DNA of 64,000 nucleotides from an uncultured Ruminococcus sp. (GTDB lineage Bacteria; Bacillota; Clostridia; Oscillospirales; Acutalibacteraceae), in assembly GCA_905233755.1 (NCBI GenBank), contig CAJODM010000010.1, forward strand, positions 18,823 through 82,822. The letters are read 5' to 3'. The position numbers and the translations under genes were made by a program. Positions within the stretch are counted from its first letter, which is position 1; each line of letters begins with the position of its first letter. This document shows, in pieces, positions 1 through 64,000 of the stretch. The notes under the pieces are model-generated. The model was not told the DNA's origin. It saw only the letters and a list, made by a program, of their open reading frames with translations, and did not search any database.

Positions 1-1608
1 TCGGTCTGTCCGGTCATCGTCCCCTATATCGAGGACGGCAAGGCGGAGACCTATATCAACCTGCTCGAGTATAAGGCATACAAGTATGACGCGAAGGGCA
101 ACGCCGCCCCTACCCCGATCGTCCCCGAGATGGGCGACCGGCTCGAGGGTCTGCGCGAGGCGATCAAGGAAGCCGTCGCCGAGACCTCTGAGGAGCTCAT
201 GGAGAAGTTCTTCATGGAGGAGGAGTTCACCCCCGAGGAGATCATCACCGGCGTCAGCCAGGGCGTCAAGGACGGCTCGCTGTGCCCCGTGTTCTGCGGC
301 GACGCGCTGTCCACCTTTGGCATCGACCAGTTCATGAGCAGTCTGACGTGGCTTGCGCCGTCTGCCGAAGTCAAGGGCGCCGAGACCGCTGTCGATGTCA
401 ACGGCGATCCGGTGGATATCGCTGTCAACGAGGCGGGCGCTACCGCCGCTGTGATCTTCAAGACTGTTGCCGACCCGTTTGTCGGCAAGCTCAGCTACTT
501 CAAGGTCGTATCGGGCAAGGTCTCGACCGAGACCCCGCTTTTGAATATGCGCACCGGTAACCAGGAGCGCATCACCAAGGTGCTCACTGTCCGCGGAAAG
601 AAGCAGGAGGACAGCTCTGCGGTTGTCGCCGGCGATATCGGCGCGATCCCGAAGCTCACCGCCGCCAACACCGGCGATACCCTGTGCTCGCCGACCCGCC
701 GCGTCGTGCTCAAAGGTATCGACTATCCCGCGCCGTCGTACTCGATGGCGATGTTCCCCAAGAAGAAGGGCGAAGAGGACAAGGTCGCTCAGGGGCTTGC
801 GCGGCTCTCTGAGGAAGACCCCACCATCAAGTATGTCAACAACCCCGAGACCAAGGAGCTGGTCGTATCCGGTATGGGCGAGCAGCACCTCGACGTCGTC
901 GTCTCTAAGCTGAAGGCGAAGTTCAACGTGGATGTTGAGCTCGAGCAGCCCAAGGTCGCCTATCGCGAGACCATCCGCGGCCGCAGCGACGTCCAGGGCC
1001 GCCACAAGAAGCAGTCCGGCGGTTCCGGCCAGTTCGGCGATGTGTTCGTCAAGTTCGAACCGTGTGACGCAGACGGGCTTGAGTTCGAGATCGCCGTTGT
1101 CGGCGGCTCGGTCCCGAAGCAGTTCTTCCCGGCTGTCGAGAAGGGGCTGCGCGAGTCCATGAAGCACGGCCCGCTCGCCGGTTATCCGGTCGTCGGTGTC
1201 AAAGCGACGCTCTATGACGGGTCTTATCACCCCGTCGACTCGAACGAAATGGCGTTCAAGCTCGCCGCCCAGATCGCGTTCAAGAACGGTATCCCGCAGG
1301 CAAAGCCCGCCCTGCTCGAGCCCATCGGCTCGCTCAAGGCGATCGTGCCCGACGCCAACATGGGCGATATCATGGGCGAGGTCAACAAGCGTCGCGGCCG
1401 TGTGCTGGGCATGAACGTCGCCGAGAACGGCAACCAGGTCGTCGAGGCAGAGGTCCCGATGGCTGAGATGGCCGACTTCTCCATCTATATGCGTCAGGTG
1501 ACCCAGGGACGCGGCACCTTCAGCTTCACCTTTGAGCGCTATGAGGATGCCCCCGGGCAGGTCGCTCAGAAGGTGATCGAGGCCGCCAAGGCAGCCCAAG
1601 ACGACTGA
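1..1608 (+). CDS. fusA: Elongation factor G paralogue (EF-G2/FusA2-like), 5'-truncated by window edge
   Basis: Frame is open from base 1; EF-G domain II-V motifs (DPFVGKLSYFKV, GMGEQHL, KVAYRETI, KKQSGGSGQFGDV, DGSYHPVDS, EPIGSL); not in an rpsL-rpsG-tuf context. Confidence 0.9.
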   Translation, partial: SVCPVIVPYIEDGKAETYINLLEYKAYKYDAKGNAAPTPIVPEMGDRLEGLREAIKEAVAETSEELMEKFFMEEEFTPEEIITGVSQGVKDGSLCPVFCGDALSTFGIDQFMSSLTWLAPSAEVKGAETAVDVNGDPVDIAVNEAGATAAVIFKTVADPFVGKLSYFKVVSGKVSTETPLLNMRTGNQERITKVLTVRGKKQEDSSAVVAGDIGAIPKLTAANTGDTLCSPTRRVVLKGIDYPAPSYSMAMFPKKKGEEDKVAQGLARLSEEDPTIKYVNNPETKELVVSGMGEQHLDVVVSKLKAKFNVDVELEQPKVAYRETIRGRSDVQGRHKKQSGGSGQFGDVFVKFEPCDADGLEFEIAVVGGSVPKQFFPAVEKGLRESMKHGPLAGYPVVGVKATLYDGSYHPVDSNEMAFKLAAQIAFKNGIPQAKPALLEPIGSLKAIVPDANMGDIMGEVNKRRGRVLGMNVAENGNQVVEAEVPMAEMADFSIYMRQVTQGRGTFSFTFERYEDAPGQVAQKVIEAAKAAQDD

Positions 1609-1627
1609 TAAACTGATAAGTGTACGA

Positions 1628-1660
1628 CGGGGCTATCGCTGCATCTATGCGATAGCCCCG
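1628..1660 (+). terminator. Hairpin after EF-G paralogue
   Basis: 12-bp perfect inverted repeat CGGGGCTATCGC/GCGATAGCCCCG; weak U-tract. Confidence 0.65.
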
Positions 1661-1717
1661 CGTGCTGTTATTCTATGCGGACATTCTGTCCGTGCGGGAT
1701 GACAGTTTTATTTTTTG

Positions 1718-1842
1718 GGAATGGGTGCAGCATCATGCTGGGTTACTATATAGGATATTGATCCGGTATAGCCCCGCCGTTATGCGACAGGTACGGTCAG
1801 CACGATGGTATCAAAAGGCGGATTGGGTGCAGCATCATGCTG
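1718..1842. repeat. Two 23-bp direct repeats (1718-1740, 1820-1842) containing palindrome CAGCAT-C-ATGCTG
   Basis: GGA(A/T)TGGGTGCAGCATCATGCTG twice, 22/23 identical, 102 bp apart. Confidence 0.85.
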
Positions 1843-1846
1843 CCGG

Positions 1847-1875
1847 GAATGTTTTGTACCCATGCGGCATATACT
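1847..1875 (+). promoter_or_regulatory. Possible sigmaE-type sporulation promoter of pdaB
   Basis: GAATGTT-N14-CATATACT resembles the sigmaE consensus; pdaB is sigmaE-dependent in B. subtilis. Confidence 0.35.
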
Positions 1876-1889
1876 GTAGCGGTGATGGG

Positions 1890-2678
1890 ATGCAATTCTT
1901 GATTTTGACCAAGCGGCGGCTGCTCGTGCTGTTCTCGTGCGTGCTGATCGGTGCGCTGATGCTGACGGTGGCGGGTTCGACCGCGTCCAAGGTGGTGTCC
2001 ACCATCAGTGAGGAGCGGCGCATCCCGATCTACTATGTCGATACCGAAGAGAAGGTGTGCGCGCTGTCGTTCGACGCCGCATGGGGGAACGAGTCGACCG
2101 ATGCCCTCCTCGATATCCTTGACGAGTATGAGGTGAAGTCTACCTTCTTCCTGGTGGCGTCGTGGGTCGAGAACTACCCCGACTCGGTGAAGGAGATCGC
2201 CGCTCGCGGGCACGATATCGGCAACCACAGCGCCACCCATCCGCATATGTCAGAGCTCTCTGCCGACGGGATCCGCACCGAGATCGACACCTGTAACGAG
2301 CGGGTAAAGGAGCTCATCGGCAACTCCCCGACCCTCTTTCGGGCGCCCTACGGCGAGTATAACAACACGGTCGTCGAGACGGTGTGCGACCAATGCGGGA
2401 TGTACTGTGTCCAGTGGAACATCGACTCGCTGGACTGGAAGGACCCCACGCCCGACGAGATGGTCGCGCGCATCGGCGAGAACCTCTGTCCCGGGTCCAT
2501 CATCCTGCTGCACAACGGCGCGACCAATACCCCCGACGCGCTGCCGAAGATCATCGAGACGATCCGCGATCAGGGATATCGGATTGTGCCGATCAGCGAG
2601 CTGCTGCCCGACGGCGACTATACCACCGATCACGAGGGAAAGATGATAGTAGCTGATACTGATACTACGTTTCATTAA
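1890..2678 (+). CDS. pdaB: Polysaccharide deacetylase, PdaB-like (CE4)
   Basis: N-terminal TM anchor; ALSFDAAWG, GNHSATHPHM, FRAPYGEY, WNIDSLDW, IILLHN; start taken at ATG 1890 rather than ORF-track 1662. Confidence 0.85.
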   Translation: MQFLILTKRRLLVLFSCVLIGALMLTVAGSTASKVVSTISEERRIPIYYVDTEEKVCALSFDAAWGNESTDALLDILDEYEVKSTFFLVASWVENYPDSVKEIAARGHDIGNHSATHPHMSELSADGIRTEIDTCNERVKELIGNSPTLFRAPYGEYNNTVVETVCDQCGMYCVQWNIDSLDWKDPTPDEMVARIGENLCPGSIILLHNGATNTPDALPKIIETIRDQGYRIVPISELLPDGDYTTDHEGKMIVADTDTTFH

Positions 2679-2820
2679 AACACTTTAACATTTATTGCGT
2701 TATATTCCGCATAGCTGTGTTGTCCTCCTTGACAGGCGCCAGCCTGCCTGCGTCGTCCGCCTTGCTCTGCGAAATATCCCGCTAAAAAATTTGTTTAAGC
2801 GTTTAATGGAAACTTAGTAT
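2662..2820. other. Rod-shaped long imperfect hairpin, copy A of an apical-motif family
   Basis: ATACTA/TAGTAT ends; 2697-2715 pairs with 2764-2782; apex CAGGC-GCCA-GCCTG in 19-mer 2733-2751. Confidence 0.75.
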
Positions 2821-2870
2821 GAATAAATAAACAGGAGCGCTTATGCTAAACTTTGCATAAGCGCTCCTGT
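2821..2870 (-). terminator. Intrinsic terminator between convergent genes
   Basis: 16-bp perfect inverted repeat ACAGGAGCGCTTATGC/GCATAAGCGCTCCTGT, with a T-rich tail on the minus strand. Confidence 0.85.
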
Positions 2871-2900
2871 ACGTTATCCTGTATATCGGCGGCAGCACCG

Positions 2901-5228
2901 TCAGTCGTAGCGGTACGCGATGACGGTGTACTTGCCGCTGCTGTTCTTCTCATACGGATAGTAGCCGAACCCGTCCTCGAGCGTCGGCACATCCACCGTC
3001 TGGTTCGTGCCGTCCGAGAACACCGCCTGGCTGTCGGCGGGGATGGTCGCGCGATAGATGCCCTTTGAAGAGGAGGAGTAGCGGACAAAGGTCATCTTTG
3101 TCCCCGGCCATCCGTTGTTCCCCGTGCTGTTCCAGTAGTAGAGGTACACGTTCGACCAGCCCTTGGTGTTAGTGAAGTACACGTCGATCGTGTCGTCGGG
3201 ATCGTCGAACCACATCCGGTTCCATATCGACGACGAGACCAGGAAGGGCGAAGTAGTCGAGACGGGGTAGTAGACCATGCCGGACTTCTTGCCGAGCGGG
3301 ATATCGGCGGTCTTGTGGTTATCGGTGCCGTCGTTGAACACGATACGGTCGTACTTCTTCGCGTCTACCGTCACCGCATAGACGTTCTGCGAGAGCGAGT
3401 TGCGATAGACCCACGTCGCCTGCTGCCCCGGCCACGCCTCGAGATAGTCGCCGGTGCGGCTGTTCCACACATAGGCATGGAGGTTGCCCATCCCCGTGAC
3501 ATCCGAGAAGTAGACGGTGTTCATCGCGATGCTCTCGCGCAAGGCGCCGAACGCATCATTCGCCGCCGCGGTGTCGCCGCCGCTTAGGTACGCTGACTTG
3601 AGCGCGGTATAGGCGGGATAGGAGGCATACTGGCTGTAGGCGTCGAGGATATCCTTTGCCGTCTCGTCGGTGGAGCTTGCCGAAGTCGACGCGATCTCGG
3701 CCGGGAACCGGCTGATAAAGTGCGCCAGATACCGCTGGATGGTGGTTGCGTCCGAGATCGTCAGCTCATCGTCGCCGTTGACCATGCCCGCCTTCTGCCG
3801 GATCTCGGGCAGCGTCGTCAGATGCGCTAAGTGCCGCTGGATCGTGGTAGCGTCCATAATATCGACGATCCCGTCCCCGTTCGCATCACCGAGGAGGACA
3901 GGGGGGTCCTCCTGTGAGGGCTCGCCGAAGATATAGCTGTAGGCGGGATAGACCTTGTCGTGATAGAGGTTGGTCGCCTCGAACACGACCGCATCCGCAT
4001 AGGCGGCAACCATATATCCCTGTGTCGCGTCATCATAGAAGGTGCGATCGAGCGTGCGTTCCCCCTCGCTGTCATAGGACAGGCGGGTGGTGCCGGCGAC
4101 CGAGGGGATATGGAGCATATGGCAGGACGTGCCGTCCATATCGGAGTAGTTCACATCATCCTGAAAGTCAACATGCGTATGCCCCGACAGCCAGATGACG
4201 TCGCGGTATCGCTCCAGCAGCTCCCTAAACCGCGTGTTGCAGGGGAACGCGTCGCCCGTGATCATCGACCCGCCATACGCGGGATCGTCAGGATCGTCGC
4301 CCGCGCCGTAGCCACGGATCGGCGAGTGCTGGATCAGAAAGACGCGCCGCCCGTCGCCCTCATACTGCTCTAGCAGTCCCTCGACCCAGTCGAGCTGCTC
4401 GGTTGAGAAGTTGTCGACCAGCGCGGGGTCATAGCCGTTCTCCAGCGCCATGAAGAGGAAGTGGTCGCCGGATACCGGCTCGGTCAGCTCATAGTACGGC
4501 TTGCCGGCAGCGACCGTCTCGGCGTCGCCGGAAAGACCGGTGTTGACGATGAACTCCTCGATCCCGCACACGGGATCGCACGATGTGTACTTTGAGAACC
4601 GCATCTCGTGGTTGCCGATGGCCTCATAGATCGCGCCGGCATAGTCGGACGCGGCAATGATCCGCTGGTACTCGAGCCATTCGAGCGTCGCGCCCGAGGC
4701 GTTCGTGATCATATCGCCCGCCGTCACGACAAAGTCGACGTCGTGCTCAGCGGATCGCTGCAGCGAAAGCGCAAAGTGATCGGATGCGTTCGTATAGTAG
4801 GTGCTCGCTCCGGCGTCCTGCTCGTCGATATGGATGTCCGACAGCGCAGCAAAGCGGTACTGCACCTCGCCCGTCAGCCGCCGCTCTGTCGGCAGGCGGT
4901 AGTCGGCGATCACGCTGTCCTGTTGCAGCAGCAGTCGGTCGGCGCCGGCAGGGATCGCGACATGGGGTGCGACGGTATAGTCGGTGCGCACGCCCTCTTC
5001 GAGCGTCAGCTCACAGAGCGGATAGTATCCGTCGAGCGCGCCGTTCTCGTCGCCCCAGCACAGCCGGTAGTCGCCGTCGGACGGTGCCGTTATGCTGATC
5101 GTGCCCTCGGCATAGCCCGGGATGGTTGTCGAGAACGTATATTCAACTGTCGAAGCGGCTGTGGCCATCCCGACGCTCCCCGGTATCAATAGTATCATCA
5201 TCAGCAGAAGCGCTATCGTTCGTCTCAT
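2901..5228 (-). CDS. Secreted calcineurin-like metallophosphoesterase with dockerin and two CBM26-like starch-binding modules
   Basis: Signal peptide; SDIH, GDMI, GNHE, QHSP, SGHTH motifs; duplicated dockerin GDANGDGIVDIMDATTIQRHLA / NGDDELTISDATTIQRYLA; two VYF...Y.W...WPG modules. Confidence 0.8.
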   Translation of the reverse strand: MRRTIALLLMMILLIPGSVGMATAASTVEYTFSTTIPGYAEGTISITAPSDGDYRLCWGDENGALDGYYPLCELTLEEGVRTDYTVAPHVAIPAGADRLLLQQDSVIADYRLPTERRLTGEVQYRFAALSDIHIDEQDAGASTYYTNASDHFALSLQRSAEHDVDFVVTAGDMITNASGATLEWLEYQRIIAASDYAGAIYEAIGNHEMRFSKYTSCDPVCGIEEFIVNTGLSGDAETVAAGKPYYELTEPVSGDHFLFMALENGYDPALVDNFSTEQLDWVEGLLEQYEGDGRRVFLIQHSPIRGYGAGDDPDDPAYGGSMITGDAFPCNTRFRELLERYRDVIWLSGHTHVDFQDDVNYSDMDGTSCHMLHIPSVAGTTRLSYDSEGERTLDRTFYDDATQGYMVAAYADAVVFEATNLYHDKVYPAYSYIFGEPSQEDPPVLLGDANGDGIVDIMDATTIQRHLAHLTTLPEIRQKAGMVNGDDELTISDATTIQRYLAHFISRFPAEIASTSASSTDETAKDILDAYSQYASYPAYTALKSAYLSGGDTAAANDAFGALRESIAMNTVYFSDVTGMGNLHAYVWNSRTGDYLEAWPGQQATWVYRNSLSQNVYAVTVDAKKYDRIVFNDGTDNHKTADIPLGKKSGMVYYPVSTTSPFLVSSSIWNRMWFDDPDDTIDVYFTNTKGWSNVYLYYWNSTGNNGWPGTKMTFVRYSSSSKGIYRATIPADSQAVFSDGTNQTVDVPTLEDGFGYYPYEKNSSGKYTVIAYRYD

Positions 5229-5361
5229 GATATCACCTCAGTATCGTTATAACATGCTTAGCCGTCGCTGTCAAGCGACAACGGCAGGGGGCTGCCGCAC
5301 GGATGCGACAGCCCCCTTGGAAAGAAAGGTAAATCTAAAAACGGAAAGATTCCCTCAGATA

Positions 5362-6513
5362 TCAGTCATAGTCCGCGCATACCGGAGCGGACGCCTTCGC
5401 GGATGCCTCGTCATACCAGATGAGGTTGTTGCCGGTATCCTCGTCGAACAGCTGGATGAGCTCGGGCATGACGTTGAACTTGACGACCTTGCCCATCGAG
5501 ACATCGGCATCGAGACCGACGGTCGGGATAACCATGACGACATCATCGTCGCCGGACTTGGCGTGGATGTTGTACTCGGTACCCATCATCTCGCTGACCT
5601 CGATCTTTGCCGAGAGCTTGCCGTCGCCGACGGTGATGTGCTGCGGACGAACGCCGGCGGTGATGGTGACGGGCTTCTGACCCTTCGACTTGAGCGCCTT
5701 CTGCTGGAACTCGCTGAGCTCGAACTTCTCGCCGCGGATCTCGGCATAGTAGACGTCCTTCTCGAGCAGCAGCTTGCTGCCCTTGAAGAAGTTCATCACC
5801 GGCATCCCGATGAATCCGGCGACAAAGAGGTTCACCGGCTTGTTGAACAGCTCCTGCGGGGTGCCGATCTGGTTGACATAGCCGTCCTTCATGATAACGA
5901 TACGGTCGGCGAGCGTCATCGCCTCGGTCTGGTCATGGGTAACATACATGAAGGTGGTGTCGATACGCTGACGCAGCTTGATGATCTCGGCGCGCATCTC
6001 GTTGCGCAGCTTTGCGTCAAGGTTAGAGAGCGGCTCATCCATCAAAAAGACCTTGGGGTTGCGGACCATCGCGCGTCCGATAGCGACACGCTGGCGCTGA
6101 CCGCCGGAGAGCGCCTTGGGCTTGCGGTCAAGGTACTGGGTGATGCCCAGGATGTTGGCGACCTCCTTGACCTTCTCGTCGATCTGTGCCTTGGGGGTTC
6201 TCTTGAGCTTGAGGGCGAACGCCATGTTGTCGCGAACCGTCATATGCGGATAGAGCGCATAGTTCTGGAACACCATCGCAATGTCTCTGTCCTTGGGGAC
6301 GATGTCGTTCATCAGGCTGCCGTCGATGTACAGCTCGCCTTCGCTGATGTCCTCAAGCCCCGCGACCATGCGCAGAGTGGTGGACTTTCCGCATCCGGAC
6401 GGGCCGACCAGCACGATAAATTCCTTATCAGCGATGGTCAGGTTGACGTCGTGAACGGCAGTGACCTTGTTGTCATAGATTTTCTTGATTCCCTTTAAGA
6501 TGACTTCGGACAT
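5362..6513 (-). CDS. msmX: Carbohydrate ABC transporter ATPase (MsmX/UgpC/MsiK type)
   Basis: GPSGCGKST, LSGGQRQR, FLMDEPLSNLDA, YVTHDQ; start at MSEVILK. Confidence 0.92.
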   Translation of the reverse strand: MSEVILKGIKKIYDNKVTAVHDVNLTIADKEFIVLVGPSGCGKSTTLRMVAGLEDISEGELYIDGSLMNDIVPKDRDIAMVFQNYALYPHMTVRDNMAFALKLKRTPKAQIDEKVKEVANILGITQYLDRKPKALSGGQRQRVAIGRAMVRNPKVFLMDEPLSNLDAKLRNEMRAEIIKLRQRIDTTFMYVTHDQTEAMTLADRIVIMKDGYVNQIGTPQELFNKPVNLFVAGFIGMPVMNFFKGSKLLLEKDVYYAEIRGEKFELSEFQQKALKSKGQKPVTITAGVRPQHITVGDGKLSAKIEVSEMMGTEYNIHAKSGDDDVVMVIPTVGLDADVSMGKVVKFNVMPELIQLFDEDTGNNLIWYDEASAKASAPVCADYD

Positions 6514-6730
6514 AGAACCGACTCTGACGATACGACCTCCGTCATATCGCCTCGCGGGCAAGCGCATCACAGGAGCACCGACGAGTAGAATCGGTCAAAC
6601 AGGACCGTTCCGTTCTCATGCGGCGGCTCCTCCCTGTCGCCCAAGGGCGGGGGATAGATGGGATGCTCCGCATTACGACAGGTCTCCACGCTGCCGCACC
6701 GCGAGTCACGCGGACTGATACAACCTCCTT
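6514..6730 (-). promoter_or_regulatory. Structured putative 5' leader of msmX
   Basis: Several stems on the minus strand; the only nearby GGAGG lies partly in a hairpin loop (6528-6549), 22 nt from the ATG. Confidence 0.35.
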
Positions 6731-7312
6731 CTGAATGTACGCCGCCCATAGTGTGGAGTGGACAGACGCCATGAGAATAGAATATTCTGCCAGATATACT
6801 ATCTGACATTTTCCAGTGTAACGGAAAACACGCCGAAATAGTATAGTTATATGTCACGAAAATATGCAAAAATGTTGGAATTTCTCAAAAAAGAAATATA
6901 ATAATTTTGTCCGCCCACCTGTCGGCGGAGTGTTCCTTTAGCTATTTAAAGCGCAGAATCGGCTTATTTACTGGATTTTCGTGCATAATTCGCCTGCGGA
7001 ATTATGCTGACTTTACCCTGCCAATTGGGTTGGTTGGTCATTTTCACCAATCATTTCCACGGGGAAATAGTACAAAGGAGATCCATAATGTGAGCACTTT
7101 CTGTGAAATATGCAGACAAATCGTCCCGTCAAAACCACGAAAATAGAAAGAAAACAGGAAGAATCAGCCAACAATCCAACATAATTCTATGTTATCTTAT
7201 CATTTTGCTATAGTAAAATGTTGACTGGAGGAGTAGAATAAATGTGTAAACGCATATGAGGTTGTGACCTTTGTGCAAAATTACAACAATTTTATTTTAG
7301 GAGGAAAAACGA

Positions 7313-8629
7313 ATGAAAAGAATTGTAGCACTTGTTCTGGCGCTCCTCATGGTAGCGACGGTATTGGCGGCGTGCGGCGGCAACTCTGACAGCGGCAGCT
7401 CCGACAGCGGCAAGACCACCGATTCGATCACCGTGAACATCTGGGATTCCAACCAGCAGGCGGGCATCCAGGAGATCGCCGATGACTGGTCTGCCACATC
7501 CGGCATCAAGGTCAGCGTCGAAGTCGTCGACTGGGACAACTACTGGACCCTGCTCGAGGCGGGCGCTTCGGGCGGTACCATGCCCGACGTGTTCTGGATG
7601 CATTCCAACACCGCTCAGATGTACATGGAGAACGACATCCTTCTCAAGCTCAACGACTATGTTGACGCCGACGATGCGATTGACCTGAGCAAATACTATG
7701 AGGGCGTTCGCGACCTGTACACCCGTGACGACGGCGGCATCTATGCGCTGCCGAAGGATCACGACACCATCGCGCTGCTGTACAACAAGGCGATCTTTGA
7801 CGAGTACAATGTCGAGTATCCCACCGATGAGTGGACCTGGGACGACATGTATGAGGCCGCCAAGGCGATCACCGAGGGTTCGAACGGCGACGTCTATGGT
7901 ATGGCGATGAACACCTCCAACAACCAGGACGGCTGGTACAACCTCGTCTATGATTACGGCGCAGAGATTATCAACGAAACCCACGACGGCACCACCATCG
8001 GCTCCGACGAGGGCAAGGCGGGCATGGAGATGGTCCGTAAGCTCCTGACCGTCGGCGCTCCCCAGTCGGTTGTTGCCGAGACCGGCACCGACTCGCTGTT
8101 CCAGTCCGCCAAGACTGCGATGATCACACAGGGCTCCTGGATGATCAACGCGTTCTACACCGCCGAGAACCACGACGACTATGCATGGGCGCTGCTGCCC
8201 TATGCCGACGTCAACGGCAACGGCACCTGCGATGACGGCGAGCGTTACTCCGCATACAACGGCCTTGGTTGGGCTGCTTCTGCGGCGACCGCCGATCCCG
8301 CCTCCTGCTACAGTCTGATCTCCTACTTCTGCTCCGAAGAGGGTCAGCTCAAGCAGTCTGAGCTCGGCGTTACCATGGGCGGTATGGAAGGCGTTTCCGA
8401 TGCGTTCGCGAATGCGTTCCCCGGCATGGATATCACTCCGTTCCTCGAGGCCGAGAACTACAACCTGTTCTTCCGCCCCTACACCCGCAACACCACCGTC
8501 TGGGAGGATGCGCTGCAGCAGGCAGGCGCCTTCCTCGATCCGTGGCAGAACCCCGATGATCCCGAGCTGATGGCGACCGCGTGCGAGAACGCGCAGAAGA
8601 TCATTGAGGACGCGATCGCGGCCGAATAA
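7313..8629 (+). CDS. Sugar ABC transporter substrate-binding lipoprotein
   Basis: Lipobox LAAC; YNKAIFD, AMITQGSW SBP family-1 motifs. Confidence 0.92.
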   Translation: MKRIVALVLALLMVATVLAACGGNSDSGSSDSGKTTDSITVNIWDSNQQAGIQEIADDWSATSGIKVSVEVVDWDNYWTLLEAGASGGTMPDVFWMHSNTAQMYMENDILLKLNDYVDADDAIDLSKYYEGVRDLYTRDDGGIYALPKDHDTIALLYNKAIFDEYNVEYPTDEWTWDDMYEAAKAITEGSNGDVYGMAMNTSNNQDGWYNLVYDYGAEIINETHDGTTIGSDEGKAGMEMVRKLLTVGAPQSVVAETGTDSLFQSAKTAMITQGSWMINAFYTAENHDDYAWALLPYADVNGNGTCDDGERYSAYNGLGWAASAATADPASCYSLISYFCSEEGQLKQSELGVTMGGMEGVSDAFANAFPGMDITPFLEAENYNLFFRPYTRNTTVWEDALQQAGAFLDPWQNPDDPELMATACENAQKIIEDAIAAE

Positions 8630-8735
8630 CAAAAGTTACCTTCCGGTAGCATCACACTGATATCGCTTCGCTCGTCTGTGCTTCGGCACAGACGGGCGAC
8701 AGCCGTAAAAAATCCAGAGTAAGAGGAGGGGACTT

Positions 8736-9638
8736 ATGAAAGAGAAAGCGCCCAGAAAGAAGCGCACCGCTGCCCAAAAGCGCGAAGCGGTATGGGCATG
8801 GGCGTTTGTCGCGCCGACGATCATCGGACTGATCGTGTTGAACTATTATCCTGCCGTCAACACCGTTTGGCAGTCGTTCTGCAAGACCGGCGACTTCGGC
8901 AGGGGCAACACCTTCATCGGTATGACCAACTATATCAGCGCCTTTTCGAACACCGAGACGTGGCAGTCGCTGTGGAACACCATCAAGTACGCGATCATCG
9001 AGGTGCCGTTCGGCGTTGTGATCGCACTGATCCTGGCGGTATTCCTGAACAAGAAGCTGAAGGGCACATCTGCCTTTCGCACCATCTTCTTCCTGCCCAT
9101 GGTCTGCGCCCCCGCGGCGGTCGCCATGGTATGGAAGTGGCTGTATAATCAGCAGTTCGGTCTGCTGAACAACGTGTTCCACACCAACGTGGCGTGGATC
9201 TCCGACCCGAACATCGCGTGGATCTCCATCGGCGTCATCGGCGTATGGTCGATCATCGGTTATAACATGGTCCTCTTTATCTCGGGACTCCAAGAGATCC
9301 CGGGCGACTACTATGAGGCCGCCGAGATCGACGGCGCGACCGGCATCCGCCAGTTCTTCCACATCACCGTGCCGCTGCTGTCGCCGACGACTTTCTTTAT
9401 CGTCCAGACCCGTATCATCGGCGCGCTGACGATCTTCGATTTGATGTTCATGGTCATGGACAAGACGAACGTCGCCCTGCAGAAGACCCAGTCGATCGTC
9501 TACCTGTTCTATACCTATGCCTTTACCAACGGCGACAAGGGCTATGGTGCCACGATCGTCGTTATACTCGTTATCTTCATCATGCTGATCACGGTCATCC
9601 TCCAGCGTGCAGAGAAGAAAATGGTCTATCACGCATAA
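8736..9638 (+). CDS. Carbohydrate ABC permease (MalF-like)
   Basis: TM helices; EAA motif YYEAAEIDGA. Confidence 0.93.
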   Translation: MKEKAPRKKRTAAQKREAVWAWAFVAPTIIGLIVLNYYPAVNTVWQSFCKTGDFGRGNTFIGMTNYISAFSNTETWQSLWNTIKYAIIEVPFGVVIALILAVFLNKKLKGTSAFRTIFFLPMVCAPAAVAMVWKWLYNQQFGLLNNVFHTNVAWISDPNIAWISIGVIGVWSIIGYNMVLFISGLQEIPGDYYEAAEIDGATGIRQFFHITVPLLSPTTFFIVQTRIIGALTIFDLMFMVMDKTNVALQKTQSIVYLFYTYAFTNGDKGYGATIVVILVIFIMLITVILQRAEKKMVYHA

Positions 9639-9656
9639 GAGAGGGGGAACAGATTT

Positions 9657-10499
9657 ATGCAAAGTGCTCGTGCAAGAAATATTGCCAGCAAAGTTATCAT
9701 GTACGTGATCCTCGTGATCATGTCGTTCATCATGCTTGTTCCCTTTGTGTGGATGATCCTCACCGCGCTCAAGACCAACCAGGAGGCCATCTCCGTCGAT
9801 CCGTTCTACATCTTTCCGGCACACGGCTGGCACTGGGAGAACTTCGCCGAGGTATGGAAGAGCTACAACTTTGTTCTGCTCTATAAGAACACCCTTCTGA
9901 TGATCCTGTTCCGCGTGATCTGTGCATGCCTGACCGCGACGATGGCGGGCTATGCGTTCGGTCGTCTGCGCTTCCCGGGCAAGAACTTCCTGTTCGCGCT
10001 CGTGCTGGTCCAGATGATGATCCCCGCCCAGATCTTCATCATCCCCCAGTACCTGATGGTTTCCGGGCTGGGCATCCTGAACACTGTCACGGGACTTGTG
10101 TTCCCGGGTATCGTGACCGCGTTCGGCACCTATCTGCTGAAGACGGGCTATGAGGGACTGCCCAAGGATCTGGAGGAGGCAGCCGATATCGACGGCTGCA
10201 ACATCGGCCAGCGGTTCCTGCGGATTATGATGCCGCTGACGCGCTCGTCGATGGTATCCTTAGGTATCTTCACCGCGCTGTTCGCGTTCAAGGATCTGAT
10301 GTGGCCGATGATCGTCTGCACCAGAGCCGAGACCACCACCCTGTCGGCAGGTCTTGCCAAGATGCAGGGTCAGTTCAGCAGCGACTATCCCACCATGATG
10401 GCGGCAGCCGTACTGGCAGTTGTACCGATGGTTGTGATCTATGTCATCTTCCAGAAGCAATTCGTAGAAGGTATAGCTACCTCGGGCGGCAAGCTGTAA
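9657..10499 (+). CDS. Carbohydrate ABC permease (MalG-like)
   Basis: TM helices; EAA motif LEEAADIDGC. Confidence 0.93.
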   Translation: MQSARARNIASKVIMYVILVIMSFIMLVPFVWMILTALKTNQEAISVDPFYIFPAHGWHWENFAEVWKSYNFVLLYKNTLLMILFRVICACLTATMAGYAFGRLRFPGKNFLFALVLVQMMIPAQIFIIPQYLMVSGLGILNTVTGLVFPGIVTAFGTYLLKTGYEGLPKDLEEAADIDGCNIGQRFLRIMMPLTRSSMVSLGIFTALFAFKDLMWPMIVCTRAETTTLSAGLAKMQGQFSSDYPTMMAAAVLAVVPMVVIYVIFQKQFVEGIATSGGKL

Positions 10500-10529
10500 G
10501 AAGCGTTTTTGCTTGCATACTGAGAGAAT

Positions 10530-10566
10530 GCCGGAGGTATTACACCGTAATGCCTCCGGCTGTTTT
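10530..10566 (+). terminator. Intrinsic terminator of transporter operon
   Basis: GCCGGAGGTATTAC/GTAATGCCTCCGGC stem followed by TGTTTT. Confidence 0.85.
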
Positions 10567-10582
10567 CTTCTCGCCAATGATA

Positions 10583-10591
10583 TGATATAAT
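10583..10591 (+). promoter_or_regulatory. Extended -10 promoter element
   Basis: TG-A-TATAAT; no good -35. Confidence 0.55.
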
Positions 10592-10601
10592 GATCCCGAG
10601 C

Positions 10602-10763
10602 GCTGCTGCTCATTTCAATTAACCCTTAGCATCTGTTGCGGAAGATTACGCATACCGTTGTTGTCGGGCATGACGGGCGCCGACCTGCCTGCGCCCACTG
10701 TCGCGTTCTATGTCGTTTTGTGCTAACATCCTATGATAGCTTTTATTAGAAATCAGTATCAGC
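10602..10763. other. Rod-shaped hairpin, copy B of the apical-motif family
   Basis: 38/49 ungapped identity to copy A around the apex; apex 10674-10692 matches the 19-mer at 16/19; the two ends pair. Confidence 0.7.
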
Positions 10764-10797
10764 AACGCCGAGAGGCGGGGTCATACTGATCGTGAAT

Positions 10798-10843
10798 AAA
10801 AGGCAGACGATCATCCTCGATCCTCTGTGTCTGCTTTTTATTT
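10798..10843 (+). terminator. Terminator-like hairpin upstream of AraC gene
   Basis: AAAAGGCAGAC/GTCTGCTTTT followed by TATTT; long loop. Confidence 0.55.
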
Positions 10844-10895
10844 GAGATCAGCACCGCAGTGACGGACGATAGCTCTTGATACAGGAGATGATGAT

Positions 10896-11795
10896 ATGCC
10901 GCGGGAACCCGGGCTGTATGAGACCAACAAGATACGCTGTATCAGCTTTCATAAGTGGAAGAGCGACGATATCTACCTGACGATGTGCGGGGTAGAGCAC
11001 TGCCTGCCGGACTATATCTATCATACCGACGGTCGGCCGGCATACCACCTGCACGTGATCCTCGACGGACGCGGCGTGCTGTCGGTCAACGGACGGCAGC
11101 AGGAGCTGCACTTCGGGCAGATGTTCATCACCAAGCCCGGCGAGGACACCTGGTACAAGGCGGACTCGAACGATCCGTGGTCGTACTGCTGGATGTCGTT
11201 CGACGGGAACCTTGCGCAGAAGTGTGCCGAGGACGCGGGGTTCCTCCCCGGGGTGAACTGGCTCGACTGTCATATCGACCGCCAGATCTTCTTCACGCTG
11301 GTGTCGCGGATCCTCGACCGCACCGAGGTGGTGCCGTCGAACCTGTACTTGCGAACGGGACTCTTGCTCGAGTATCTCAGCGCGGCGATCGACTCCTATG
11401 ACAGGGGTGCCGCCTCGCCCAGGCGCATCCGCGAGTTCCCGATGGATGACTATGTGCGCTATGCCTATGACTTTATCCGGACGAACTATGCGACCGCTAA
11501 GATCGCCGACGTCGCCGGCTATATCGGCATCCACCGCAGCTATCTGACCAGTATCTTCAAGGAGAAGATCGGTGTATCGCCCCAGAAGTTTTTGATGCAG
11601 TGCCGGCTGGGCCAGGCATGCGAGCTGCTCGAGACGACCGACAACCCGATCCAGGATATCTCGCGTCAGGTGGGCTATGATAATCCCCTGACCTTCTCCA
11701 AGACTTTCAAGAACTTTTACGGTATGAGCCCCAAGGCGTACCGTGCCACCCATAACCCCAACGACGCTGACCCCAAAGGAGGAGCATCCCTATGA
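10896..11795 (+). CDS. AraC-family transcriptional regulator (MsmR/MelR-like)
   Basis: Cupin arabinose-binding-like N-terminus; C-terminal HTH with GYDNPLTFSKTFKNFYGMSPKAYR. Confidence 0.93.
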   Translation: MPREPGLYETNKIRCISFHKWKSDDIYLTMCGVEHCLPDYIYHTDGRPAYHLHVILDGRGVLSVNGRQQELHFGQMFITKPGEDTWYKADSNDPWSYCWMSFDGNLAQKCAEDAGFLPGVNWLDCHIDRQIFFTLVSRILDRTEVVPSNLYLRTGLLLEYLSAAIDSYDRGAASPRRIREFPMDDYVRYAYDFIRTNYATAKIADVAGYIGIHRSYLTSIFKEKIGVSPQKFLMQCRLGQACELLETTDNPIQDISRQVGYDNPLTFSKTFKNFYGMSPKAYRATHNPNDADPKGGASL

Positions 11796-13984
11796 GCATT
11801 CGGTATATCGAGGACACCCGCCAGCTGCTGCTGGAGACCGACTCCACCTGCTACCAGATGAAGATCGACAACCTCGGGTATCTGCAGCACCTTTACTATG
11901 GGCTGAAGATCGGCGAGAACGACCTAAACTATCCCTATCGGCTTTATGATCACGGGTTCTCGGGGAACCCGTATGATATGCGCGATAACCGCGCCTACTC
12001 GCTCGACGCGCTGCCCCAGGAGTACACCTCCTTCGGGGTGGGCGACTTTCGCGTCAGCAGCATCGCGGCGTCCTGCTCGGACGGAAGCCGATGCGCCGAG
12101 TTCCGCTATGAGAGCCATGAGATCCGCTCGGGCAAATATGCCATCCCCGGGCTGCCGTCGGTATATGATAACGGCGATACCGTCGATACGCTGGTCGTCA
12201 CCCTGATCGACACCGCGGCGAACATCCGTATCCGGCTGTACTACGGGGTGTTCGAGGAGCTGGATATCATCACCCGCTCAGCCGAGATCAGCAACGCCGG
12301 ACAGGAGACCGTCTGGCTGCGAAAGGCGTCGTCGATGTGCCTCGATCTGCCGTTCGGCGGGTGGGATCTGATCCACTTCCACGGGCGGCACTGTATGGAG
12401 CGCCAGTTCGAGCGCACCCCGCTGTTCCACGGGATCCAGACCGTCTCCTCCGGACGCGGGATGTCCAGCCATCAGCACAATCCCTTCGTCATCCTGTGCA
12501 GCCACGACGCCACCGAGGACGACGGCTTCTGCTACGGCATGATGCTGATGTACTCGGGCAACTACAAGATCGAGATCGAGCGCGACCAGTTCGACAGCAC
12601 CCGCGTGGTGATGGGCGTCAGCGACGACCGGTTCCGCTGGGAGCTGTCGCCGGGCACAAGCTTCCATACCCCCGAGATCATCCTGACCTGTGCCGACGGG
12701 CTGACCCGCCTGTCCCACCGCTATCACCGCGTGATCCGCAACAACGTCATCCGCGGACAATACAAGCTCGGCTCCCGCCCCGTGCTCATCAACAGCTGGG
12801 AGGCGGTCTACTTTGAGCAGCGACAGGATAAGATCCTCTCTCTCGCAAGACAGGCAAAGGATCTCGGCATTGACCTGTTCGTCGTCGACGACGGATGGTT
12901 CAAGAACCGCAACGACGACAACGCGGGGCTCGGCGACTGGGTCCCGGATGAGAGGAAGCTCCCCGACGGCCTCGACGGGCTGATCGGAAAGATCAACGAG
13001 ATGGGGATGCGGTTCGGGCTGTGGGTCGAACCCGAGATGGTGAACGAGGATTCGGAACTCTACCGGATGCATCCCGACTGGGCACTGACCGCGCCGAACC
13101 GTGCGCCGATGATGGCGCGCAACCAGCTCGTGCTGGATCTCTCGCGCGATGAGGTGCACGAATATATCTATCACACGATGGCAGAGCTGCTGACCCGCTA
13201 TCATATCGAGTACATTAAATGGGACTTTAACCGTCCGCTGTCGGACGTGTACTCTCATTCGACGCCCTCCCCGCGTCAGGGCGAGGTCGCCCACCGATAC
13301 TATCTGTCGCTCTATCGACTGTATGAGCGGCTGACGAGCGAGTTTCCGGATGTGCTGTTCGAAGGATGTGCGGGCGGCGGCGGACGGTTCGACGCCGGGA
13401 TGCTCCACTACACCCCCCAGATCTGGTGCTCCGACAACACCGATCCCATCGCGCGCCTGTCGATCCAGTACGGCACCTCGTTCGGGTATCCGCTGTCGTC
13501 GATCTCGGCGCACGTCTCTGCCTCGCCGAACCACCAGACCGGACGTGTCACGCCGATCTCGACGCGCGCGACGGTGGCGATGACCGGCGCGTTCGGCTAT
13601 GAGCTCGACCTCGACAAGCTGTCCGAAGAGGATCGCGCCGATATCCGCGCCCAGATCGTGCGCTATAAGGAACTCGAGACACTCCTGCACGAGGGGCTCT
13701 ACTATCGGCTGAGCGCCCCGACGGGCGACTCCGACTGTGTGGTGTGGCAGATCGTCAGCCCTGAGCGCGACCGCTGTCTGCTGTCGATCGTCGTCACCGA
13801 CCCGCCGGCGAACTCGGTTCCGATGCACGTGCAGCTCAAGGGGCTCGACCCCGACGCGCTCTATGACGTCGGCGGCGAGTTCACCTGCTACGGCCGCGCG
13901 CTGATGCACGCGGGCTATACCTTCCTGCAGCTGACCGGCGACTATCCCGCTATGCAGGTCGATATCAAGAAGCTCGGCACATGA
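11792..13984 (+). CDS. aga: Alpha-galactosidase GH36
   Basis: INSWEA, FVVDDGWF, FGLWVEPEMV, YIKWDFNR, CAGGGGRFD, WCSDNTD. Confidence 0.95.
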   Translation: MSIRYIEDTRQLLLETDSTCYQMKIDNLGYLQHLYYGLKIGENDLNYPYRLYDHGFSGNPYDMRDNRAYSLDALPQEYTSFGVGDFRVSSIAASCSDGSRCAEFRYESHEIRSGKYAIPGLPSVYDNGDTVDTLVVTLIDTAANIRIRLYYGVFEELDIITRSAEISNAGQETVWLRKASSMCLDLPFGGWDLIHFHGRHCMERQFERTPLFHGIQTVSSGRGMSSHQHNPFVILCSHDATEDDGFCYGMMLMYSGNYKIEIERDQFDSTRVVMGVSDDRFRWELSPGTSFHTPEIILTCADGLTRLSHRYHRVIRNNVIRGQYKLGSRPVLINSWEAVYFEQRQDKILSLARQAKDLGIDLFVVDDGWFKNRNDDNAGLGDWVPDERKLPDGLDGLIGKINEMGMRFGLWVEPEMVNEDSELYRMHPDWALTAPNRAPMMARNQLVLDLSRDEVHEYIYHTMAELLTRYHIEYIKWDFNRPLSDVYSHSTPSPRQGEVAHRYYLSLYRLYERLTSEFPDVLFEGCAGGGGRFDAGMLHYTPQIWCSDNTDPIARLSIQYGTSFGYPLSSISAHVSASPNHQTGRVTPISTRATVAMTGAFGYELDLDKLSEEDRADIRAQIVRYKELETLLHEGLYYRLSAPTGDSDCVVWQIVSPERDRCLLSIVVTDPPANSVPMHVQLKGLDPDALYDVGGEFTCYGRALMHAGYTFLQLTGDYPAMQVDIKKLGT

Positions 13985-14012
13985 ACCTATCCGCGATTCA
14001 AGGAGGCAGAAG

Positions 14013-14717
14013 ATGAGGGACAAGAACCTCAACCCCAACAAGCTCGATCTTGCCGAAGAGAAGAAGAAGCTGCGTGAGATGAGCTTCTCTGAGGCGGTGC
14101 AATATATCTGGATGTACTTCAAGATACCGATCATCGCGGTTTTCGCCGTGCTCGCTATCGGGATATTCCTTACGGTGCGGATCGCCACCAACATCCCCGA
14201 CAACTGGCTGATGGTGACCTTCTCCAACACCACCGTCGACGCCGGCACCGGCTCCCCGCTGTGGGAGGCGTTCACCGATGCGGCGGGATATGACCTCACC
14301 GAGAAGAAAGTCGAGTTCAACTCCGTCTCCTACTTCGATTATCTGCAGAACCAGGCGCGCGGCAACGCCTACTATAACGCGTTCGTCACCCTCGCCGATG
14401 TGGGCGAGCTCGACGCCATCACCATGGAGGTAGATTCGCTCGCCGCCCTCGGTCAGAGCGGCCGGCTGATGGATCTGAACGATCCGCGGTGTGCGGCGAT
14501 CAAGGAGAAGTACGCCGATCGATTTGTCTACTATACCCCGCCCGAGGACGATGAGGACTTTGACGGGCCTATACCGGTCGGGATCGACATCAGCGACAGC
14601 ATCCTTGTGACCGAGTATCACCTCTATCAGGATAGCTGCGCGATCGGTATCGGTGCTCACAGTGAGAACCTGGAAGAGGTAGAGTACTTCATCGACTTTG
14701 TACTGGGAGATGGTTAA
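14013..14717 (+). CDS. Conserved hypothetical membrane-anchored protein (usual YesL partner)
   Basis: Charged N-terminus, single TM (QYIWMYFKIPIIAV...), acidic extracellular domain. Confidence 0.65.
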   Translation: MRDKNLNPNKLDLAEEKKKLREMSFSEAVQYIWMYFKIPIIAVFAVLAIGIFLTVRIATNIPDNWLMVTFSNTTVDAGTGSPLWEAFTDAAGYDLTEKKVEFNSVSYFDYLQNQARGNAYYNAFVTLADVGELDAITMEVDSLAALGQSGRLMDLNDPRCAAIKEKYADRFVYYTPPEDDEDFDGPIPVGIDISDSILVTEYHLYQDSCAIGIGAHSENLEEVEYFIDFVLGDG

Positions 14718-14719
14718 CC

Positions 14720-15502
14720 ATGCGTGAGCTGATCGGCTCATTCTTATCCAACGACAGCCCGTTCGGGCGCGCGATGACAAAGGTCGGCATCATTATTGCC
14801 GCGAACCTGATGTTCATCCTGTTCAGCATCCCCGTCGTGACCGTCGGCGCGGCGTATGTGGCGATGTACCACGTGATGCTCAAGACGCTGCGCGGCGACG
14901 GCGTGATCAACCCTTTCAAGCAATTCTGGATCGGCTTTAAGACCAACTTCAAGCAGGCGACGATCGCGTGGGTGATTTTTGCCGCGCTGATGGCGTTCGG
15001 CTACTATGACGTCTCTTTGTGCCGTCAGGCGACGGGGCTGATCTATCAGCTGCAGTACCTCATCTATGTGCTGGGGCTGTTGGTGGTGACGGCGTTCATC
15101 TATCTGCTGCCCACGATGGCGGCGTTCGAGAACACCCTGCCGAACCTCGTCCGCAACGGGATGTACTTCGCCCTTCACAAGCCGTGGTTTTTGATCGTCA
15201 TCCTGTTCTTCCACCTGTTCCCGCTGTATCTGACCTATTCCGATCGCCAGATGCTGCCGCTGTATGCGTTCATCTGGTTCTTCTTCGGGTTCGGCGCGAT
15301 CGCCATGCTGACGTCGCGCCTGCTCCTCAAGGACTTCTGTAGGTACCTGCCGCTGGTCGATGACTACGGCGACTTTATCCTTGATGAGAACGGCGACAAG
15401 ATCATGCCCGGCAGCGCCGCCGAGGCGGCGCTCGATGCTGCAGGCGAACACGAGATGACCGAGGACGAGATCCTCGAAGAGATGAAGAAGCTCGATATGT
15501 AG
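14720..15502 (+). CDS. YesL/DUF624 family membrane protein
   Basis: NLMFILFSIPVVTVGAA...FWIGFKTNFKQA pattern; acidic C-terminal tail. Confidence 0.85.
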   Translation: MRELIGSFLSNDSPFGRAMTKVGIIIAANLMFILFSIPVVTVGAAYVAMYHVMLKTLRGDGVINPFKQFWIGFKTNFKQATIAWVIFAALMAFGYYDVSLCRQATGLIYQLQYLIYVLGLLVVTAFIYLLPTMAAFENTLPNLVRNGMYFALHKPWFLIVILFFHLFPLYLTYSDRQMLPLYAFIWFFFGFGAIAMLTSRLLLKDFCRYLPLVDDYGDFILDENGDKIMPGSAAEAALDAAGEHEMTEDEILEEMKKLDM

Positions 15503-15608
15503 ACATCGGATACTTACCGTTCGATACCCTATCAAACCCCGCTGAAGTGCCTGCCATGCGGCAGCTTTCGGCATGATGATTTCGGCACTATTGCCACAAG
15601 GAGACCCC

Positions 15609-16898
15609 ATGGATATCAGAGACTGGATCAATGTTTTTCACACCGGCAGAGCTGACGCGACCCTTGCCCGCCTGTACGGAGCGGACGACGAGGTGCTGGA
15701 TACCCAGCGGCGCCGCTATATCGCGGCGGCAGAGCGGTTCGGCGAGCTGTTCGGGGAGCGATCTGACGTGCGCGCCTACTCTGCGCCCGGGCGGACCGAG
15801 ATCGGCGGCAACCATACCGACCACCAGCGCGGCTGTGCGCTGGCAGCGGCGGTGAACCTCGATGTGATCTCGTTCGTATCGTTCCATGACGAGGGCGTGA
15901 TCCGGCTCTACTCCGAGGGGTACGGCATGACGACGATCGACCTTGCGGACCTCTCGGTGCACGAGGGAGAGAAGGGCTCGACCGCCGGTATCATCCGCGG
16001 TGTTGCCGCCCGCTTTGAACAGATGGGCGTCAAGGTCGGCGGGTTTGACGCCTATGCCGCGTCCGATGTGCTCGGCGGCAGCGGGCTGTCGTCGTCGGCG
16101 GCGTTCGAGACGCTCGTCGGCACGATGATTGACCTGTACTATAACAACGGCGACGAGGGCGCCGTCAGCATCGCCAAGATCGGCCAGTATGCCGAGAACG
16201 CGTACTTCGGCAAGGGCAGCGGGCTGCTCGATCAGACGGTGTGCTCGGTCGGCGGGTTCGTGTTCATCGACTTTGCCGATGCCGAGAACCCCGTCGTCGA
16301 ACAGCACAGCTTTGACTTCGAGTCGGCGGGCTATCGGCTGTGCATCACCGATACCAAGGGCAGCCACAGCGATCTGACCGACGACTATGTCGCGGTGCCC
16401 GCCGAGATGAGGTCGGTCGCCGCGTGCTTTCATAAGGACGTCCTCCACGAGGTGGATGAGCAGGCGTTCTATGATGCGATCCCGTCGCTGCGCTCGCGGT
16501 GCTCCGACCGTGCGCTGCTGCGCGCGATCCACTTCTTCGGTGAGAACCGCCGCGCCCGCGAGGAGGCCGCCGCGCTCGATCGGGGCGACCTCGACGAGTT
16601 CTTCCGGCTGTTCTGCGCGTCGGCACACTCGTCGGCGAATCTGTTGCAGAACCTCTACTCGACCGGCAAGCCGACCGAGCAGGGCATCACCCTTGCCATC
16701 GCCGTCAGTAAGCTCGTGCTCGGGCAGGGCGCGCCGGTGCGCGTACACGGCGGCGGGTTCGCCGGTACCGTCCAGGCGTTCGTATCGTTCGAGAAGACCG
16801 AGGAATACCGCCGGAAGATGGACGCCCTCTTCGGCGAGGGGAGCTGCTATGTGCTGCGTATCCGCCCCGTCGGCGGGTGCGAGATCCTCCCCGACTGA
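15609..16898 (+). CDS. galK: Galactokinase (GHMP family)
   Basis: APGRTEIGGNHTDHQ, GSGLSSSAAFE, RVHGGGFAGT; ATG 15609 with GGAG RBS. Confidence 0.88.
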   Translation: MDIRDWINVFHTGRADATLARLYGADDEVLDTQRRRYIAAAERFGELFGERSDVRAYSAPGRTEIGGNHTDHQRGCALAAAVNLDVISFVSFHDEGVIRLYSEGYGMTTIDLADLSVHEGEKGSTAGIIRGVAARFEQMGVKVGGFDAYAASDVLGGSGLSSSAAFETLVGTMIDLYYNNGDEGAVSIAKIGQYAENAYFGKGSGLLDQTVCSVGGFVFIDFADAENPVVEQHSFDFESAGYRLCITDTKGSHSDLTDDYVAVPAEMRSVAACFHKDVLHEVDEQAFYDAIPSLRSRCSDRALLRAIHFFGENRRAREEAAALDRGDLDEFFRLFCASAHSSANLLQNLYSTGKPTEQGITLAIAVSKLVLGQGAPVRVHGGGFAGTVQAFVSFEKTEEYRRKMDALFGEGSCYVLRIRPVGGCEILPD

Positions 16899-16940
16899 CC
16901 CTATCTGTAAAGGAAAGAGTGTACGAAATGAGGTGTTCGT

Positions 16941-18434
16941 ATGATTTGCAGTGATATTCAGGACCTGATCGACTATGCGCTGGACGCCCGGCTGATCGCC
17001 CCCGAGGACACGATCGTCGTGCGCAACCTGTTGATGGATCTGCTGCGCGTTGCCGACTGGACGCCGGAGGACGGCGCCGTCTATGCGGGACAGAGCGTTG
17101 ATGATCTGCTCGCGCCGCTGATCGACTATGCCGTGTCGCACGGTATCATCGAGGATACCGCCGTCAATCGCGATCTGTTCGATACCCGGCTGATGGGGCT
17201 GCTGACCCCGATGCCGCGCGACGTTATCCGTGCGTTCCGCGACCGCTATGACCGCTCGCCGCAGGAGGCGACCGCGTGGTACTATGACCACAGCAAGAAG
17301 ACCAACTATGTCCGCTCGGGTCGGATCGCAAAGGATCTGAAGTGGCAGTACGAGAGCGACTTCGGCACCCTCGATATCACCATCAACCGCTCCAAGCCCG
17401 AGAAGGACCCGCGCGATATCGCGGCGGCGCGCACGAGCGCATCGACCGCCTATCCCATGTGCCAGCTATGCGCCGAGAACATGGGGTTCTGCGGTACCCG
17501 CACCCATCCCGCGCGGCAGAACCTGCGCCCCGTCCCGCTGAACATCCACGGGCAGACGTGGTATCTGCAGTACTCCCCCTATGGCTACTATCACGAGCAC
17601 TGTATCGTCTTCAACGAACGGCATATCCCGATGGTAATCGACGCCGAGGTGTTCGGCAAGCTGTTCGACTTTGTCGAGGCGTTCCCCCACTACTTCATCG
17701 GCTCGAACGCCGACCTTCCGATCGTGGGGGGGTCGATCCTCTCGCACGAGCATTTTCAGGGCGGGAACTACACCTTCGCAATGGCCAAGGCGCCGGTCGA
17801 GCTCACCTTCCGGATGCCCGAGTTCCCACAGGTGGAGGCGGGCATCGTCAACTGGGCGATGTCGGTGATCCGGCTGCGGGGAGCCGACCGCGAGCAGCTT
17901 GAGCGCGCCTGCGCCCATGTGCTGATGAACTGGCGCGGCTACTCGGATGAGGCGGCGGGGATCCTCGCGTTCACCCGCGACACCCCGCACAACACCGTCA
18001 CCCCGATCGCACGTATGAGGGACGGGGTGCTCGAGTGCGACCTTGTGCTGCGCAACAACATCACCTCGCCCGACCGTCCGCTGGGGGTGTATCACCCGCG
18101 CCCCTCGCTCCATCATATCAAGAAGGAGAATATCGGGCTGATCGAGGTGATGGGGCTGGCGGTGCTGCCCGCGCGTCTGGCGGCAGAGCTCGATGCTGTG
18201 AAGGAGGCGCTGCTGCAAGGCGCCGATATGACCGCCGATCCGCTCACAGCGTCCCATGCTATATGGGCAGAGGACATCAAGCGCCGTCATGCCGAGCTGT
18301 GTGAGCACAACGCGACAGAGATTATCCGCAGCGAGGTCGGCGCGGTGTTCAGCGAGGTGCTGTGCGACGCCGGCGTCTTTAAGCGTGACGCCCTCGGCAC
18401 AGCCGCGTTCCGGCGGTTCATCCGCACCCTGTGA
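16941..18434 (+). CDS. galT: Galactose-1-phosphate uridylyltransferase, type II
   Basis: ITINRSKPEKDP, YSPYGYYHEH, GGSILSHEHFQGG, HIKKENIGLIEVMG. Confidence 0.95.
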   Translation: MICSDIQDLIDYALDARLIAPEDTIVVRNLLMDLLRVADWTPEDGAVYAGQSVDDLLAPLIDYAVSHGIIEDTAVNRDLFDTRLMGLLTPMPRDVIRAFRDRYDRSPQEATAWYYDHSKKTNYVRSGRIAKDLKWQYESDFGTLDITINRSKPEKDPRDIAAARTSASTAYPMCQLCAENMGFCGTRTHPARQNLRPVPLNIHGQTWYLQYSPYGYYHEHCIVFNERHIPMVIDAEVFGKLFDFVEAFPHYFIGSNADLPIVGGSILSHEHFQGGNYTFAMAKAPVELTFRMPEFPQVEAGIVNWAMSVIRLRGADREQLERACAHVLMNWRGYSDEAAGILAFTRDTPHNTVTPIARMRDGVLECDLVLRNNITSPDRPLGVYHPRPSLHHIKKENIGLIEVMGLAVLPARLAAELDAVKEALLQGADMTADPLTASHAIWAEDIKRRHAELCEHNATEIIRSEVGAVFSEVLCDAGVFKRDALGTAAFRRFIRTL

Positions 18435-18469
18435 CCGAGATACGATAACCATTCTATAAGGAGGATGCT

Positions 18470-19417
18470 ATGATTGATATTACCGCCGTGGGCGAAACGT
18501 TGATCGACCTGTCCCAGACCGATATTTCCGACGCGGGGATCCCCGTGTATACCGCGTTCCCGGGCGGCGCTCCCGCGAACGTCGCCGTCGCCGCCTCGAA
18601 GCTCGGCACATCGACCGCCTTCATCGGCAAGGTCGGTGCCGACGCGTTCGGCGCGCTGCTGATCGATACCGTCAGGCGCAACGGCGTTGACGCTGACGGG
18701 ATGATCGTCTGTGATACCGCCAACACCACCCTCGCCGTCGTCTCGCTGCATGAGAACGGCGAGCGCAGCTTCTCGTTCTATCGGCGCGGGTTCGCCGATA
18801 CGCTGCTGACGTCGGACGAGATCCCCGACGACCGGCTGCGCGATACCCGCATCCTGCATTTCGGCTCGGTGAGCTTGACCGATGAGCCGTCGCGCTCGGC
18901 GACCCTCTCGGCGGTGCGGCGGGCAAAGGCGTTCGGCGCGGTGATCTCCTATGATCCCAACTACCGTCCCACCCTATGGGACAACCTCGACGAAGCCGTC
19001 GCGATGATGCGCGCGCCGCTTGACGATGTGGATATCCTGAAGATATCTGACGAGGAGCTGCCGCTGATCGCCGGCACCGACGATCCCGACGCGGGCACCC
19101 GCATCCTGTACGAGCAGTACGGCGTCAAGCTTGTGCTGCTGACGATGGGGGCGAAGGGCGCGTTCTACCGGCTGGGGGAGCATACCGGATTCTGCGAAGG
19201 GTTCGCGGTGAAGGTCGCCGATACCAACGGCGCGGGCGATACCTTCCTCGGCGCGTTCCTCAGCGGGATGATCCGACGCGGGATCTATACCCCCGATAAG
19301 CTCTCAGACGATACCGTGCGCGCGCTGACGGTGTTTGCCAACCGCGCGGCGTCGATCACCACCTCGCGCAGCGGGGCGATCCCGGCGATGCCGACGCTGG
19401 ATGAGGTGAGCATATGA
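18470..19417 (+). CDS. PfkB-family carbohydrate kinase (fructokinase-like)
   Basis: GGAPANVAVA, YDPNYRPTLW, DTNGAGDTF. Confidence 0.9.
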   Translation: MIDITAVGETLIDLSQTDISDAGIPVYTAFPGGAPANVAVAASKLGTSTAFIGKVGADAFGALLIDTVRRNGVDADGMIVCDTANTTLAVVSLHENGERSFSFYRRGFADTLLTSDEIPDDRLRDTRILHFGSVSLTDEPSRSATLSAVRRAKAFGAVISYDPNYRPTLWDNLDEAVAMMRAPLDDVDILKISDEELPLIAGTDDPDAGTRILYEQYGVKLVLLTMGAKGAFYRLGEHTGFCEGFAVKVADTNGAGDTFLGAFLSGMIRRGIYTPDKLSDDTVRALTVFANRAASITTSRSGAIPAMPTLDEVSI

Positions 19418-21267
19418 TCACCTCCATGTACTGGGAAGATGAATTCACAGCCCGTTTCAAGAGGCGTTTCGACGAGTTGAAATGGCTCTACTGCGAGACA
19501 TACGGAAACGATATGCGCGCGTTCTACTGGCTGTGCAACGCGATGCACGACTGCTATACCGCCCGCAGCGCTGCTCTAAAGCAGCTCGACCGCGAGCGCG
19601 AGCGCACCCCGTTCTGGTACAGCACCAACCGCCTTGTCGGGATGATGCTGTATGTCGAGAACTTCTCCGACACCCTCGACGGGCTCTCAAGGCGCATCCG
19701 CTATATCAAGGAGAGCGGGGTCAACTACCTGCACCTGATGCCGCTGCTTAATAGCCCCAAGGGCAGGAGCGACGGCGGGTATGCGGTAGCGGATTTTCGC
19801 GCGGTACAGCCCGCGCTCGGCACGATGGAGGATCTGGACGCGCTGACCGATATCTGTCATCAAAGCGGGATCAGCGTCTGTCTTGACTTTGTGATGAACC
19901 ACACCAGCGAGGACCACGCGTGGGCGCGCGCCGCGCGCGCGGGCGATGAACAGGCGCGATGTAGGTACTTCTTCTTTGACAGCTGGGATGTGCCGTTCGA
20001 GTTTGAGCGCACGGTGCCGCAGGTGTTCCCGACCACCGCGCCGGGCAACTTCACCTATCTGCCCGACTGTGACAAGATCGTGATGACGACCTTCTATCCC
20101 TACCAGTGGGATCTGAACTACGGCAACTGTGTGGTGTTCAACGACATGGTCTGCAATATGCTGTATCTGGCGAACCGCGGTATCGACATCATCCGTCTCG
20201 ACGCGGTGCCGTATATCTGGAAGGAGCTGGGCACGAGCTGCCGCAACCTGCCGCGCGTGCATACGCTGGTGCGGATGATGCGGATGATCGCCGAGATCGT
20301 CTGCCCATCGGTGCTGCTGCTCGGCGAGGTCGTGATGGAGCCCAAGAAGGTCGCGCCGTACTTCGGCACCCCCGAACACCCCGAGTGCCATATGCTCTAC
20401 AACGTCACCACCATGGCGAGCACCTGGCATACCGTCGCCACCCGCGACGTGCGCCTGCTGCACCGCCAGATGGAGGAGCTTGCCGCCCTGCCGAAGGACT
20501 ATGTTTTCCTCAACTACCTTCGCTGTCACGACGACATCGGCTGGGGGCTCGACTATGACTATCTTCGCTCGTTCGGGATGGAGGAGGTCGCGCACAAGCG
20601 ATTCCTCAACGACTACTTCACCGGAAGGTTTGAGGGCAGCGCGGCGCGCGGCGAGCTGTACAACGATGATGAACAGCTCGGCGACGCACGGCTGTGCGGG
20701 ACGACCGCCAGCTTGTGCGGGATCGAGAGCGCGCTGTATGAACACAACGACGAGCGGCTCGCTGTTTCGATCGCCTGTGATATCATGCTGCACGCCTATA
20801 TGTTTACGCTCAGCGGCATCCCTGTCATCTACAGCGGAGACGAGGTGGGCCAGCTGAACGACTACAGCTATCACGACGACCCCGAGAAGAACGCCGACAG
20901 CCGCTATCTGCACCGCGGACGGTTCGACTGGGAGAACGCCGCCCGCAGGACGAAACCCTTGTCCGTATCGGGACAGCTCTATCATGCGCTGCGCCGGCTG
21001 GAGGAACTCCGCTCAGCGCACGAGGTGTTCATAGCATCGGCGGATTTCAGGGCGATCCCGACCGGCTCTGTCGCGGTGCTCGGGATGGAGCGGCGGTATG
21101 GGGGACAGCGGCTCACCGCCCTGTTCAACTTCGGCGAGACGGAGCAGACCGTGCTGTTCGATACCGCAGTGTCGGGGCGCGACCTGTACACCGATACAGC
21201 GATACACGATATGGCGATCCCGCTCGAGCCCTATGGGTTTCGGTGGATTCTGCATGAGGGGAAGTAG
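19414..21267 (+). CDS. GH13 amylosucrase/sucrose hydrolase-like enzyme (GH13_4-like)
   Basis: DGGYAV, DFVMNHTS, QWDLNY, RLDAVPYIWK, LGEVVMEP, YLRCHDDIGW. Confidence 0.8.
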   Translation: MITSMYWEDEFTARFKRRFDELKWLYCETYGNDMRAFYWLCNAMHDCYTARSAALKQLDRERERTPFWYSTNRLVGMMLYVENFSDTLDGLSRRIRYIKESGVNYLHLMPLLNSPKGRSDGGYAVADFRAVQPALGTMEDLDALTDICHQSGISVCLDFVMNHTSEDHAWARAARAGDEQARCRYFFFDSWDVPFEFERTVPQVFPTTAPGNFTYLPDCDKIVMTTFYPYQWDLNYGNCVVFNDMVCNMLYLANRGIDIIRLDAVPYIWKELGTSCRNLPRVHTLVRMMRMIAEIVCPSVLLLGEVVMEPKKVAPYFGTPEHPECHMLYNVTTMASTWHTVATRDVRLLHRQMEELAALPKDYVFLNYLRCHDDIGWGLDYDYLRSFGMEEVAHKRFLNDYFTGRFEGSAARGELYNDDEQLGDARLCGTTASLCGIESALYEHNDERLAVSIACDIMLHAYMFTLSGIPVIYSGDEVGQLNDYSYHDDPEKNADSRYLHRGRFDWENAARRTKPLSVSGQLYHALRRLEELRSAHEVFIASADFRAIPTGSVAVLGMERRYGGQRLTALFNFGETEQTVLFDTAVSGRDLYTDTAIHDMAIPLEPYGFRWILHEGK

Positions 21268-21270
21268 CGG

Positions 21271-21921
21271 ATGAGCCGGCTGGCAAAGCGGATCTTGATG
21301 AGCGTCTTGGGCGTTGCGGTATGCGGCGTCAGCGTCGGCATGTTCAAGTTTGCCGCCCTCGGCGTCGATCCGTTCCAGTCGTTCATGAGCGGGCTGGACG
21401 CGCTCGTGCCGATCCGGTTCGGCACGCTCTATGTCATCGCGAACGCCCTGCTGCTCCTGTTTGCGTTGATCGTCGACCGGCACAAGATCGGTATCGCCAC
21501 CTTCATCAACCTCTTTCTGCTGGGGTATATCGCCGAGTTCTCCTTGCAGCTGTGCGAGCGGCTGATCGGGCAGGTGGGGCTCGTTGTTCGTATCGGGATC
21601 CTGCTTGTCGCCATCGTGATGATGTGCCTTGCGTCGTCACTGTACTTTACCGCCGATCTCGGCGTGTCCACCTATGACGCCGTCGCGCTCGTCTGGGCCG
21701 GCCGACAGCAGAAGCTCAAGTTCGCCTACTGCCGCGTGATCTGCGACTTTGTCTGTGTGGCGCTGGGGATCGTGCTGAGTCTTCTGGCGGGGCTGACATG
21801 GGTGGAGATCCTTGCCTCGGTCGGCGTCGGCACCGTCATCACGGCGTTCTTCATGGGGCCGCTGATCGCGTTCTTTAACCGGCATATCGCCGAACCGATG
21901 CTGAAAGGAAGAGAGAGATGA
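21271..21921 (+). CDS. YczE/YitT-like integral membrane protein
   Basis: Duplicated LGVDP / LGVSTYD motifs, GVGTVITAFFMGPLI. Confidence 0.8.
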   Translation: MSRLAKRILMSVLGVAVCGVSVGMFKFAALGVDPFQSFMSGLDALVPIRFGTLYVIANALLLLFALIVDRHKIGIATFINLFLLGYIAEFSLQLCERLIGQVGLVVRIGILLVAIVMMCLASSLYFTADLGVSTYDAVALVWAGRQQKLKFAYCRVICDFVCVALGIVLSLLAGLTWVEILASVGVGTVITAFFMGPLIAFFNRHIAEPMLKGRER

Positions 21922-22529
21922 CTCAACTCGATCGGATGAAGGCGGGGTTGCTGTATGACCCCGTGGACGAAGAGATCATGCGTATGCAGCGGCCGTATCT
22001 CGACGCGCTCGCCGCGTTCAACCGCCTCGACCCGTCCGACACGGCGCAGAAATCCGCGTATATGGAGCGCACCTTTGCCGACTGCGGCGAGGGGTGCTAT
22101 ATCGAGCTGCCCTTCCATGCGAACTGGGGCGGACGGCATGTCCACTTCGGGTCCTTCATCTATGCGAACTCGAACCTGACGCTGGTGGACGACGGGCATA
22201 TCTATGTCGGCGACCGCGTGATGTTCGGGCCGAACGTGACCGTCGCGACCGCGAACCATCCGCTCGAACCCTCGCTGCGCGCGCGCGGGCTGCAGTATAA
22301 CCGCGACGTATCTATCGGCGCGAACGCGTGGATCTGTGCCGGCGTGGTGATCGTTCCGGGCGTGCATATCGGCGCGAACACCGTCATCGGCGCGGGCAGC
22401 GTCGTCACCAAGGATATCCCCTGTGACGTTCTTGCCGCCGGCAACCCTTGTCGCGTTATCCGCGCTCTCGGCGAGCGCGACCGCGAATTCTACTACAAGA
22501 CCGACCGCATCGACTGGGAGAATCTCTAA
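21918..22529 (+). CDS. Sugar O-acetyltransferase (Maa/LacA family)
   Basis: Mac N-terminus; hexapeptide repeats; GAGSVVTKDIP...GNPCRV. Confidence 0.9.
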   Translation: MTQLDRMKAGLLYDPVDEEIMRMQRPYLDALAAFNRLDPSDTAQKSAYMERTFADCGEGCYIELPFHANWGGRHVHFGSFIYANSNLTLVDDGHIYVGDRVMFGPNVTVATANHPLEPSLRARGLQYNRDVSIGANAWICAGVVIVPGVHIGANTVIGAGSVVTKDIPCDVLAAGNPCRVIRALGERDREFYYKTDRIDWENL

Positions 22530-22656
22530 AGAAGCGGAACCTTAGCTGTGCCTATGGCGCAGCTTTTCTTTTTTGTGCGGCTGTCTTGAAGAAAGGGGCG
22601 GAGCACAGCATCGGTAAAACAGATAATAGTAAAATCAGCTTTGTGAAGATCGACAC

Positions 22657-22684
22657 TTGCAAAAAATCCGATTTATGCTATAAT
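22657..22684 (+). promoter_or_regulatory. sigmaA promoter
   Basis: TTGCAA-N16-TATAAT with TGn extension. Confidence 0.7.
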
Positions 22685-22760
22685 CGGATAGTCAGCAATA
22701 AGATTCGCTTTGCGAACACGGATCGCCTCTTTTAAGAGGATCATGAAGGAGTGTTGACGG

Positions 22761-23939
22761 ATGAAAACTAAGCTTGACAACAACATACTGACGCTGTACC
22801 TTGAGGGAAAGATCGATTCTACTAACGCCCCCTTGGTCGAGGACGAGATCATGTCCGCGGTCGATTCGGCTGATAGCGCCGGTGTGAAGATCGACGCCGA
22901 GGGGCTTCTCTATATCTCGAGCGCAGGGCTGAGGGTGCTGATGAAGCTGCAGAAGAGGGTTGACACCCCCATCGAGATCATCCATGTGTCGAGAGAGGTG
23001 TATGAGATCTTCGACGTGACCGGCTTTACGCAGATCATGAACGTCAAAAAGGCGCTGAGAAAGGTCAGCATAGACGGGTTGGAGCTCATCGGCAAGGGGA
23101 TGACCGGCTCTGTCTATCGTATGGATGAGGAGACGGTCATCAAGGTGTTCAACCAGAACATCAACTTTGATATGATCATCAAGCAGGAGAACAACAAGGC
23201 GCGCAACGCGTTCATCTCGGGGATCCCGACCGCGATCCCCTATGATATCGTTCGCGTCGGCAACTGCTACGGAACGGTCTATGAATTGCTCGACGCAAAG
23301 GATCTGGTCACCGTTATCAGCGAGGACAAGGAGCATATGGACGACTATATCCGTGCCTTTGCTCAGACCGTCAGAGAAATGCATGAGACAAAGGTGGACG
23401 CCGAGAAGTTTGAACCGACAAAGGAGAAGTCGATACAGGCGGTCGCTTATCTGGCGTCCGTCTTATCACCTGAAGAGATGGATAAGGTGCGCGAGATATA
23501 TGCGAACGTTCCGGACCGCGACACCTTCATCCACGGCGACTGCCACATCGGCAACGCGATGATGCAGGACGGCAGGATGATGTTCATTGACCTTGCCACC
23601 GCCGGCATGGGACATCCGATCTACGATATGGGCAGTATGTACTCGCTCTTCTGCGAGAGGGCGAACGACCCCAAGGCGATCGCCGAAAGCCCTGTCCTGT
23701 GCCATTTCACACAGGAGGAGATCAGGCGGATATGGAACGTGTATATCCGATCGTATCTCGGTACCGACGACGAGACGCTGATCACAAAGGCAGAGAAGCA
23801 GATCGCCGGTCTGTCGATGACCAGAAGATTGTTTATGGTGATCGCGATGCCGGGCGTGCTCTCACCCGAGGCGTTCGGCGCACTCAAGCAGGCGGTCATG
23901 GATTTCCACGACAACGAGCTGGAACCGATCTGTTTTTGA
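22761..23939 (+). CDS. STAS domain fused to APH/choline-kinase-like phosphotransferase
   Basis: YISSAGLRVL STAS motif; IGKG..G.VY, FIHGDCHIGN, FIDL kinase motifs. Confidence 0.85.
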   Translation: MKTKLDNNILTLYLEGKIDSTNAPLVEDEIMSAVDSADSAGVKIDAEGLLYISSAGLRVLMKLQKRVDTPIEIIHVSREVYEIFDVTGFTQIMNVKKALRKVSIDGLELIGKGMTGSVYRMDEETVIKVFNQNINFDMIIKQENNKARNAFISGIPTAIPYDIVRVGNCYGTVYELLDAKDLVTVISEDKEHMDDYIRAFAQTVREMHETKVDAEKFEPTKEKSIQAVAYLASVLSPEEMDKVREIYANVPDRDTFIHGDCHIGNAMMQDGRMMFIDLATAGMGHPIYDMGSMYSLFCERANDPKAIAESPVLCHFTQEEIRRIWNVYIRSYLGTDDETLITKAEKQIAGLSMTRRLFMVIAMPGVLSPEAFGALKQAVMDFHDNELEPICF

Positions 23940-23988
23940 CAGGTCATTATCCCGCATACGGATAAAATATATTGAAGGAGAAATCAAA

Positions 23989-24765
23989 ATGGAATTACAG
24001 AAAAGAACCATTGCTATTCTGCTCGCCGGGGTACTGATGTTGTCAGCGATCACCATGATGTCAGGTTGTTCGCAGCAGAATGACACGACCGCCGACTCGT
24101 CGGCATTAACCGCGCTGTTCACAACGCCCAGAGAGCGCCTCTCGCTTGACGCCCCTGACTCTGCCGAGTGGGTGACGAAGCTCGACGCCGCCAAGGGCGC
24201 AAAACAGCTCTTTGTGGTCGCCGGCTATGAGCGTTCCACCGCGTGGATCTCCATGCACGAGAAGGAGGACAGCGGCTCCTGGAAGATGATCATGTCGACC
24301 CCCGGCTTCATCGGTAAAGAGGGTCTGGGCAAAACAAAGGAAGGCGACGGCATGACGCCTGTGGGCACGTTCTCTTTTAACAAGGCGTTCGGTATCGCAG
24401 ACAATCCCGGCTGTGCGATCCCATACACCAAGGTCGATGATGATACCTACTGGTCCGGCGACAACGACATAGAGTACAATCGGATGGTCAGCATCAAGGA
24501 TTATCCCGACCTCAAGGTGGACGACAGCGAGCACATCGTCGATTATCAGTACGAGTACCGCTACTGTCTGAATATCAGCTATAACGAAGAGGGCGTTGCG
24601 GGTGCCGGTTCGGCGATCTTCCTGCATTGCTTCGGCGACAGAAAGCCCCGCACCGGCGGCTGTGTCGCGATTCCCGAGGAACAGATGTACTTCGTTATGC
24701 AGCATGTCGATCCCGACTGCGTTGTTGTGATCGATTCGATGGAGAACCTCGGCGCTGAGTTCTAA
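23989..24765 (+). CDS. L,D-transpeptidase (YkuD-like) lipoprotein
   Basis: Lipobox MSGC; EGDGMTPVG; IFLHC...TGGCVAI catalytic His/Cys. Confidence 0.82.
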   Translation: MELQKRTIAILLAGVLMLSAITMMSGCSQQNDTTADSSALTALFTTPRERLSLDAPDSAEWVTKLDAAKGAKQLFVVAGYERSTAWISMHEKEDSGSWKMIMSTPGFIGKEGLGKTKEGDGMTPVGTFSFNKAFGIADNPGCAIPYTKVDDDTYWSGDNDIEYNRMVSIKDYPDLKVDDSEHIVDYQYEYRYCLNISYNEEGVAGAGSAIFLHCFGDRKPRTGGCVAIPEEQMYFVMQHVDPDCVVVIDSMENLGAEF

Positions 24766-25076
24766 TTTCACCCCGGCTCCGAGCTGCTCTCTTTCAACAA
24801 ATCTTAGCATCCGATCAACCTGTCGCATAAGCCGCAACAGAGCTGATCGTGTGAAGAATAAGCATAGAAATAAAGCAGGCCGTACTCTCAACGAGGGCAC
24901 GCCTGCTTTTATCTTTATAAGAAACTGCTCGTTTCTTATAAAGTAAAAAGATTGATATGCCCACCGATTTTGCAAAAGCAATAATCGGTGATGGCTATAC
25001 GAAATGCGCGCGCTTCCTGGAGCTTATTCGGCTTTCATGGATCTACCTGTTGATCCTGTAGAGCAGAGCATCCGCT

Positions 25077-26348
25077 CTACTCACTCCACGGATAGCGAAC
25101 GTTGGGCAACTCTGTTTTCATGACATCCTGCAGGTCATATTTGATGCCGTTATCCTCGAGCTCTTCCAGGAACGCGTTGACATATAGGGGAGAGGAAAAC
25201 GGCTGCAAGAAGTCGATCGTGAATCTGCCGCCCACAGCGGATATCTCGATCAGCAGGGTCTTTCCGGCGCCGCTCGTCCACAGGCGGAAGTCGCGGATAT
25301 ACTCCTCTGACTCCAAAAATCCCGCTTTGCCGACATAACTGATGGTAGCGGTGATGACACGGTCTGTCACACCGCCGATCGCGTTCACGATGGCAAGGCG
25401 CTCCTGATCGGTCGCCTTTGACAGCAGCATTTGATTGATGCCTTTCATAGAGGCGACGCCCGTAAGTACGGTTTTCTGTATCGTCTGTGCGAACACCATG
25501 CCGCGGTAGGCGGTTGCCTGGCGCTCGATCGGCCAATCCTTGAGCGCGTCCTTATATTCCAGGAACACGCCGCCGACAAGACTTTGATGGGCCAAGGGTG
25601 TGCCCAGCCCGACGCGCTGATTCAACGCGAGCGTGACGCGGATCACGTCCTCTCTGTCGGGATAGAGCGATGCGAGGGCACGGCTGAACAGCAGCGCGAT
25701 CATCGTGGCGGGGCTGCCGTCGTTCTCGATATTGAACCGCATGAACTCCTTTTCATCGATGGCGACACTGTACACCGTTCGCTCGGTGTCCTCTTCCAGA
25801 TGAGCGGCGGTGACGGGGTTGATCGAGGCGGGGTAATCGACGCGCGGCGGGGTCGGCAGATCGGTCGCTTTCTCCATCGGATCGTCCCATTCCTCAGCGA
25901 CTATCGTTTCACCCGCAAGGCGCACCCCGTCCTGTGAGATCGTCACATGATAACGCTCTGAGCAGTAGTAGTACAGGAACGTCCGAACGACCTCATACGC
26001 GCCGGTGCCGTCGGTCATCGCGTGTGACACATCCATGATGATCCAGTTATCCTGCCACGAAAACGAGATCAGATGGTAGTTGGATTCTTGCGAATTCAGC
26101 TCAACGCCGCTGAGCGAATTGGTGATGACAACGGGTCTGCTGTTGTCGGTATACTCCCATTTGTTTTCCTCGCCTATTTTCAGTTCAACGCAAAAATACG
26201 GATAGCGCGTCATGGTCGTGTCGACCGCGTGCCGCATACAATCGGGATCGACCAGATCACGCATACGGATCCGAATCCGGATGACGGTCGGATGCTCTTT
26301 GTTGGACGAATACATCGATCTGTATTCTGAGAATAACGCTCGATTCAT
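25077..26348 (-). CDS. Hypothetical CoA-dependent acyltransferase-like (condensation/CAT-fold) protein
   Basis: HAMTDGTG matches HxxxDG; C-terminal ISYVG; good GAGG RBS. Confidence 0.6.
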   Translation of the reverse strand: MNRALFSEYRSMYSSNKEHPTVIRIRIRMRDLVDPDCMRHAVDTTMTRYPYFCVELKIGEENKWEYTDNSRPVVITNSLSGVELNSQESNYHLISFSWQDNWIIMDVSHAMTDGTGAYEVVRTFLYYYCSERYHVTISQDGVRLAGETIVAEEWDDPMEKATDLPTPPRVDYPASINPVTAAHLEEDTERTVYSVAIDEKEFMRFNIENDGSPATMIALLFSRALASLYPDREDVIRVTLALNQRVGLGTPLAHQSLVGGVFLEYKDALKDWPIERQATAYRGMVFAQTIQKTVLTGVASMKGINQMLLSKATDQERLAIVNAIGGVTDRVITATISYVGKAGFLESEEYIRDFRLWTSGAGKTLLIEISAVGGRFTIDFLQPFSSPLYVNAFLEELEDNGIKYDLQDVMKTELPNVRYPWSE

Positions 26349-26723
26349 CTTGTCACCTCATCACTATGATTATCGTTTGTCGCCATGTTCTGCCATATGG
26401 ATCTTCAATTTGAGCATGGTTATACCATCGCAGGTTACGCATGGTTACCTCTTATATGATTCAACGATGAAAACCGATCCGATTACAAGATACAGCTTTC
26501 ATATCGGTGAATATCATACTCGCGATCTCAGGATAGCGAGTAACTGTATATGTCAGTATTGCACCGTGAGCGCGACAGTTCATCTTGATTATACCAGACT
26601 ATCCGAGGGGTTGCAATAATATATTTAGTAATATCAGTATGTTTGGATGTGTCGGTGACGGGCTGCCGCGCCTGCAGAGCGTTCTGCGTGTGCCATATGT
26701 TCATCTGATATGCGATCATTATA

Positions 26724-26810
26724 CAGTTTTTCAGTCTTCAGTTTTCAGTATTCATTTAGAAAACCCTGTCGCTGCACTTAAGATTGAAGACTGAATACTT
26801 AAGAATGAAT
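26724..26810. repeat. Two inverted heptamer arrays around a 25-bp core
   Basis: (CAGTYTT)n at 26724-26754 and (AAGACTG)n-like at 26780-26810. Confidence 0.7.
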
Positions 26811-26820
26811 CATACAAAGC

Positions 26821-26851
26821 AAAAACCCCGCCACGTTGTGACAGGGTTTTC
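26821..26851 (-). terminator. tRNA terminator
   Basis: Minus strand AAAACCCTGTCAC-AAC-GTGGCGGGGTTTTT. Confidence 0.8.
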
Positions 26852-26855
26852 GCTT

Positions 26856-26932
26856 TGGTGGGCCATCAGGGACTCGAACCCCGGACCGACCGGTTATGAG
26901 CCGGTGGCTCTAACCAACTGAGCTAATGGCCC
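26856..26932 (-). tRNA. tRNA with CAU anticodon, probably tRNA-Ile2 (lysidine)
   Basis: 77-nt cloverleaf GGGCCATTAGCTCAG...CTCATAA...GTTCGAGTC...CCA; C4-G69/C5-G68 fit TilS substrate; Met not fully excluded. Confidence 0.92.
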
Positions 26933-26991
26933 GCATCGCCCGAATCGGCGTTCCTATTATAGCAACATCGGCGTGGTTTGTCAACGAGAAA

Positions 26992-27216
26992 TTACGCCCT
27001 GCCGTCGCGCTGACGGCGCTTTCGGCGCAGCTTCTCGAACAGCGCGTGCGCCTCGTTGTCGGGGCTGCCGGGATGACCCTTTGGGAGCACGGTGATCTCC
27101 ACCGTGTCGCCCTCCTGTGCGCCCTCGAACAGCGCGCGCGGGGCGTGGAGGAACTCTCCGTCGAGCTCCACGATCGCGATATTCTGTTCGAACCTGTCGA
27201 TTATCACTTTCATCAT
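26992..27216 (-). CDS. DUF3006 family small protein
   Basis: IIDRFEQNIAIVE...AQEGDTV; AGAGGTG RBS; exact start among tandem ATGs uncertain. Confidence 0.8.
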   Translation of the reverse strand: MMKVIIDRFEQNIAIVELDGEFLHAPRALFEGAQEGDTVEITVLPKGHPGSPDNEAHALFEKLRRKRRQRDGRA

Positions 27217-27275
27217 CATCACCACCTCTACTCTACATCACGCCAAAATCTTTGTCAACAAATTTCTTATTTTGC

Positions 27276-27304
27276 TTGCTTAACCGATGCCTCTATTGTA
27301 TAAT
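27276..27304 (+). promoter_or_regulatory. sigmaA promoter
   Basis: TTGCTT-N17-TATAAT. Confidence 0.65.
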
Positions 27305-27328
27305 AATAGCGTCAAAGGAGGCGATCGG

Positions 27329-27892
27329 ATGATAGACTTCATCACGAATGTAGATTTCTCGATACTCGATTTTATCAGAGAGCACCTAAGCTGCGGTGCG
27401 CTCGATTTTCTGACGCCGGTCCTATCGAAGCTCGGTGAGTGGGGCGCGATGTGGATCGTGATCGCGGTGGTGCTGCTGTTCTTCCGCCGTACCCGCCGGT
27501 GCGGGGTGCTGATGCTCATTACGCTGGCGGCGGGATTCTTGCTCGGCGATCTGCTGATCAAGCCCCTGGTAGCCCGCGTCCGTCCGTGTAACGTGCGGCC
27601 GTATATCGAGATGATCGTCGACAGGCCCACCTCCTACAGCTTTCCGTCCGGTCACGCGACCGCGGCGTTCGGGGCTGCGACCGCTATCTTCCTGAATCAC
27701 AAAAGATGGGGGATCGCCGCGCTGGTGTTCGCGCTGATCGTCGGGTTCTCGCGGCTGTATCTCTATGTCCACTATCCCACCGACGTGCTCTGCGGGATGC
27801 TCTTGGGCATCGGGGTGGCGATCGCCGTCTACTTCATCGCCAAAGCGGTCAGGCCGCCGAAGGATTTGAGAGAGGGCAAGCATTATGCGTGA
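27329..27892 (+). CDS. PAP2 phosphatase (undecaprenyl-PP phosphatase-like)
   Basis: KPLVARVRP, SFPSGH, SRLYLYVHYPTD. Confidence 0.9.
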   Translation: MIDFITNVDFSILDFIREHLSCGALDFLTPVLSKLGEWGAMWIVIAVVLLFFRRTRRCGVLMLITLAAGFLLGDLLIKPLVARVRPCNVRPYIEMIVDRPTSYSFPSGHATAAFGAATAIFLNHKRWGIAALVFALIVGFSRLYLYVHYPTDVLCGMLLGIGVAIAVYFIAKAVRPPKDLREGKHYA

Positions 27893-28550
27893 GCTGAGAG
27901 TACAGAACCTGCTCGATCTCGACCATACTATCGCCCGCTCGCTGTTCGAGGGGATCGAGAATGTCTATGAGGCGCTCCCGCTGATACGGGACTACATCCT
28001 CGCGCTGGGGCCCACCCTCGATCCCGAGGTGTTCGAGCAGCGCGGCGACGCTGTCTGGATCGCCCGCTCGGCGACTGTCGCGCCCACCGCGTCCCTGACC
28101 GGCCCTGTGATCATCGACGAGGGCGCCGAGGTGCGCCACTGTGCGTTCATCCGCGGCAGCGTGATCGTCGGCAAGAACGCCGTCGTCGGCAACTCGACCG
28201 AGCTCAAGAACGCCGTGCTGTTCGATAACGTCCAGGCGCCGCACTATAACTATGTCGGCGACAGCATCTATGGCTATCGTTCCCATACCGGCGCGGGGGT
28301 CATCGCCTCGAACCTCAAGAGCGACAAGTCGCTGGTCACCGTGAACGTCATGGGCACGATCGTACAGACCGGCATCAAGAAGTTCGGCGCGATCATCGGC
28401 GACTATGTCGAGGTGGGGTGCAACTCGGTGATGAACCCCGGCACCGTCATCGGACGGCATACGAGCGTCTATCCGCTGTCGTTCGTGCGCGGCTATGTCG
28501 CCGGGGGCAGCATCTACAAGCGGCTGGGCGAGATCGCCGAGAAGCAGTAA
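27885..28550 (+). CDS. Left-handed beta-helix acetyltransferase (GlmU C-terminal-like)
   Basis: Hexapeptide repeats; HYNYVGDS, GCNSVMNPG. Confidence 0.85.
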   Translation: MRELRVQNLLDLDHTIARSLFEGIENVYEALPLIRDYILALGPTLDPEVFEQRGDAVWIARSATVAPTASLTGPVIIDEGAEVRHCAFIRGSVIVGKNAVVGNSTELKNAVLFDNVQAPHYNYVGDSIYGYRSHTGAGVIASNLKSDKSLVTVNVMGTIVQTGIKKFGAIIGDYVEVGCNSVMNPGTVIGRHTSVYPLSFVRGYVAGGSIYKRLGEIAEKQ

Positions 28551-28605
28551 GCCATGCTGTACAGAATCCACAAACATAGTTCTCTATTCTCATGATAACT
28601 TTTGT

Positions 28606-28634
28606 TGACATTTCTCGTGCCGATGTGGTAAAAT
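28606..28634 (+). promoter_or_regulatory. sigmaA promoter of pyr operon
   Basis: TTGACA-N17-TAAAAT with TGn. Confidence 0.85.
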
Positions 28635-28643
28635 ATCCGTAGA

Positions 28644-28727
28644 ATCTTTAAGGCGATACAGCGATATCGGCAAGATGCTGCGAATACACCCGTATAACCG
28701 AAGCCCTGCCGTGCTGCAGGGCTTTTT
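28644..28727 (+). promoter_or_regulatory. PyrR-type attenuator leader
   Basis: AUCUU-UAA...CAGCGA loop...AAGAU hairpin; terminator AAGCCCTGC/GCAGGGCTTTTT; CGGCA/TGCCG antiterminator pairing. Confidence 0.7.
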
Positions 28728-28752
28728 CTGTATAAAGAGAGGAGTGTTACCG

Positions 28753-29955
28753 TTGACAGAGTTGAAGATCCTCGCGCCCATGGGGCGATCCGATATGCTT
28801 CCTGTTGTGGACAGGTCACTTCTGCCTGCCGTGCTGTCGGGTGAATTGACGGTATTTCCCGGTTTTTGCGATGTGCATGTGCACTTTCGCGAGCCGGGTT
28901 TTTCTTATAAAGAGACCATCCGTACCGGGACGCTTGCCGCTTCACGCGGCGGCTACACCGCCGTATGCACCATGCCGAACCTCGACCCCGTGCCCGATTC
29001 GATCGCGCACCTCGCTGTACAGCAGGAGATCATCGACCGCGATGCGGTGATCGACGTGCTGCCCTATGGGGCGATCACCGTCGGCGAGCGCGGAGAGCAG
29101 CTCGCGGATATCGAGGGGATGGCGGACAGGGTGGTCGCGTTCTCGGACGACGGCCGCGGCGTACAGGACGAGTCGCTGATGCGCCGCGCGATGCTGCGCG
29201 CCAAAGCTGCAGGCAAGCGCATCGTCGCCCACTGTGAGGACAACGCGCTGCTCTTCGGCGGCTACATCCACGACGGCGACTATGCCCGCATAAACGGCCA
29301 TAACGGCATCTGTTCAAAGAGCGAGTGGGGTCCCATCGCGCGCGACGTCAAGCTCGCCGAAGAGACCGGCTGCGGCTATCACGTCTGCCACATCTCGACC
29401 AAGGAGAGCGTCGATATCATCCGCCGCGCAAAGCACAGGGGCGTCGACGTCACCTGTGAGACCGCACCGCACTACCTGCTGCTCGACGACAGCATGCTGC
29501 AGGAGGACGGCCGGTATAAGATGAACCCGCCCCTGCGCTCGAAAGAGGATCGGGCGGCGCTGATCGAGGGGCTGCTCGACGGCACCATCGACATGATCGC
29601 GACCGACCACGCCCCCCACGCGGCAGAGGAGAAGGCGCGCGGGCTGCGGGATTCTGCGTTCGGGATCGTCGGGCTCGAGACCGCGTTCCCGCTGCTGTAC
29701 ACCAAGCTCGTCAAAGAGGGCGTCCTGTCGCTCGAGCGGCTGCTGCAGCTGATGGTATCGAACCCCCGCGAGCGGTTCGGCATCCCGTATCGGCGCGATG
29801 ACTATACCGTGTGGGACCTCTCTGAGAGCTATGCTGTCGACCCCGACGGGTTTCTGTCGATGGGGCGCGCGACACCCTTTGAGGGGCAGAGGGTGTGGGG
29901 CAGGTGTGTGCTCACCGTCCGACACGGCGCGGTCGTCTATCAAAGCGAATCCTGA
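28753..29955 (+). CDS. pyrC: Dihydroorotase
   Basis: DVHVHFREPG, MPN, FSDDG, KMNPPLR, ATDHAPH; TTG start behind GAGGAG. Confidence 0.93.
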   Translation: MTELKILAPMGRSDMLPVVDRSLLPAVLSGELTVFPGFCDVHVHFREPGFSYKETIRTGTLAASRGGYTAVCTMPNLDPVPDSIAHLAVQQEIIDRDAVIDVLPYGAITVGERGEQLADIEGMADRVVAFSDDGRGVQDESLMRRAMLRAKAAGKRIVAHCEDNALLFGGYIHDGDYARINGHNGICSKSEWGPIARDVKLAEETGCGYHVCHISTKESVDIIRRAKHRGVDVTCETAPHYLLLDDSMLQEDGRYKMNPPLRSKEDRAALIEGLLDGTIDMIATDHAPHAAEEKARGLRDSAFGIVGLETAFPLLYTKLVKEGVLSLERLLQLMVSNPRERFGIPYRRDDYTVWDLSESYAVDPDGFLSMGRATPFEGQRVWGRCVLTVRHGAVVYQSES

Positions 29956-29977
29956 CAAAGGAGTATATGGAGTATAT

Positions 29978-31075
29978 ATGAAAGAACGATTTGACAGAAA
30001 GCTGATTCTCAGCAGCGGCTCCGAGTACCGCTGCCGCGGGTTCGGCTGCAGGGACGAACGGGTGCTGGAGATCGTCTTCAACACCTCGGTGGTCGGCTAT
30101 CAGGAGATTCTCTCCGACCCCAGCTATACCGACCAGGGGGTCGTGATGACCTATCCGCTGATCGGCAACTACGGCATGGCGGACGACGACTATGAGACCG
30201 CCGTGCCTACCATCGGCGCGCTGATCGTGCGCGAGTACTGTGACGAGCCGTCGAACTTCCGCTCGACAGAGACGCTCGGTCAGGTGATGGAGCGCTACGG
30301 GATCGTCGGGATCGAGGGGCTCGATACCCGCCGGCTCAACCGCGAGATCCGCGACCGCGGGTCGATGCTCGGGGTGATCACCTCGAGCGATACCACGGTC
30401 GATCGGGGGCTTGAGATGATCGCCGATTATGCCGTGCCGAATGACGCCGTGTCGCGCGTCAGCAGAGGGGCGGTGCAGGAGTACCGCGAGCCCGGCGCGT
30501 CGCTGCACGTGGTCGCTGTCGACTGCGGGATGAAGCAGAACATCATCCGCTCGCTGCTATGTCGTGGGTGCAGCGTCACGGTCGTGCCGTTCGACACCCC
30601 CGCTCGCACCATTATCAATATGAACCCCGACGGCGTGTTCCTCTCGAACGGCCCTGGCGATCCCACCGACGTGACGCCGGTGATCGAGACCGTCCGGCAG
30701 CTTAGAGGGCGGTACCCGCTGTTCGGCATCTGTCTTGGGCACCAGATCCTGTCGCTCGCCTACGGCGCGCGCACCTATAAGCTCAAGTTCGGTCATCGCG
30801 GCGGCAACCATCCGGTGAAGAACCTGCAAACCGGCCGCGTCGAGATGACCTCCCAGAACCACTCCTATGCCGTGGACGAAGCGAGTATCAGCGGAACCTC
30901 GCTGTGCGTCACACACAGGAACCTGCTCGACAACACCGTCGAGGGCGTCGCGTGCGAGAAGGATCGCGCCTTCTCGGTACAGTATCATCCCGAGTCGGCC
31001 CCCGGGCCGCAGGACAGCGCGTATCTCTTCGATCGGTTTGTTGCGATGATGAAGGAGGGACAGCCCCATGCCTAA
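29978..31075 (+). CDS. carA: Carbamoyl-phosphate synthase small subunit
   Basis: FNTSVVGYQE, LSNGPGDP, GICLGHQ, QYHPE. Confidence 0.95.
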   Translation: MKERFDRKLILSSGSEYRCRGFGCRDERVLEIVFNTSVVGYQEILSDPSYTDQGVVMTYPLIGNYGMADDDYETAVPTIGALIVREYCDEPSNFRSTETLGQVMERYGIVGIEGLDTRRLNREIRDRGSMLGVITSSDTTVDRGLEMIADYAVPNDAVSRVSRGAVQEYREPGASLHVVAVDCGMKQNIIRSLLCRGCSVTVVPFDTPARTIINMNPDGVFLSNGPGDPTDVTPVIETVRQLRGRYPLFGICLGHQILSLAYGARTYKLKFGHRGGNHPVKNLQTGRVEMTSQNHSYAVDEASISGTSLCVTHRNLLDNTVEGVACEKDRAFSVQYHPESAPGPQDSAYLFDRFVAMMKEGQPHA

Positions 31076-34000
31076 GAGAACGGATCTTCGCCGGATCATG
31101 GTGATCGGCTCGGGCCCCATCGTCATCGGTCAGGCCGCCGAGTTCGACTATGCGGGCACCCAGGCGTGTCTTGCGCTCAAGGAGGAGGGGTATGAGGTCA
31201 TCCTGTGCAACTCCAACCCCGCGACCATCATGACCGACCCCGCCATCGCCGACAAGGTATATATGGAGCCGCTGACGCTCGAGTATATCGCCAAGATTAT
31301 TCGCTATGAGCGCCCCGACGCCATCCTGCCCGGGATCGGCGGCCAGACGGGGCTGAACCTTGCGATGGCGCTCGAGGAGAAGGGCGTGCTCAGCGAGTGC
31401 TCGGTCGAGCTGCTCGGCACCTCGTCCGACAGCATCCGCCGCGCCGAGGATCGCGAGCTCTTCAAGGAGCTGTGCGAGAGCATCGGCGAGCCGGTCATCC
31501 CCTCACAGATCACCTACTCGATCTCAGAGGCGGTCGCCGCCGCCGAAACGATCGGCTATCCGGTGGTGCTGCGTCCGGCGTTCACGCTGGGCGGTACCGG
31601 CGGGGGATTTGCCGAGGATGAGACGGGGCTGCGCGCGATCGCGAAGAACGCGTTCAGTCTCTCGCCGACGCACCAGGCGCTCGTCGAGAAATCCGTCAAG
31701 GGCTACAAGGAGATCGAGTACGAGGTTATCCGCGACTCTGCCGACACGGCGATCACCGTCTGCAACATGGAGAACCTCGATCCCGTCGGCATCCATACCG
31801 GCGACTCGATCGTGCTCTGTCCGTCCCAGACGCTCACCAATAAAGAATACCAGATGCTGCGCGACGCTGCGCTGAAGATCATCCGTGCGCTCGACATCGA
31901 GGGCGGATGCAACGTCCAGTTTGCGCTGGACCCGCAGTCGATGCGCTACTATATCATCGAGGTGAACCCCCGCGTCTCGCGCTCGTCCGCGCTGGCGTCC
32001 AAGGCGTCGGGCTATCCCATCGCCCGCGTCTCGGCGAAGATCAGCGTCGGGCTGCGCCTCGAGGAGATCCCCCTCGCCAACACCCCCGCGTCGTTCGAGC
32101 CCGCGCTCGACTATGTGGTGACCAAGTTCCCGCGGTTCCCGTTCGACAAGTTCTCCGAGATCCCGAACGCCCTGTCCACCCAGATGAAGGCGACCGGCGA
32201 GGTGATGAGCGTCGGCAGAACGATGGAGGAGAGCTTGCTCAAGGCGGTGCGCTCGCTCGAGATCGGGCTGAGCCACCTGCATCACACGCGGTTCGATGCG
32301 ATGTCCGACGAGAAGCTGCGCGACTATGTCCGCATCGGCACCGACGATCGGGTGTTCGCGCTGTGCGAGCTGTACCGGCGCGGCACCGATACCGCCGTGC
32401 TGCATAAGCTGACCGGCATCGACCCGCTGTTCCTGTGCAAGATCCGCAACATCGCCGACATGGAGCGCGCGCTCACAGGGCACATCGGCGACAGCGACGC
32501 GCTGCGCTGTGCCAAGCGCATGGGATTCTCCGATGCGGCGGTCGCGTCGCTGTGGGGGATGGGCGAGGATGAGGTCTATCAGATGCGCCGCGCACACGGC
32601 ATCATGCCGGTCTACAAGATGATCGACACCTGTGCGTCCGAGTTCAAGAGCTATGTGCCCTACTTCTACTCGACCTATGAGGAGGAGAACGAGTCGATCT
32701 GCTCCGACAAGAAGAAGATCGTCGTCCTCGGCGCGGGGCCCATCCGCATCGGTCAGGGCGTCGAGTTCGACTACAGCACCGTCCACGCGGTACAGACCAT
32801 CCGCCGCTCGGGGTATGAGGCGATCATCATCAACAACAACCCCGAGACCGTCTCGACCGACTATACCACCTCCGACAAGCTCTACTTCGAGCCGCTCACC
32901 CCCGAGGACGTGATGAACGTCATCGACTATGAGCACCCCGAAGGGGTGATCGCCTCGCTCGGCGGCCAGACGGCGGTGAACCTGGCGGCTCCGCTGATGC
33001 AGCGCGGGGTCAGGATCATCGGCACCGACTGTGCCGCGATCGAGCGCGCCGAGAACCGCGACAGCTTCAACGCGATCCTCCGAGAGCTCTCGATCCCCCA
33101 GCCCCCCGGGCGCGCCGTCACCTCTATCGACGAGGGCGTCGCCGCAGCCGAGGAGATCGGCTATCCGGTGCTGGTGCGTCCGTCGTTCGTGCTGGGCGGC
33201 CGCGCGATGCAGATCGTCTCGAAAGAGGCGGATCTGCGCCACTATCTGCGCACGGCGGTCGAGATCGACGCCGACAAGCCCGTGCTCGTCGACAAGTACA
33301 TCGTCGGGCGCGAGGTCGAGGTCGACGCGGTATGCGACGGTCGCGACGTGTTCGTCCCCGGGATCATGGAGCTCGTCGAGCGCACCGGCGTTCACTCGGG
33401 CGATTCGATCAGCGTGTACCCCGCGTTCTCGATCTCGAACCGCGTCAAGGGCACCATCCTGCAGTACACCAAGAAGCTCGGGCTGTCGATCGGCATTGTC
33501 GGGCTGTACAATATCCAGTTCATCGTCGACCGCGACGACAACGTCTATATCATCGAGGTGAACCCCCGCTCCTCGCGCACCGTGCCGTTCCTGTCCAAGG
33601 CGACCGGCTACTCGCTTGCCGATATCGCCACCCAGGTGATCCTGGGCAAGAGCTTGAAGGAGCAGGGCTACTTTGACCTCTATCCCGACGAGCGCGAGCG
33701 CTACTATGTGAAGGTGCCGGTGTTCTCGTTCAGCAAGATCATCGGGCTCGACGCATATCTCAGCCCCGAGATGAAGTCCACCGGTGAGGCGATCGGCTAT
33801 GACAGAAAGCTCAACCGCGCACTCTACAAGGCGCTGCAGGCGTCGGGCACCAAGCTGAAGAACTACGGCACCGTGATCGTCACCCTTGCCGACGAGGACA
33901 AGGAGGAGGCGATCCCGCTGATACAGCGGTTCTATGACCTGGGGTTCAACATCGAGGCGACCGACCTGACCGCCAAGGTGATGCGCGAACACGGCATCAA

Positions 34001-34247
34001 GACCCGGCGGCTGGGCAAGATATCCGAGGGCTCGACCGAGATCCTCGACGCGATCCGCGCGGGCTATGTCAGCTATGTCATCAACACCCGCGCCATCCTC
34101 TCGGGCGTCCACTATGAGGACGGCGCCGCCATCCGCACCACCGCGGTCGAGAACGGCGTGACGATGTTCACCTCGCTCGATACCGTGCGCGTGCTGCTCG
34201 ATGTGCTCGAAGAGACCACCCTCACCATCTCGACCATTGACGCCTGA
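31068..34247 (+). CDS. carB: Carbamoyl-phosphate synthase large subunit
   Basis: GSGPIVIGQAAEFDYAG; duplicated ATP-grasp; MGS-like C-terminus. Confidence 0.97.
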   Translation: MPKRTDLRRIMVIGSGPIVIGQAAEFDYAGTQACLALKEEGYEVILCNSNPATIMTDPAIADKVYMEPLTLEYIAKIIRYERPDAILPGIGGQTGLNLAMALEEKGVLSECSVELLGTSSDSIRRAEDRELFKELCESIGEPVIPSQITYSISEAVAAAETIGYPVVLRPAFTLGGTGGGFAEDETGLRAIAKNAFSLSPTHQALVEKSVKGYKEIEYEVIRDSADTAITVCNMENLDPVGIHTGDSIVLCPSQTLTNKEYQMLRDAALKIIRALDIEGGCNVQFALDPQSMRYYIIEVNPRVSRSSALASKASGYPIARVSAKISVGLRLEEIPLANTPASFEPALDYVVTKFPRFPFDKFSEIPNALSTQMKATGEVMSVGRTMEESLLKAVRSLEIGLSHLHHTRFDAMSDEKLRDYVRIGTDDRVFALCELYRRGTDTAVLHKLTGIDPLFLCKIRNIADMERALTGHIGDSDALRCAKRMGFSDAAVASLWGMGEDEVYQMRRAHGIMPVYKMIDTCASEFKSYVPYFYSTYEEENESICSDKKKIVVLGAGPIRIGQGVEFDYSTVHAVQTIRRSGYEAIIINNNPETVSTDYTTSDKLYFEPLTPEDVMNVIDYEHPEGVIASLGGQTAVNLAAPLMQRGVRIIGTDCAAIERAENRDSFNAILRELSIPQPPGRAVTSIDEGVAAAEEIGYPVLVRPSFVLGGRAMQIVSKEADLRHYLRTAVEIDADKPVLVDKYIVGREVEVDAVCDGRDVFVPGIMELVERTGVHSGDSISVYPAFSISNRVKGTILQYTKKLGLSIGIVGLYNIQFIVDRDDNVYIIEVNPRSSRTVPFLSKATGYSLADIATQVILGKSLKEQGYFDLYPDERERYYVKVPVFSFSKIIGLDAYLSPEMKSTGEAIGYDRKLNRALYKALQASGTKLKNYGTVIVTLADEDKEEAIPLIQRFYDLGFNIEATDLTAKVMREHGIKTRRLGKISEGSTEILDAIRAGYVSYVINTRAILSGVHYEDGAAIRTTAVENGVTMFTSLDTVRVLLDVLEETTLTISTIDA

Positions 34248-34274
34248 TACGGTTGGGACAGAAAGGTTGCTGTG

Positions 34275-35009
34275 ATGAAGAACACGATTTTTACGATCAT
34301 CGAGAACCGTCCGCTGGTGCCGTCGATCTTTCGGATGAAGCTCTACGGCGACACCTCGGCGATCCATAACCCCGGCGAGTTCGTCAATATCCGGTTGCAC
34401 GGGTTCTATCTGCGCCGCCCGATCTCGGTATGCTGTGTGGATGACGGCGTGCTGACGCTGATCTACAAGGTCGTCGGCGCGGGTACCGAGGCGATGAGCG
34501 AGCTGTCGATCGGCGATCCGCTCGAGCTGCTCACGGGGCTTGGCAACGGGTATGACCTGTCCGCTTCGGGCGCGCGGCCGCTGTTGATCGGCGGCGGGGT
34601 GGGCGTCCCCCCGCTGTATGAGCTTGCGCGGCGGCTGACAGCATCCGACAGAAGGGTTTCTGCCGTCCTCGGCTTCAACCGCGCGGACGAGGTGTTCTAT
34701 GAGCACCACTTCAGCGCGCTTGGGTGCGACGTCACCGTCACCACCGTCGACGGCAGCTATGGGGTGCGCGGCTATGTCACCGACGCGCTGCCCGATGACT
34801 ATACCTACTTCTATGCCTGCGGCCCGCTGCCGATGCTAAAGGCGGCGGCGCGCTCGACGGTGACAGCGGGCGAGTTGAGCTTTGAAGAGCGGATGGGATG
34901 CGGGTTCGGCGCGTGCATGGGCTGCACCATCCGTACCAAGAACGGCAGCAAGCGCGTCTGCAAGGACGGGCCGGTACTGCACAAGGAGGAGATACTATGG
35001 GACGACTGA
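34275..35009 (+). CDS. pyrK: Dihydroorotate dehydrogenase electron transfer subunit
   Basis: LRRPIS, GGGVGVPP, CGFGACMGC...CKDGPV 2Fe-2S motif. Confidence 0.93.
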   Translation: MKNTIFTIIENRPLVPSIFRMKLYGDTSAIHNPGEFVNIRLHGFYLRRPISVCCVDDGVLTLIYKVVGAGTEAMSELSIGDPLELLTGLGNGYDLSASGARPLLIGGGVGVPPLYELARRLTASDRRVSAVLGFNRADEVFYEHHFSALGCDVTVTTVDGSYGVRGYVTDALPDDYTYFYACGPLPMLKAAARSTVTAGELSFEERMGCGFGACMGCTIRTKNGSKRVCKDGPVLHKEEILWDD

Positions 35010-35914
35010 GCACCACCCTGTGCGGGATCGCGCTCGACAATCCGGTGATCCCCGCCTCGGGCACCTTCGGCTACGGCACCGAGTTCGCCGCGTTCTATGA
35101 TATCAATATCCTCGGCAGCTTCTCCTTCAAGGGGACGACGCGCCGCGCGCGCTTCGGCAACCCCACGCCCCGCATCGCCGAGTGCACCGAGGGGATGCTC
35201 AACTCTGTCGGGCTGCAGAACCCCGGGGTCGAGCGGGTCATCGCCGACGAGCTGCCGCGGCTCAAACAGATTTTTCACAAGCCGGTGATGGCGAACGTCA
35301 GCGGCTTCTCGATAGAAGAGTACGCCGAGACCTGTGCCATGCTGGATGCAGAGGAGCAGGTCGGCTGGCTCGAGGTCAACGTCAGCTGTCCCAACGTCCA
35401 CGGCGGGGGGATGAGCTTCGGCACCGACCCCGATGCGGCGGCGGCGGTCACCCGCGCCGTCAAGGCGGTCACCCACAAACCCGTGATCGTCAAGCTCAGC
35501 CCCAACGTCACCGACATCGTTATGATCGCCAAAGCGGTCGAAGATGCGGGCGCGGACGGCGTGAGCTTGATCAATACCCTGCTCGGGATGCGCATCGACC
35601 TTCGGTCCCGCCGTCCGGTGCTTGCGAACACCGTGGGCGGGTTCTCGGGGCCGGCGGTGTTTCCGGTCGCGGTACGCATGGTGTATGAGGTCGCCGGCGC
35701 CGTCAGCATCCCCGTGGTGGGCATGGGCGGCGTTCGCACCGCCGAGGATGTGATCGAGATGATGCTCGCCGGTGCGTGTGCCGTCGAGGTCGGGTCCCAG
35801 AACCTTGTCGAGCCGACCGCCTGTCAGCGGATCATCGAGACGCTGCCCGAGGTGATGGATCGGCTCGGGATAGAGAATTTATCGGATATTATAGGAGGTG
35901 TTCGCCATGGGTAA
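34997..35914 (+). CDS. pyrD: Dihydroorotate dehydrogenase 1B catalytic subunit
   Basis: PASGTFG, NSVGLQNPG, NVSCPNV, VKLSPN. Confidence 0.95.
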   Translation: MGRLSTTLCGIALDNPVIPASGTFGYGTEFAAFYDINILGSFSFKGTTRRARFGNPTPRIAECTEGMLNSVGLQNPGVERVIADELPRLKQIFHKPVMANVSGFSIEEYAETCAMLDAEEQVGWLEVNVSCPNVHGGGMSFGTDPDAAAAVTRAVKAVTHKPVIVKLSPNVTDIVMIAKAVEDAGADGVSLINTLLGMRIDLRSRRPVLANTVGGFSGPAVFPVAVRMVYEVAGAVSIPVVGMGGVRTAEDVIEMMLAGACAVEVGSQNLVEPTACQRIIETLPEVMDRLGIENLSDIIGGVRHG

Positions 35915-36605
35915 GGACGTGATCGTCGCGTGTGACTTCAAGAGCGCAGAGGAGACCTTCGCGTTTCTCGACCGGTTTTGTGATCGCAAGCCGTTTGTGA
36001 AGATCGGCATGGAGCTCTTCTATGCCGAGGGACCCGCCATCGTGCGCGCGATCAAGGCGCGCGGGCACAAGGTGTTCCTCGATCTCAAGCTCCACGACAT
36101 CCCGCATACCGTCAAGCAGGCGATGGCGGTGCTGTCGCGGCTCGACGTCGATATCGTGAACCTGCACGCCGCCGGCACCGGTGCGATGATGCGCGCGGCG
36201 ATAGAGGGGCTGACCCGCGACGACGGCACGCGGCCGCTGCTGATCGCCGTGACCCAGCTGACCTCTACCGATCAGCGCGCGATGGAGGACGACCTGATGA
36301 TCCATGCGCCGATCGACGAGGTGGTGATGCACTATGCGCTGACCGCGAAGAACGCCGGTCTCGACGGCGTGGTCTGTTCGCCGAGAGAGGCGGGCGCGGT
36401 GCACGCGTGCTGCGGCGAACGGTTCCTGACCGTGACCCCTGGGGTGCGGTTCTCAAACGGCGACGTCGGCGACCAGCGGCGCGTCATGACCCCGATGGAG
36501 GCAAGACGGATCGGCTCTGACTATATCGTTGTCGGCCGTCCGATCACCGCAGCGCCCGACCCCGTTGCCGCCTATGAGCGGTGCGTGCGGGAGTTCGTGT
36601 CCTGA
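35907..36605 (+). CDS. pyrF: Orotidine-5'-phosphate decarboxylase
   Basis: FLDLKLHDIP, VTPGVR, IVVGRPI. Confidence 0.96.
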   Translation: MGKDVIVACDFKSAEETFAFLDRFCDRKPFVKIGMELFYAEGPAIVRAIKARGHKVFLDLKLHDIPHTVKQAMAVLSRLDVDIVNLHAAGTGAMMRAAIEGLTRDDGTRPLLIAVTQLTSTDQRAMEDDLMIHAPIDEVVMHYALTAKNAGLDGVVCSPREAGAVHACCGERFLTVTPGVRFSNGDVGDQRRVMTPMEARRIGSDYIVVGRPITAAPDPVAAYERCVREFVS

Positions 36606-36616
36606 GGATACAGATA

Positions 36617-39013
36617 ATGATAAGGAAATGGATATCGCTCGCGCTTGCCGTGCTCCTTCTGTTAAGCGCGGCGACCCTGCCGGCAGCGGCGTCAAACGGC
36701 GATGCTATAGCAAAACCTTCCGCTCCGCCCACCGCGGCAGAGGTAGGGGAGAGCACGATAACAGCAGTTGCCGCGACTGCCGCTTCTGCCGCCGACGATG
36801 CGGCGTGGCCCGCGATCACCTCCGTCACCCCGACGACCAAGGGCTTTGTCGTGAAGTGGAGCGCCTATACGGATGCTGCCGCATACCGGCTGTTCGTGAA
36901 GAACGGCGCGCGGTGGAAGCGCGTCGGCGATACGACCGCCCTGACCTATACCCATACGGGACTGACGGACAACACCGGCTATACCTATACCGTGCGCGCG
37001 CTGGACGAGGCGGGCGACTTTGTGAGCGGCTATGACCCCGACGGGTGGACAAAGGTCTACCACACAGCGCCGGTCATCACCGGCGTCGCCCCGTCGGGCA
37101 ACGCGCTGAAGATATCGTGGAAAGAGCTGCCCGGGGTCGACTGCTACCGCGTCTATCGCCGCAACGACGGCGTATGGACGAGCTTGGGGTTCTCTTCCTC
37201 CGGGTCGTTCACCGACAGCGACGTTGTCTCGGGCGAGAAGTACACCTACACGGTGCGCGCCTACAGCGCCGATCATAAGGAGGTGCTCAGCGCCTATGAT
37301 TCCTCGGGCGTGCGCGCGCTGTTCGTGTCCGTCCCCAAGATCAGCCGGACCGAGAGCACCGCAAACGGCGCCGTCAAGCTGACATGGACGAAGGCGAAGG
37401 GCGCGACACAGTACCGCGTCTTTGTCAAGACGGCGTCCTCGTGGAGGACGATCGGCACGACCGCGTCGCTGAGCTTTAGCTACACCGCCGCGACCGGCCG
37501 CAGCTATACCTTCACCGTCAGGGCGGTCGATGCTAAGGGCGCGTTTGTCAGCGACTATGATCGCACCGGTACGACACACCGGCACCTGCCTGCGCCCACC
37601 GTTGTATCGGTCGAGAACGTCTACGGCGGCCAGAGGGTGACGTGGAAGCAGGTCTCGGGCGCTATGAAGTACCGTATCTACTGCAAGACCGCCTCCTCCT
37701 CGTACAAGGCGATCGGCGATACCGCGTCGCTGAGCTATACCTATACGGGTGCTCAAAGCGGCACCGCCTATACCTACACCGTCAGATGCCTGTCACAGGA
37801 CGGCTCAACGCTGCAGAGCTACTTTCTAAGCGGGGTCTCGGCGCGGTACTATGCCGCCCCCGAGATCACCTCGTGCCAGAACCTGCGCTCGGGCGCGCTG
37901 ATCACATGGGGCGCGGTCGACGGGGTGTCCCGCTACCGCGTGTTTGTCAAGAGCTCCTCGTGGAAGAAGCTCGGCGACATCGACACGACGAGCTTCCTGC
38001 ATACCGGCGTATCCGATACCGCATCCTATGTCTATACGGTGCGCGCTATCGACCAAGAGGGGCGTTTCATCAGCGGGTATAACGCCTCGGGCTATCAGAA
38101 CACCTATTTTGCCGCCCCTGCGTTTACCTCGGTCACGACTGCGGCGGATCGCACCGATCTGTCGTGGGACGCGCATACGGGGGCTGCCGCCTATCGGATA
38201 TACCGCCGCACCTTCTCGGGAAAGTGGACGGCGATCGCCAAGGTGACCGGTACCGCCTATACCGATACCGACGTGCCCGCCGACGTGCCCTATCAGTACA
38301 CGCTGCGGTGTGTGGATGCTGCAAATAGCGTTGTGAGCGCGTATCTCGACGATAACCCCTACTACTATAACGGCGCAGTCGCCAACGGCAAGATCACCGT
38401 CGGCAGCAGCACCTACGCGTTCCAAAACGGCGTGCCGGTCGGCGGCTATGTCACGGCACAGGATATCATCCGCATCGCCGAAGAAGAGGTCGGCACACAG
38501 GCGAACTACTATAAGAAATGCAAGTATAACACCTGGTACTACGGCACAGAGGTATCGGGCGAGATGTACGACTGGTGCGCGGTGTTCGTCAGCTGGGTGT
38601 TCAACGAGGCGGACGCGCTCGAGCTGATCTACGGCAAGGTGGCGAACTGCGGCGTCTTCGGCGCGAACTTCTACAGCCGCGGACGGCTGGTGACCTCGGG
38701 CTATCGGGCGGGGGATATCATCTTCACCCACTGGGATGATTCGATGTCCTCCTTTGTGCCGGGGGTCAAGTCGCTCGACCATGCGGCGATCATCAAGTCC
38801 GTCAACAGCGACGGCACCTATACCACCATCGAGGGCAACGCCGGCACCGGCATCAACGGCGAGGTGATGATCCTCACCCGCACCGAAAGCCAGATCAGCT
38901 GTGCCGCCCGACCGGCATACGGATTCATCGGCACCGCGTCGACCGCGGCGCTGCCCGACCTGACCGACGGGCTGCAGAGCGCGGCTGCCGGTAGCGAGCG
39001 GGCTGCCGATTAA
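36617..39013 (+). CDS. Secreted protein with six FN3-like repeats and a C-terminal CHAP domain
   Basis: Signal peptide; six W...Y(R/K)(V/I/L).. / YTVR repeats; WCAVFVSW ... DHAAII ... TIEGN CHAP motifs. Confidence 0.82.
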   Translation: MIRKWISLALAVLLLLSAATLPAAASNGDAIAKPSAPPTAAEVGESTITAVAATAASAADDAAWPAITSVTPTTKGFVVKWSAYTDAAAYRLFVKNGARWKRVGDTTALTYTHTGLTDNTGYTYTVRALDEAGDFVSGYDPDGWTKVYHTAPVITGVAPSGNALKISWKELPGVDCYRVYRRNDGVWTSLGFSSSGSFTDSDVVSGEKYTYTVRAYSADHKEVLSAYDSSGVRALFVSVPKISRTESTANGAVKLTWTKAKGATQYRVFVKTASSWRTIGTTASLSFSYTAATGRSYTFTVRAVDAKGAFVSDYDRTGTTHRHLPAPTVVSVENVYGGQRVTWKQVSGAMKYRIYCKTASSSYKAIGDTASLSYTYTGAQSGTAYTYTVRCLSQDGSTLQSYFLSGVSARYYAAPEITSCQNLRSGALITWGAVDGVSRYRVFVKSSSWKKLGDIDTTSFLHTGVSDTASYVYTVRAIDQEGRFISGYNASGYQNTYFAAPAFTSVTTAADRTDLSWDAHTGAAAYRIYRRTFSGKWTAIAKVTGTAYTDTDVPADVPYQYTLRCVDAANSVVSAYLDDNPYYYNGAVANGKITVGSSTYAFQNGVPVGGYVTAQDIIRIAEEEVGTQANYYKKCKYNTWYYGTEVSGEMYDWCAVFVSWVFNEADALELIYGKVANCGVFGANFYSRGRLVTSGYRAGDIIFTHWDDSMSSFVPGVKSLDHAAIIKSVNSDGTYTTIEGNAGTGINGEVMILTRTESQISCAARPAYGFIGTASTAALPDLTDGLQSAAAGSERAAD

Positions 39014-39045
39014 GCCGGAACATCGACAGGAAAAGGAGATTTCAT

Positions 39046-39690
39046 ATGGAGCTAAACGAACGGATCGCAAAGGACCTTCTGGCGATACAGGCGGTGTTCT
39101 TCCGCCCCGAGGAGCCCTTTACCTGGGCGAGCGGGATCAAGAGCCCCGTCTACTGTGACAACCGTCTGACGTTGTCGGATGTCTCGGTACGCACCGATGT
39201 GGAGGAGGGGCTCGCGTCGCTCATCCGCACCCATTATCCCGACGCCGAGATGCTGATGGGTACCTCGACCGCCGGCATCGCCCACGCCGCCATCACCGCC
39301 CACCTGCTGGGGCTGCCGATGGGATATGTGCGCTCAAGCAGCAAGGACCACGGGCGGCAGAACCGGATCGAAGGCCGGTGTGACGAGGGCACGCGGGTCG
39401 TCGTGGTCGAGGACCTGATCTCGACCGGCGGCTCGGTGATCGAGGTGGTCGACGCGCTGCGCGACGCGGGGGCTGTGGTGCTCGGCGTGGTGTCGATCTT
39501 CACCTACGGGATGGCAAAGGGGCTTGCCCGACTTTCCGACGCCGGGGTGCAGAACATCTCGCTGACCGACTTTGACACCGTCGCGTCGGTCGCCGCTGCC
39601 GAGGGCTATATCGAGAGGGAGGATGTCGCGCGGCTGATCAGGTTCCGCGATCATCCCGCTGACGAGAGCTGGATAGGAGGGCAATCATGA
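39046..39690 (+). CDS. pyrE: Orotate phosphoribosyltransferase
   Basis: [26 protein letters not shown]. Confidence 0.96.
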
Positions 39691-40610
39691 GAAGTATCAT
39701 CGACATCGTCGATCTGTCCGAGGAGGAGCTGAGAATGCTGATGGCGGTCGCCCTCGACATCATCGACCGCCCTAACGCCTATGAGGAGAGCTGTCGGCAC
39801 CGAAAGCTTGCGACCATGTTCTTCGAGCCGTCGACCCGTACACGGCTGAGCTTCGAGGCGGCGATGTATGAGCTCGGCGGCAACGTCATCTCGGTCAGCT
39901 CGTCCGATTCTTCGTCCGCCGCCAAAGGCGAGAGCGTCGCCGATACGGTGCGCACCGTGTCGTGCTATGCCGATATCATCGCCATGCGCCACCCCAAGGA
40001 GGGCGCCGCGCTGGTCGCCGCGAATTCAGCGACCGTGCCGGTCATCAACGCCGGCGACGGCGGGCATAACCACCCGACCCAGACCCTCGCCGACCTGTTC
40101 ACCATCTTCCGCGAGAAGGGACGGATGGAGAACCTCACCATCGGGCTGTGCGGCGATCTGAAGTTCGGCCGCACCGTCCACTCGCTGATCAACGCCATGT
40201 CCCGCTACAAGGGCGTGAAGTTCGTGCTGATCTCGCCCGAGGAGCTCAAGGTCCCGTCCTATGTCAAGAAGGACGTGATCCAGAAGAACACCATCCCCTA
40301 TGTCCAGACCACTGACCTGCTCAGCTATATGTCCGAGCTCGACGTCCTGTATATGACCCGCGTCCAGCGCGAGCGGTTCTTCAACGAGGAGGACTACCTG
40401 CGGCTCAAGGACAGCTATATCCTCACCCCCCAGAAGCTGCGGGGCGCCAAGCCGACGCTGTCGATCCTGCATCCGCTGCCGCGTGTCAACGAGATCAGCG
40501 TCGCGGTCGACGCGGATCCCCGCGCCTGCTACTTCAAGCAGGTAGAGAACGGCAAGTATATGCGCATGGCGCTGATCCTCAAACTGCTCAAGGAGGCGGG
40601 TACTATATGA
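39687..40610 (+). CDS. pyrB: Aspartate carbamoyltransferase catalytic subunit
   Basis: [21 protein letters not shown]. Confidence 0.97.
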
Positions 40611-41029
40611 ACATTGATGCGATCCGTGACGGTATCGTCATCGACCATATCACAGCCGGACGCGGGATGCGCGTCTATGAGCTGCTGCATCTCGACGAGC
40701 TCGACTGCTCGGTCGCGATCATCAAGAACGTCAGCTCCCGCAAGATGGGACGCAAGGATATCATCAAGGTCGACGCGGATATCCCGCTGGATCTGAACGT
40801 CATCGGGTTCGTCGATCCGGGCGCGACCGTGAACGTCATCCGTCACGGCGAGCGCGCCGAGAAGCTGACGATGGATATGCCCGAACAGCTGTGCAACGTG
40901 ATCTTCTGCAAGAACCCGCGCTGCATCACCACCACCGAACAGGAGCTCGACCATGTGTTCCGCCTGACCGACCGCGAGCACAAGGTCTACCGCTGTCTCT
41001 ACTGTGAGACCAAGGCGGAGCTGTCATAA
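40607..41029 (+). CDS. pyrI: Aspartate carbamoyltransferase regulatory subunit
   Basis: [20 protein letters not shown]...CLYCE zinc motif. Confidence 0.95.
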
Positions 41030-41054
41030 TACTGAAGATGTGAAGGAGACTGTC

Positions 41055-42557
41055 ATGGCCAGATTTATCAACGAACCCGCCCATACCTTTAACGAATACC
41101 TCTTGATCCCCGGCTACTCGTCGTCCGAGTGTGTGCCGGCGAACGTGTCGCTCAAGACCCCGCTTGTCAAGTACCGCCGGGGTGAGCAGCCCGCCATCAC
41201 CATGAACATCCCGCTCGTGTCCGCGATCATGCAGAGCGTATCGGGCGATCGTCTGGCGGTCGCGCTGGCAACAGCCGGCGGCGTCAGCTTCATCTACGGC
41301 TCCCAGTCCGTCGAGGACGAGGCGGCGATGGTGCGCCGCGCCAAGACCTATAAGGCGGGGTTTGTGCGCTCCGACTCGAACCTCAGCCCCGACGCGACCC
41401 TATCGGATGTTATCGACATGACCCGCCGCACCGGTCACTCGACCATCGCCGTCACCTCGGACGGCACCGCCGACGGACGGCTGATGGGCGTGGTCACCTC
41501 GCGCGACTATCGCGTCAGCCGCATGGAACCGTCGCTGCGGGTCGATACCTTCATGACCCCGTTCGACAAGCTCGTCACCGCCCCCGAGGGCACCACCCTG
41601 TCTGAAGCGAACGATATCATCTGGGAGCACAAGCTCAACTCGCTGCCGATCGTGTCGGACGACGGACGGCTGTGCTACTTTGTGTTCCGCAAGGACTATG
41701 ACAGCCACAAGCAGAACCCCGACGAGCTGCTCGACGCCAACAAGCGGTATGTCGTCGGCGCGGGCATCAACACCCGCGACTATGCCGAGCGCGTTCCCGC
41801 GCTGATCGACGCGGGCGCGGATGTGCTGTGCATCGACTCGTCCGAGGGCTTCTCCGAGTGGCAGCAGCGCACCATCGCGTGGATCCGCGAGCACTACGGC
41901 GAGACGGTCAAGGTCGGCGCGGGCAACGTGGTCGACGCCGAAGGGTTCCGGTTCCTTGCCGACTGCGGCGCCGATTTTGTCAAGGTCGGCATCGGCGGCG
42001 GCTCGATCTGCATCACCCGCGAGACCAAGGGCATCGGCCGCGGCCAGGCGACCGCGCTGATCGAGGTCTGTGCCGAGCGCGACCGGTACTTTGAGGAGAC
42101 CGGCGTGTATGTCCCCGTGTGCTCCGACGGCGGTATCGTCTATGACCACCATATGACGCTGGCGCTGGCGATGGGCGCGGACTTCATCATGCTGGGGCGG
42201 TACTTCGCCCGCTTTGACGAGAGCCCGTCCAACAAGGTCAGCTTGAACGGCACCTACTACAAGGAGTACTGGGGCGAGGGCTCGGCGCGCGCGCGCAACT
42301 GGCAGCGCTACGACCTCGGCGGCGACAAGAAGCTCAGCTTCGAGGAGGGCGTCGATTCGTATGTTCCCTATGCCGGCTCGCTCAAGGACAACGTCGCGCT
42401 GTCGCTGTCCAAGATCAAGTCCACCATGTGCAACTGCGGCGCGCTGAACATCCGCGAGCTGCAGCACAAGGCAAAGCTCACCCTCGTGTCCGCCACCTCG
42501 ATCGTCGAGGGCGGCGCCCACGACGTCATCCAAAAGGACAAGAGCCCTGTCAAGTAA
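41055..42557 (+). CDS. guaB: IMP dehydrogenase with CBS domains
   Basis: [36 protein letters not shown]. Confidence 0.92.
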
Positions 42558-42686
42558 CCGCCAACCACAATATCTGGTGGTATCCGGCATATCATCCACT
42601 ATTCGCCTCGATTCTTTGTGCAATATTACCAAAAAGCCCCCGAATAGAGCAGAAAATTTCTACAGAGGAAAATCCTCCTCATCTGC

Positions 42687-42715
42687 TTGCAATTTCGGGG
42701 GTATTATTGTATAAT
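42687..42715 (+). promoter_or_regulatory. sigmaA promoter of S10 operon
   Basis: TTGCAA-N17-TATAAT. Confidence 0.85.
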
Positions 42716-42742
42716 GTCATTTGCGTGACTGCACACTGATAT

Positions 42743-42923
42743 GCGATGAAGCGGGAGGTTGCAACGCGAGAGCGTTGGTTTTTCCGTGGAGTATGTCCGA
42801 TTTCAAACCGGGCGAAAGAATAGTTGGAGTTCACACGGCCGGCGGGTTTCCGCCACCGGGTTGCTATGGCCGTACTGCGCTCCGTCCGCTTCCGGTTGCC
42901 GCTCAGCGGCCATCGGGTTTTTT
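42743..42923 (+). ncRNA. rpsJ (S10) leader RNA with internal terminator-like hairpin
   Basis: GCGATGAAG.G.GAGGTTGC...TTCCGTGGAG resembles the Firmicute rpsJ leader; GAGA tetraloop; hairpin 42892-42916 followed by T6. Confidence 0.65.
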
Positions 42924-43009
42924 AATGGACAGGGTGGGAACACCCGACGCGGTGGATGAAAATTCAACTAGTACTAGCGCGCGACTAACATTATTTAGGA
43001 GGCGAAGAT

Positions 43010-43321
43010 ATGGCAGTCAAGGAAAAAATCAGAATCAGGATCAAGGGCTACGATCACCAGCTGGTCGACCAGTCTGCGGAGCGCATCGTCGCTACCGCCA
43101 AGCGCACCGGCGCGAGGGTTTCGGGTCCCGTCCCGCTCCCGACCGAGAAGCAGATCGTGACGATCCTGCGCGCTGTCCACAAGTACAAGGACAGCCGCGA
43201 ACAGTTCGAGATGCGCACCCACAAGCGCCTCATCGACATCCTAAGACCGTCCAACAAGACAGTCGAAGCTCTCACGAGCTTAGAGCTCCCTGCCGGCGTT
43301 GAGATCGAGATCAAGCTGTAA
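43010..43321 (+). CDS. rpsJ: 30S ribosomal protein S10
   Basis: [28 protein letters not shown]. Confidence 0.98.
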
Positions 43322-43418
43322 TCGGTACTATACCTATTATATACTCGTCCCAACCTACCACGCAGACAGGGTCACGTCGGCACTGCCGACCAATAACCTA
43401 CAAGGAGGATATTAAAGA

Positions 43419-44051
43419 ATGCAGAAAGCATTGATCGGTAAGAAGATCGGTATGACACAGATCTTCGACGAGAAGGGGAAGGTTGTCCCCGTCACCGTCA
43501 TCGAGGCGGGTCCGTGCGTCGTATCGCAGAAGAAGACCCCCGAGACCGACGGATATGAGGCCGTCCAGTTCGGCTTCGGCGACATTAAGCCCAAGCACGT
43601 GACCAAGCCCCTGGCGGGTCACTTCAAGAAGGCGGACGTCGCCCCCAAGCGCATCCTGAAGGAATTCAGATTTGATGACTGCTCTGCCTATGAGCTGGGC
43701 GCCATCGTGAAAGCAGACATTTTCGAGAACGGCAACAAGGTTGACGTTACCGGCAAGAGCAAGGGTAAGGGCTACGCCGGCGTGATCAAGCGCTGGAACT
43801 TCGGTCGCCTGAAGGAATCCCACGGTTCGGGTCCGGTCGCGCGTCACGGCGGCTCCATGGGCGCCTGCTCCTCTCCCTCCCGCGTATGGAAGGGCAAGAA
43901 GATGGCGGGTCACCTCGGCGCCGAGCGTGTTACCGTCCAGAATCTCACCGTTGTGAAGGTCGACGCCGAGAACAACCTCCTTGCGATCAAGGGTGCTGTT
44001 CCGGGCCCCAACGGCGGCTACGTTGTCGTCAAAGACAGCGTGAAGGCGTAA
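43419..44051 (+). CDS. rplC: 50S ribosomal protein L3
   Basis: [19 protein letters not shown]. Confidence 0.98.
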
Positions 44052-44067
44052 GGAAGGAGGAACGAAT

Positions 44068-44691
44068 ATGCCTAATGTACAGGTAGTTGATATGAAGGGC
44101 GCCAAGGTCGGCTCGGTCGATCTGTCGGATGCCGTCTTCGGCATCGAGCCCAACGCGGCTGTCATGCACCAGATGGTCGTTTCTTACCTTGCCAGCCAGC
44201 GCCAGGGTACCCAGTCCGCGCTGACCCGCTCCGAGGTCTCCGGCGGCGGCAGAAAGCCCTGGAGACAGAAGGGCACCGGCCGTGCCCGTCAGGGCTCGAC
44301 CCGCGCGCCCCAGTGGTATCACGGCGGCGTCGTGTTCGCCCCCAAGCCCCGCGACTATCGCTTCTCGGTGAACAAGAAGGTTCGCCGCCTGGCGATGAAG
44401 AGCGCGTTCTCCGCGAAGGCAGCCGATAACGAGATCATCGTCATCGACGCGATCTCGCTCGATCAGATCAAGACCGCGAAGATGGTCGAGATGCTCGCCG
44501 CTGTCGGCAGCGAGAAGAAGGCGCTGATCGTCCTTCCCACCGTTGACGAGAAGGTCATCAAGTCCGCCCGCAACATCCCCGGCGTCAAGACCGCCCAGGT
44601 CAACGAGCTCAACGTCTATGACATCCTGAACTGCGGCTCGCTGATCATCGCCAAGGACGCCCTGTCGAAGATCGAGGAGGTGTACGCATGA
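44068..44691 (+). CDS. rplD: 50S ribosomal protein L4
   Basis: [15 protein letters not shown]. Confidence 0.98.
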
Positions 44692-44978
44692 TCGCCCAGG
44701 ACATCATTATCCGCCCCATCATCACCGAGAAGGGGATGCAGGACATCGTATCGAAGAAGTACGTCTTCGAGGTAGCCAAGTCCGCCACCAAGATCGACGT
44801 CAAGCGCGCGATCGAGGCGCTCTTCAAGGTCAAGGTGCAGAAGGTCACCACCGTGCATGTGCGCGGCCAGCTGCGCCGTCAGGGCCGCAACGAGGGCTAC
44901 ACCCGCTCGTGGAAGAAAGCGTACGTTCAGCTCACCGCTGATTCGAAGCCGATAGAATTTTTTGAAGGCATGATGTAA
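44688..44978 (+). CDS. rplW: 50S ribosomal protein L23
   Basis: RPIITEK, WKKAYV. Confidence 0.97.
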
Positions 44979-45090
44979 GGCCTGTGCCCGCCCGCGCTGT
45001 GGGCGAGGACCGCTGACATCTACTGCACAGGCAGGAATGTATGGGATGTGCCATCATCCCGCAAAGCCATCATGAGGAGAGTGAAGTAAA

Positions 45091-45924
45091 ATGGCTATCA
45101 AAGTTTACAAGCCGACAACCAATGCTCGTCGCAACATGTCGGTCACGGACTACTCCGGACTCTCAAAGGTCGCTCCCGAGAAGAGCTTGCTCACCCCGCT
45201 GAAGAAGAACTCGGGCCGTAACAGTTACGGCCGCATCACGGTTCGTCATCGCGGCGGCGGCAACCGGAGAAAGTACCGTATCATTGATTTCAAGAGACAG
45301 AAGTTCGATGTTGAGGGCACCGTCCTCACACTCGAGTACGATCCCAACCGCTCGGCGTTCATCGCGCTTGTCGAGTACACCGACGGCGAGAAGGCGTACA
45401 TCATCGCCCCCCAGGGGCTGAAGGTCGGCGACAAGATCATCGCCGGCGACGCTGCCGATATCAAGCCCGGCAACGCCCTGCCGCTGAGGTCCATCCCCAC
45501 CGGTACCTTCGTGCACAACGTCGAGCTGTACCCCGGCCGCGGCGCCCAGCTGGCGCGTGCCGCCGGCAACATGGCGCAGCTGATGGCGAAGGAGAACGGG
45601 CTGGCGCTGCTGCGGCTGCCGTCCGGCGAGCTGCGCAACGTCCCCGACGCCTGTATGGCGACGATCGGCCAGGTCGGCAACATCGACCACGAGAACGTCA
45701 AGATCGGTAAGGCCGGCCGCAAGCGCAACATGGGCATCCGCCCGACCGTCCGCGGCTCTGTCATGAACCCGAACGACCACCCCCACGGCGGCGGTGAGGG
45801 TAAGTCCCCTGTCGGCCGTCCCGGGCCTGTGACCCCTTGGGGCAAGCCCGCGCTCGGTTACAAGACCCGCAAGCATCACAAGGCGTCCGATAAGATGATC
45901 GTCCGCCGCAGGAACAGCAAGTAA
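45091..45924 (+). CDS. rplB: 50S ribosomal protein L2
   Basis: [21 protein letters not shown]. Confidence 0.98.
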
Positions 45925-45948
45925 GGCAGAAAGAGAGGAACTTGACTT

Positions 45949-46221
45949 ATGAGTAGAAGTACGAAAAAAGGGCCTTTTGTTCAGCCGGCGCTGCTCAAGA
46001 GGGTCCAGGAGATGAACGCCTCCGGTGAGAAGAGGATTCTGAAGACCTGGTCACGGTCATCGACCATCTTCCCCGAATTTGTAGGGCATACGTTTGCCGT
46101 TCACGACGGCAGAAAGCATGTTCCGGTATATGTCACCGAGGATATGGTCGGTCACAAGCTCGGCGAGTTTGCCCCGACCCGCACCTTCCGCGGTCACGCC
46201 GGCTCTAAGACTAGTAAGTAA
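45949..46221 (+). CDS. rpsS: 30S ribosomal protein S19
   Basis: [17 protein letters not shown]. Confidence 0.98.
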
Positions 46222-46241
46222 GGCAAAGGAGAGTTCTAAAG

Positions 46242-46577
46242 ATGGAAAGCAAGGCATATTTGAACTATGTCCGCATCTCGCCCAGAAAGGTGTCCGTTGT
46301 CCTGGATCTCATCCGCGGCAAGGACGTCAAGCTGGCGCGTGCGATTCTTGAGCAGACTCCCAAGGCCGCTTGCGAGCCGCTGTTAAAGCTGCTCAAGTCC
46401 GCCGTTGCGAACGCCGAGAACAACCACGATATGGATGTGGCCAGCTTGTACGTTGCGTCCTGCAGCGTCGGCCAGGGTCCCACACTCAAGCGTATCCGCC
46501 CGAGAGCACAGGGCAGGGCCTTCCGCATCGACAAGAAGACCTCGCACATCACCCTGGTGCTGAAGGAAAGAGAATAA
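46242..46577 (+). CDS. rplV: 50S ribosomal protein L22
   Basis: RISPRK, PRAQGRA. Confidence 0.98.
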
Positions 46578-46589
46578 GGAGGTAGAGCT

Positions 46590-47351
46590 ATGGGACAGAA
46601 AGTTAATCCGCACGGCCTGCGTGTCGGCATCATCAAAGACTGGGATTCCCGCTGGTATGCTGAGAAGAAGGACTTCGGCGACACCCTCGTCGAGGACTAT
46701 CACCTCAGAAAAGACCTCAAAAAGCAGCTCTACGCTGCCGGTATCCCCAAGATCGAGATCGAGAGAAGCAACGACAAGGTCCGCCTGCACATCCACTGTG
46801 CAAAGCCCGGTATGATCATCGGCAAGGGCGGCGCCGAGATCGAGAAGCTCCGCCAGCAGTGCGAGAAGCGCCTCAACAAACCCGTTGCCATCAATATCAT
46901 CGAAGTCCGCAACCCTGACCTGAACGCCCAGCTCGTCGCCGAGTCCATCGCCTCGCAGCTCGAGAGAAGAATCTCGTTCCGCCGCGCGATGAAGCAGTCG
47001 ATCGGCAGAGCGATGCGTTTCGGCGCCAAGGGTATCAAGATCCAGTGCTCCGGCCGTCTCGCCGGCGCCGAGATCGCCCGCTCCGAGCAGTACCACGAGG
47101 GCACTATCCCGCTGCAGACGCTGCGCGCCGACATCGACTACGGCTTTGCCGAGGCGACCACCACCTACGGCAAGATCGGCGTCAAGGTATGGCTGTACCG
47201 CGGCGAGGTGCTGCATGAGAGCAACGGTGCCTCTCGCAGAGAGCGCCGCGATCGCTCAGATCGCCGCGACCGCCGCGACCGTCGTGACCGCCGTGAAGGC
47301 GGCGACCGTCGTCCCGATCGCAGACCCCGCAGGGAAGGAGGCAGAAAATAA
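46590..47351 (+). CDS. rpsC: 30S ribosomal protein S3 with Arg/Asp-rich C-terminal tail
   Basis: [23 protein letters not shown]. Confidence 0.98.
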
Positions 47352-47767
47352 TGCTGATGCCCAAACGTGTGAAGTACAGAAGAGTCCACAGAGGCAGAAT
47401 GACCGGTCGTGCGCTGCGCGGCAACACGGTCACGTACGGCGACTACGGACTTCAGGCATTAGAACCCGCCTGGATCACCTCTAACCAGATCGAAGCAGCC
47501 CGTGTCGCCATGACCCGTTACTGCAAGCGTTTCGGTAAGGTCTGGATCAAGATCTTTCCCGATAAGCCCGTCACCGCCAAGCCCGCCGAGACCCGCATGG
47601 GCTCCGGTAAGGGCTCGCCCGAGTACTGGGTAGCTGTCGTCAAGCCCGACCGCGTGATGTTCGAGATCGCCGGTGTCCCCGAGGAGACCGCGCGCGAAGC
47701 CATGCGTCTTGCCGCCGCGAAGCTGCCGATCAAGTGCAAGTTCGTCAAGAAGGAAGAGGAGGTTTGA
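47351..47767 (+). CDS. rplP: 50S ribosomal protein L16
   Basis: [12 protein letters not shown]. Confidence 0.98.
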
Positions 47768-47772
47768 GCGCT

Positions 47773-47967
47773 ATGACTGCCAAAGAACTCAGAGAACTGT
47801 CAGAGAACGAGCTAGAGCTCAAGCTTCGCGACCTTAAGGAAGAGCTCTTTAATCTTCGCTTCCAGCTTGCTATCAACCAGCTCGACAACCCCATGCGGAT
47901 TTCCGCAGTGAAGAGAGACATCGCGCGCGTCTCGACCGTGATGCGCGAGATGCAGGACGAAGCATAA
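47773..47967 (+). CDS. rpmC: 50S ribosomal protein L29
   Basis: [11 protein letters not shown]; ATG 47773. Confidence 0.96.
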
Positions 47968-47978
47968 GGAGGTAGCAC

Positions 47979-48236
47979 ATGAGCGAGAGAAATATGAGAA
48001 AGACCCTGATCGGCCGCGTGGCCTCCGACAAGATGGACAAGACCGTCGTCGTCGCCATCGAGGACAGCGTCAAGCATAAGCTGTACAACAAGGTCATCAA
48101 GCGCACCATCCGCGTCAAGGCACACGATGAGAACAACGAGTGCCGCACGGGCGACCGCGTCCGCATCATGGAGACGCGCCCGCTCTCGAAGGACAAGAGA
48201 TGGCGCCTCGTCGAGATCATCGAGAAGGCAAAGTAA
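47979..48236 (+). CDS. rpsQ: 30S ribosomal protein S17
   Basis: [17 protein letters not shown]. Confidence 0.98.
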
Positions 48237-48255
48237 GTTCAAAGGAGATTAGATT

Positions 48256-48624
48256 ATGATTCAACAGCAGACTTTTCTCAAGGTTGCCGACAACACCGGC
48301 GCAAAGGAACTTATGTGCATTCGTGTTCTCGGCGGTACCAGGAGAAGATACGCCAACATCGGCGATGTCATCGTTGCCTCCGTCAAGAAGGCAGCTCCGG
48401 GCGGCGTCGTCAAGAAGGGTGAGGTTGTCCGCGCGGTCGTCGTTCGCTCTGCCAAGGGCGTTCGCCGCGACGACGGCACCTATATCCGCTTTGACGAGAA
48501 CGCCGCAGTTATCATCAAGGAAGATAAGAACCCCCGCGGGACTCGTATCTTCGGACCCGTTGCCAGAGAGCTTCGTGACAAGGATTACATGAAGATCCTC
48601 TCCCTGGCTCCGGAAGTACTCTGA
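48256..48624 (+). CDS. rplN: 50S ribosomal protein L14
   Basis: [15 protein letters not shown]. Confidence 0.98.
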
Positions 48625-48640
48625 TGGAGGTGTGCTAGTT

Positions 48641-48961
48641 ATGATGAAGAAAGTTCACGTCAAGACCGGCGACACCGTCGTCATCCTGTCCGGCAAGGAC
48701 AAGGGCAAGAAGGGCACCGTTCTCGCGGTCTCGCCCAAGGAGGGCAAGGTCATCGTCGAGAAGGTCAACATGGTCCACAAGCACGTCAAGCCCCGCCGCA
48801 TGGGCGAGCCCGGCGGCATCATCGAGGCCGAGAGCGCGCTGTATGCGTCCAAGGTTCAGATCGTCTGCCCCCGCTGCAAGCAGCCGACCCGCATAGGTCA
48901 CAAGATCTATGAGGACGGCACCAAGGGCCGCGTCTGCAAGAAGTGCGGCGAAGCGCTGTAA
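48641..48961 (+). CDS. rplX: 50S ribosomal protein L24
   Basis: KOW motif GDTVVILSGKDKGK. Confidence 0.97.
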   Translation: MMKKVHVKTGDTVVILSGKDKGKKGTVLAVSPKEGKVIVEKVNMVHKHVKPRRMGEPGGIIEAESALYASKVQIVCPRCKQPTRIGHKIYEDGTKGRVCKKCGEAL

Positions 48962-48976
48962 GGAGGAGAGTTAGAA

Positions 48977-49516
48977 ATGGCAAGACTGAAGAAGTATTAT
49001 GCTCAAGAGGTTGCACCGGCTCTGATGAAGAAGTTCTCCTACAAGAGCGTGATGCAGATCCCCAAGCTCGACAAGATCGTCGTCAACGTCGGCGCCGGCG
49101 AGGTGAAGGATAACCCCAAGGCGATGGAGGCGATCCTCAAGGATCTCGCAGCCATCACCGGCCAGAAGCCCCTCATCTGCAAGGCGCGCAAGTCGGTTGC
49201 GAACTTCAAGCTGCGCGAGGGCATGAACATCGGCGCGAAGGTCACCCTGCGCGGCGAGCGTATGTACGAGTTCCTCGACCGGCTGTTCAACATCGCGCTG
49301 CCGCGCGTGCGCGACTTCCGCGGGATCAACCCCAACTCGTTCGACGGCAGAGGCAACTACGCGCTCGGTCTGCGCGAGCAGCTGATCTTCCCCGAGATCG
49401 ACTATGACAAGATCGACAAGGTGCGCGGGATGGACGTTGTGTTCGTCACCACCGCCAAGACCGATGAAGAAGCGCGCGAGCTGCTCACCCTGATGGGCGC
49501 TCCGTTCGCGAAGTAA
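48977..49516 (+). CDS. rplE: 50S ribosomal protein L5
   Basis: [24 protein letters not shown]. Confidence 0.98.
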
Positions 49517-49528
49517 GGAGGGATTGTT

Positions 49529-49714
49529 GTGGCTAAGACTGCTATGAAGAACAAGCAGAAGAGAAAGCAGAAGTTCTCTACGCGCGAGTACACGCGCTGC
49601 AAGATTTGCGGTAGACCACACGCCTACCTTCGCAAGTTCGGCGTCTGCCGTATTTGCTTCCGCGAGCTCGCCTACAAGGGCGAGATCCCGGGCGTGAAGA
49701 AAGCCAGCTGGTAA
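49529..49714 (+). CDS. rpsN: 30S ribosomal protein S14, zinc-binding type Z
   Basis: CKICGR...CRICFR; GTG start. Confidence 0.97.
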
Positions 49715-49733
49715 GCTAAGGAGGAGTTAAGTT

Positions 49734-50132
49734 ATGCAGATTACTGATACGATAGCTGATTTACTGACACGAATCCGTAACGCTAATTCAGCTAAGCACG
49801 ACACCGTTTTGATCCCGGCGTCCAACATGAAGAAGGCGATCTGCCAGATCCTTGTGGACGAGGGATATATCAAGTCCTTCTCCGTGGAGGAGGACGGCAA
49901 GCAGGGCATCATCACCGTCACCCTCAAGTATCTCGAGGGCAAGCAGCCGGTCATCCAGGGGCTGCGCCGCGTGTCGAAGCCCGGGCTGCGTATCTACTCT
50001 AACGTTGAGGATATGCCCAAGGTCATGAAGGGACTGGGCATCGCCATCATCTCGACCTCCAAGGGCGTGATGACCGACCGCGAAGCCAGAAAGCAGAACG
50101 TCGGCGGCGAGGTTCTCGCGTTCATTTGGTAA
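49734..50132 (+). CDS. rpsH: 30S ribosomal protein S8
   Basis: [17 protein letters not shown]. Confidence 0.98.
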
Positions 50133-50144
50133 GGAGGTGCGACT

Positions 50145-50684
50145 ATGTCTCGAATTGGAAGAAAACCGATAAATATTCCCGCCGGCGTCGAGGTCAAGAC
50201 CGAGCCCGGTGTAGTGACCGTCAAGGGTCCCAAGGGTGAGCTGACCCAGAAGATCAGCCCCGCCATGACGGTCGAGATCAACGGGACCGAAGTCCTCGTC
50301 AAGCGTCCCAACGACGACAAGGAGAACCGCTCGCTCCACGGCCTGACCCGTTCGCTGATCAACAACATGGTCATCGGCGTCACCCAGGGCTACAAGAAGG
50401 AGCTCGAGGTCAACGGCGTCGGCTATCGTGTTCAGAAGCAGGGCAAGCAGCTCGTCATGAACATCGGCTACAGCCACCAGGTCGTCATGGAGGACACCGA
50501 GGATATCACCATCGAGGTTCCCAACCCCAACAGCATCGTCATCCACGGCATTGATAAGCAAAAGGTAGGTCAGTTTGCTGCCGAGGTCCGCGAGAAGCGC
50601 CCGCCGGAGCCCTACAAGGGTAAGGGTATCAAGTACGCCGGCGAGTATATCCGCCGCAAGGAAGGCAAGGCCGGCAAGGCCTAG
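50145..50684 (+). CDS. rplF: 50S ribosomal protein L6
   Basis: MSRIG, PEPYKGKG. Confidence 0.98.
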   Translation: MSRIGRKPINIPAGVEVKTEPGVVTVKGPKGELTQKISPAMTVEINGTEVLVKRPNDDKENRSLHGLTRSLINNMVIGVTQGYKKELEVNGVGYRVQKQGKQLVMNIGYSHQVVMEDTEDITIEVPNPNSIVIHGIDKQKVGQFAAEVREKRPPEPYKGKGIKYAGEYIRRKEGKAGKA

Positions 50685-50702
50685 TAAAGGAGTGAACAAC
50701 AT

Positions 50703-51053
50703 ATGGTAACAAGACCTGATTCTAAGGCCGCGCGCGCGATCCGTCACAAGAGAGTCCGCGGCAAAGTTAGCGGCACAGCCGAGTGTCCCCGCCTGTGTGT
50801 TTTCCGCTCCTCTAACAACATCTATGCCCAGATCATCGACGACGTAGCGGGCGTTACCCTCGCTGCTGCGTCCTCGCTCGGCATGGACAACGGCGGCAAC
50901 AAGGAGGGCGCGCGCGCTGTCGGCAAGCTCATCGCCGAGCGCGCCAAGAGCAAGAACATCACCGACGTCGTATTCGACAGAGGCGGTAACATCTACCACG
51001 GCCGTGTCAAAGAATTGGCCGAAGGCGCCCGCGAGGGCGGCCTCAACTTCTAA
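50703..51053 (+). CDS. rplR: 50S ribosomal protein L18
   Basis: [19 protein letters not shown]. Confidence 0.98.
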
Positions 51054-51071
51054 GGATTGGAGGAACTGACT

Positions 51072-51572
51072 TTGGCTAATATTATAGACGCAAGCAAGCT
51101 GGAACTCACCGAGCACGTTGTCGCAATCAACCGCGTCAGCAAGACCGTCAAGGGCGGCCGCGTGATGAAGTTCGCCGCGCTGGTCGTCGTGGGCGACGGC
51201 AACGGGATCGTCGGGTTCGGCATCGGCAAGGCAGGCGAGGTTCCCGACGCTATCCGCAAGGGCATCGAGGACGCCAAGAAGCACCTCATGACCGTCTCTC
51301 TCAAGGGGACCACCATCCCGCACGAGATCATCGGCGAGTACGGCGCGGGCCGCGTTCTCATGAAGCCCGCCGCCCCCGGTACCGGCGTCATCGCCGGCGG
51401 CCCGGTGCGTGCCGTTGTCGAAGCGGTCGGTATCCAGGATATCCGTACCAAGGCGCTGCGCTCCAACAACCCGTGCAACGTCGTTCGCGCTACTCTGCAG
51501 GGACTCGGTGCGCTGCGCACCGCCGACGAGGTCGCGCGTGTCCGCGGCAAATCCGTCAAAGAGATTCTGTAA
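51072..51572 (+). CDS. rpsE: 30S ribosomal protein S5
   Basis: [20 protein letters not shown]; TTG start behind GGAGG. Confidence 0.96.
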
Positions 51573-51583
51573 GGAGGTTCACG

Positions 51584-51754
51584 ATGAAGATTACACTGGT
51601 AAAAAGCCTCATCGGCTCCAAGCAGGATCAGATCGCTACCGCCCATGCGCTGGGACTTCGCAAGATCGGCGACACCACCGAGCAGCCCGATAACCCCGCC
51701 ACCCGCGGCAAGGTCAACAAGATTATCCACCTCATCGTGGTTGAAGAGAACTAA
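51584..51754 (+). CDS. rpmD: 50S ribosomal protein L30
   Basis: [10 protein letters not shown]...LGLRKI; AGGAGG RBS. Confidence 0.96.
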
Positions 51755-51766
51755 GGAGGTGCGCGT

Positions 51767-52207
51767 ATGAAATTGCATGAGTTATCCCCCGCAGAGGGTT
51801 CCAAGCGCGACGTCAAGCGTATCGGCCGCGGCCACGGCTCCGGCTGGGGCAAGACCGCCGGCAAGGGTCACAAGGGTCAGAAGGCCCGCTCCGGAAGCGG
51901 CATGAGACCCGGCTTTGAGGGCGGCCAGATGCCGTTGCAGCGCCGTCTGCCCAAGCGCGGCTTCAACAACATCTTCCGCAAGAACACCGTCACCGTCAAC
52001 CTCGGCACCCTCAACCGGTTCGAGGACGGCGCCACCGTCGACATCGCGGCTCTGTGCGATAAGGGCATCGTCAAGAATTCCTTTGATGCCGTCAAGATTC
52101 TTTCGAACGGTACCCTCCAGAAGAAGCTCACCGTCTGCGCCAACGCGTTCAGCGCCGGCGCTAAGGAGAAGATCGAGGCAGCCGGCGGGAAGGCAGAGGT
52201 GGTCTAA
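51767..52207 (+). CDS. rplO: 50S ribosomal protein L15
   Basis: [19 protein letters not shown]. Confidence 0.98.
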
Positions 52208-53533
52208 TTGTTCAAAACCATCAGAAACGCTTGGTCCATCCCGGACCTGCGCCGAAAGATCCTGTTCACCCTGATGATCGTCGTCATCTTCCGTATCGGT
52301 TCGGTCATCCCCGTCCCGTTTCTGAACATGGAGGCGCTGCACACCGTCCTCTCGCCCGACGGGCTGGAGGATACGCTGGTCGGCTATCTGAACACCCTCT
52401 CGGGCGGCGCGTTCTCGAACGCGACCATCTTTGCGATGGGTATCACCCCGTATATCAACAGCTCCATCATCATGCAGCTGCTGTGCGTGGCGATCCCTCC
52501 GCTCGAGCGCCTCTCTAAGGAGGGCGAAGAGGGCCGCCGCAAGATCGCTGCCATCACCCGCTATGTCACCGTCGTGCTGGGTCTGATCCAGGGTACCGCG
52601 TACTTCTTCTATCTGAAGAACCAGACCGACGACAACGGCAACACCATCGCGATGTACACCTCCGGGTTCTCGATGTGGTTTGCGGCGATCGCCATCATCC
52701 TGTGCTTCACCGCCGGTACGGCGCTCATCATGTGGCTGGGTGAGCAGATCAACAAGAACGGCATCGGCAACGGCATCTCGATCCTGCTGTTCGCAGGTAT
52801 CGTCGCCCGTCTGCCCTATACCGTCAACATCCTCTCCCGCTACTGGCAGACCGCTGTCGAGGGCAACACCCGTTACTTTGTGTTTGTCCCGCTGTGGGTG
52901 CTGCTGTTCCTCGGCGTCATCTGGGTCATCACCTTCATGCAGGACGCGGAACGCCGCATCCCGATCCAGTACGCCAAGCGTGTTGTCGGTCGCAAGATGT
53001 ACGGCGGCCAGTCCACCTATCTGCCGATCAAGGTCGCGCTGGGTGGCGTTATGCCGATCATCTTTGCCTCTTCTATCCTTTCTATTCCGTCTACGATCCA
53101 GCTGTTTGTCAACCCCCCCGAGGGCGGCTTCTGGGATAAGTTCTTCGATGCGTTCTCGACGTCGGGCTGGCTGTACGCCGTGCTGTACTTTGTGCTGATA
53201 CTGGCGTTCGCCTACTTCTACACCACGATCCAGTACAACCCCATCGAGATGGCGAACAACCTAAAGCAGAACAACGGCACCGTCCCCGGCATCCGTCCGG
53301 GACGTCCCACAGCTGACTTTATCGCGAAGATCCTGTCGCGCATCACCCTGATCGGCGCCCTCTTTCTGGCGGTCATCGCGCTGTTCCCGATCCTGTATTC
53401 GGACATCACGGCGATGGGCGGTCTGTCGATGGGCGGTACCTCCGTCATCATTATCGTCGGCGTTGCCCTCGATACTGCCAAGCAGCTCGAGAGCCAGATG
53501 ATGATGCGTCACTACAAGGGCTTCCTTGATTAA
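52208..53533 (+). CDS. secY: Preprotein translocase SecY
   Basis: GITPYINSSII, GIGNGIS, PGIRPG; ten TM helices. Confidence 0.98.
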   Translation: MFKTIRNAWSIPDLRRKILFTLMIVVIFRIGSVIPVPFLNMEALHTVLSPDGLEDTLVGYLNTLSGGAFSNATIFAMGITPYINSSIIMQLLCVAIPPLERLSKEGEEGRRKIAAITRYVTVVLGLIQGTAYFFYLKNQTDDNGNTIAMYTSGFSMWFAAIAIILCFTAGTALIMWLGEQINKNGIGNGISILLFAGIVARLPYTVNILSRYWQTAVEGNTRYFVFVPLWVLLFLGVIWVITFMQDAERRIPIQYAKRVVGRKMYGGQSTYLPIKVALGGVMPIIFASSILSIPSTIQLFVNPPEGGFWDKFFDAFSTSGWLYAVLYFVLILAFAYFYTTIQYNPIEMANNLKQNNGTVPGIRPGRPTADFIAKILSRITLIGALFLAVIALFPILYSDITAMGGLSMGGTSVIIIVGVALDTAKQLESQMMMRHYKGFLD

Positions 53534-53543
53534 GGAGTAGAAC

Positions 53544-54176
53544 ATGAAACTTATCCTGTTAGGCGCTCCCGGTGCGGGCAAGGGTACCCAAGCCGCCGTC
53601 ATCAGCGAACGCCTGAATATCCCCCAGATCAGCACGGGTAACATCATCCGTGCCGCGCTGAAGAGCGGTACTGAGATGGGACTGAAGGCAAAGTCCTTCA
53701 TCGACGCGGGCAAGCTCGTTCCCGACGATGTCGTCATCGGCATCATCAAGGAGCGGCTGTCTGAGGATGACTGTGAGAACGGCTTCATCCTTGACGGCTT
53801 TCCGCGGACCATCCCCCAGGCCGAGGCGCTGGACGAGATGGGTATCGCGATCGACAAGGTCATCGACATCGAGGTCGACGACAGCGTGATCGTGAACCGC
53901 CTGTCCGGCCGCCGCGTGTGTGAGAAGTGCGGCAGACCCTATCATACCGAGAGCTTGCGCCCCAAGGTAGACGGGATCTGCGACGACTGCACAGGCGCCC
54001 TTATTCAGCGCAAGGACGACCATCCTGACACCGTCAAGGCGCGTCTCGAGATCTATCATACCGAGACCGAGCCGTTAAAGGGCTACTATGAGAAGCAGGG
54101 CAAGCTGACCGTCGTCGAGGGTCAGAGCACCGTCGACGACACCACCGTGCTTGTCATGAAGGCACTGGAAGCGTAG
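53544..54176 (+). CDS. adk: Adenylate kinase
   Basis: GAPGAGKGTQ, DGFPRT, zinc LID cysteines. Confidence 0.98.
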   Translation: MKLILLGAPGAGKGTQAAVISERLNIPQISTGNIIRAALKSGTEMGLKAKSFIDAGKLVPDDVVIGIIKERLSEDDCENGFILDGFPRTIPQAEALDEMGIAIDKVIDIEVDDSVIVNRLSGRRVCEKCGRPYHTESLRPKVDGICDDCTGALIQRKDDHPDTVKARLEIYHTETEPLKGYYEKQGKLTVVEGQSTVDDTTVLVMKALEA

Positions 54177-54177
54177 C

Positions 54178-54927
54178 ATGATCGTTGTCAAGACCACACG
54201 CGAAATCAACATGATGCAGGACGCGTGTACGCTGTCCGCGCGAGCGCTCAAGCTCGCCGGAGAGATGGTCGAACCGGGCGTCTCTACCTATGAGATCGAC
54301 GCCGCCGTGAAGAACTATATCGAGGGCGAGGGCGGGGTGCCCTCCACCCTCGGTTACGGCGGCTACCCGGCGAGCACCTGTATCTCCGTGAACAGCGTGG
54401 TAGTCCATGGCATACCCAGCAAGAAGACCATCCTTCGTTCGGGCGATATCGTCTCGATCGACATCTGTGCGTACCTCAACGGGTACCACGGCGATAACGC
54501 CTGCACCTATGCCTGCGGAGCGATCAGCGAACAGGCACAGCGGCTGCTCTCTGCGACGAAGGAATGCCTCTATCAGGGGATCGCTGCAGCGCAGGCGGGA
54601 CATCGCGTCGGCGATATCAGCAGCGCTGTACAACGGTATGCCGAAGCTCGCAGCTACTCGGTGGTACGGGATTTTACCGGCCACGGCGTAGGTGCGAAAC
54701 TGCACGAAGAACCCAGTATACCGAATTTCGGTACTCCCGGACGGGGCCCGCGCCTCATCCCGGGCATGACTCTCGCGATCGAACCGATGATCACCGCGGG
54801 GGACTATCACACCCGAACGCTCTCGGACGGCTGGACAGCCGTCACGGTGGACGGCTCGCTGGCCGCTCACTTCGAGCATACGGTGTGCATCACCCCCGAC
54901 GGCGCCCGCATCATGACCATCCCGTAA
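54178..54927 (+). CDS. map: Methionine aminopeptidase type I
   Basis: VVHGIP, GHGVG..LHEEP, IEPM, HFEHT. Confidence 0.97.
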   Translation: MIVVKTTREINMMQDACTLSARALKLAGEMVEPGVSTYEIDAAVKNYIEGEGGVPSTLGYGGYPASTCISVNSVVVHGIPSKKTILRSGDIVSIDICAYLNGYHGDNACTYACGAISEQAQRLLSATKECLYQGIAAAQAGHRVGDISSAVQRYAEARSYSVVRDFTGHGVGAKLHEEPSIPNFGTPGRGPRLIPGMTLAIEPMITAGDYHTRTLSDGWTAVTVDGSLAAHFEHTVCITPDGARIMTIP

Positions 54928-54937
54928 GAGGTGCGTT

Positions 54938-55180
54938 ATGCTGAAGAAGGGCACTGTCGTCATCGCCAAGGCGGGCAAGGACAAGGGCGGCGTGTTTGCC
55001 GTGATCGAGATTCTCGATGAGCGCTATGTGCTCATCGCCGACGGCCGTCACCGCACGCTCAATAGCCCCAAGAAGAAGAACATCTCCCACCTCAGGCGCA
55101 CGAACGTCATCATCGACCCGGTCACGACCGACCGACAGCTCAGGACTATGCTAAGAGATTTTCATCAGGAGGTTAAGTGA
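54938..55180 (+). CDS. KOW-motif RNA-binding protein (L14e-like)
   Basis: AGKDKG...IADG...PKKKN; conserved map-infA position. Confidence 0.88.
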
Positions 55181-55398
55181 TGTCCAAGCAGGATGTTATC
55201 GAAATCGAAGGTATCGTCACCGAAGCTCTGCCGAACGCCCAGTTCAACGTCGAGCTTCAAAACGGCCACAAGATCCTCGCCGTCATCTCCGGCAAGCTGA
55301 GGATGAACTTCATCCGCATCCTTCCGGGCGACAAGGTCACGGTGGAGATGTCCCCGTATGACCTCACCCGCGGCCGGATCACGTGGAGAACCAAGTAA
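55180..55398 (+). CDS. infA: Translation initiation factor IF-1
   Basis: [16 protein letters not shown]. Confidence 0.98.
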
Positions 55399-55457
55399 TC
55401 ACGTTATCACGAGTATCGCCTTATGGCGAAAAACCCCAAGGAAAGGAATGATATTTT

Positions 55458-55571
55458 ATGAAAGTCAGACCTTCAGTGAAGAAAATGTGTGAGAAGTGCA
55501 AGATCATCAAGCGCAAGGGCAAGATCATGGTCATCTGTGAGAACCCCAAGCATAAGCAGCGCCAGGGCTGA
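55458..55571 (+). CDS. rpmJ: 50S ribosomal protein L36 (absent from ORF track)
   Basis: [37 protein letters not shown] read directly. Confidence 0.97.
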
Positions 55572-55630
55572 TCGGCAACTATTCTAGCACAAAGTATTAT
55601 TATTTGAAATTTATGATGGAGGTGCACTAA

Positions 55631-55999
55631 ATGGCTCGTATAGCAGGTGTTGACTTACCCAGAGATAAGAGAGTCGAGATCGGACTCACCTATATCTACG
55701 GTATCGGTCGTAAAACTGCAACAGACATTATTGCTGCAACAGGGGTCAATCCCGACACCCGTGTCCGCGATCTGACCGAAGAAGACGTATCCAAACTCAG
55801 AGAGTATATCGACCATAACTGCCGCGTGGAGGGTGATCTGCGCCGTGACGTCGCTTTTGATATCAAGCGGCTCATCGAGATCGGCTCCTACCGCGGTGTC
55901 CGCCACAGAAAAGGACTGCCCGTCAGAGGCCAGCGCAGCAAGACCAACGCCAGAACCCGCAAAGGCCCCCGCAAGACGATGGCTAACAAGAAGAAGTAA
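55631..55999 (+). CDS. rpsM: 30S ribosomal protein S13
   Basis: [22 protein letters not shown]. Confidence 0.98.
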
Positions 56000-56014
56000 G
56001 GGAGGACATAGTAT

Positions 56015-56416
<402 letters not shown>

Positions 56417-56437
56417 CAGAACAAGGAGGATATCAGT

Positions 56438-57037
56438 ATGGCTAAGAACACCCAGCCCATTGCGAAGCGGTGCCGCGCGCTCGGCATCTCTCCGGCTGTG
56501 ATGGGCTATTCGAAGAAGACCTCTAACCGCAACCCCGGCGGCAAGATGAGAAGAAAGCAGTCCGAGTACGGCCGTCAGCTCACCGAGAAGCAGAAGGTGA
56601 AGTTCGTCTACGGCGTGCTCGAGAAGCAGTTCCGTATGTACTATGAGAAGGCGGAGAAGATGGAGGGCAAGACCGGTGAGAACCTGCTGTCCCTGGTCGA
56701 GCGTCGGCTTGACAACGTCGTGTTCCGTCTGGGGCTTGCGCGCACCCGCCGTGAGGCGCGCCAGCTCGTCAACCATGCCCACTATACCGTCAACGGCAAG
56801 AAGGTCAACATCCCGTCGTATCTGGTCAAGGTCGGCGATGTGATCGCTGTGTCCGACGGCTCTAAGAGCTCTGCATATTTCAAGGCATTGGCCGAGGGCG
56901 AAGGTGCCGCTCCTGTCATTCCGAAATGGCTCGAGACCACCGACAGCTTCTCCGGTAAGGTTATCGCTGCGCCCGCGCGCGACGATATCGACTTCCCTGT
57001 CGAGGAACACCTCATCGTCGAGCTGTACTCCAAGTAA
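56438..57037 (+). CDS. rpsD: 30S ribosomal protein S4
   Basis: SEYGRQL.EKQK, RRLDNVVFR. Confidence 0.98.
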   Translation: MAKNTQPIAKRCRALGISPAVMGYSKKTSNRNPGGKMRRKQSEYGRQLTEKQKVKFVYGVLEKQFRMYYEKAEKMEGKTGENLLSLVERRLDNVVFRLGLARTRREARQLVNHAHYTVNGKKVNIPSYLVKVGDVIAVSDGSKSSAYFKALAEGEGAAPVIPKWLETTDSFSGKVIAAPARDDIDFPVEEHLIVELYSK

Positions 57038-57144
57038 TTGTCAGACAGGTCCCGCGAAGGACGCATCTGCATGGGTCGGGCGGCATGACGCTGTCCGGCG
57101 GCTCTGCTGATGCAGAGCAGAAATAGAATAAGGAGGATTCGCCA

Positions 57145-58098
57145 ATGATTGAGATAGAAAAACCCAGGATTGATACAGAAGAGTTATCCCCCGACGGCAA
57201 GTACGGCAGGTTTGTCGTAGAACCGCTTGAGCGCGGATTCGGCAACACGCTGGGCAACTCGCTGCGCCGCGTTCTGCTCTCCTCCCTCGAGGGCGTGGCC
57301 GTCACCTCCATCAAGGTGGACGGCGTGCTCCACGAGTTCTCCACGATCGAAGGTGTCAAGGAAGACATGACCGAGATCGTGCTGAACATGAAGTCCCTCG
57401 TCGCCAAGCTCCACTCCAACGGCCCCAAGATGGTCGAGATCTCGGCCGAGGGTCCGTGCGAGGTGACCGCCGAGAGCATCAAGTGTGACAGCGAGGTCGA
57501 GATCCTCAACCCCGAGCTGCATATCGCCTCGCTCGCCGACGGCGCCAAGCTCTCGATGGAGATCACCCTCGACAAGGGTCGCGGCTATATCCCCGCCGAG
57601 CGCAACAAGCTCATCGCGGGCAACGAGATCATCGGTGTGCTGCCGGTCGACTCGATCTACACGCCGGTGCTCAAGGTGAACTACACCGTTGACAACACCC
57701 GCGTCGGCCAGATCACCGACTATGACAAGCTCACCCTCTCGGTCTGGACGAACGGCGTCATCAACGCTCAGGAGGCGGTCTCGCTGGCTGCCAAGGTGCT
57801 CACCGAGCATCTGAACCTGTTCGTGAACCTCTCTGACCACGGCTACAACACCGAGATCATGGTCGAGAAGGACGACAAGGGCAAGGAGAAGGTGCTCGAG
57901 ATGACGATCGAAGAGCTCGACCTGTCCGTGCGCTCGTTCAACTGCCTCAAGCGCGCCGGTATCAACACCGTCGAAGACCTCATCAGCAAGTCCGAGGAGG
58001 ATATGATGAAGGTCCGCAACCTCGGCCGCAAATCGCTCGAAGAGGTTGTCTACAAGCTGGATACACTTGGCTTCAGTCTCCGCAAGGAAGACGAATAA
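57145..58098 (+). CDS. rpoA: RNA polymerase alpha subunit
   Basis: [31 protein letters not shown]. Confidence 0.98.
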
Positions 58099-58122
58099 TT
58101 TATACGAAAAGGAGTGATATAG

Positions 58123-58464
58123 ATGCCGGGTACTAGAAAACTGGGCAGAGCGACCGACGCGCGTCTGGCGATGCTGCGCGCTCTCGTCACGTTCTTGTTC
58201 GAGAACGGCAAGATCGAAACTACCCTCTCACGTGCGAAGGAGGTCGCCTCCCTCTCTGAGAAGATGATCACGATCGCGAAGAAGGATACCCTCGCGAGCA
58301 AGCGTCAGCTCATGGCGTTCATCACCAAGGAGGACGTCGCGACCAAGCTCATCAAGGAGATCGCGCCGAAGTACGCCGACCGCAACGGCGGCTACACCCG
58401 CATCACGAAGATCGGTCCCCGCCGCGGCGACGCCGCCGAAATGGCGATTATCGAACTGATCTGA
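58123..58464 (+). CDS. rplQ: 50S ribosomal protein L17
   Basis: [19 protein letters not shown]. Confidence 0.98.
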
Positions 58465-58478
58465 GAATCTGAGAATAT

Positions 58479-58509
58479 GCCCATCCGTCCGCGGGTGGGC
58501 TATTTTTTT
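58479..58509 (+). terminator. rplQ terminator
   Basis: GCCCATCC/GGGTGGGC followed by T7. Confidence 0.9.
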
Positions 58510-58697
58510 AGTGAATAGTGAATGGTGAAGAGTGAAGAGTTGCGGGAAACCCCTTCGGGGCTTTGGATTTCTAGAATAGGAATACCTATGTCCGGGTCAT
58601 CCTGAATGGAGCGTAGCGACATGAAGGATCTGAGCGCACAGGTGTTGCTATCCACTGTACCGCCGCAGGGATAACGCCGTCGGTGTACTAAGAATCT

Positions 58698-59438
58698 TCA
58701 CTTCACTCTGTTTTCGATTTGCGGTCGTCCTGCTGTGAGGATGCTTTTTGCAAGCTTGACGAACGCGGCGGTCTCGTCCGGTGTACAGTATCGCGGGCTG
58801 CCGCGCTTCTGATGCTCGTCTGTTCCGCTCGGGTCATCCCATACCCCCGATGGCTCCTCTTGATCCATCCACAGCTCATCGACCGATACATGCGTCTGTG
58901 TCGGGGAGGAATATTCTTTAGGTTCTTCTCCTTTTGAAGAAGCTAAAGAATATTCCGATATGATATCTTCATATTCTTTATCTTCTTCTTCTTCTTTTTC
59001 TTTTTCTTTTTCTTGGTTGTTGGGGGTTGTTTTGGATTCAAGGGGGGTTGTTTTGGATTCAAGGGGGGTTGTTTTGGATTCAAGGGGGGTTGTTTTGGAT
59101 TCAAGGGGGGTTGTTTTAGATTCAACGGGGGTTGTTTTTCGGTTGTTTTTGGAGGATGTTTTGGCGTTCTGATTCCCTTTGGACGCGCCGCCCTTTTTCC
59201 CGTTCTCAACGGATGTGAAGTAGCGCAGATAGTCGCGGTCGATCTGAGCCGACAGCAGGTCGAACATCACAGTGACGATCGTGTCGCTGTCATCGAGGAC
59301 GACCCCGTCGGTCACATAGGCGAACAGCGCCTTGTACAGCTGCCCTGCCTGCGCGTCTGTCAGCCGGCTGATCGCGCGGTGGGAATCAAGATAGCAGATG
59401 AAGTAGGGCGGTCGCTTGTCGGATGTGAGGTGGTTCAT
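58698..59438 (-). CDS. Orphan phage replisome-organiser-like protein (DUF6291-like N-terminus) with ESKTTPL repeats
   Basis: LTDAQAGQLYKALFAY...IDRD..RY...ENGKKGG pattern; strong AAAGGAG RBS before ATG 59438. Confidence 0.7.
   Translation of the reverse strand: MNHLTSDKRPPYFICYLDSHRAISRLTDAQAGQLYKALFAYVTDGVVLDDSDTIVTVMFDLLSAQIDRDYLRYFTSVENGKKGGASKGNQNAKTSSKNNRKTTPVESKTTPLESKTTPLESKTTPLESKTTPLESKTTPNNQEKEKEKEEEEDKEYEDIISEYSLASSKGEEPKEYSSPTQTHVSVDELWMDQEEPSGVWDDPSGTDEHQKRGSPRYCTPDETAAFVKLAKSILTAGRPQIENRVK
59022..59138. repeat. 21-bp tandem repeat, five copies plus a partial, inside the CDS
   Basis: GGGGGTTGTTTTGGATTCAAG, four identical copies and one with two changes. Confidence 0.95.
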
Positions 59439-59475
59439 AGTTAATTCTCCTTTCACCTATGGCGCAAAAAGAGAA

Positions 59476-59501
59476 AAAGTTGCATACTATTATGCAACTT
59501 T
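59476..59501. promoter_or_regulatory. Perfect 11-4-11 palindrome upstream of orphan gene
   Basis: AAAGTTGCATA-CTAT-TATGCAACTTT. Confidence 0.55.
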
Positions 59502-59628
59502 CGGAAAAATGTTTGAAGTTTCTAATCTTCATTCTTCTCTCGTCACTATACTTTCACCATTCAAAACCCAATCGGGTGCGGGTGTCCCGCCCACAACCTC
59601 TTCATTCTTCAATCTTCACTCTTCACTG

Positions 59629-59772
59629 CGGACGTTTCCTCGGCACCGTAGGGACGGTGACCACACCGTCCGCCCACACGGACGTTTCCTCGGCACTGTA
59701 GGGACGGTGACCACACCGTCCGCCCACACGGACGTTTCCTCGGCACTGTAGGGACGGTGACCACACCGTCCG
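59629..59772. repeat. 50-bp tandem repeat x2.9, each with a GTAG-type REP hairpin
   Basis: Units start at 59629, 59679, 59729; GTAG-GGACGGTG-ACCA-CACCGTCC. Confidence 0.9.
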
Positions 59773-59838
59773 AATATCAATCCAAAAATCCGCAGGATTT
59801 TCCCACAACTCTTCACTCTTCACCATTCACTATTCACT

Positions 59839-59872
59839 AAAAAGAAGGAGCTGCCGCGACAGCGACAGCTCC
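59839..59872 (-). terminator. eno terminator
   Basis: Minus strand GGAGCTGTCGC/GCGGCAGCTCC followed by TTCTTTTT. Confidence 0.88.
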
Positions 59873-59899
59873 GGGATAGTGAATTGTCAGACCGATCGG

Positions 59900-61210
<1,311 letters not shown>

Positions 61211-61241
61211 TTACAAAAAATTCCGGATTTCCGTTGCCATC

Positions 61242-61270
61242 AGTATAGCATACGAAATCCGGCTTTTCAA
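61242..61270 (-). promoter_or_regulatory. sigmaA promoter of eno
   Basis: TTGAAA-N17-TATACT with TGn. Confidence 0.75.
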
Positions 61271-61370
61271 TAGCATGAGGGAAAAATAGCTGAAAAATCA
61301 CACGAGTTTCATCCCACTCTACTGCATAATCACGAAAGTTCCGCATATAGTATGCAGTGGGTGATTATTT

Positions 61371-61847
61371 ATGTATAAGAAGAATTGGAAGACCTTTGTG
61401 CTGTGGATCCTGCTGACCGAGGCGGTCGGCGGGCTGTCGGCGCTGCTCACGCGCGACGGGATGGAGCGGTATGCCGCCGAGACGATTCAGCCGCCGCTGT
61501 CGCCGCCGTCGGTGGTGTTCCCGATCGTGTGGACGGTGCTGTACCTGCTGATGGGGATCGGCGCGGCGATGGTCGCCCTCAACGGCAGGGGCGAGGACCG
61601 GAAGATCGCGCTGTGGCTCTATGGCGGCCAGCTGCTGTTCAACTTTCTGTGGAGCATCATCTTCTTCAACATGCGGGCGTATCTGGTCGCGCTGATCTGG
61701 ATCATCGTGCTGTGGGTGCTGATCCTGTTGATGATGATCTACTTCTACCGCGTCAGCCGCACCGCCGCCCGGCTGCAGATACCGTATATCCTGTGGGTCG
61801 CCTTTGCCACCTATCTGACCGCCGCGGTGTTCGCCCTCAACGGCTAG
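61371..61847 (+). CDS. tspO: TspO/MBR tryptophan-rich sensory protein
   Basis: PP..VFPIVWTVLY.LMG, QLLFNFLWSIIFF, IPYILWVAFATYL. Confidence 0.92.
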   Translation: MYKKNWKTFVLWILLTEAVGGLSALLTRDGMERYAAETIQPPLSPPSVVFPIVWTVLYLLMGIGAAMVALNGRGEDRKIALWLYGGQLLFNFLWSIIFFNMRAYLVALIWIIVLWVLILLMMIYFYRVSRTAARLQIPYILWVAFATYLTAAVFALNG

Positions 61848-61871
61848 GCATCCGGTACAATATCCGTACTC

Positions 61872-61981
61872 GCTGAAAAATGGCAATATTTCGGCAATTC
61901 TCGGCTTATCAATCTTGGCAGGCGCCAGCCTGCCTGCACTTTCTGCACCGATACTTGCTCGAAATCTTGCTCATTTTCAGT
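61872..61981. other. Rod-shaped hairpin, copy C of the apical-motif family
   Basis: 61873-61904 pairs with 61948-61980; 19-mer 61919-61937 identical to copy A. Confidence 0.75.
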
Positions 61982-62128
61982 TCTTCTAAGTTTTGCCGGA
62001 GCAGATTTCCGTCCGATCGCGGCAAAGCCACAGGGAACCCTGACGGGTTCACGAGGATTTTAACAAAGAGCGGGCGGAAATATGCCCGTCAAAACCGGGT
62101 TCGGATATTGCATCGAATGCCTAGGTGG

Positions 62129-62157
62129 TTGCAAAACCCCGCCCGATGTGGTATATT
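62129..62157 (+). promoter_or_regulatory. sigmaA promoter of tdk
   Basis: TTGCAA-N17-TATATT with TGn. Confidence 0.7.
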
Positions 62158-62191
62158 CTTCATAGGATAAGAGAAAGAGGAATGTACCGCG

Positions 62192-62764
62192 ATGGCAAAA
62201 CTGTATTTCAAATACGGCGCGATGGGCTCGTCCAAGTCCGCCAACGCCCTGATCACCAAGTTCAACTATGAGGAGCGCGGGATGACCGTCTGGCTGATCA
62301 AGCCCTCGACCGACGACCGCGACGGCGCGGATCATATCCGCTCGCGCATCGGGCTCGACGCCGTTGCCGACGTGATCCGTCCGGACGACGACGTCCGACA
62401 GCGGCTGAGGAGCCATTGTGACATCGACGTCATCATCGCCGACGAGAGCCAGTTCTTCACCGCCTTGCAGATCGACCAGCTGCGCGAGATCGTGGATCGG
62501 CAGGATATACCGGTGCTGTGCTTTGGGCTGAGGACGGACTTTCGGACCCGGCTGTTCCCGGGATCTCAGCGGCTGTTCGAGGTCGCCGACTCTATCACCG
62601 AGATCAAGACCGTCTGCGCCTGCGGGTCAAAGGCGATCGTCAACGCGCGCATCGACGACTGCGGCAACATCGTTACCACGGGCGAGCAGGTGCTGCTCGG
62701 CGGCAACGACCGGTACGTCGCGATGTGCCACCGCTGCTGGTCGAAGGCGATCGGACAGCAATAG
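62192..62764 (+). CDS. tdk: Thymidine kinase
   Basis: YGAMGSSKS, DESQF, FGLRTDF, CACG...MCHRC. Confidence 0.96.
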   Translation: MAKLYFKYGAMGSSKSANALITKFNYEERGMTVWLIKPSTDDRDGADHIRSRIGLDAVADVIRPDDDVRQRLRSHCDIDVIIADESQFFTALQIDQLREIVDRQDIPVLCFGLRTDFRTRLFPGSQRLFEVADSITEIKTVCACGSKAIVNARIDDCGNIVTTGEQVLLGGNDRYVAMCHRCWSKAIGQQ

Positions 62765-62767
62765 AAT

Positions 62768-62817
62768 CCAAAAATCCGAAGCGTTTCCCGCAACTCTTCA
62801 CTTTTTCATCTTCACTA
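62768..62817. repeat. Third copy of the heptamer-array repeat that forms the cassette ends
   Basis: TTTCCCGCAACTCTTCACT (62784-62802) is the exact reverse complement of 58531-58549. Confidence 0.85.
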
Positions 62818-62820
62818 TCG

Positions 62821-62857
62821 AAAACCGGGCTGTCGTGCTGACAGCCCGGTTCTTATT
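62821..62857. terminator. Bidirectional terminator between tdk and ade
   Basis: AACCGGGCTGTC/GACAGCCCGGTT with A/T tracts on both sides. Confidence 0.85.
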
Positions 62858-64000
62858 CTTCTTCTGCCTCGATCGAGAGGAACCGCTGGTGCGTGACGTC
62901 GAACAGCCCGCGGTCGGTGAGCTTGAGCTCGGGGATCACCGGCAGCGACATGAAGCACAGCGTGACGATCGGGTCGAGCGCCTCGCGCACGCCCAGCTGC
63001 TCGATTGCACACCGCTCGACGCGGTGCAGCCGGTCGCGCACCTGTTCGGCGGGGCAGTCGCTCATCAGCCCGGCTATCGGCAGCGGCAGGCACTCGAGCA
63101 CCGTATGATCGAGCGTGACGACGATCCCGCCGCGCTGGTCGATCAGTTGCTCGACGGCGAACGCCATCTCGTCCTCGCTGACGCCGACGACGAGGATATT
63201 GTGCGAGTCGTGCCCCACGGTCAGCGCGATCGCGCCGCGCCGGATGCCGTACCCGCGGATCAGCGCGTTCGCGACCTTGCCGGTATGATGGTGGCGCTCG
63301 ATGACCGATATCCGCGCCACATCGTCGAGCGCGTGATACAGGAGCGTCCCGTTCTCATCGCGGTCGATCCGGGCGATCCCGCAGCCGGTCACCACGGTAT
63401 CGGGACGCACGTCGATGACGTGAACCCTGTCGGAAGTGAGCCGCAGCCGCAGCCGCTCGGGTGAGAAATCCGCGACGTGCATGCTGTTGGCGACCGGGCC
63501 CGGGTCCTCGCGGGTGAGGGGGAGCAGGTAGCGCCCGTCCTCGGCGACAAGCTCGCCCCCGATCCATACCGCCGTGATATGAAAGTCCGACAGATCGTCG
63601 GCGAGCACGATATCTGCCCGCCTGTGGGGGGCGATCGCCCCGCGATCCGTCAGCCCGTAACACTCGGCGGCGTTGAGCGTTGCCATCTGCACCGCTGTGA
63701 TGGGATCGACGCCGCAGCAGACGCACACCCTGAGCAGATCGTCGATATCCCCGTGTGTCAGCAGATCGACCGACTGGCGGTCGTCAGAGCACAGCAGACA
63801 CCGCCGCGCGGCATACTCGTCGAGCCCCTCGAGCAGCATCGGCAGCTCGCGGCACGCAGAGCCGTAGCGCAGCTGGACATACATCCCGCCGTCGAGCCGC
63901 TCGCGCATCTGATGGATGGAGCCGCACTCGTGGTCGGTGCGGATCCCCGCCGCCAGATATCCCATAAGGGAGCTGCCGTCGAGCGACGGCGCGTGGCCGT
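62853..64000 (-). CDS. ade: Adenine deaminase, 5'-truncated by window edge
   Basis: DGHAP, TDHEC, CSDDR, HDSHN, LPIAGLMS, LSLPVIPELKLTDRGLFDV-like C-terminus. Confidence 0.93.
   Translation of the reverse strand, partial: GHAPSLDGSSLMGYLAAGIRTDHECGSIHQMRERLDGGMYVQLRYGSACRELPMLLEGLDEYAARRCLLCSDDRQSVDLLTHGDIDDLLRVCVCCGVDPITAVQMATLNAAECYGLTDRGAIAPHRRADIVLADDLSDFHITAVWIGGELVAEDGRYLLPLTREDPGPVANSMHVADFSPERLRLRLTSDRVHVIDVRPDTVVTGCGIARIDRDENGTLLYHALDDVARISVIERHHHTGKVANALIRGYGIRRGAIALTVGHDSHNILVVGVSEDEMAFAVEQLIDQRGGIVVTLDHTVLECLPLPIAGLMSDCPAEQVRDRLHRVERCAIEQLGVREALDPIVTLCFMSLPVIPELKLTDRGLFDVTHQRFLSIEAEEE

What the first reader, a model, noticed from the sequence alone, without database searches (positions are those of the whole stretch)
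2662..2820. Unannotated family of rod-shaped hairpins sharing a conserved apical 19-mer (three copies in 64 kb)
Seen: CAGGCGCCAGCCTGCCTGC occurs identically at 2733-2751 and 61919-61937, and at 16/19 at 10674-10692, always intergenic and in the same orientation. Each time it sits at the exact apex of a long imperfect stem (arms about 76/79, 77/81 and 51/53 nt) with a pyrimidine-rich unpaired bubble under a 5-bp cap. Copies A and B are homologous over most of their length (38/49 ungapped near the apex). Copy C's stem has unrelated sequence but the same architecture, so structure plus apex appear conserved. The A-to-G change in B's cap gives a G-U pair on the + strand. Inference: a structured ncRNA family (bubble-containing decoy or protein-docking rod) or an ssDNA-folded recognition site (attC/REP-like) or MITE. 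I do not recognise it as a named family.
Basis: partly seen in the sequence, partly recalled or inferred. Interest (0 to 1): 0.82.

Follow-up and report, generated by a model that had tools for sequence, protein, structure and literature searches.

The report
Jumping hairpin repeats sharing one tip
The three hairpins are copies of small non-coding jumping-DNA elements (MITEs) that litter the genomes of a group of rumen and gut Clostridia, and their only unusual trait is a 25-base structured tip that stays the same while everything else, even the element ends, differs.

Summary
The 19-mer occurs at 2733 and 61919 (exact) and 10674 (16/19), against 0.04 expected by chance.

It is not a private ncRNA gene family. 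It is the tip of interspersed repeats:
- 13 copies in this 1.67-Mb genome, several at contig ends.
- About 34 copies in a congener.
- At least 120 loci in rumen/gut Oscillospirales MAGs.

Copy 2733 is a 157-bp element (2663-2819) with TACTAAG...CTTAGTA ends and a TGA duplication. Of 52 distinct relatives, 45 carry a TNA duplication, and orthologous loci lack the insert. Copy 10674 is a decayed member of the same family and no longer folds. Copy 61919 lies in a 275-bp two-rod element (61847-62121) with 26-bp terminal repeats and a TA duplication.

All share a 25-nt apical module, written on the minus strand as C-GCA-[7 bp]-UGNC-[7 bp]-AA-G. Four of its seven stem pairs show compensatory changes, and one G.U pair is conserved. 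Arm mismatches are pyrimidine-pyrimidine on plus, so purine-purine on minus, which folds about 12 kcal/mol better.

Insertion orientation relative to genes is random, and the diverged copy at 10674 has decayed. No Rfam family matches, and no partner transposase was found.

Verdict: a new MITE superfamily with an unexplained, strand-specific conserved tip.

The parts
2663..2819 (-).
   Evidence: The limits come from matches to other copies in G000, G019 and G004. Folding: - strand -59 kcal/mol, z -6.5; + strand -44.9, z -3.4.
2660..2662 (.). Left copy of the 3-bp target-site duplication TGA of the 2733 element.
   Evidence: TGA directly flanks both ends. TNA duplications are present in 45/52 distinct family members.
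2820..2822 (.). Right copy of the target-site duplication TGA.
   Evidence: With the insert and one TGA removed, the ORF would read ...ADTE*. Orthologues in G019, G002 and G016 have no insert.
2728..2752 (-). Apical module of copy A. On the minus strand it reads CGCA-GGCAGGC-UGGC-GCCUGUC-AAG: a 7-bp cap with one G.U pair, a UGGC loop, and a 3x2 internal loop GCA/AA closed by a C-G pair.
10609..10760 (-). The ends are degenerate and the rod is no longer thermodynamically favoured.
   Evidence: 76% identity over 155 nt to the L065-type subfamily, E 1e-24. Fold z -0.4 and +0.3.
10669..10693 (-). Degenerate apical module of the decayed copy (16/19 in the 19-mer). In the 7-bp cap one pair is lost (A.C), the former closing C-G pair has become a U.G wobble, and the loop has changed to CGGC.
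61847..62121 (.). It is flanked by TA at 61845-61846 and 62122-62123.
   Evidence: 279-bp matches at 95% and 90% to G000 C15:10949-11227 and C20. The alignment of 13 copies shows TA on both sides in nearly all.
61847..61872 (+). Left terminal inverted repeat of the family-2 element.
   Evidence: A 28-nt inverted repeat (including TA) pairs with 62096-62123 at 93%.
62096..62121 (-). Right terminal inverted repeat of the family-2 element.
61872..61982 (-). Rod 1 of the family-2 element, with the 19-mer at its apex.
   Evidence: Fold of 61869-61986: + strand -46.3 kcal/mol, z -8.2; - strand -47.7, z -6.1.
61914..61939 (-). Apical module of rod 1. On the minus strand it reads UGCA-GGCAGGC-UGGC-GCCUGCC-AAG, with the G.U pair replaced by G-C.
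61990..62095 (+). Rod 2 of the family-2 element: a second long hairpin with a module-like tip on the opposite strand.
   Evidence: Fold of 61988-62097: + strand -46.9 kcal/mol, z -5.3; - strand -46.0, z -4.9.
62029..62055 (+). Module-like tip of rod 2: CACAG-GGAACCC-UGAC-GGGUUC-ACGAG. It has the same UGNC loop and purine flanks. The stem covaries in relatives (L075: UAAUAC-UGAC-GUAUUA).

Best explanation
[quoted passage not shown] These are short, non-coding, non-autonomous DNA transposons moved in trans by a DDE-type transposase.

- One class has TACTAAG ends and duplicates a TNA triplet, as Tourist / IS5-family elements do (copies 2733 and 10674).
- A second class has GGCATCC / AGGGCACC-type ends and duplicates TA (copy 61919).

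Each element is almost entirely one long imperfect palindrome, or two in the composite family-2 element.

Shown:
- the repeats, their limits, the target duplications and the absence of the insert at orthologous loci;
- the decay of the diverged copy at 10674;
- the covarying cap and the strand asymmetry.

Inferred: Selection on the propagating (master) elements keeps it, and it works in single-stranded form, either as RNA when a copy is transcribed or as a DNA hairpin. It is not kept by selection on individual insertions for the host's benefit.

The most likely job is one of two. It may be a docking or processing site for a protein that the element needs to be mobilised. Or it may make the folded transcript harmless or stable. 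I put about 0.9 on 'MITE superfamily', about 0.5 on 'the tip is a selected single-strand signal', and no more than about 0.3 on either specific job.
For: Repeat nature:
- 13 copies of the 19-mer lie in the genome, several at contig ends.
- At least 120 loci were found in public genomes. Nearly all are rumen/gut 'Ruminococcus'/Oscillospiraceae/Clostridia MAGs, plus 4 chance hits in unrelated taxa.
- The family-1 end 27-mer occurs 34 times in G019 and 33 times in G004.

Mobility:
- A TNA duplication flanks 45/52 distinct full-length family-1 copies (TAA 24, TTA 10, TGA 7, TCA 4). TA flanks family 2 and the AGGGCACC family.
- The orthologous gene ends in G019, G002 and G016 carry no insert.
- A family-3 copy is inserted into one copy of another repeat that has at least 10 uninterrupted copies.

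Tip:
- 11 distinct module variants are 98.9% paired. Four of 7 stem pairs change on both sides, and 0/500 shuffles reach this.
- The loop stays UGNC, and the G.U at stem pair 2 is kept in 7/11 variants.
- The same tip alleles occur in both terminal-repeat classes.

Strand asymmetry:
- The minus strand is more stable in 75/85 distinct copies, by 12 kcal/mol on average.
- Arm mismatches are Y.Y on plus in 188 cases against 31 R.R, with C.T outnumbering A.G in each of 17 representatives.

Selection on masters rather than on insertions:
- Orientation to neighbouring genes is random (17/12/10/12).
- The diverged copy at 10674 has lost the fold.
- No internal promoter lies in copy 2733.
Against: - No autonomous partner with matching ends was found in G000 or its relatives, including G019, which holds about 34 copies of the family-1 end sequence. 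The families searched were PF01609, PF13359, PF13586, PF13358, PF00665 and PF01797 (ends inspected). Most of these genomes are MAGs, where IS copies are often lost.
- A DDE cut-and-paste reaction has no known need for a central hairpin or a single-stranded stage, so the proposed cis role has no precedent that I can cite.
- Compensatory-looking changes in a DNA palindrome can also arise from template switching between the arms without selection.
- The exact-19-mer scan is biased towards intact tips. The unbiased sample (found through the arms) is small: about 22 copies from 8 genomes.
- Family 2 shows no strand asymmetry and carries the two tips on opposite strands.
Confidence: 0.6

Rival explanations
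1. Passive MITEs with no function in the tip. On this view the shared tip is common descent plus recent horizontal spread. Its pairing is kept by DNA-level processes that homogenise palindrome arms (template switching, hairpin-templated repair), not by selection.
For: - The distribution is patchy, as horizontal spread would give: 7 of 301 genomes and 4 of 153 genera of the order, and none in 18 genomes of other genera of the same family.
- The diverged copy at 10674 has decayed.
- Orientation is random.
- Copies within a genome are near-identical, so many 'conserved' cells are not independent.
Against: - Arm-homogenising processes act on both strands alike. They do not predict the 188:31 excess of pyrimidine-pyrimidine mismatches on one strand in every family. 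They also do not predict a G.U/A.C position kept through three different stem alleles.
- The arms and even the terminal repeats have diverged beyond recognition between families, while 24 nt of the tip stay identical.
Confidence: 0.22
2. A host-level structured RNA or protein-docking family. On this view the rods are domesticated, and each copy acts as an sRNA, decoy or cis-regulatory 3'/5' UTR element for the cell.
For: - The folds are strong (z down to -8.2).
- The cap covaries.
- The module-sense strand is purine-rich with many G.A oppositions, as in protein-binding RNA loops.
- Copy 2733 is certainly transcribed on the + strand, because the stop codon of ORF 1662-2678 lies inside it.
Against: - Orientation shows no preference relative to flanking genes.
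- No promoter lies in copy 2733.
- Copy 10674 has decayed.
- Copies are absent from orthologous loci of congeners.
- In copy 2733 the strand known to be transcribed is the worse-folding one.
- No Rfam family matches.
Confidence: 0.1
3. The tip itself is the mobile or exchangeable unit. On this view a small hairpin cassette is recognised by a structure-specific single-strand enzyme and is placed into, or swapped between, the apices of different palindromic elements.
For: - The same tip alleles (CAGGC..GCCTG and AATAC..GTATT, which differ at three stem pairs) occur in both terminal-repeat classes.
- Chimeric copies change arm family exactly at the tip (C6:54703).
- A roughly 87-110-nt extra segment sits at the same place next to the tip in two arm families.
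- In copy 2733 the cap is flanked by a 12/15 direct repeat (read).
Against: - No rod of a tip-bearing family was seen with a clean empty apex.
- The flanking direct repeat is weak in other subfamilies (7-10 of 15, by eye).
- Homologous recombination at a shared 24-nt identity explains the chimeras.
- Y1 (HUH) transposases are absent from G000 and G004.
Confidence: 0.08

Closest known systems
ERIC / IRU elements of Enterobacteria and Vibrio (127-bp imperfect palindromes; reviewed in PMC3184786, PMC2229807, PMC10969869)
   Same: - Both are interspersed, mostly intergenic, whole-length imperfect palindromes of 120-170 bp.
- Both are MITE-like, with a short TA-type duplication.
- Both fold as long hairpins when transcribed. 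In ERIC, orientation-dependent effects on mRNA decay through RNase E are reported (PMC10969869).
   Different: - The sequence and the host phylum are unrelated.
- Here several arm and terminal-repeat families share one covarying 25-nt tip.
- There are two duplication types (TNA and TA).
- There is a family-wide purine/pyrimidine strand asymmetry.
- No effect on transcripts has been tested here.
Correia elements (CREE/NEMIS) of Neisseria
   Same: - Both are about 100-160-bp MITEs with a TA duplication and dozens to hundreds of copies.
- Correia has a functional motif in its centre (an IHF site in the long form).
- Correia transcripts fold into hairpins that RNase III cuts (PMC10969869).
   Different: - The Correia centre is a duplex DNA protein site and does not covary as a hairpin.
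- Correia has one terminal-repeat family.
- The mechanism of the tip here is unknown.
Tourist-type MITEs / IS5-family elements with a 3-bp TNA (TWA) duplication (IS1031/ISL2 groups, PIF/Harbinger). This comparison is from my own knowledge of ISfinder classes.
   Same: The 3-bp TNA target duplication, the short terminal inverted repeats, and a non-coding size of about 160 bp.
   Different: - No IS5-family partner with matching ends was found in G000 or the relatives searched.
- The terminal sequence TACTAAG was not compared with ISfinder, which was not available.
REP / REPIN elements with RAYT (PMC3116915)
   Same: Both are abundant intergenic hairpin-forming repeats. In REPINs a single-strand hairpin is the presumed substrate of a dedicated enzyme.
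   Different: - REPs are 20-40 nt with a conserved GTAG at the base and no target duplication, and they need a RAYT gene.
- Here the conserved part is the apex and duplications are present.
- No Y1/RAYT gene is in G000.

Membership tests
MITE (non-autonomous DDE transposon) | Many interspersed copies of a short non-coding unit with defined ends | tested here: met
   13 tip-bearing copies lie in G000. The end motif occurs 34 times in G019 and 33 times in G004. At least 120 loci were found in public genomes. The limits are sharp in alignments.
MITE (non-autonomous DDE transposon) | Terminal inverted repeats | tested here: met
   Family 1 has TACTAAGT...ACTTAGTA ends. Family 2 has a 26-28-nt terminal repeat. 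The AGGGCACCTCTAAAA family also has terminal repeats.
MITE (non-autonomous DDE transposon) | Target-site duplication of fixed length that differs in sequence between copies | tested here: met
   TNA is identical on both sides in 45/52 distinct copies, with all four middle bases seen. TA flanks the second class.
MITE (non-autonomous DDE transposon) | Presence/absence polymorphism at orthologous or paralogous sites | tested here: met
   Orthologues of ORF 1662-2678 in G019, G002 and G016 end without the insert. Filled and empty copies of a host repeat occur within G000. No exact empty site at nucleotide resolution was recovered for the window copies.
MITE (non-autonomous DDE transposon) | An autonomous IS with the same ends somewhere in the host range | tested here: not met
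   Six transposase Pfam families were searched in G000 and up to 40 relatives. The ISs found have unrelated ends. A scan for end pairs in 61 congeners found only MITE-sized pairs. Absence from MAGs is weak evidence.
IS5-family / Tourist-like MITE | 3-bp TNA duplication | tested here: met
IS5-family / Tourist-like MITE | End sequence related to a catalogued IS5-family member | not testable with these tools
   ISfinder was not on hand.
REP/REPIN-RAYT | Short palindrome with a conserved base motif, no target duplication, and a RAYT (Y1_Tnp) gene in the genome | tested here: not met
   Duplications are present. The conserved part is the apex. PF01797 is absent from G000 and G004.
IS200/IS605-derived PATE | No duplication, insertion 3' of a fixed tetra/pentanucleotide, and a Y1 transposase | tested here: not met
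Integron attC site | Conserved R/L boxes at the base of the stem and a variable apex | tested here: not met
   The pattern here is the opposite: the apex is conserved, and the bases differ between families. An integrase was not searched for.
Any Rfam RNA family (6S, SRP, riboswitches, omega/HEARO RNAs and others) | A covariance-model match | tested here: not met
   No match at gathering threshold in the window. No credible match in E-value mode on the copies or on six related loci. There were only chance miRNA-like or terminator-driven hits.
CRISPR-repeat mimic | Likeness to the resident CRISPR repeat | tested here: not met
   The G000 array (contig C5:2700-3300) has an unrelated repeat, GATGCAATCCACGTAGTGAGCGCTGAGGCAAAG. 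Only the GCCA loop recalls type I-E repeats, and that resemblance is from memory.

The most novel reading that the evidence does not exclude
The 25-nt tip may be a portable, strand-specific recognition hairpin (RNA or single-stranded DNA) for a mobilisation or processing machinery that has not been described. It would be a second cis signal that MITEs with different ends and different target duplications all need, and that can pass between them. This would explain four things:
- why the tip is identical across arm families and bacterial families;
- why its stem covaries;
- why one strand is built to fold;
- why no ordinary partner transposase turns up.

Unchecked AI notes from this scan describe look-alike cases in Desulfobacterota, CPR bacteria and others. 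If those cases are the same phenomenon, it would be a general and overlooked class of bacterial mobile hairpins.
Probability: 0.2. Interest if true: 0.8.

Novelty: new variant of a known kind. Interest (0 to 1): 0.5.

Why it matters
For annotation:
- These 150-280-bp elements break MAG assemblies; many copies lie at contig ends.
- They rewrite gene ends; the deacetylase-like ORF 1662-2678 now ends in element sequence.
- They can be mistaken for sRNA genes or leaders, as two other first-stage notes on this window did.

For biology:
- MITEs are the least studied bacterial mobile elements.
- A tip that stays fixed and covaries while the arms, ends and duplication type change is not explained by what DDE transposases are known to need.
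- If the tip is a cis signal read in single-stranded form, it points to an unknown step or partner in the mobilisation of bacterial MITEs, or to a way in which such elements control the fate of transcripts that run through them.

A cultured carrier exists for testing: Neglectibacter sp. X58 (locus L016).

Tried and rejected
- **Rfam.** The gathering-threshold run on the window and four E-value runs found nothing at the copies. A sub-threshold rli38 hit in L054 is driven by a neighbouring terminator.
- **Recurrent neighbour genes.** ORF clustering within 4 kb of 120 loci gave only housekeeping genes. An apparent 13-locus ABC-F neighbour was a domain-level artefact.
- **Partner transposase.** PF01609, PF13359, PF13586, PF13358, PF00665 and PF01797 were searched. 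The IS ends found are unrelated. A search for end pairs 1-2 kb apart in 61 congeners found only MITE-sized pairs.
- **Separated half-tips.** None occur in G000.
- **G.U bias as a strand test.** Wobble counts are about equal (70 against 56). The asymmetry lies in transversion mismatches.
- **RNAalifold on 54 family-1 copies.** Uninformative: -20.4 against -24.0, with a poor alignment.
- **Internal promoter.** TTGACA in the tip has no -10 partner (and by eye). The ssDNA-promoter/6S idea was dropped.
- **Other motifs, by eye.** I found no k-turn, CsrA site, anti-SD/SD motif, conserved mini-ORF, dif/Xer site, parS, Chi or HUH nick site (CTTGA/TCAA). None is conserved across subfamilies.
- **CRISPR-repeat mimicry.** Rejected.
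- **Plasmid and phage collections.** No plasmid hit. There was one 'phage' contig that looks bacterial.
- **Literature search for the sequence.** Zero hits.
- **Rod 1 / rod 2 homology in family 2.** The alignment was not convincing. Only the architecture and short strings are shared.
Full report
**Naming.** I refer to them by coordinate.

**1. The observation.** The 19-mer CAGGCGCCAGCCTGCCTGC is at 2733-2751 and 61919-61937 (exact) and at 10674-10692 (16/19). All three are on the + strand. Chance expectation is 0.04 matches.
- Copy 2733 folds into a long rod. The + strand gives -44.9 kcal/mol (z -3.4) and the - strand -59.0 (z -6.5).
- Copy 61919 caps a 111-nt rod (z -8.2 on +, -6.1 on -).
- Copy 10674 folds no better than shuffled sequence (z -0.4 and +0.3).

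**2. It is a genome-wide repeat.**
- The window is C10:18823-82822 of a 1.67-Mb, 41-contig genome with 57.8% G+C.
- That genome has 10 exact, 2 one-mismatch and 1 three-mismatch copies of the 19-mer. Three lie within 100 bases of a contig end.
- BLAST of the flanks sorts the copies into families whose arms are unrelated.
  - Family 1: copy 2733 and C10:87348, plus three 'long' forms carrying an extra segment of about 87 nt beside the tip.
  - Family 2: copy 61919, C15 and C20.
  - Family 3: copies at contig ends.
Nearly all are rumen, hindgut or human-gut MAGs labelled Ruminococcus sp., Oscillospiraceae or Clostridia bacterium. Four hits without arms in unrelated taxa are the chance background.
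- These loci add further arm families. All of them carry cTTGA (or TTGG) directly 5' of the 19-mer.

**3. The copies are MITEs.**
It also shows many copies in congeners.
- An alignment of 22 copies found through this search shows the ends TACTAAG...CTTAGTA.
- In 52 distinct full-length copies with flanks, the three bases outside the two ends are identical in 45. They read TAA (24), TTA (10), TGA (7) or TCA (4). This is a 3-bp TNA target-site duplication.
- The family-1 end 27-mer occurs 6 times in G000, 34 times in G019 (17 of them exact) and 33 times in G004.
- Copy 2733 is 2663-2819, flanked by TGA on both sides.
- It was inserted into the last codons of ORF 1662-2678, a polysaccharide-deacetylase-like gene judged by its conserved C-terminal region. 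The ORF's stop codon now lies in the element.
- Orthologues in G019, G002 and G016 end without any insert.
- Copy 10674 matches another subfamily of family 1 at 76% over 155 nt (E 1e-24). It is an old, decaying copy.
- Copy 61919 belongs to a 275-bp element (61847-62121) with 26-nt terminal inverted repeats and TA on both sides. TA flanks nearly all of 13 aligned relatives.
- A third group, with AGGGCACCTCTAAAA ends, also duplicates TA. One member is in G000 at C15:40862-41027.

**4. Anatomy of the family-2 element.** Between its terminal repeats lie two rods.
- Rod 1 (61872-61982) carries the 19-mer.
- Rod 2 (61990-62095) folds as well (z -5.3 and -4.9). Its tip (62029-62055, + strand) has the same design as the tip of rod 1 read on the - strand: purine flank, 6-8-bp stem, UGAC loop, purine flank.
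- The stem of rod 2 covaries in relatives: GAACCC/GGGTTC against TAATAC/GTATTA.
- The two rods thus present the tip on opposite strands. Their homology could not be shown by alignment.

**5. The apical module.**
- Read on the minus strand, the conserved 25 nt are C-GCA-GGCAGGC-UGGC-GCCUGUC-AA-G. This is a 7-bp cap with one G.U pair, a tetraloop, and a 3x2 internal loop closed by a C-G pair. The same layout appears in every arm family drawn.
- Copies found through their arms, not through the 19-mer, carry other stems:
  - GGCAUAC/GUAUGUC in G019 and G000 C16;
  - GCAAGGC/GCCUUGC in G008 and G003;
  - GGAAUAC/GUAUUCC or GUAUUUC in G006, G015 and G000 C15.
- The loops in these copies are UGGC, UGAC or UGUC.
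- On 11 distinct variants, 98.9% of cells pair. Four of the seven stem pairs change on both sides (17 cells), no shuffle out of 500 reaches this, and slid controls collapse.
- Stem pair 2 is G.U in 7 of the 11, across three stem alleles. On the + strand this is an A.C mismatch.
- A descriptor for the module finds 6 sites in G000 and none in three shuffled genomes.
- The CAGGC and AATAC alleles both occur in family 1 and in the AGGGCACC family.

**6. Strand asymmetry.**
- In 75 of 85 distinct copies the minus strand folds better, by 12 kcal/mol on average. This holds in seven of eight arm families. Family 2 is neutral.
- The cause is not wobble pairs (70 against 56). It is the transversion mismatches between the arms. 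On the + strand they are C.T, C.C or T.T in 188 cases and A.G, A.A or G.G in 31. C.T outnumbers A.G in each of 17 representatives.
- Processes that act on duplex DNA do not predict this. Something reads or selects one strand.

**7. What is not there.**
- Orientation relative to flanking genes shows no preference (+E+ 17, -E- 12, -E+ 10, +E- 12).
- Copy 2733 has no promoter-like site.
- Rfam gives nothing, and the sequence is in no held paper.
- The resident CRISPR repeat is unrelated.
- The motif is patchy across the order: 7 of 301 genomes and 4 of 153 genera, and none in 18 genomes of other genera of the same family. This fits horizontal spread.
- No partner transposase with matching ends was found.

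**8. Mechanism.**

Shown: these are non-autonomous transposons of the cut-and-paste (DDE) style. They fall into two duplication classes, which from my knowledge of ISfinder both occur in the IS5 family (IS1031/ISL2/IS427 groups).

Inferred: the tip is kept by selection on the lineages that still propagate, not on individual insertions. Three observations point this way. Orientation is random, the diverged copy at 10674 has decayed, and young copies in different arm families keep the tip. That is the pattern of a cis-required transposon sequence.

The strand asymmetry, the conserved G.U and the two-orientation design of family 2 argue that the tip is read in single-stranded form.

Known parallels are RNase III cutting of Correia hairpins and RNase E effects of ERIC (PMC10969869).

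The main rival is a passive MITE whose palindrome is homogenised at the DNA level. It explains the pairing but not the asymmetry.

**9. Comparison and novelty.**
- The nearest known things are ERIC/IRU, Correia and Tourist-type MITEs.
- Membership in REP/REPIN, PATE, attC, CRISPR-like or any Rfam family fails on tested features.
- The family as such is a new member of a known kind.
- The shared, covarying, strand-specific tip across terminal-repeat and duplication classes makes it a new variant.
- Unchecked AI notes of this scan report similar 'palindromic MITE with conserved apex' cases in other phyla. I treat these as a lead only.

**10. Limits.**
- The 120 public loci were chosen by the exact 19-mer, so conservation measured on them is biased.
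- Many copies are near-identical and not independent.
- Most genomes are MAGs.
- No expression data could be used.

Noticed in passing
window 59629-59772 (G000 C10:78450-78600); also G000 C6:114760-114900, C12:521-700, C12:15093-15400: These are tandem arrays of a 34-50-nt unit...CCGTAGGGACGGTGACCACACCGTCCG..., each holding a perfect 8-bp hairpin GGACGGTG-ACCA-CACCGTCC preceded by GTAG. The arrays look REP-like, yet no Y1/RAYT gene (PF01797) is in this genome.
   Followed up: partly
G000 contigs C2:8257, C2:21285, C4:2383, C9:46631, C12:47207, C14:15114, C16:15459, C21:3440, C21:27939, C24:1996, C30:1953 (outside the window): A second, unrelated repeat of about 200 bp has ends GGGGCTGTCGCA...TGCGACAGCCCC, at least 13 copies at 95-98% identity, and no tip motif. 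One copy hosts a family-3 insertion, giving filled and empty sites in one genome.
   Followed up: partly
window 1662-2678 / 2660-2822: The MITE insertion replaced the C-terminal end of the deacetylase-like protein. It now ends ...VADTDTTFH*, where the pre-insertion sequence would give ...VADTE*.
   Followed up: yes
G000 C7:55305-55559, C20:5694-5940, C26:18152-18398; L054:968-1229; L005, L018, L022: 'Long' forms of two different arm families carry an extra structured segment of about 87-110 nt at the same place, directly 3' of the tip on the module-sense strand. The segment includes a covarying hairpin CCCCACAACGC/GCGTTGTGGGG. Its origin, whether a nested element or an ancestral piece lost in the short forms, is unresolved.
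   Followed up: partly
G000 C20:5694-6205: A family-1 long copy and a family-2 copy lie back to back in opposite orientation within 512 bp. Their junction is a 28-nt inverted repeat.
   Followed up: no
L008:5583-5641 and L044:2077-2144: Two 19-mers lie 40-49 nt apart, separated by runs of N. These are probably scaffolding artefacts at collapsed repeats, not tandem tips.
   Followed up: no
G000 C5:2700-3300: A CRISPR array of about 10 repeats (GATGCAATCCACGTAGTGAGCGCTGAGGCAAAG). Two spacers occur twice.
   Followed up: no
window 6614-6776 (-), 26859-26932 (-), 42737-42815 (+): Rfam matches above the gathering score: malK-I RNA, a tRNA, and the S10-Clostridia ribosomal protein leader.
   Followed up: no
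L122 (G004 C1, about 60 nt after the orthologous gene's stop): A solitary TACTAATCCTTGATA end of a family-1-like element lies downstream of the orthologue of ORF 1662-2678. It may be a remnant of an independent insertion near the same gene end.
   Followed up: no

Follow-up and report, generated by a model that had tools for sequence, protein, structure and literature searches.

Layout of the region between rplQ and eno

The window analysed here, a stretch of 64,000 nucleotides, contains the convergent genes rplQ and eno, which are separated by a 1.34-kb stretch (58505-59843) with the following features at and near it:

58123-58464, + strand: rplQ (Pfam Ribosomal_L17)
58479-58509, + strand: rplQ intrinsic terminator, stem-loop and T-tract (pattern scan; stem-loop 58479-58500)
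58503-58573, + strand: M1, left arm (repeat search, BLAST, nhmmer, hairpin covariation)
58580-58713, + strand: M2, dispersed module of 120-135 nt (BLAST)
58698-59438, - strand: DUF6291 cargo ORF, 246 aa, RBS AAAGGAG 7 nt before ATG
58966-59138, - strand: iteron-like array and A+T tract inside the ORF linker, putative phage-type origin
59445-59520, - strand: M3 leader (palindrome, T-tract, RBS segment)
59526-59628, - strand: M4, dispersed module with heptamer runs flanking a GC hairpin, GGGTGCGGGTGTCCCGCCC
59629-59778, - strand: M5, 50-bp unit x3, REP-like
59779-59845, - strand: M1, right arm (repeat search, BLAST)
59847-59872, - strand: eno intrinsic terminator (pattern scan; stem-loop with T-tract 59872-59847)
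59900-61195, - strand: eno
62765-62818, - strand: third M1 copy (repeat search), directly behind a terminator at 62824-62849

BLAST aligned 58505-58549 with 59843-59799 as an inverted match at 44/45 positions (97.8%), which is far above chance level. A longer BLAST alignment reached 89% over 65 nt, and the repeat search paired 58490-58569 with 59779-59858 (80 nt, 83% complementary). Both arms start within, or directly after, the T-tracts of the rplQ and eno terminators. The GC content of the interior is 0.41-0.56 compared to 0.59-0.66 in the flanking genes. A single ORF with a Pfam DUF6291 match is accompanied by 7-bp tandem arrays at 58509-58540, 59598-59627, and 59808-59839, a 21-bp array (x5.6) at 59022-59138, and a 50-bp array (x2.9) at 59629-59772. 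ORF and Pfam analysis of 58505-59843 revealed no transposase or integrase, and no direct target-site duplication was found at the ends of the stretch; its flanks are the two inward-reading terminator T-tracts, which are inverted to each other and not direct. An Rfam scan of 57000-64000 at E<=1 yielded chance matches only. A preliminary description had reported the inverted ends starting in the flanking terminators, the GC-poorer interior with one gene and several repeat types, and the lack of a transposase, integrase, or target duplication, all of which was borne out.

Structure of the arms and adjoining modules

In the left arm, M1 comprises TAGTGAA-type heptamers (x4.6, 58509-58540), GAGTTGCGGG, a hairpin at 58547-58563 (AAACCCC/TTC/GGGGCTT), and TTTGGATT, in this order. 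The hairpin of the right arm is of a different type (GAAAATCC/TGC/GGATTTTT; + strand 59784-59802). Over 39 nt the heptamer runs of the two arms do not differ, and each run has the other as its best match; this identity is also compatible with a common origin. Since 97.4% identity over 38 nt is also reached by an M1 copy on a different contig (C25:5634-5671), the 44/45 identity of the arms is not exceptional within the family. The third copy, likewise mentioned in the preliminary description, lies behind the terminator of a minus-strand gene ending at 62853, and its hairpin is chimeric between two types (CGC 5' arm, GGAT 3' arm).

The left arm runs on into M2 and the right arm into the M5 array. 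At least 6 other copies of M2 are present (contigs C6, C20, C25, C26, C28, and C9), and at the locus this module contains the end of the ORF, with its final codons and stop. Each M5 unit consists of GTAGGG followed by a hairpin (GGACGGTG/ACCA/CACCGTCC). The right composite, (M5)n+M1 at 59627-59844, is 92.7% identical to C6:116179-116396 over 218 nt. Of the left composite, M1+M2, 58518-58699 matches C9:50348-50537 and 58525-58621 matches contig C8. Both composites recur elsewhere in the genome, each without the other. The whole 1.34-kb stretch is single-copy, as BLAST of 58465-59899 against the genome returned module-sized pieces only.

The M1 family in the genome and in relatives

Iterative nhmmer searches identified about 54 copies of M1 in the 1.67-Mb genome, 51 of 54 lying outside called genes. 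The copies combine GTGAAGA-type heptamers (2-6 units) with a conserved GAGTTGYGGGAAA and a hairpin flanked by A- and T-tracts. M1 tends to be placed directly after a gene's own terminator T-tract, reading away from that gene. Based on rough calls from a purpose-made, crude gene caller, 34/51 copies have a co-oriented upstream gene and 30/45 an opposed downstream gene, and M1 is enriched close to gene 3' ends and in convergent spacers. A start at a terminator T-tract was observed for 13/52 copies compared to 62/2000 random intergenic positions, an approximately 8-fold enrichment. Of 32 heptamer arrays with 3 or more units, 29 are intergenic; intergenic DNA makes up 17% of the genome. The M1 hairpin is paired in 88.5% of cells, with compensatory changes in 3/6 pairs; its covariation score was 0.327 compared to 0.178 in shuffles, none of 500 shuffles reached 0.327, and slid controls were low. 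With a T-tract following a stem-loop conserved by covariation, M1 is predicted to be terminator-like.

Solitary copies dominate in the genome. Where M1 copies elsewhere form inverted pairs, the enclosed genes are housekeeping ones (CoaD- and RsmD-type), and remnants of the cargo gene elsewhere are not bracketed by M1; this IR-gene-IR survey speaks against the mobile cassette that the preliminary description had considered. Apart from the pair at 58505-59843, a single close inverted heptamer pair was found, on contig C11, where a compact unit (38380-38533) carries inverted heptamer runs 70 nt apart, in a loose scan that was noisy (139 matches vs 43 in the control). We therefore rejected the heptamer runs as general terminal inverted repeats (TIRs) of compact MITE-like units. 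The C11 unit shows that inverted pairing is not always an accident of convergent genes. Chimeric hairpins in other M1 copies are evidence of recombination between copies.

The M1 pattern occurs in 11 of 101 same-genus species, in none of 100 other genera, and in none of the 2.9 million viral contigs of IMG/VR, and M1 was therefore rejected as a phage sequence. The repeat family, which has no Rfam match, is specific to a sub-clade of uncultured ruminant-gut 'Ruminococcus'. Many of its copies are located at contig ends, where the repeats break assemblies, and the family marks synteny breakpoints. The Y1 transposase model PF01797 gave no match in this 99.8%-complete genome, while control genomes were positive, and the presence of Y1 genes in relatives did not correlate with the repeats. 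A RAYT/IS200 enzyme was thus rejected as mobiliser.

The cargo gene

The ORF encodes an N-terminal DUF6291 domain, a repeat-encoded linker, and a C-terminus of about 70 aa. The match to PF19808 scored 67 bits (cut-off 27.2; 1.5e-18), and 1395 relatives were obtained at E<=1e-3, with DnaB_2, Phg_2220_C, and PriCT_2 among their domain partners. PHROGs matches were to families of unknown function. Neither sequence nor fold searches of the PDB returned a significant match, NCBIfam gave no match, and tblastn against phage records returned weak matches to Flavobacterium-phage hypothetical proteins only. A single-sequence AF2 prediction of the whole protein (pLDDT 42) was unusable, and the N-domain was instead modelled from an alignment (pLDDT 86). 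In BFVD, this model matched phage proteins annotated as 'DnaD domain', 'replisome organizer', or DUF6291 (TM 0.62-0.74; probability 1.0, best E-value about 1e-3). The only close relative of the cargo protein found among 5.8 billion proteins is a 91%-identical variant (P0002) of the size of the sister-assembly gene.

In the linker, the 21-bp array (x5.6, 59022-59138) precedes a palindrome-containing A+T tract rich in AAGAAG (58966-59014), and the whole segment may represent a phage-type origin. Phage replisome organizers such as lambda O and SPP1 G38P carry the origin inside their own gene. The cargo protein resembles them in its predicted order of N-terminal domain, linker iterons with an A+T-rich tract, and short C-terminal part. 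It differs in that its binding and origin role is putative, no solved structure matches DUF6291, and no helicase or helicase-loader gene lies beside it, the sole match in the genome being a distant DnaC-like hit on contig C23. The whole-gene GC3 is 0.58 vs 0.81, but that of the N-domain is host-like (0.80); the dip is caused by the repeat-encoded linker. A foreign composition was therefore rejected, and composition is no evidence of recent transfer.

Upstream of the ORF, M3 consists of a palindrome (AAAGTTGCATA-ATAG-TATGCAACTTT), which a sigma-70-like TTCAAA-17-CATAAT overlaps, a T-tract, and GCGCCATAGGTGAAAGGAG (RBS). The same leader precedes a terS-terL-portal cluster, a CHAP gene, and tail genes of this genome, and in IMG/VR phage contigs it is found before primase and terS genes. 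Based on domain, model, and gene layout, the cargo gene appears to encode a protein of the phage replisome-organizer type and to be a relic phage replication gene.

The junction in relatives

No rplQ-eno junction was present in same-genus representatives and 80 related loci, in which other genes follow rplQ and eno is not nearby. The junction is unique to this species, and the 1.34-kb stretch sits at a synteny breakpoint. The species has one other assembly (L029), whose locus is the same minus three 21-bp units (63 bp) of the linker array; the empty-site comparison proposed earlier yielded no empty rplQ-eno site in these relatives or in L029. In one relative (G149), the rplQ terminator is followed by a lone M1 and then a cyclase-like gene, with neither cargo gene nor partner M1. 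Two others (G167 and L076) have no M1 behind rplQ. The cyclase-like gene located downstream of rplQ in relatives lies here on contig C27, without M1. In a further relative (G182), an organizer-like gene with a likewise arranged array and A+T tract, followed by a DnaC/IstB-like loader gene and provided with an M3-type leader, also converges on rplQ. Beyond a short DELW motif, the cargo protein and this organizer-like protein share no detectable homology. The inverted heptamer arrays of G182 lie beside its phage-type genes, not around them.

Origin of the inverted pair

We consider it probable that 58505-59843 is an intergenic mosaic of dispersed repeat modules that surrounds a relic phage replication gene, and not a single element bounded by TIRs. 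Judging from the behaviour of the family, each arm would be an independent copy of a mosaic repeat that is dispersed in the genome. As rplQ and eno converge and one M1 lies behind each terminator, an inverted pair follows automatically. Of the two readings in the preliminary description, that of two independent insertions is thus sustained by the roughly 54 M1 copies, the different composites of the arms, and the solitary copy behind rplQ in G149; that of a single cassette is not. The modules may have spread as selfish non-autonomous DNA or through recombination between copies, and may be tolerated behind terminators, where the M1 hairpin, judged by its pattern, could act as a second, bidirectional terminator. 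Slippage would alter the heptamer number, and the near-identical heptamer runs of the arms may be due to low family divergence or to local gene conversion between nearby copies. The cargo gene would have arrived with phage DNA and not with the repeats, would encode an initiator of the replisome-organizer kind whose linker holds its own iterons and A+T-rich unwinding tract, and may be driven by the leader common to phage-derived genes of the same genome.

A local origin of the pair, in which one M1 was copied to the opposite side, is unlikely; the mechanism could have been gene conversion, an inverted duplication, or a repeat-mediated inversion with the rplQ-eno junction as its product. Such an origin would fit the 39-nt identity of heptamer runs next to differing hairpins, the recombination seen in other copies, and the species-restricted junction. 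Against it, copies on separate contigs show comparable identity, and no partner breakpoint was detected, the cyclase-like gene on C27 lacking M1.

That the stretch is a decayed integrated phage or satellite aimed at the rplQ 3' end, with the arms derived from its ends or from att-like sequences, is very unlikely. The phage-type replication gene and leader point in this direction, as do the genes convergent on rplQ in G182. However, the arm sequence is missing from the viral contigs yet occupies about 50 chromosomal intergenic sites, there is no integrase, and the cargo and G182 proteins are not detectably related. A phage origin of the cargo gene is compatible with the mosaic; only the arms as phage ends are disfavored.

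Least probable is one non-autonomous cassette (cargo-carrying MITE or composite) with the M1 arms as its ends and a transposase acting in trans: the inverted arms, the foreign-type cargo with its GC dip, the position at a synteny break, and the C11 unit are in its favor, but it is opposed by the absent target duplication, arms extending into different modules, a single-copy unit whose protein has only the sister-assembly variant as close relative, mostly solitary M1 copies including the lone one at the G149 rplQ site, heptamer arrays beside phage-type genes in G182, and the lack of a transposase inside the unit and of a Y1 transposase in the genome.

Comparison with known repeat systems

REP and BIME elements of enterobacteria and pseudomonads are extragenic and carry GTAG beside an imperfect palindrome, and their RAYT (Y1) gene is typically flanked by REPs. 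M5 is similar in being extragenic and multi-copy, with GTAG(GG) directly beside an imperfect 8-bp palindrome that has covarying variants (GGACGGTG and GGATGATG), and in occurring singly or in arrays mixed with other motifs as in BIMEs. It differs in that this genome has no Y1/RAYT gene, and the arms of the locus are M1 and not the REP-like M5.

The pneumococcal BOX and SPRITE repeats are small, intergenic, and modular; boxB is a variable tandem module between fixed modules, SPRITE has a Rho-independent-terminator-like hairpin and is enriched near gene 3' ends, and different families cluster (Croucher et al. 2011, PMC3049150). Similarly, M1, M5, M2, and M4 combine as a mosaic in which heptamer and 50-bp arrays are variable and a terminator-like hairpin lies behind gene 3' ends. 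However, no sequence relation and no relevant Rfam match were found, the tandem module of this family has a 7-nt unit and is placed at the 5' edge, directly against the T-tract of the host terminator, no TIR or target duplication is shown, and the host is a rumen Ruminococcus-like lineage.

Heptamer arrays are known from the cyanobacterial STRR and the TAACTGA repeats of Beggiatoaceae; in the Beggiatoaceae genome, most repeats precede a start codon by a few nucleotides (PMC4679880). They share with our family short tandem heptamers (here 2-6 units per set, about 14 at most in G182), many intergenic sites, confinement to one lineage, and no known spreading mechanism; they differ in unit sequence and in that the heptamers here come after terminators, with a conserved hairpin module next to them. 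Prokaryotic MITEs are likewise small, non-coding, multi-copy, intergenic, and predicted to fold, but their defining TIRs and target duplications (reviewed in PMC10969869) are not features of a typical M1 copy, and the 1.34-kb 'TIR-bounded' unit is single in the genome.

Implications

The family joins a heptamer array, a covarying and putatively bidirectional terminator-like hairpin, and REP-like arrays. Its precise abutment on T-tracts raises the question of targeting or survival of neutral insertions. A far-reaching and improbable extension is that M1, M5, M2, and M4 together constitute a new mobile repeat system that homes to terminators in rumen Ruminococcus-like bacteria and is placed at T-tract ends by an enzyme, with the cargo initiator and origin as a live part of a domesticated-phage (GTA-like) regulon marked by M3. 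If so, this regulon would comprise the terS-terL-portal-capsid-baseplate cluster on contig C18, the CHAP lysin, and the tail gene on C38, and the locus could amplify in situ on its firing. The cargo is a further example of a DUF6291 protein whose own gene contains an iteron-like array, which lends support to a role in replication initiation for this domain of unknown function. More generally, where small dispersed repeats are abundant, a pair of convergent genes, each with one such repeat behind its terminator, will look like a transposon with TIRs.

Two copies of a dispersed repeat flank the DUF6291 gene

The window is C10:18823-82822 of genome G000 (1.67 Mb in 41 contigs, 99.8% complete, about 58% GC), whose closest named records are MAGs of uncultured 'Ruminococcus sp.' recovered from rumen and from the gut of goat and deer. 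BLAST of the stretch between rplQ and eno against the whole genome resolved nearly all of its non-coding parts into dispersed modules, named M1 to M5, around a single gene:

58123-58464 (+): rplQ, last gene of the ribosomal/rpoA cluster
58503-58573: M1, heptamers and hairpin
58580-58713: M2, a dispersed module
58698-59438 (-): DUF6291 gene (cargo), with a good RBS
59445-59520: M3, leader of the DUF6291 gene
59526-59628: M4, heptamers, GC hairpin, heptamers
59629-59778: M5, 50-bp unit of GTAGGG and an 8-bp palindrome
59779-59845: M1, inverted
59900-61195 (-): eno, converging on rplQ; then tspO, tdk and a minus-strand gene

The layout given in the preliminary description was reproduced. Its inverted arms (58505-58549 and 59799-59843) match at 44/45 positions, at 89% over 65 nt and at 83% over 80 nt, and begin in or directly after the T-tracts of stem-loops at 58479-58500 (+) and 59872-59847 (-). 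The interior is lower in GC, down to 0.41-0.56, and holds one ORF, heptamer runs, a 21-bp array (5.6 units) and a 50-bp array (2.9 units); the stretch contains no transposase or integrase ORF and shows no direct target duplication. The third arm copy was located at 62765-62818. M2 (58580-58700) also contains GTCATCCTGAATGGAGCGTAGCGACATGAAGGATCTGAG, which resembles a motif that we take to be common in dispersed repeats of gut Clostridia.

Of the two readings proposed earlier, two separate copies of one dispersed repeat is the one supported, as M1 has 54 copies in G000 and the contexts of the two arms are independent. The left arm runs on into M2, as also occurs on contigs C9 and C8, and the right arm closes an (M5)n-M1 composite, of which there is another copy at C6:116179-116396 (92.7% over 218 nt) and more divergent ones on C11, C12, C25 and C8. 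The heptamer parts of the arms are identical over 39 nt, and their hairpins are of different types. Since a copy on C25 shows 97.4% identity to the left arm over 38 nt, the similarity of the arms lies within the normal range of the M1 family. Elsewhere, M1 copies only a few kb apart form inverted pairs around CoaD- and RsmD-type genes, with one copy adjoining a 619-aa gene taken as uvrC by eye, and another pair, on C28, encloses several genes. The only other compact inverted heptamer pair was found at C11:38380-38533. The arms are unlikely to be the ends of a single mobile unit, because they continue into different composites and the 1.4-kb stretch has no second copy in G000 (BLAST).

M1 is a modular intergenic repeat with a covarying hairpin

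The 54 M1 copies were collected by iterative nhmmer, and many lie at contig ends. In its own direction, M1 consists of two to six (A)TAGTGAAGAG-type heptamers, GAGTTGYGGGAAA, a hairpin and TTTTGGATT, followed by one of several alternative modules. The hairpin core occurs as ATCC/GGAT, CGC/GCG, CCCC/GGGG or ACCC/GGGT; among 19 distinct sequences 88.5% of cells are paired, and three of six pairs show compensatory change. The covariation score was 0.327 versus 0.178 in shuffles (0/500 as high), and slid controls were low. Chimeras of two hairpin types occur among the copies, including the third copy in the window, and M1 copies therefore recombine. At C25:5629-6085 an M1-M5 composite stands in tandem (period 135 bp, 3-4 units); composites can thus amplify locally. 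A looser heptamer run (ATGAATACTGAAAACTGAAGACTGAAAA) at 26728-26755 (-) appeared in the array scan, outside the M1 hits.

Placement was scored on crude gene calls from a home-made caller based on codon usage (1301 genes; 83% coding). By these calls, M1 is intergenic in 51 of the 54 copies, and the neighbouring gene runs in the same direction as M1 in 34/51 cases on the heptamer side and against it in 30/45 on the far side. Heptamer arrays of at least three units are intergenic in 29 of 32 cases, in a genome that is 17% intergenic. In 13/52 copies the T-tract of a terminator-like hairpin marks the start of M1, compared to 62/2000 random intergenic positions. With convergent genes and M1 behind each terminator, an inverted pair therefore results without further assumption. 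The 25-nt terminator hairpin at 62824-62849, CCGGGCTGTCAGCACGACAGCCCGG, also precedes M1 at C25:~27400 and C16:~9170, hence at three unrelated loci, and GCTGTC...GACAGC stems were seen again at further M1 loci, eno among them. The repeat may itself include some of the 'gene terminators'.

The M1 family is restricted to one lineage

Within the genus, 11 of 101 species carry the M1 pattern, some as the variant GTGAGGA; it was absent from 100 other genera of the family (one genome each), and no match was obtained in 2.9 million viral contigs. In the relative G149, the rplQ terminator is followed by a single M1 (two heptamers and a CGC-type hairpin), with neither a partner nor a DUF6291 gene, and then by a cyclase-like gene. 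Behind rplQ, M1 is missing in G167 and L076 and degenerate in G131 and G138, and in all four the cyclase-like gene comes next after rplQ. In G000 this gene lies on another contig than rplQ, and eno was near rplQ in none of 80 related loci; the stretch therefore sits at a lineage-specific rearrangement. Among about 110 related loci, rplQ and eno were adjacent only in this species. An enolase search matched just one of ten same-genus genomes (76% identity, different context), although six of the ten have a completeness of 90% or more and a contamination of 5% or less; eno is either missing from many of these species or was overlooked by the first-look filter.

In G182, rplQ is followed by M1 with about 11 heptamers, other repeats and an inverted array of about 14 heptamers. 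Past the arrays, an IstB/DnaC-like gene converges on a 168-aa organizer-like gene with an M3 leader, so that phage-type genes stand beside the inverted arrays, not between them. The two arrays (AGGAGTT-type, 14 and 11 units at 1994-2092 and 2497-2575 of contig L059) face each other 400 nt apart, with 'CGCAATGACA'-type repeats in the interval and also where the contig begins.

The species has one other assembly; it has three fewer 21-bp units than G000 and is otherwise identical. The difference in the array (59022-59138) is exactly 63 bp, or 21 codons, and reflects either real variation in length or collapse of the array in assembly.

The cargo gene resembles phage replication genes

The first ~95 residues of the cargo product match Pfam DUF6291 (1.5e-18) as well as PHROGs families of unknown function, and we file the gene as a DUF6291 member. 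A search of 1.8 billion representatives returned 1395 relatives of the domain; in most matches listed it starts within the first ~15 residues, in proteins of 90-380 aa. Partner domains in 90 of the relatives include Phg_2220_C (5), DnaB_2 (1) and PriCT_2 (1). The N-domain, modelled with AF2 from an alignment (pLDDT 86), has three helices; the model matched phage proteins annotated as 'DnaD domain protein', 'replisome organizer' or DUF6291 (TM 0.62-0.74) and none in the PDB. We infer that the gene is a phage relic; M2 covers the last codons of its ORF.

The 21-bp array, together with an AAGAAG-rich tract that contains palindromes, encodes the linker. The non-homologous organizer-like gene of G182 has the same layout, an 11-bp array (4.3 units) followed by an AAGAAG tract. 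In lambda O and SPP1 G38P, the origin lies within the gene in such a layout, and by analogy the cargo linker would be an origin. Remnants of an M3-like leader, 21-bp array and A-rich tract occur at C20:18780-19200, C2:111550-111900 and C11:33400-33650; the DUF6291 domain is missing from all three, a stop codon follows ...TTPNNQ, and none is bracketed by an M1 pair. Array and tract may themselves form a dispersed, origin-like module.

M3, a palindrome (GTTGCAT-N6-ATGCAAC) with a T-tract and GCGCCATAGGTGAAAGGAG, heads three other gene sets in G000:

C18:16168-27166: 11-kb terS-terL-portal-capsid-baseplate cluster, led at terS
C18:14312-15259: CHAP-domain gene
C38:1600-5332: tail-fibre-like gene

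The 11-kb cluster comprises terS, terL, portal, protease/scaffold-like, capsid-like, LysM and baseplate-J-like genes, with housekeeping genes all around; it showed no sheath, tape-measure, integrase or replication gene. Together with the M3-led CHAP, tail-fibre-like and DUF6291 genes it could represent a defective prophage or a GTA-like regulon. In IMG/VR contigs, M3-like leaders precede primase, terS and tail genes. Since the palindrome shares sequence with a sigma-70-like -10, it may be an operator. It is also predicted to form a terminator-like hairpin (z = -5) and may act as one instead.

Relation to known repeats and possible spread

We file the repeats as a new family of a known kind, small interspersed mosaic intergenic repeats. 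Their behaviour is nearest to that of pneumococcal BOX and SPRITE (PMC3049150) and of REP/BIME mosaics, and an Rfam search found no sequence relation to its families. The heptamer arrays are reminiscent of STRR and of TAACTGA repeats (PMC4679880), but those repeats are placed before start codons, unlike the heptamers here. PF01797, the sole transposase family searched, is absent from G000, and its presence in relatives does not track the repeats. Spread of M1 would be selfish or recombinational, and the lengths of the heptamer and 50-bp arrays would change by slippage. Judging from sequence, M1 insertions may persist behind terminators, where a bidirectional hairpin would be harmless or useful.

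Follow-up and report, generated by a model that had tools for sequence, protein, structure and literature searches.

The locus considered here raises the question of what a lone gene related to phage replication genes is doing among the core genes of a bacterium, and whether the tandem repeats within it serve the encoded protein or the DNA itself. The gene, P0001, lies on the minus strand at 58698–59438 of the window (the whole 64,000-nucleotide stretch analysed, from an uncultured Ruminococcus sp.), and its 741 bp encode 246 amino acids comprising a DUF6291 N-domain, a repeat linker, an acidic tract, a disordered region and a C-terminal amphipathic helix. It starts at the ATG at 59438, with the Shine-Dalgarno sequence AAAGGAG 8 nt upstream, is intact in at least four assemblies, and is the sole DUF6291 copy in a genome of 1.67 Mb and 58% G+C. 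A preliminary description took it for an orphan phage-type replication initiator with an iteron-like array in its own frame, whether a minimal selfish replicon, a satellite relic or a decoy for a phage initiator.

A solitary gene between rplQ and eno

The cassette is placed between rplQ and eno, with rpoA, tspO, tdk and an adenine deaminase gene as its other neighbours. At the same locus in a sister strain the Pfam labels agree with the neighbour gene calls, and by both there are no phage genes and no helicase or loader gene near P0001, just as the preliminary description had it. A satellite of the PICI or SaPI type would bring integrase, regulator, rep-ori and packaging-hijack genes together in an island; here there is a single 741-bp gene. 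An Rfam scan of 58300–60000 gave sub-threshold chance matches to hairpins and nothing else.

The intact positional counterpart of the cassette, L004, has diverged a good deal: the L17 proteins of the two are 97% identical, against 34% for the DUF6291 proteins over their full length and about 49% in the N-domain. The type of repeat array also differs, and the promoter-leader module, Shine-Dalgarno sequence, purine tract, hairpin and C-terminal helix described below are all preserved, the module and the start of the purine tract at about 90% identity. A dispersed repeat of about 130 nt, here called X (58580–58713, at least eight genome copies), overlaps the last five codons of the P0001 frame and is not present at the corresponding place in L004. 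Truncation of P0001 by X was ruled out, since the last few codons alone are affected and P0006 stops at the equivalent place.

The DUF6291 protein and its relatives

The DUF6291-like N-terminus seen earlier proves to be a full-profile match to Pfam DUF6291 (PF19808; residues 12–87 on profile positions 1–79, E 1.4e-18, 67.3 bits where the gathering cut-off is 27.2 bits), encoded at 59178–59405 on the minus strand. The domain is predicted to form three helices (H17–24, H28–44 and H53–81) with no beta-wing, and its AF2 model (pLDDT 87, pTM 0.73) matches, in BFVD, phage DUF6291 proteins and proteins labelled "DnaD domain" or "replisome organizer" at a TM of about 0.7. Fold searches of the PDB with the full-length and N-domain models gave no match at E<1, and therefore kinship to the folds of winged-helix proteins, DnaD-N or lambda O cannot be claimed; for the winged-helix initiators it is unsupported also because the predicted domain has no wing. 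A profile search of PDB sequences returned spurious matches only, an NCBIfam search found nothing, and the PHROG matches are all of unknown function. At E<=1 there is no Pfam match in P0001 to DnaD, DnaB_2, Phg_2220_C or Phage_rep_O, and so the earlier failure to recognise a DnaB/DnaD domain stands. The linker is predicted to be disordered, and beyond it a helix is confidently predicted at residues 220–236 (PDETAAFVKLAKSILTAG, 58731–58781, minus strand), a comparable C-terminal helix-forming segment being present in four of five subfamily proteins, with that of P0037 aligning poorly.

The family comprises about 1,400 clusters at 50% identity, and a literature search found DUF6291 mentioned in no paper. 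All 149 of the 149 family representatives match DUF6291; Phg_2220_C was found in five, DnaB_2 in one and PriCT_2 in one, so that a DnaD-like C-domain (DnaB_2 or Phg_2220_C), which P0001 does not have, occurs in six. Within the genus a DnaB helicase gene (DnaB_C) follows the DUF6291 gene immediately in L035 and L044, as does an IstB/DnaC-like loader gene in L034, and gp39 of the Flavobacterium Muminvirus has SSB on one side and, on the other, primase/helicase, with which it overlaps. From this placing before a DnaB helicase or DnaC-like loader, or between SSB and primase/helicase, it follows that the family occupies the initiator slot. A CI repressor gene adjoins P0010 on its upstream side. Thus the proposal of a phage-type initiator holds as regards the replication modules in which the family is found and the DnaD and replisome-organizer matches in BFVD, and fails as regards a PDB fold kinship to lambda O or winged-helix initiators. 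In the genomic contexts of homologues, relatives stand before a DnaB helicase or a DnaC-like loader, P0001 itself is orphaned, and solo genes recur in the genus. Pattern scans for the solo subfamily in IMG/VR, JGI metagenomes and GTDB genome contigs gave no relatives.

A helically phased site inside the gene

The 21-bp repeats reported within the frame were recovered by Tandem Repeats Finder at 59022–59138 (minus strand; period 21, 5.6 copies, 97% matches, score 220), with the coding-strand unit AAAACAACCCCCCTTGAATCC, and read in the frame of the gene they spell (ESKTTPL)n. The units are A/C-rich and have no internal dyads, and each consists of a 16-nt core, conserved in three further arrays of the genome, and 5 variable nt. 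Copy number, at 2.6 against the 5.6 of the window, is the sole structural difference from a strain that is 99.8–100% identical. Downstream of the array on the coding strand, where an A-rich purine run had been noticed, is a tract (58966–59021, minus strand) of 89% purine and 75% A+T; it includes 34 nt of pure A/G at 58981–59014, the only purine or pyrimidine run of at least 30 nt in the genome, and its start, AACAACCAAGAAAAAGAAG, is conserved at the DNA level in L004 and in the non-coding copies. Beyond the tract is an inverted repeat (58908–58956, minus strand) with 21-nt arms, 20 of the 21 positions complementary, and a 7-nt spacer, which folds as RNA at −25.1 kcal/mol (z −7.7). An equivalent hairpin of different sequence is found in L004, L053, L054, L055 and the non-coding copy C20, and across the five genes and this one copy the hairpin is kept through compensatory change (z −4.2 to −8.5). 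The layout expected of an iteron-type origin, at least three helically phased direct repeats adjoining an easily melted tract, is thus present in P0001 as a matter of anatomy only.

Tandem A/C-rich repeats after the N-domain are a family-wide feature, and their periods are not random: 10, 11, 19–22, 29 and 33 bp recur, with 9 and 15 bp also found. Of 38 DUF6291 genes, 6 have an array of 10- or 11-bp period and at least 3.5 copies immediately behind the N-domain, such as AAAACAACCC (5.7 copies) in the helicase-linked L035 and AAAACCCAAAC (10.9 copies) in L004; leaving aside five heptamer arrays that belong to a genome-wide family, 1053 long host ORFs contain none. The word AAACAAC is read in all three frames, and a single DNA word underlies the KTT, KQP and NNL/P peptides seen in the family, one for each frame; judged from these sequences, periods of 10–11 bp cannot be explained by peptide repeats. 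Most array-bearing genes, solo and MGE-borne alike, have a second tract, rich in purine or in A, behind the array. Together, the 10–11-bp periods and the purine-rich tracts are the mark of a site at the level of the DNA, phased with the helix in the way of lambda O/ori and SPP1 gp38/oriL.

Array and purine tract are also found together in three non-coding copies, or relics, at other places in the genome (C2, C11 and C20); these carry stop codons, and their arrays share the 16-nt core of P0001. One precedes purA, one precedes ctsR, and one lies in the gap from rluD to rplS. All four arrays, that of P0001 included, stand behind a copy of the promoter-leader module described next. The relics carry "stubs" of 70–95 nt. 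These copies, the inverted repeat with 21-nt arms and the palindromic promoter-leader module all go beyond the features of the preliminary description.

A promoter-leader module shared with phage-like genes

Directly upstream of the ORF is a promoter-leader module, P (59439–59517, minus strand), made up of a sigma-70-like TTCAAA-17-CATAAT, a palindrome with a 12-bp stem, a T-run and a strong Shine-Dalgarno sequence; the palindrome core, GTTGCATA-N4-TATGCAAC, is at 59479–59498. In the same genome P also heads the small-terminase (terS) operon and the genes for a lysin and a tail fibre. This cis-regulatory module is common to the cassette and to phage-like genes of that genome. P was found in 29 of 81 genomes of the genus, a reversed-pattern control giving 0 matches, and it also stands before organisers of other types. 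From its sequence P could be a promoter, an operator, a 5' stabiliser or a terminator-like attenuator. DUF6291 was rejected as the factor binding the palindrome, because P is also carried by genomes that have no DUF6291 gene, such as G099 and G170 (10 copies).

Solo DUF6291 genes driven by P recur at many different core-genome sites across the genus, so that the cassette is not a one-off relic. About half of all DUF6291 ORFs in the genus are stubs that consist of the N-domain alone; many solo ORFs are such stubs, 95–170 aa long, which fits decay.

Likeness to lambda, SPP1 and origin decoys

The origin of lambda lies in the middle of gene O, in the linker-coding part after the DNA-binding N-domain, with iterons followed by an A+T-rich tract (PMC7466680). 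P0001 resembles this in having its repeats and A+T-rich tract (21 bp x5.6; 75% A+T, 89% purine) inside the gene, in the linker after the N-domain, a likeness of anatomy only. Iteron number varies between related phages; as in lambda O, the array type differs between alleles (P0001 and L004) and other parts are better conserved. Unlike lambda O, there is no similarity of sequence or fold, the homologous winged-helix N-domain of the Phage_rep_O family being found neither by Pfam (E<=1) nor by PDB fold search (E<1), and the 21-mer repeats, rich in A and C, have no internal dyads. P0001 also lacks an adjoining loader gene of the lambda P type, having rplQ, rpoA, eno, tspO and tdk as neighbours, and the gene is chromosomal, solitary and under a phage-type promoter-leader module.

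In the Bacillus phage SPP1, oriL lies within gene 38, for the gp38 replisome organiser, as direct repeats with an A+T-rich unwinding element, and a second origin, oriR, lies elsewhere without a gene (PMC6316719). The three gene-less arrays in the present genome resemble oriR, and the SPP1 order, with helicase loader and DnaB-type helicase behind the initiator gene, has its likeness in the relatives L034, L035 and L044; a position just upstream of loader or helicase is shared by these and by Muminvirus gp39, and not by P0001. Unlike SPP1, no homology was detected, P0001 has no equivalents of gp39 and gp40, and the extra arrays lie dispersed on a bacterial chromosome. The DnaD-like organisers (C-domains Phg_2220_C or DnaB_2, N-domains DUF4373 or Phage_rep_org_N) are approached by those DUF6291 proteins that have such C-domains and by the labels of the BFVD matches to the P0001 N-domain; unlike them, P0001 ends in a disordered tail and a single helix.

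Origin repeats can also work against a phage. In lactococcal Per, cloned origin repeats can block replication of the cognate phage. Likewise, when oop and the lambda origin iterons are carried on a plasmid, lambdoid phages relying on the lambda replication module are inhibited (PMC3349717). By analogy with Per and this lambda "inhibition phenotype", the arrays, with or without the gene, could act as origin decoys, with the difference that the known cases are plasmid-borne laboratory constructs and the arrays here are chromosomal. To our knowledge no natural chromosomal origin decoy of this kind has been shown.

A working model for the cassette

Given that the cassette comes without a helicase or loader and shares P with small-terminase, lysin and tail-fibre genes, P0001 is most likely a phage-responsive orphan initiator/origin cassette with its origin in its own gene, a reading to which we assign a probability of about one half. 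P0001 would be a solitary member of a family that provides the origin-binding "organiser" or initiator to phage and MGE replication modules in Clostridia and Bacteroidota. Its putative cis site would be the linker-coding segment after the predicted DNA-binding head, with the 21-bp (two-turn) array, the A+T- and purine-rich tract and the hairpin palindrome. The cassette would be turned on together with the rest of the P regulon, upon which the three-helix N-domain would bind the AAAACAACCCCCCTTG cores on one helix face and then oligomerise, the adjoining purine tract, as candidate unwinding element, would melt, and the C-terminal helix would dock a helicase or loader. Two outcomes may be envisaged, a local, helper-dependent replication or a competition with the initiator and loader of a related phage, and the three non-coding copies may supply extra binding arrays in the manner of SPP1 oriR. 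What speaks against this reading is that P0001 has no DnaD-like C-domain and no helicase or loader gene nearby. It is a rather doubtful extension that cassettes and gene-less mini-origins serve a P-regulon-triggered over-replication of core genes feeding headful packaging (a lateral or GTA-like booster), or a defence that soaks up the helicase loader of the phage.

Alternative explanations

P0001 might instead be an inert remnant, a decaying phage or MGE replication module with no present function, whose repeats are slippage products in a disordered linker; this we hold to be rather unlikely. Half or so of the DUF6291 ORFs of the genus are stubs, the genome holds three stop-ridden array copies, the partner helicase or loader is absent, and X adjoins the ORF at its 3' end and overlaps it there. 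The array may be a tolerated expansion in the disordered linker, because its period is in frame and its copy number drifts between near-identical strains. Yet the ORF is intact in several assemblies and its diverged counterpart L004 has kept every part from P to the C-terminal helix, the N-domain is far above the Pfam cut-off with a confident predicted fold, the hairpin is held by compensatory changes, and slippage alone leaves the 10/11-bp coding periods of the family unexplained. These periods also bear on whether ESKTTPL is selected purely as a peptide (a spacer, modification or interaction motif), the DNA periodicity being incidental. Although 21 bp are seven codons, the linker is predicted disordered and KTTP-type peptides recur in the linker of the distant homologue P0004, the core persists in three non-coding relics with stop codons, the 10- and 11-bp repeats of relatives are read in three frames as different peptides from one word, and the purine tract follows the array in most array-bearing genes, all of which makes a peptide-only reading very improbable.

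The common 16-nt core of four arrays, each behind a P module, would also suit a DNA-binding regulator or architectural protein whose N-domain binds these arrays to regulate or structure its own gene, purA, ctsR and rluD-rplS without replication, as would the two relics that precede purA and ctsR in the same orientation, and the want of any replisome-recruiting domain in P0001. The family context, however, is that of replication modules, purA has a TATAAT-like box of its own beyond the relic (by direct reading of the sequence), no gene lies downstream of C2, which is turned towards the 3' end of rluD, and array, A+T-rich tract and palindrome form an origin layout (PMC7466680, PMC6316719), so that regulation as the sole role seems improbable. 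About as small a chance is given to a mobile IS- or MITE-like cassette of 1.3 kb that is bounded by terminal inverted repeats and had its insertion site between the terminators of rplQ and eno. It was suggested by apparent arms of 80 nt (58490–58569 and 59779–59858) that are 83% complementary and have an identical 34-mer in common, by the many core-genome sites of P-driven solo genes, and by heptamer arrays that flank the L054 and L055 copies too. But the arms are themselves GTGAAGA-type heptamer arrays, each with a small hairpin, the left (58505–58573, plus strand) directly behind the rplQ terminator and the right (59779–59843, minus strand) directly behind the eno terminator, both terminators lying within the arms. 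Such arrays occur at more than 40 genome sites, often directly behind terminators, and a cassette bounded by them was rejected. Further heptamer arrays (59526–59627) and a REP-like hairpin array (59629–59772, 50 bp x2.9) likewise belong to genome-wide families, and element-specific terminal inverted repeats with a recombinase or target duplication, as in IS or MITE elements, were not found; there is no transposase or recombinase at the locus.

Implications

The locus and its relatives give DUF6291 a concrete proposed role, that of an origin-binding initiator with the origin inside its own gene, and suggest an origin signature of tandem repeats with a 10–11-bp period in coding DNA followed by a purine tract. 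If the doubtful extension given above is true, non-triplet, helically phased repeats read in three frames (KTT, KQP, NNL) would be a general signature for gene-internal origins. The newly uncovered P module links phage-derived genes that lie scattered in the genomes of a gut Clostridia genus, and solitary initiator/origin cassettes of the proposed kind recur among the core genes across that genus. Were they active, they would bear on how phage-like elements and satellites may replicate with hardly any genes, and also on origin-decoy anti-phage defence and on local chromosome amplification before transduction.

The window gene and its flanks

Between rplQ (58123-58464, + strand) and eno (59900-61195, − strand) the window (C10:18823-82822 of a 1.67-Mb, 58% G+C genome in 41 contigs, 99.8% complete) holds a single ORF, 58698-59438 (−), which encodes the 246-aa protein P0001 and is the only DUF6291 gene of the genome. 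In Pfam, DUF6291 at residues 12-87 (E 1.4e-18) is its sole match, with DnaD, DnaB_2, Phg_2220_C and Phage_rep_O all absent, and so the DUF6291-like N-terminus and the C-terminus lacking a DnaB/DnaD domain of the preliminary description are both borne out. The 21-bp repeats and long purine run that it placed inside the ORF are also there, the repeats as an array of 5.6 copies with 97% matches (59022-59138, −), followed on the coding strand by a purine- and A+T-rich tract whose 34 all-purine nucleotides (58981-59014, −) make the genome's sole pure-purine run of at least 30 nt. Also after the array comes an inverted repeat with 21-nt arms (58908-58956, −) that folds as RNA at −25.1 kcal/mol (z = −7.7). 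The disordered protein tail closes with a single helix (aa 220-236), predicted with confidence. A near-identical strain (99.8-100% over 1.9 kb) differs at this locus solely by three repeat units.

Apparent 80-nt inverted arms at 58490-58569 and 59779-59858 are made up of the terminators of rplQ and eno, with a heptamer array and a small hairpin behind each. Such heptamer (GTGAAGA/GTGAATA) arrays, here at 58505-58573, 59526-59627 and 59779-59843, lie directly behind terminators, are followed by GAGTTG(C/T)GGGAAA and the small hairpin, and occupy more than 40 genome sites, often at contig ends. A 50-bp array of 2.9 copies (59629-59772) contains the hairpin GGGACGGTGACCACACCGTCC, which is REP-like: about 50 genome sites carry it, in arrays whose period is 29, 34 or 50 bp. 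Since the arms, the 50-bp array and a repeat of about 130 nt at the 3' end of the ORF all belong to dispersed genome-wide families, their sequences do not favour a transposon-like cassette with terminal inverted repeats. The last of these (58580-58713; 8 or more genome copies, 70-86% identity) abuts the ORF, gives it its last 5 codons and stop, and is missing at the equivalent place in a sister species (L004). In other species (L054, L055), solo DUF6291 genes are likewise bordered by heptamer arrays, of other sequence (ACTAAGA, TAGTTGG).

The DUF6291 family

Searched exhaustively by HMMER, the N-domain has matches in 1,395 clusters at E≤1e-3; a literature search found DUF6291 named in no paper. 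In most full-length members the N-domain spans about 85 aa and leads into a GKKGGAPKGNxNA motif; a linker of low complexity comes next, then a tract that is either acidic or of the (NV/DK/EK)n type, and the C-terminus varies. Of 149 representatives, Phg_2220_C is present in five, DnaB_2 in one and PriCT_2 in one. The AlphaFold model of the N-domain is a confident three-helix fold (pLDDT 87), for which, as for the full-length P0001 model, a PDB fold search returned no match, and the phage proteins that it matches in BFVD (TM about 0.7) are annotated as DUF6291, as "replisome organizer" or as "DnaD domain protein". Judged by its gene neighbours, the family occupies the position of an initiator. 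The DUF6291 gene of Flavobacterium Muminvirus phages stands between the genes for SSB and primase/helicase, overlapping the second; in the window's own genus L035 and L044 have a DnaB-type helicase directly downstream, and L034 has an IstB/DnaC-like loader there. On a further contig the gene follows a CI-type repressor.

Repeats within DUF6291 genes

TRF on 38 DUF6291 genes found A/C-rich tandem repeats often directly after the N-domain segment. Periods of 10/11 bp occur as AAAACAACCC (5.7 copies) in the helicase-linked L035, AAAACCCAAAC (10.9 copies) in L004, AAAACCCCTAA (4 copies) in L030, and in L051, L034 and L038; periods of 19-22 bp in the window gene, L028, L007 and L043; others are of 29-33 bp, and two further genes have 9 and 15 bp (L045, L041). 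A 10/11-bp unit with at least 3.5 copies is present in 6/38 genes, and the same scan of 1,053 long host ORFs (1.36 Mb), five heptamer arrays of the genome-wide family set aside, gave no non-triplet repeat of period ≥7 with at least three copies, an enrichment of P ~1e-9 by a rough hypergeometric estimate. The linker peptides KTT, KQP and NNL/NNP are the three frame readings of AAAACAACC: translation of repeated 10- or 11-bp units passes through every frame, which is why the family linkers are built of these peptides. On such sequence evidence the repeats are a feature of the family at the DNA level. Most array-bearing genes have a second, purine- or A-rich repeat tract 3' of the array; random repeat periodicity in homologues, which the preliminary description had named as evidence against its reading, was not found across the 38 genes.

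Slippage of a 10/11-bp unit would shift the frame, and the non-triplet arrays could thus allow the C-terminal part to be switched or readily lost. About half of the DUF6291 ORFs of the genus (L024-L052) are N-domain-only stubs of 95-170 aa that stop right after the GKKGG motif, their ends coinciding with the start of non-triplet repeats.

The palindromic P module

Upstream of the window gene lies a conserved module, P, made of A/T-rich DNA, a GAAAGTTGCATA-N4-TATGCAACTTTT palindrome with a 12-bp stem (core at 59479-59498, −; GAAAAGTTGCATA in most other copies), a T-run and a strong SD, TA(A/G)GTG(A/G)A(A/G)GG(A/G)G, with the start codon about 36-40 nt downstream of the palindrome. P might be a promoter with an operator, since a promoter scan places the −10 of TTCAAA-17-CATAAT within the palindrome; a terminator-like attenuator and a 5' stem-loop leader are further candidates. 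Of 81 genus genomes, 29 have the palindrome, at 1-10 copies each (a reversed-pattern control gave no hits in the genus). It precedes genes for tail fibres, small terminases and XhlA-like holins, and also three kinds of replisome organiser, one of them DUF6291. Its presence in genomes without a DUF6291 gene, such as G099 and G170 (ten copies), rejects the DUF6291 protein as the factor reading P.

In the window's genome perfect copies head a small-terminase operon (C18:27217) of a 13-kb phage-like cluster, a lysin gene (C18:14178) and a tail-fibre gene (C38:1640). The cluster (C18:14178-27236) is compact, with small and large terminase, portal, protease, capsid and baseplate-like genes and lysin; a separate block (C38:1640-6676) has tail-fibre, XhlA-like and M23-peptidase genes, and the P that precedes the DUF6291 gene also heads the transcription units of both. 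Neither block was seen to have an integrase, repressor or replication gene next to it; a defective prophage is one possible reading, a GTA/tailocin-like element another. Exact hits to the palindrome in IMG/VR number only four, one of them in a bona fide viral contig of 45 kb between two tail-fibre-like genes (L057:3181-3204).

Solitary and gene-less copies

The nearest relative outside the species, P0006 (L004), is encoded at the same place, convergent with rplQ, where L17 is 97% identical in protein to that of the window; P0006 and P0001 share 34% identity over their length and about 49% in the N-domain. The L004 array is of 11-mers, another type than the 21-mers of the window, and P and the start of the purine tract are still about 90% identical. 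P0009, P0012 and P0037 share with this pair an NNQE-acidic-EY..SFSS tract and a hairpin at the equivalent site; the C-terminal segments of P0009 and P0012 align with the P0001/P0006 helix, and that of P0037, whose gene is set among housekeeping genes alone, with rpmB and alaS on either side, aligns poorly. The five hairpins have five different sequences, beat shuffles at z −4.2 to −8.5 (0/200 as good), and show compensatory double changes in 8 of 18 consensus pairs.

Of the 32 DUF6291 loci examined across genus and family, 16 have a P-like palindrome upstream, and 14 of these have at least one core neighbour (a gene with a homologue in the window's genome); nine of the 16 loci without P have none. 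Neighbour tallies include DnaB helicases, a DnaC-like loader, integrases/resolvases and repressors, and also MraZ/MraW, TrmK, ROK and pseudouridine synthase. Solitary DUF6291 cassettes driven by P thus recur among core genes, and the site differs from species to species.

The window's genome also has three gene-less copies, one between rluD and rplS (C2:111551-111798) and two, C11:33473-33626 and C20:18791-19051, divided between sites upstream of purA and of ctsR. Each runs from a slightly degenerate P through a 70-95-nt stub to an array of 4-7 units of the 21-mer and then the purine-tract start, the C20 copy retaining the hairpin too. The arrays keep the 16-nt core AAAACAACCCCCCTTG, the other 5 nt being locus-specific and each array homogenised to its own variant. 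In the ESKTTPL frame each of the three is interrupted by stop codons, and all share a TAA after NNQ where the gene has GAA.

An origin-like site within the gene

Phased direct repeats followed by an A+T-rich tract lie inside gene O of lambda as ori-lambda (PMC7466680) and, in the same order, inside gene 38 of SPP1 as oriL, a layout repeated away from gene 38 as oriR (PMC6316719). The DUF6291 genes resemble both in their in-gene order of repeats then purine- or A-rich tract, and the gene-less 21-mer arrays, standing away from the gene, resemble oriR. These copies may be decayed cassettes or, by analogy with oriR, may serve as extra binding arrays. The phage-type initiator with an origin-like site in its own gene that was first proposed is supported by family membership, neighbourhood and DNA anatomy, and not by fold kinship with known initiators or by function. 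The chief alternative is that the cassette is an inert remnant in decay, which we consider an unlikely account of the locus; many DUF6291 ORFs are decaying, as the stubs show.

Most likely, at a probability of about one half, is a working site at which the N-domain would bind the phased repeats, the purine tract would melt, and the C-terminal helix would recruit a helicase or loader provided in trans while the P regulon is active. Precedents exist for interference by origin repeats (PMC3349717), and such steps would lead either to local replication that depends on a helper or to interference with a related phage.
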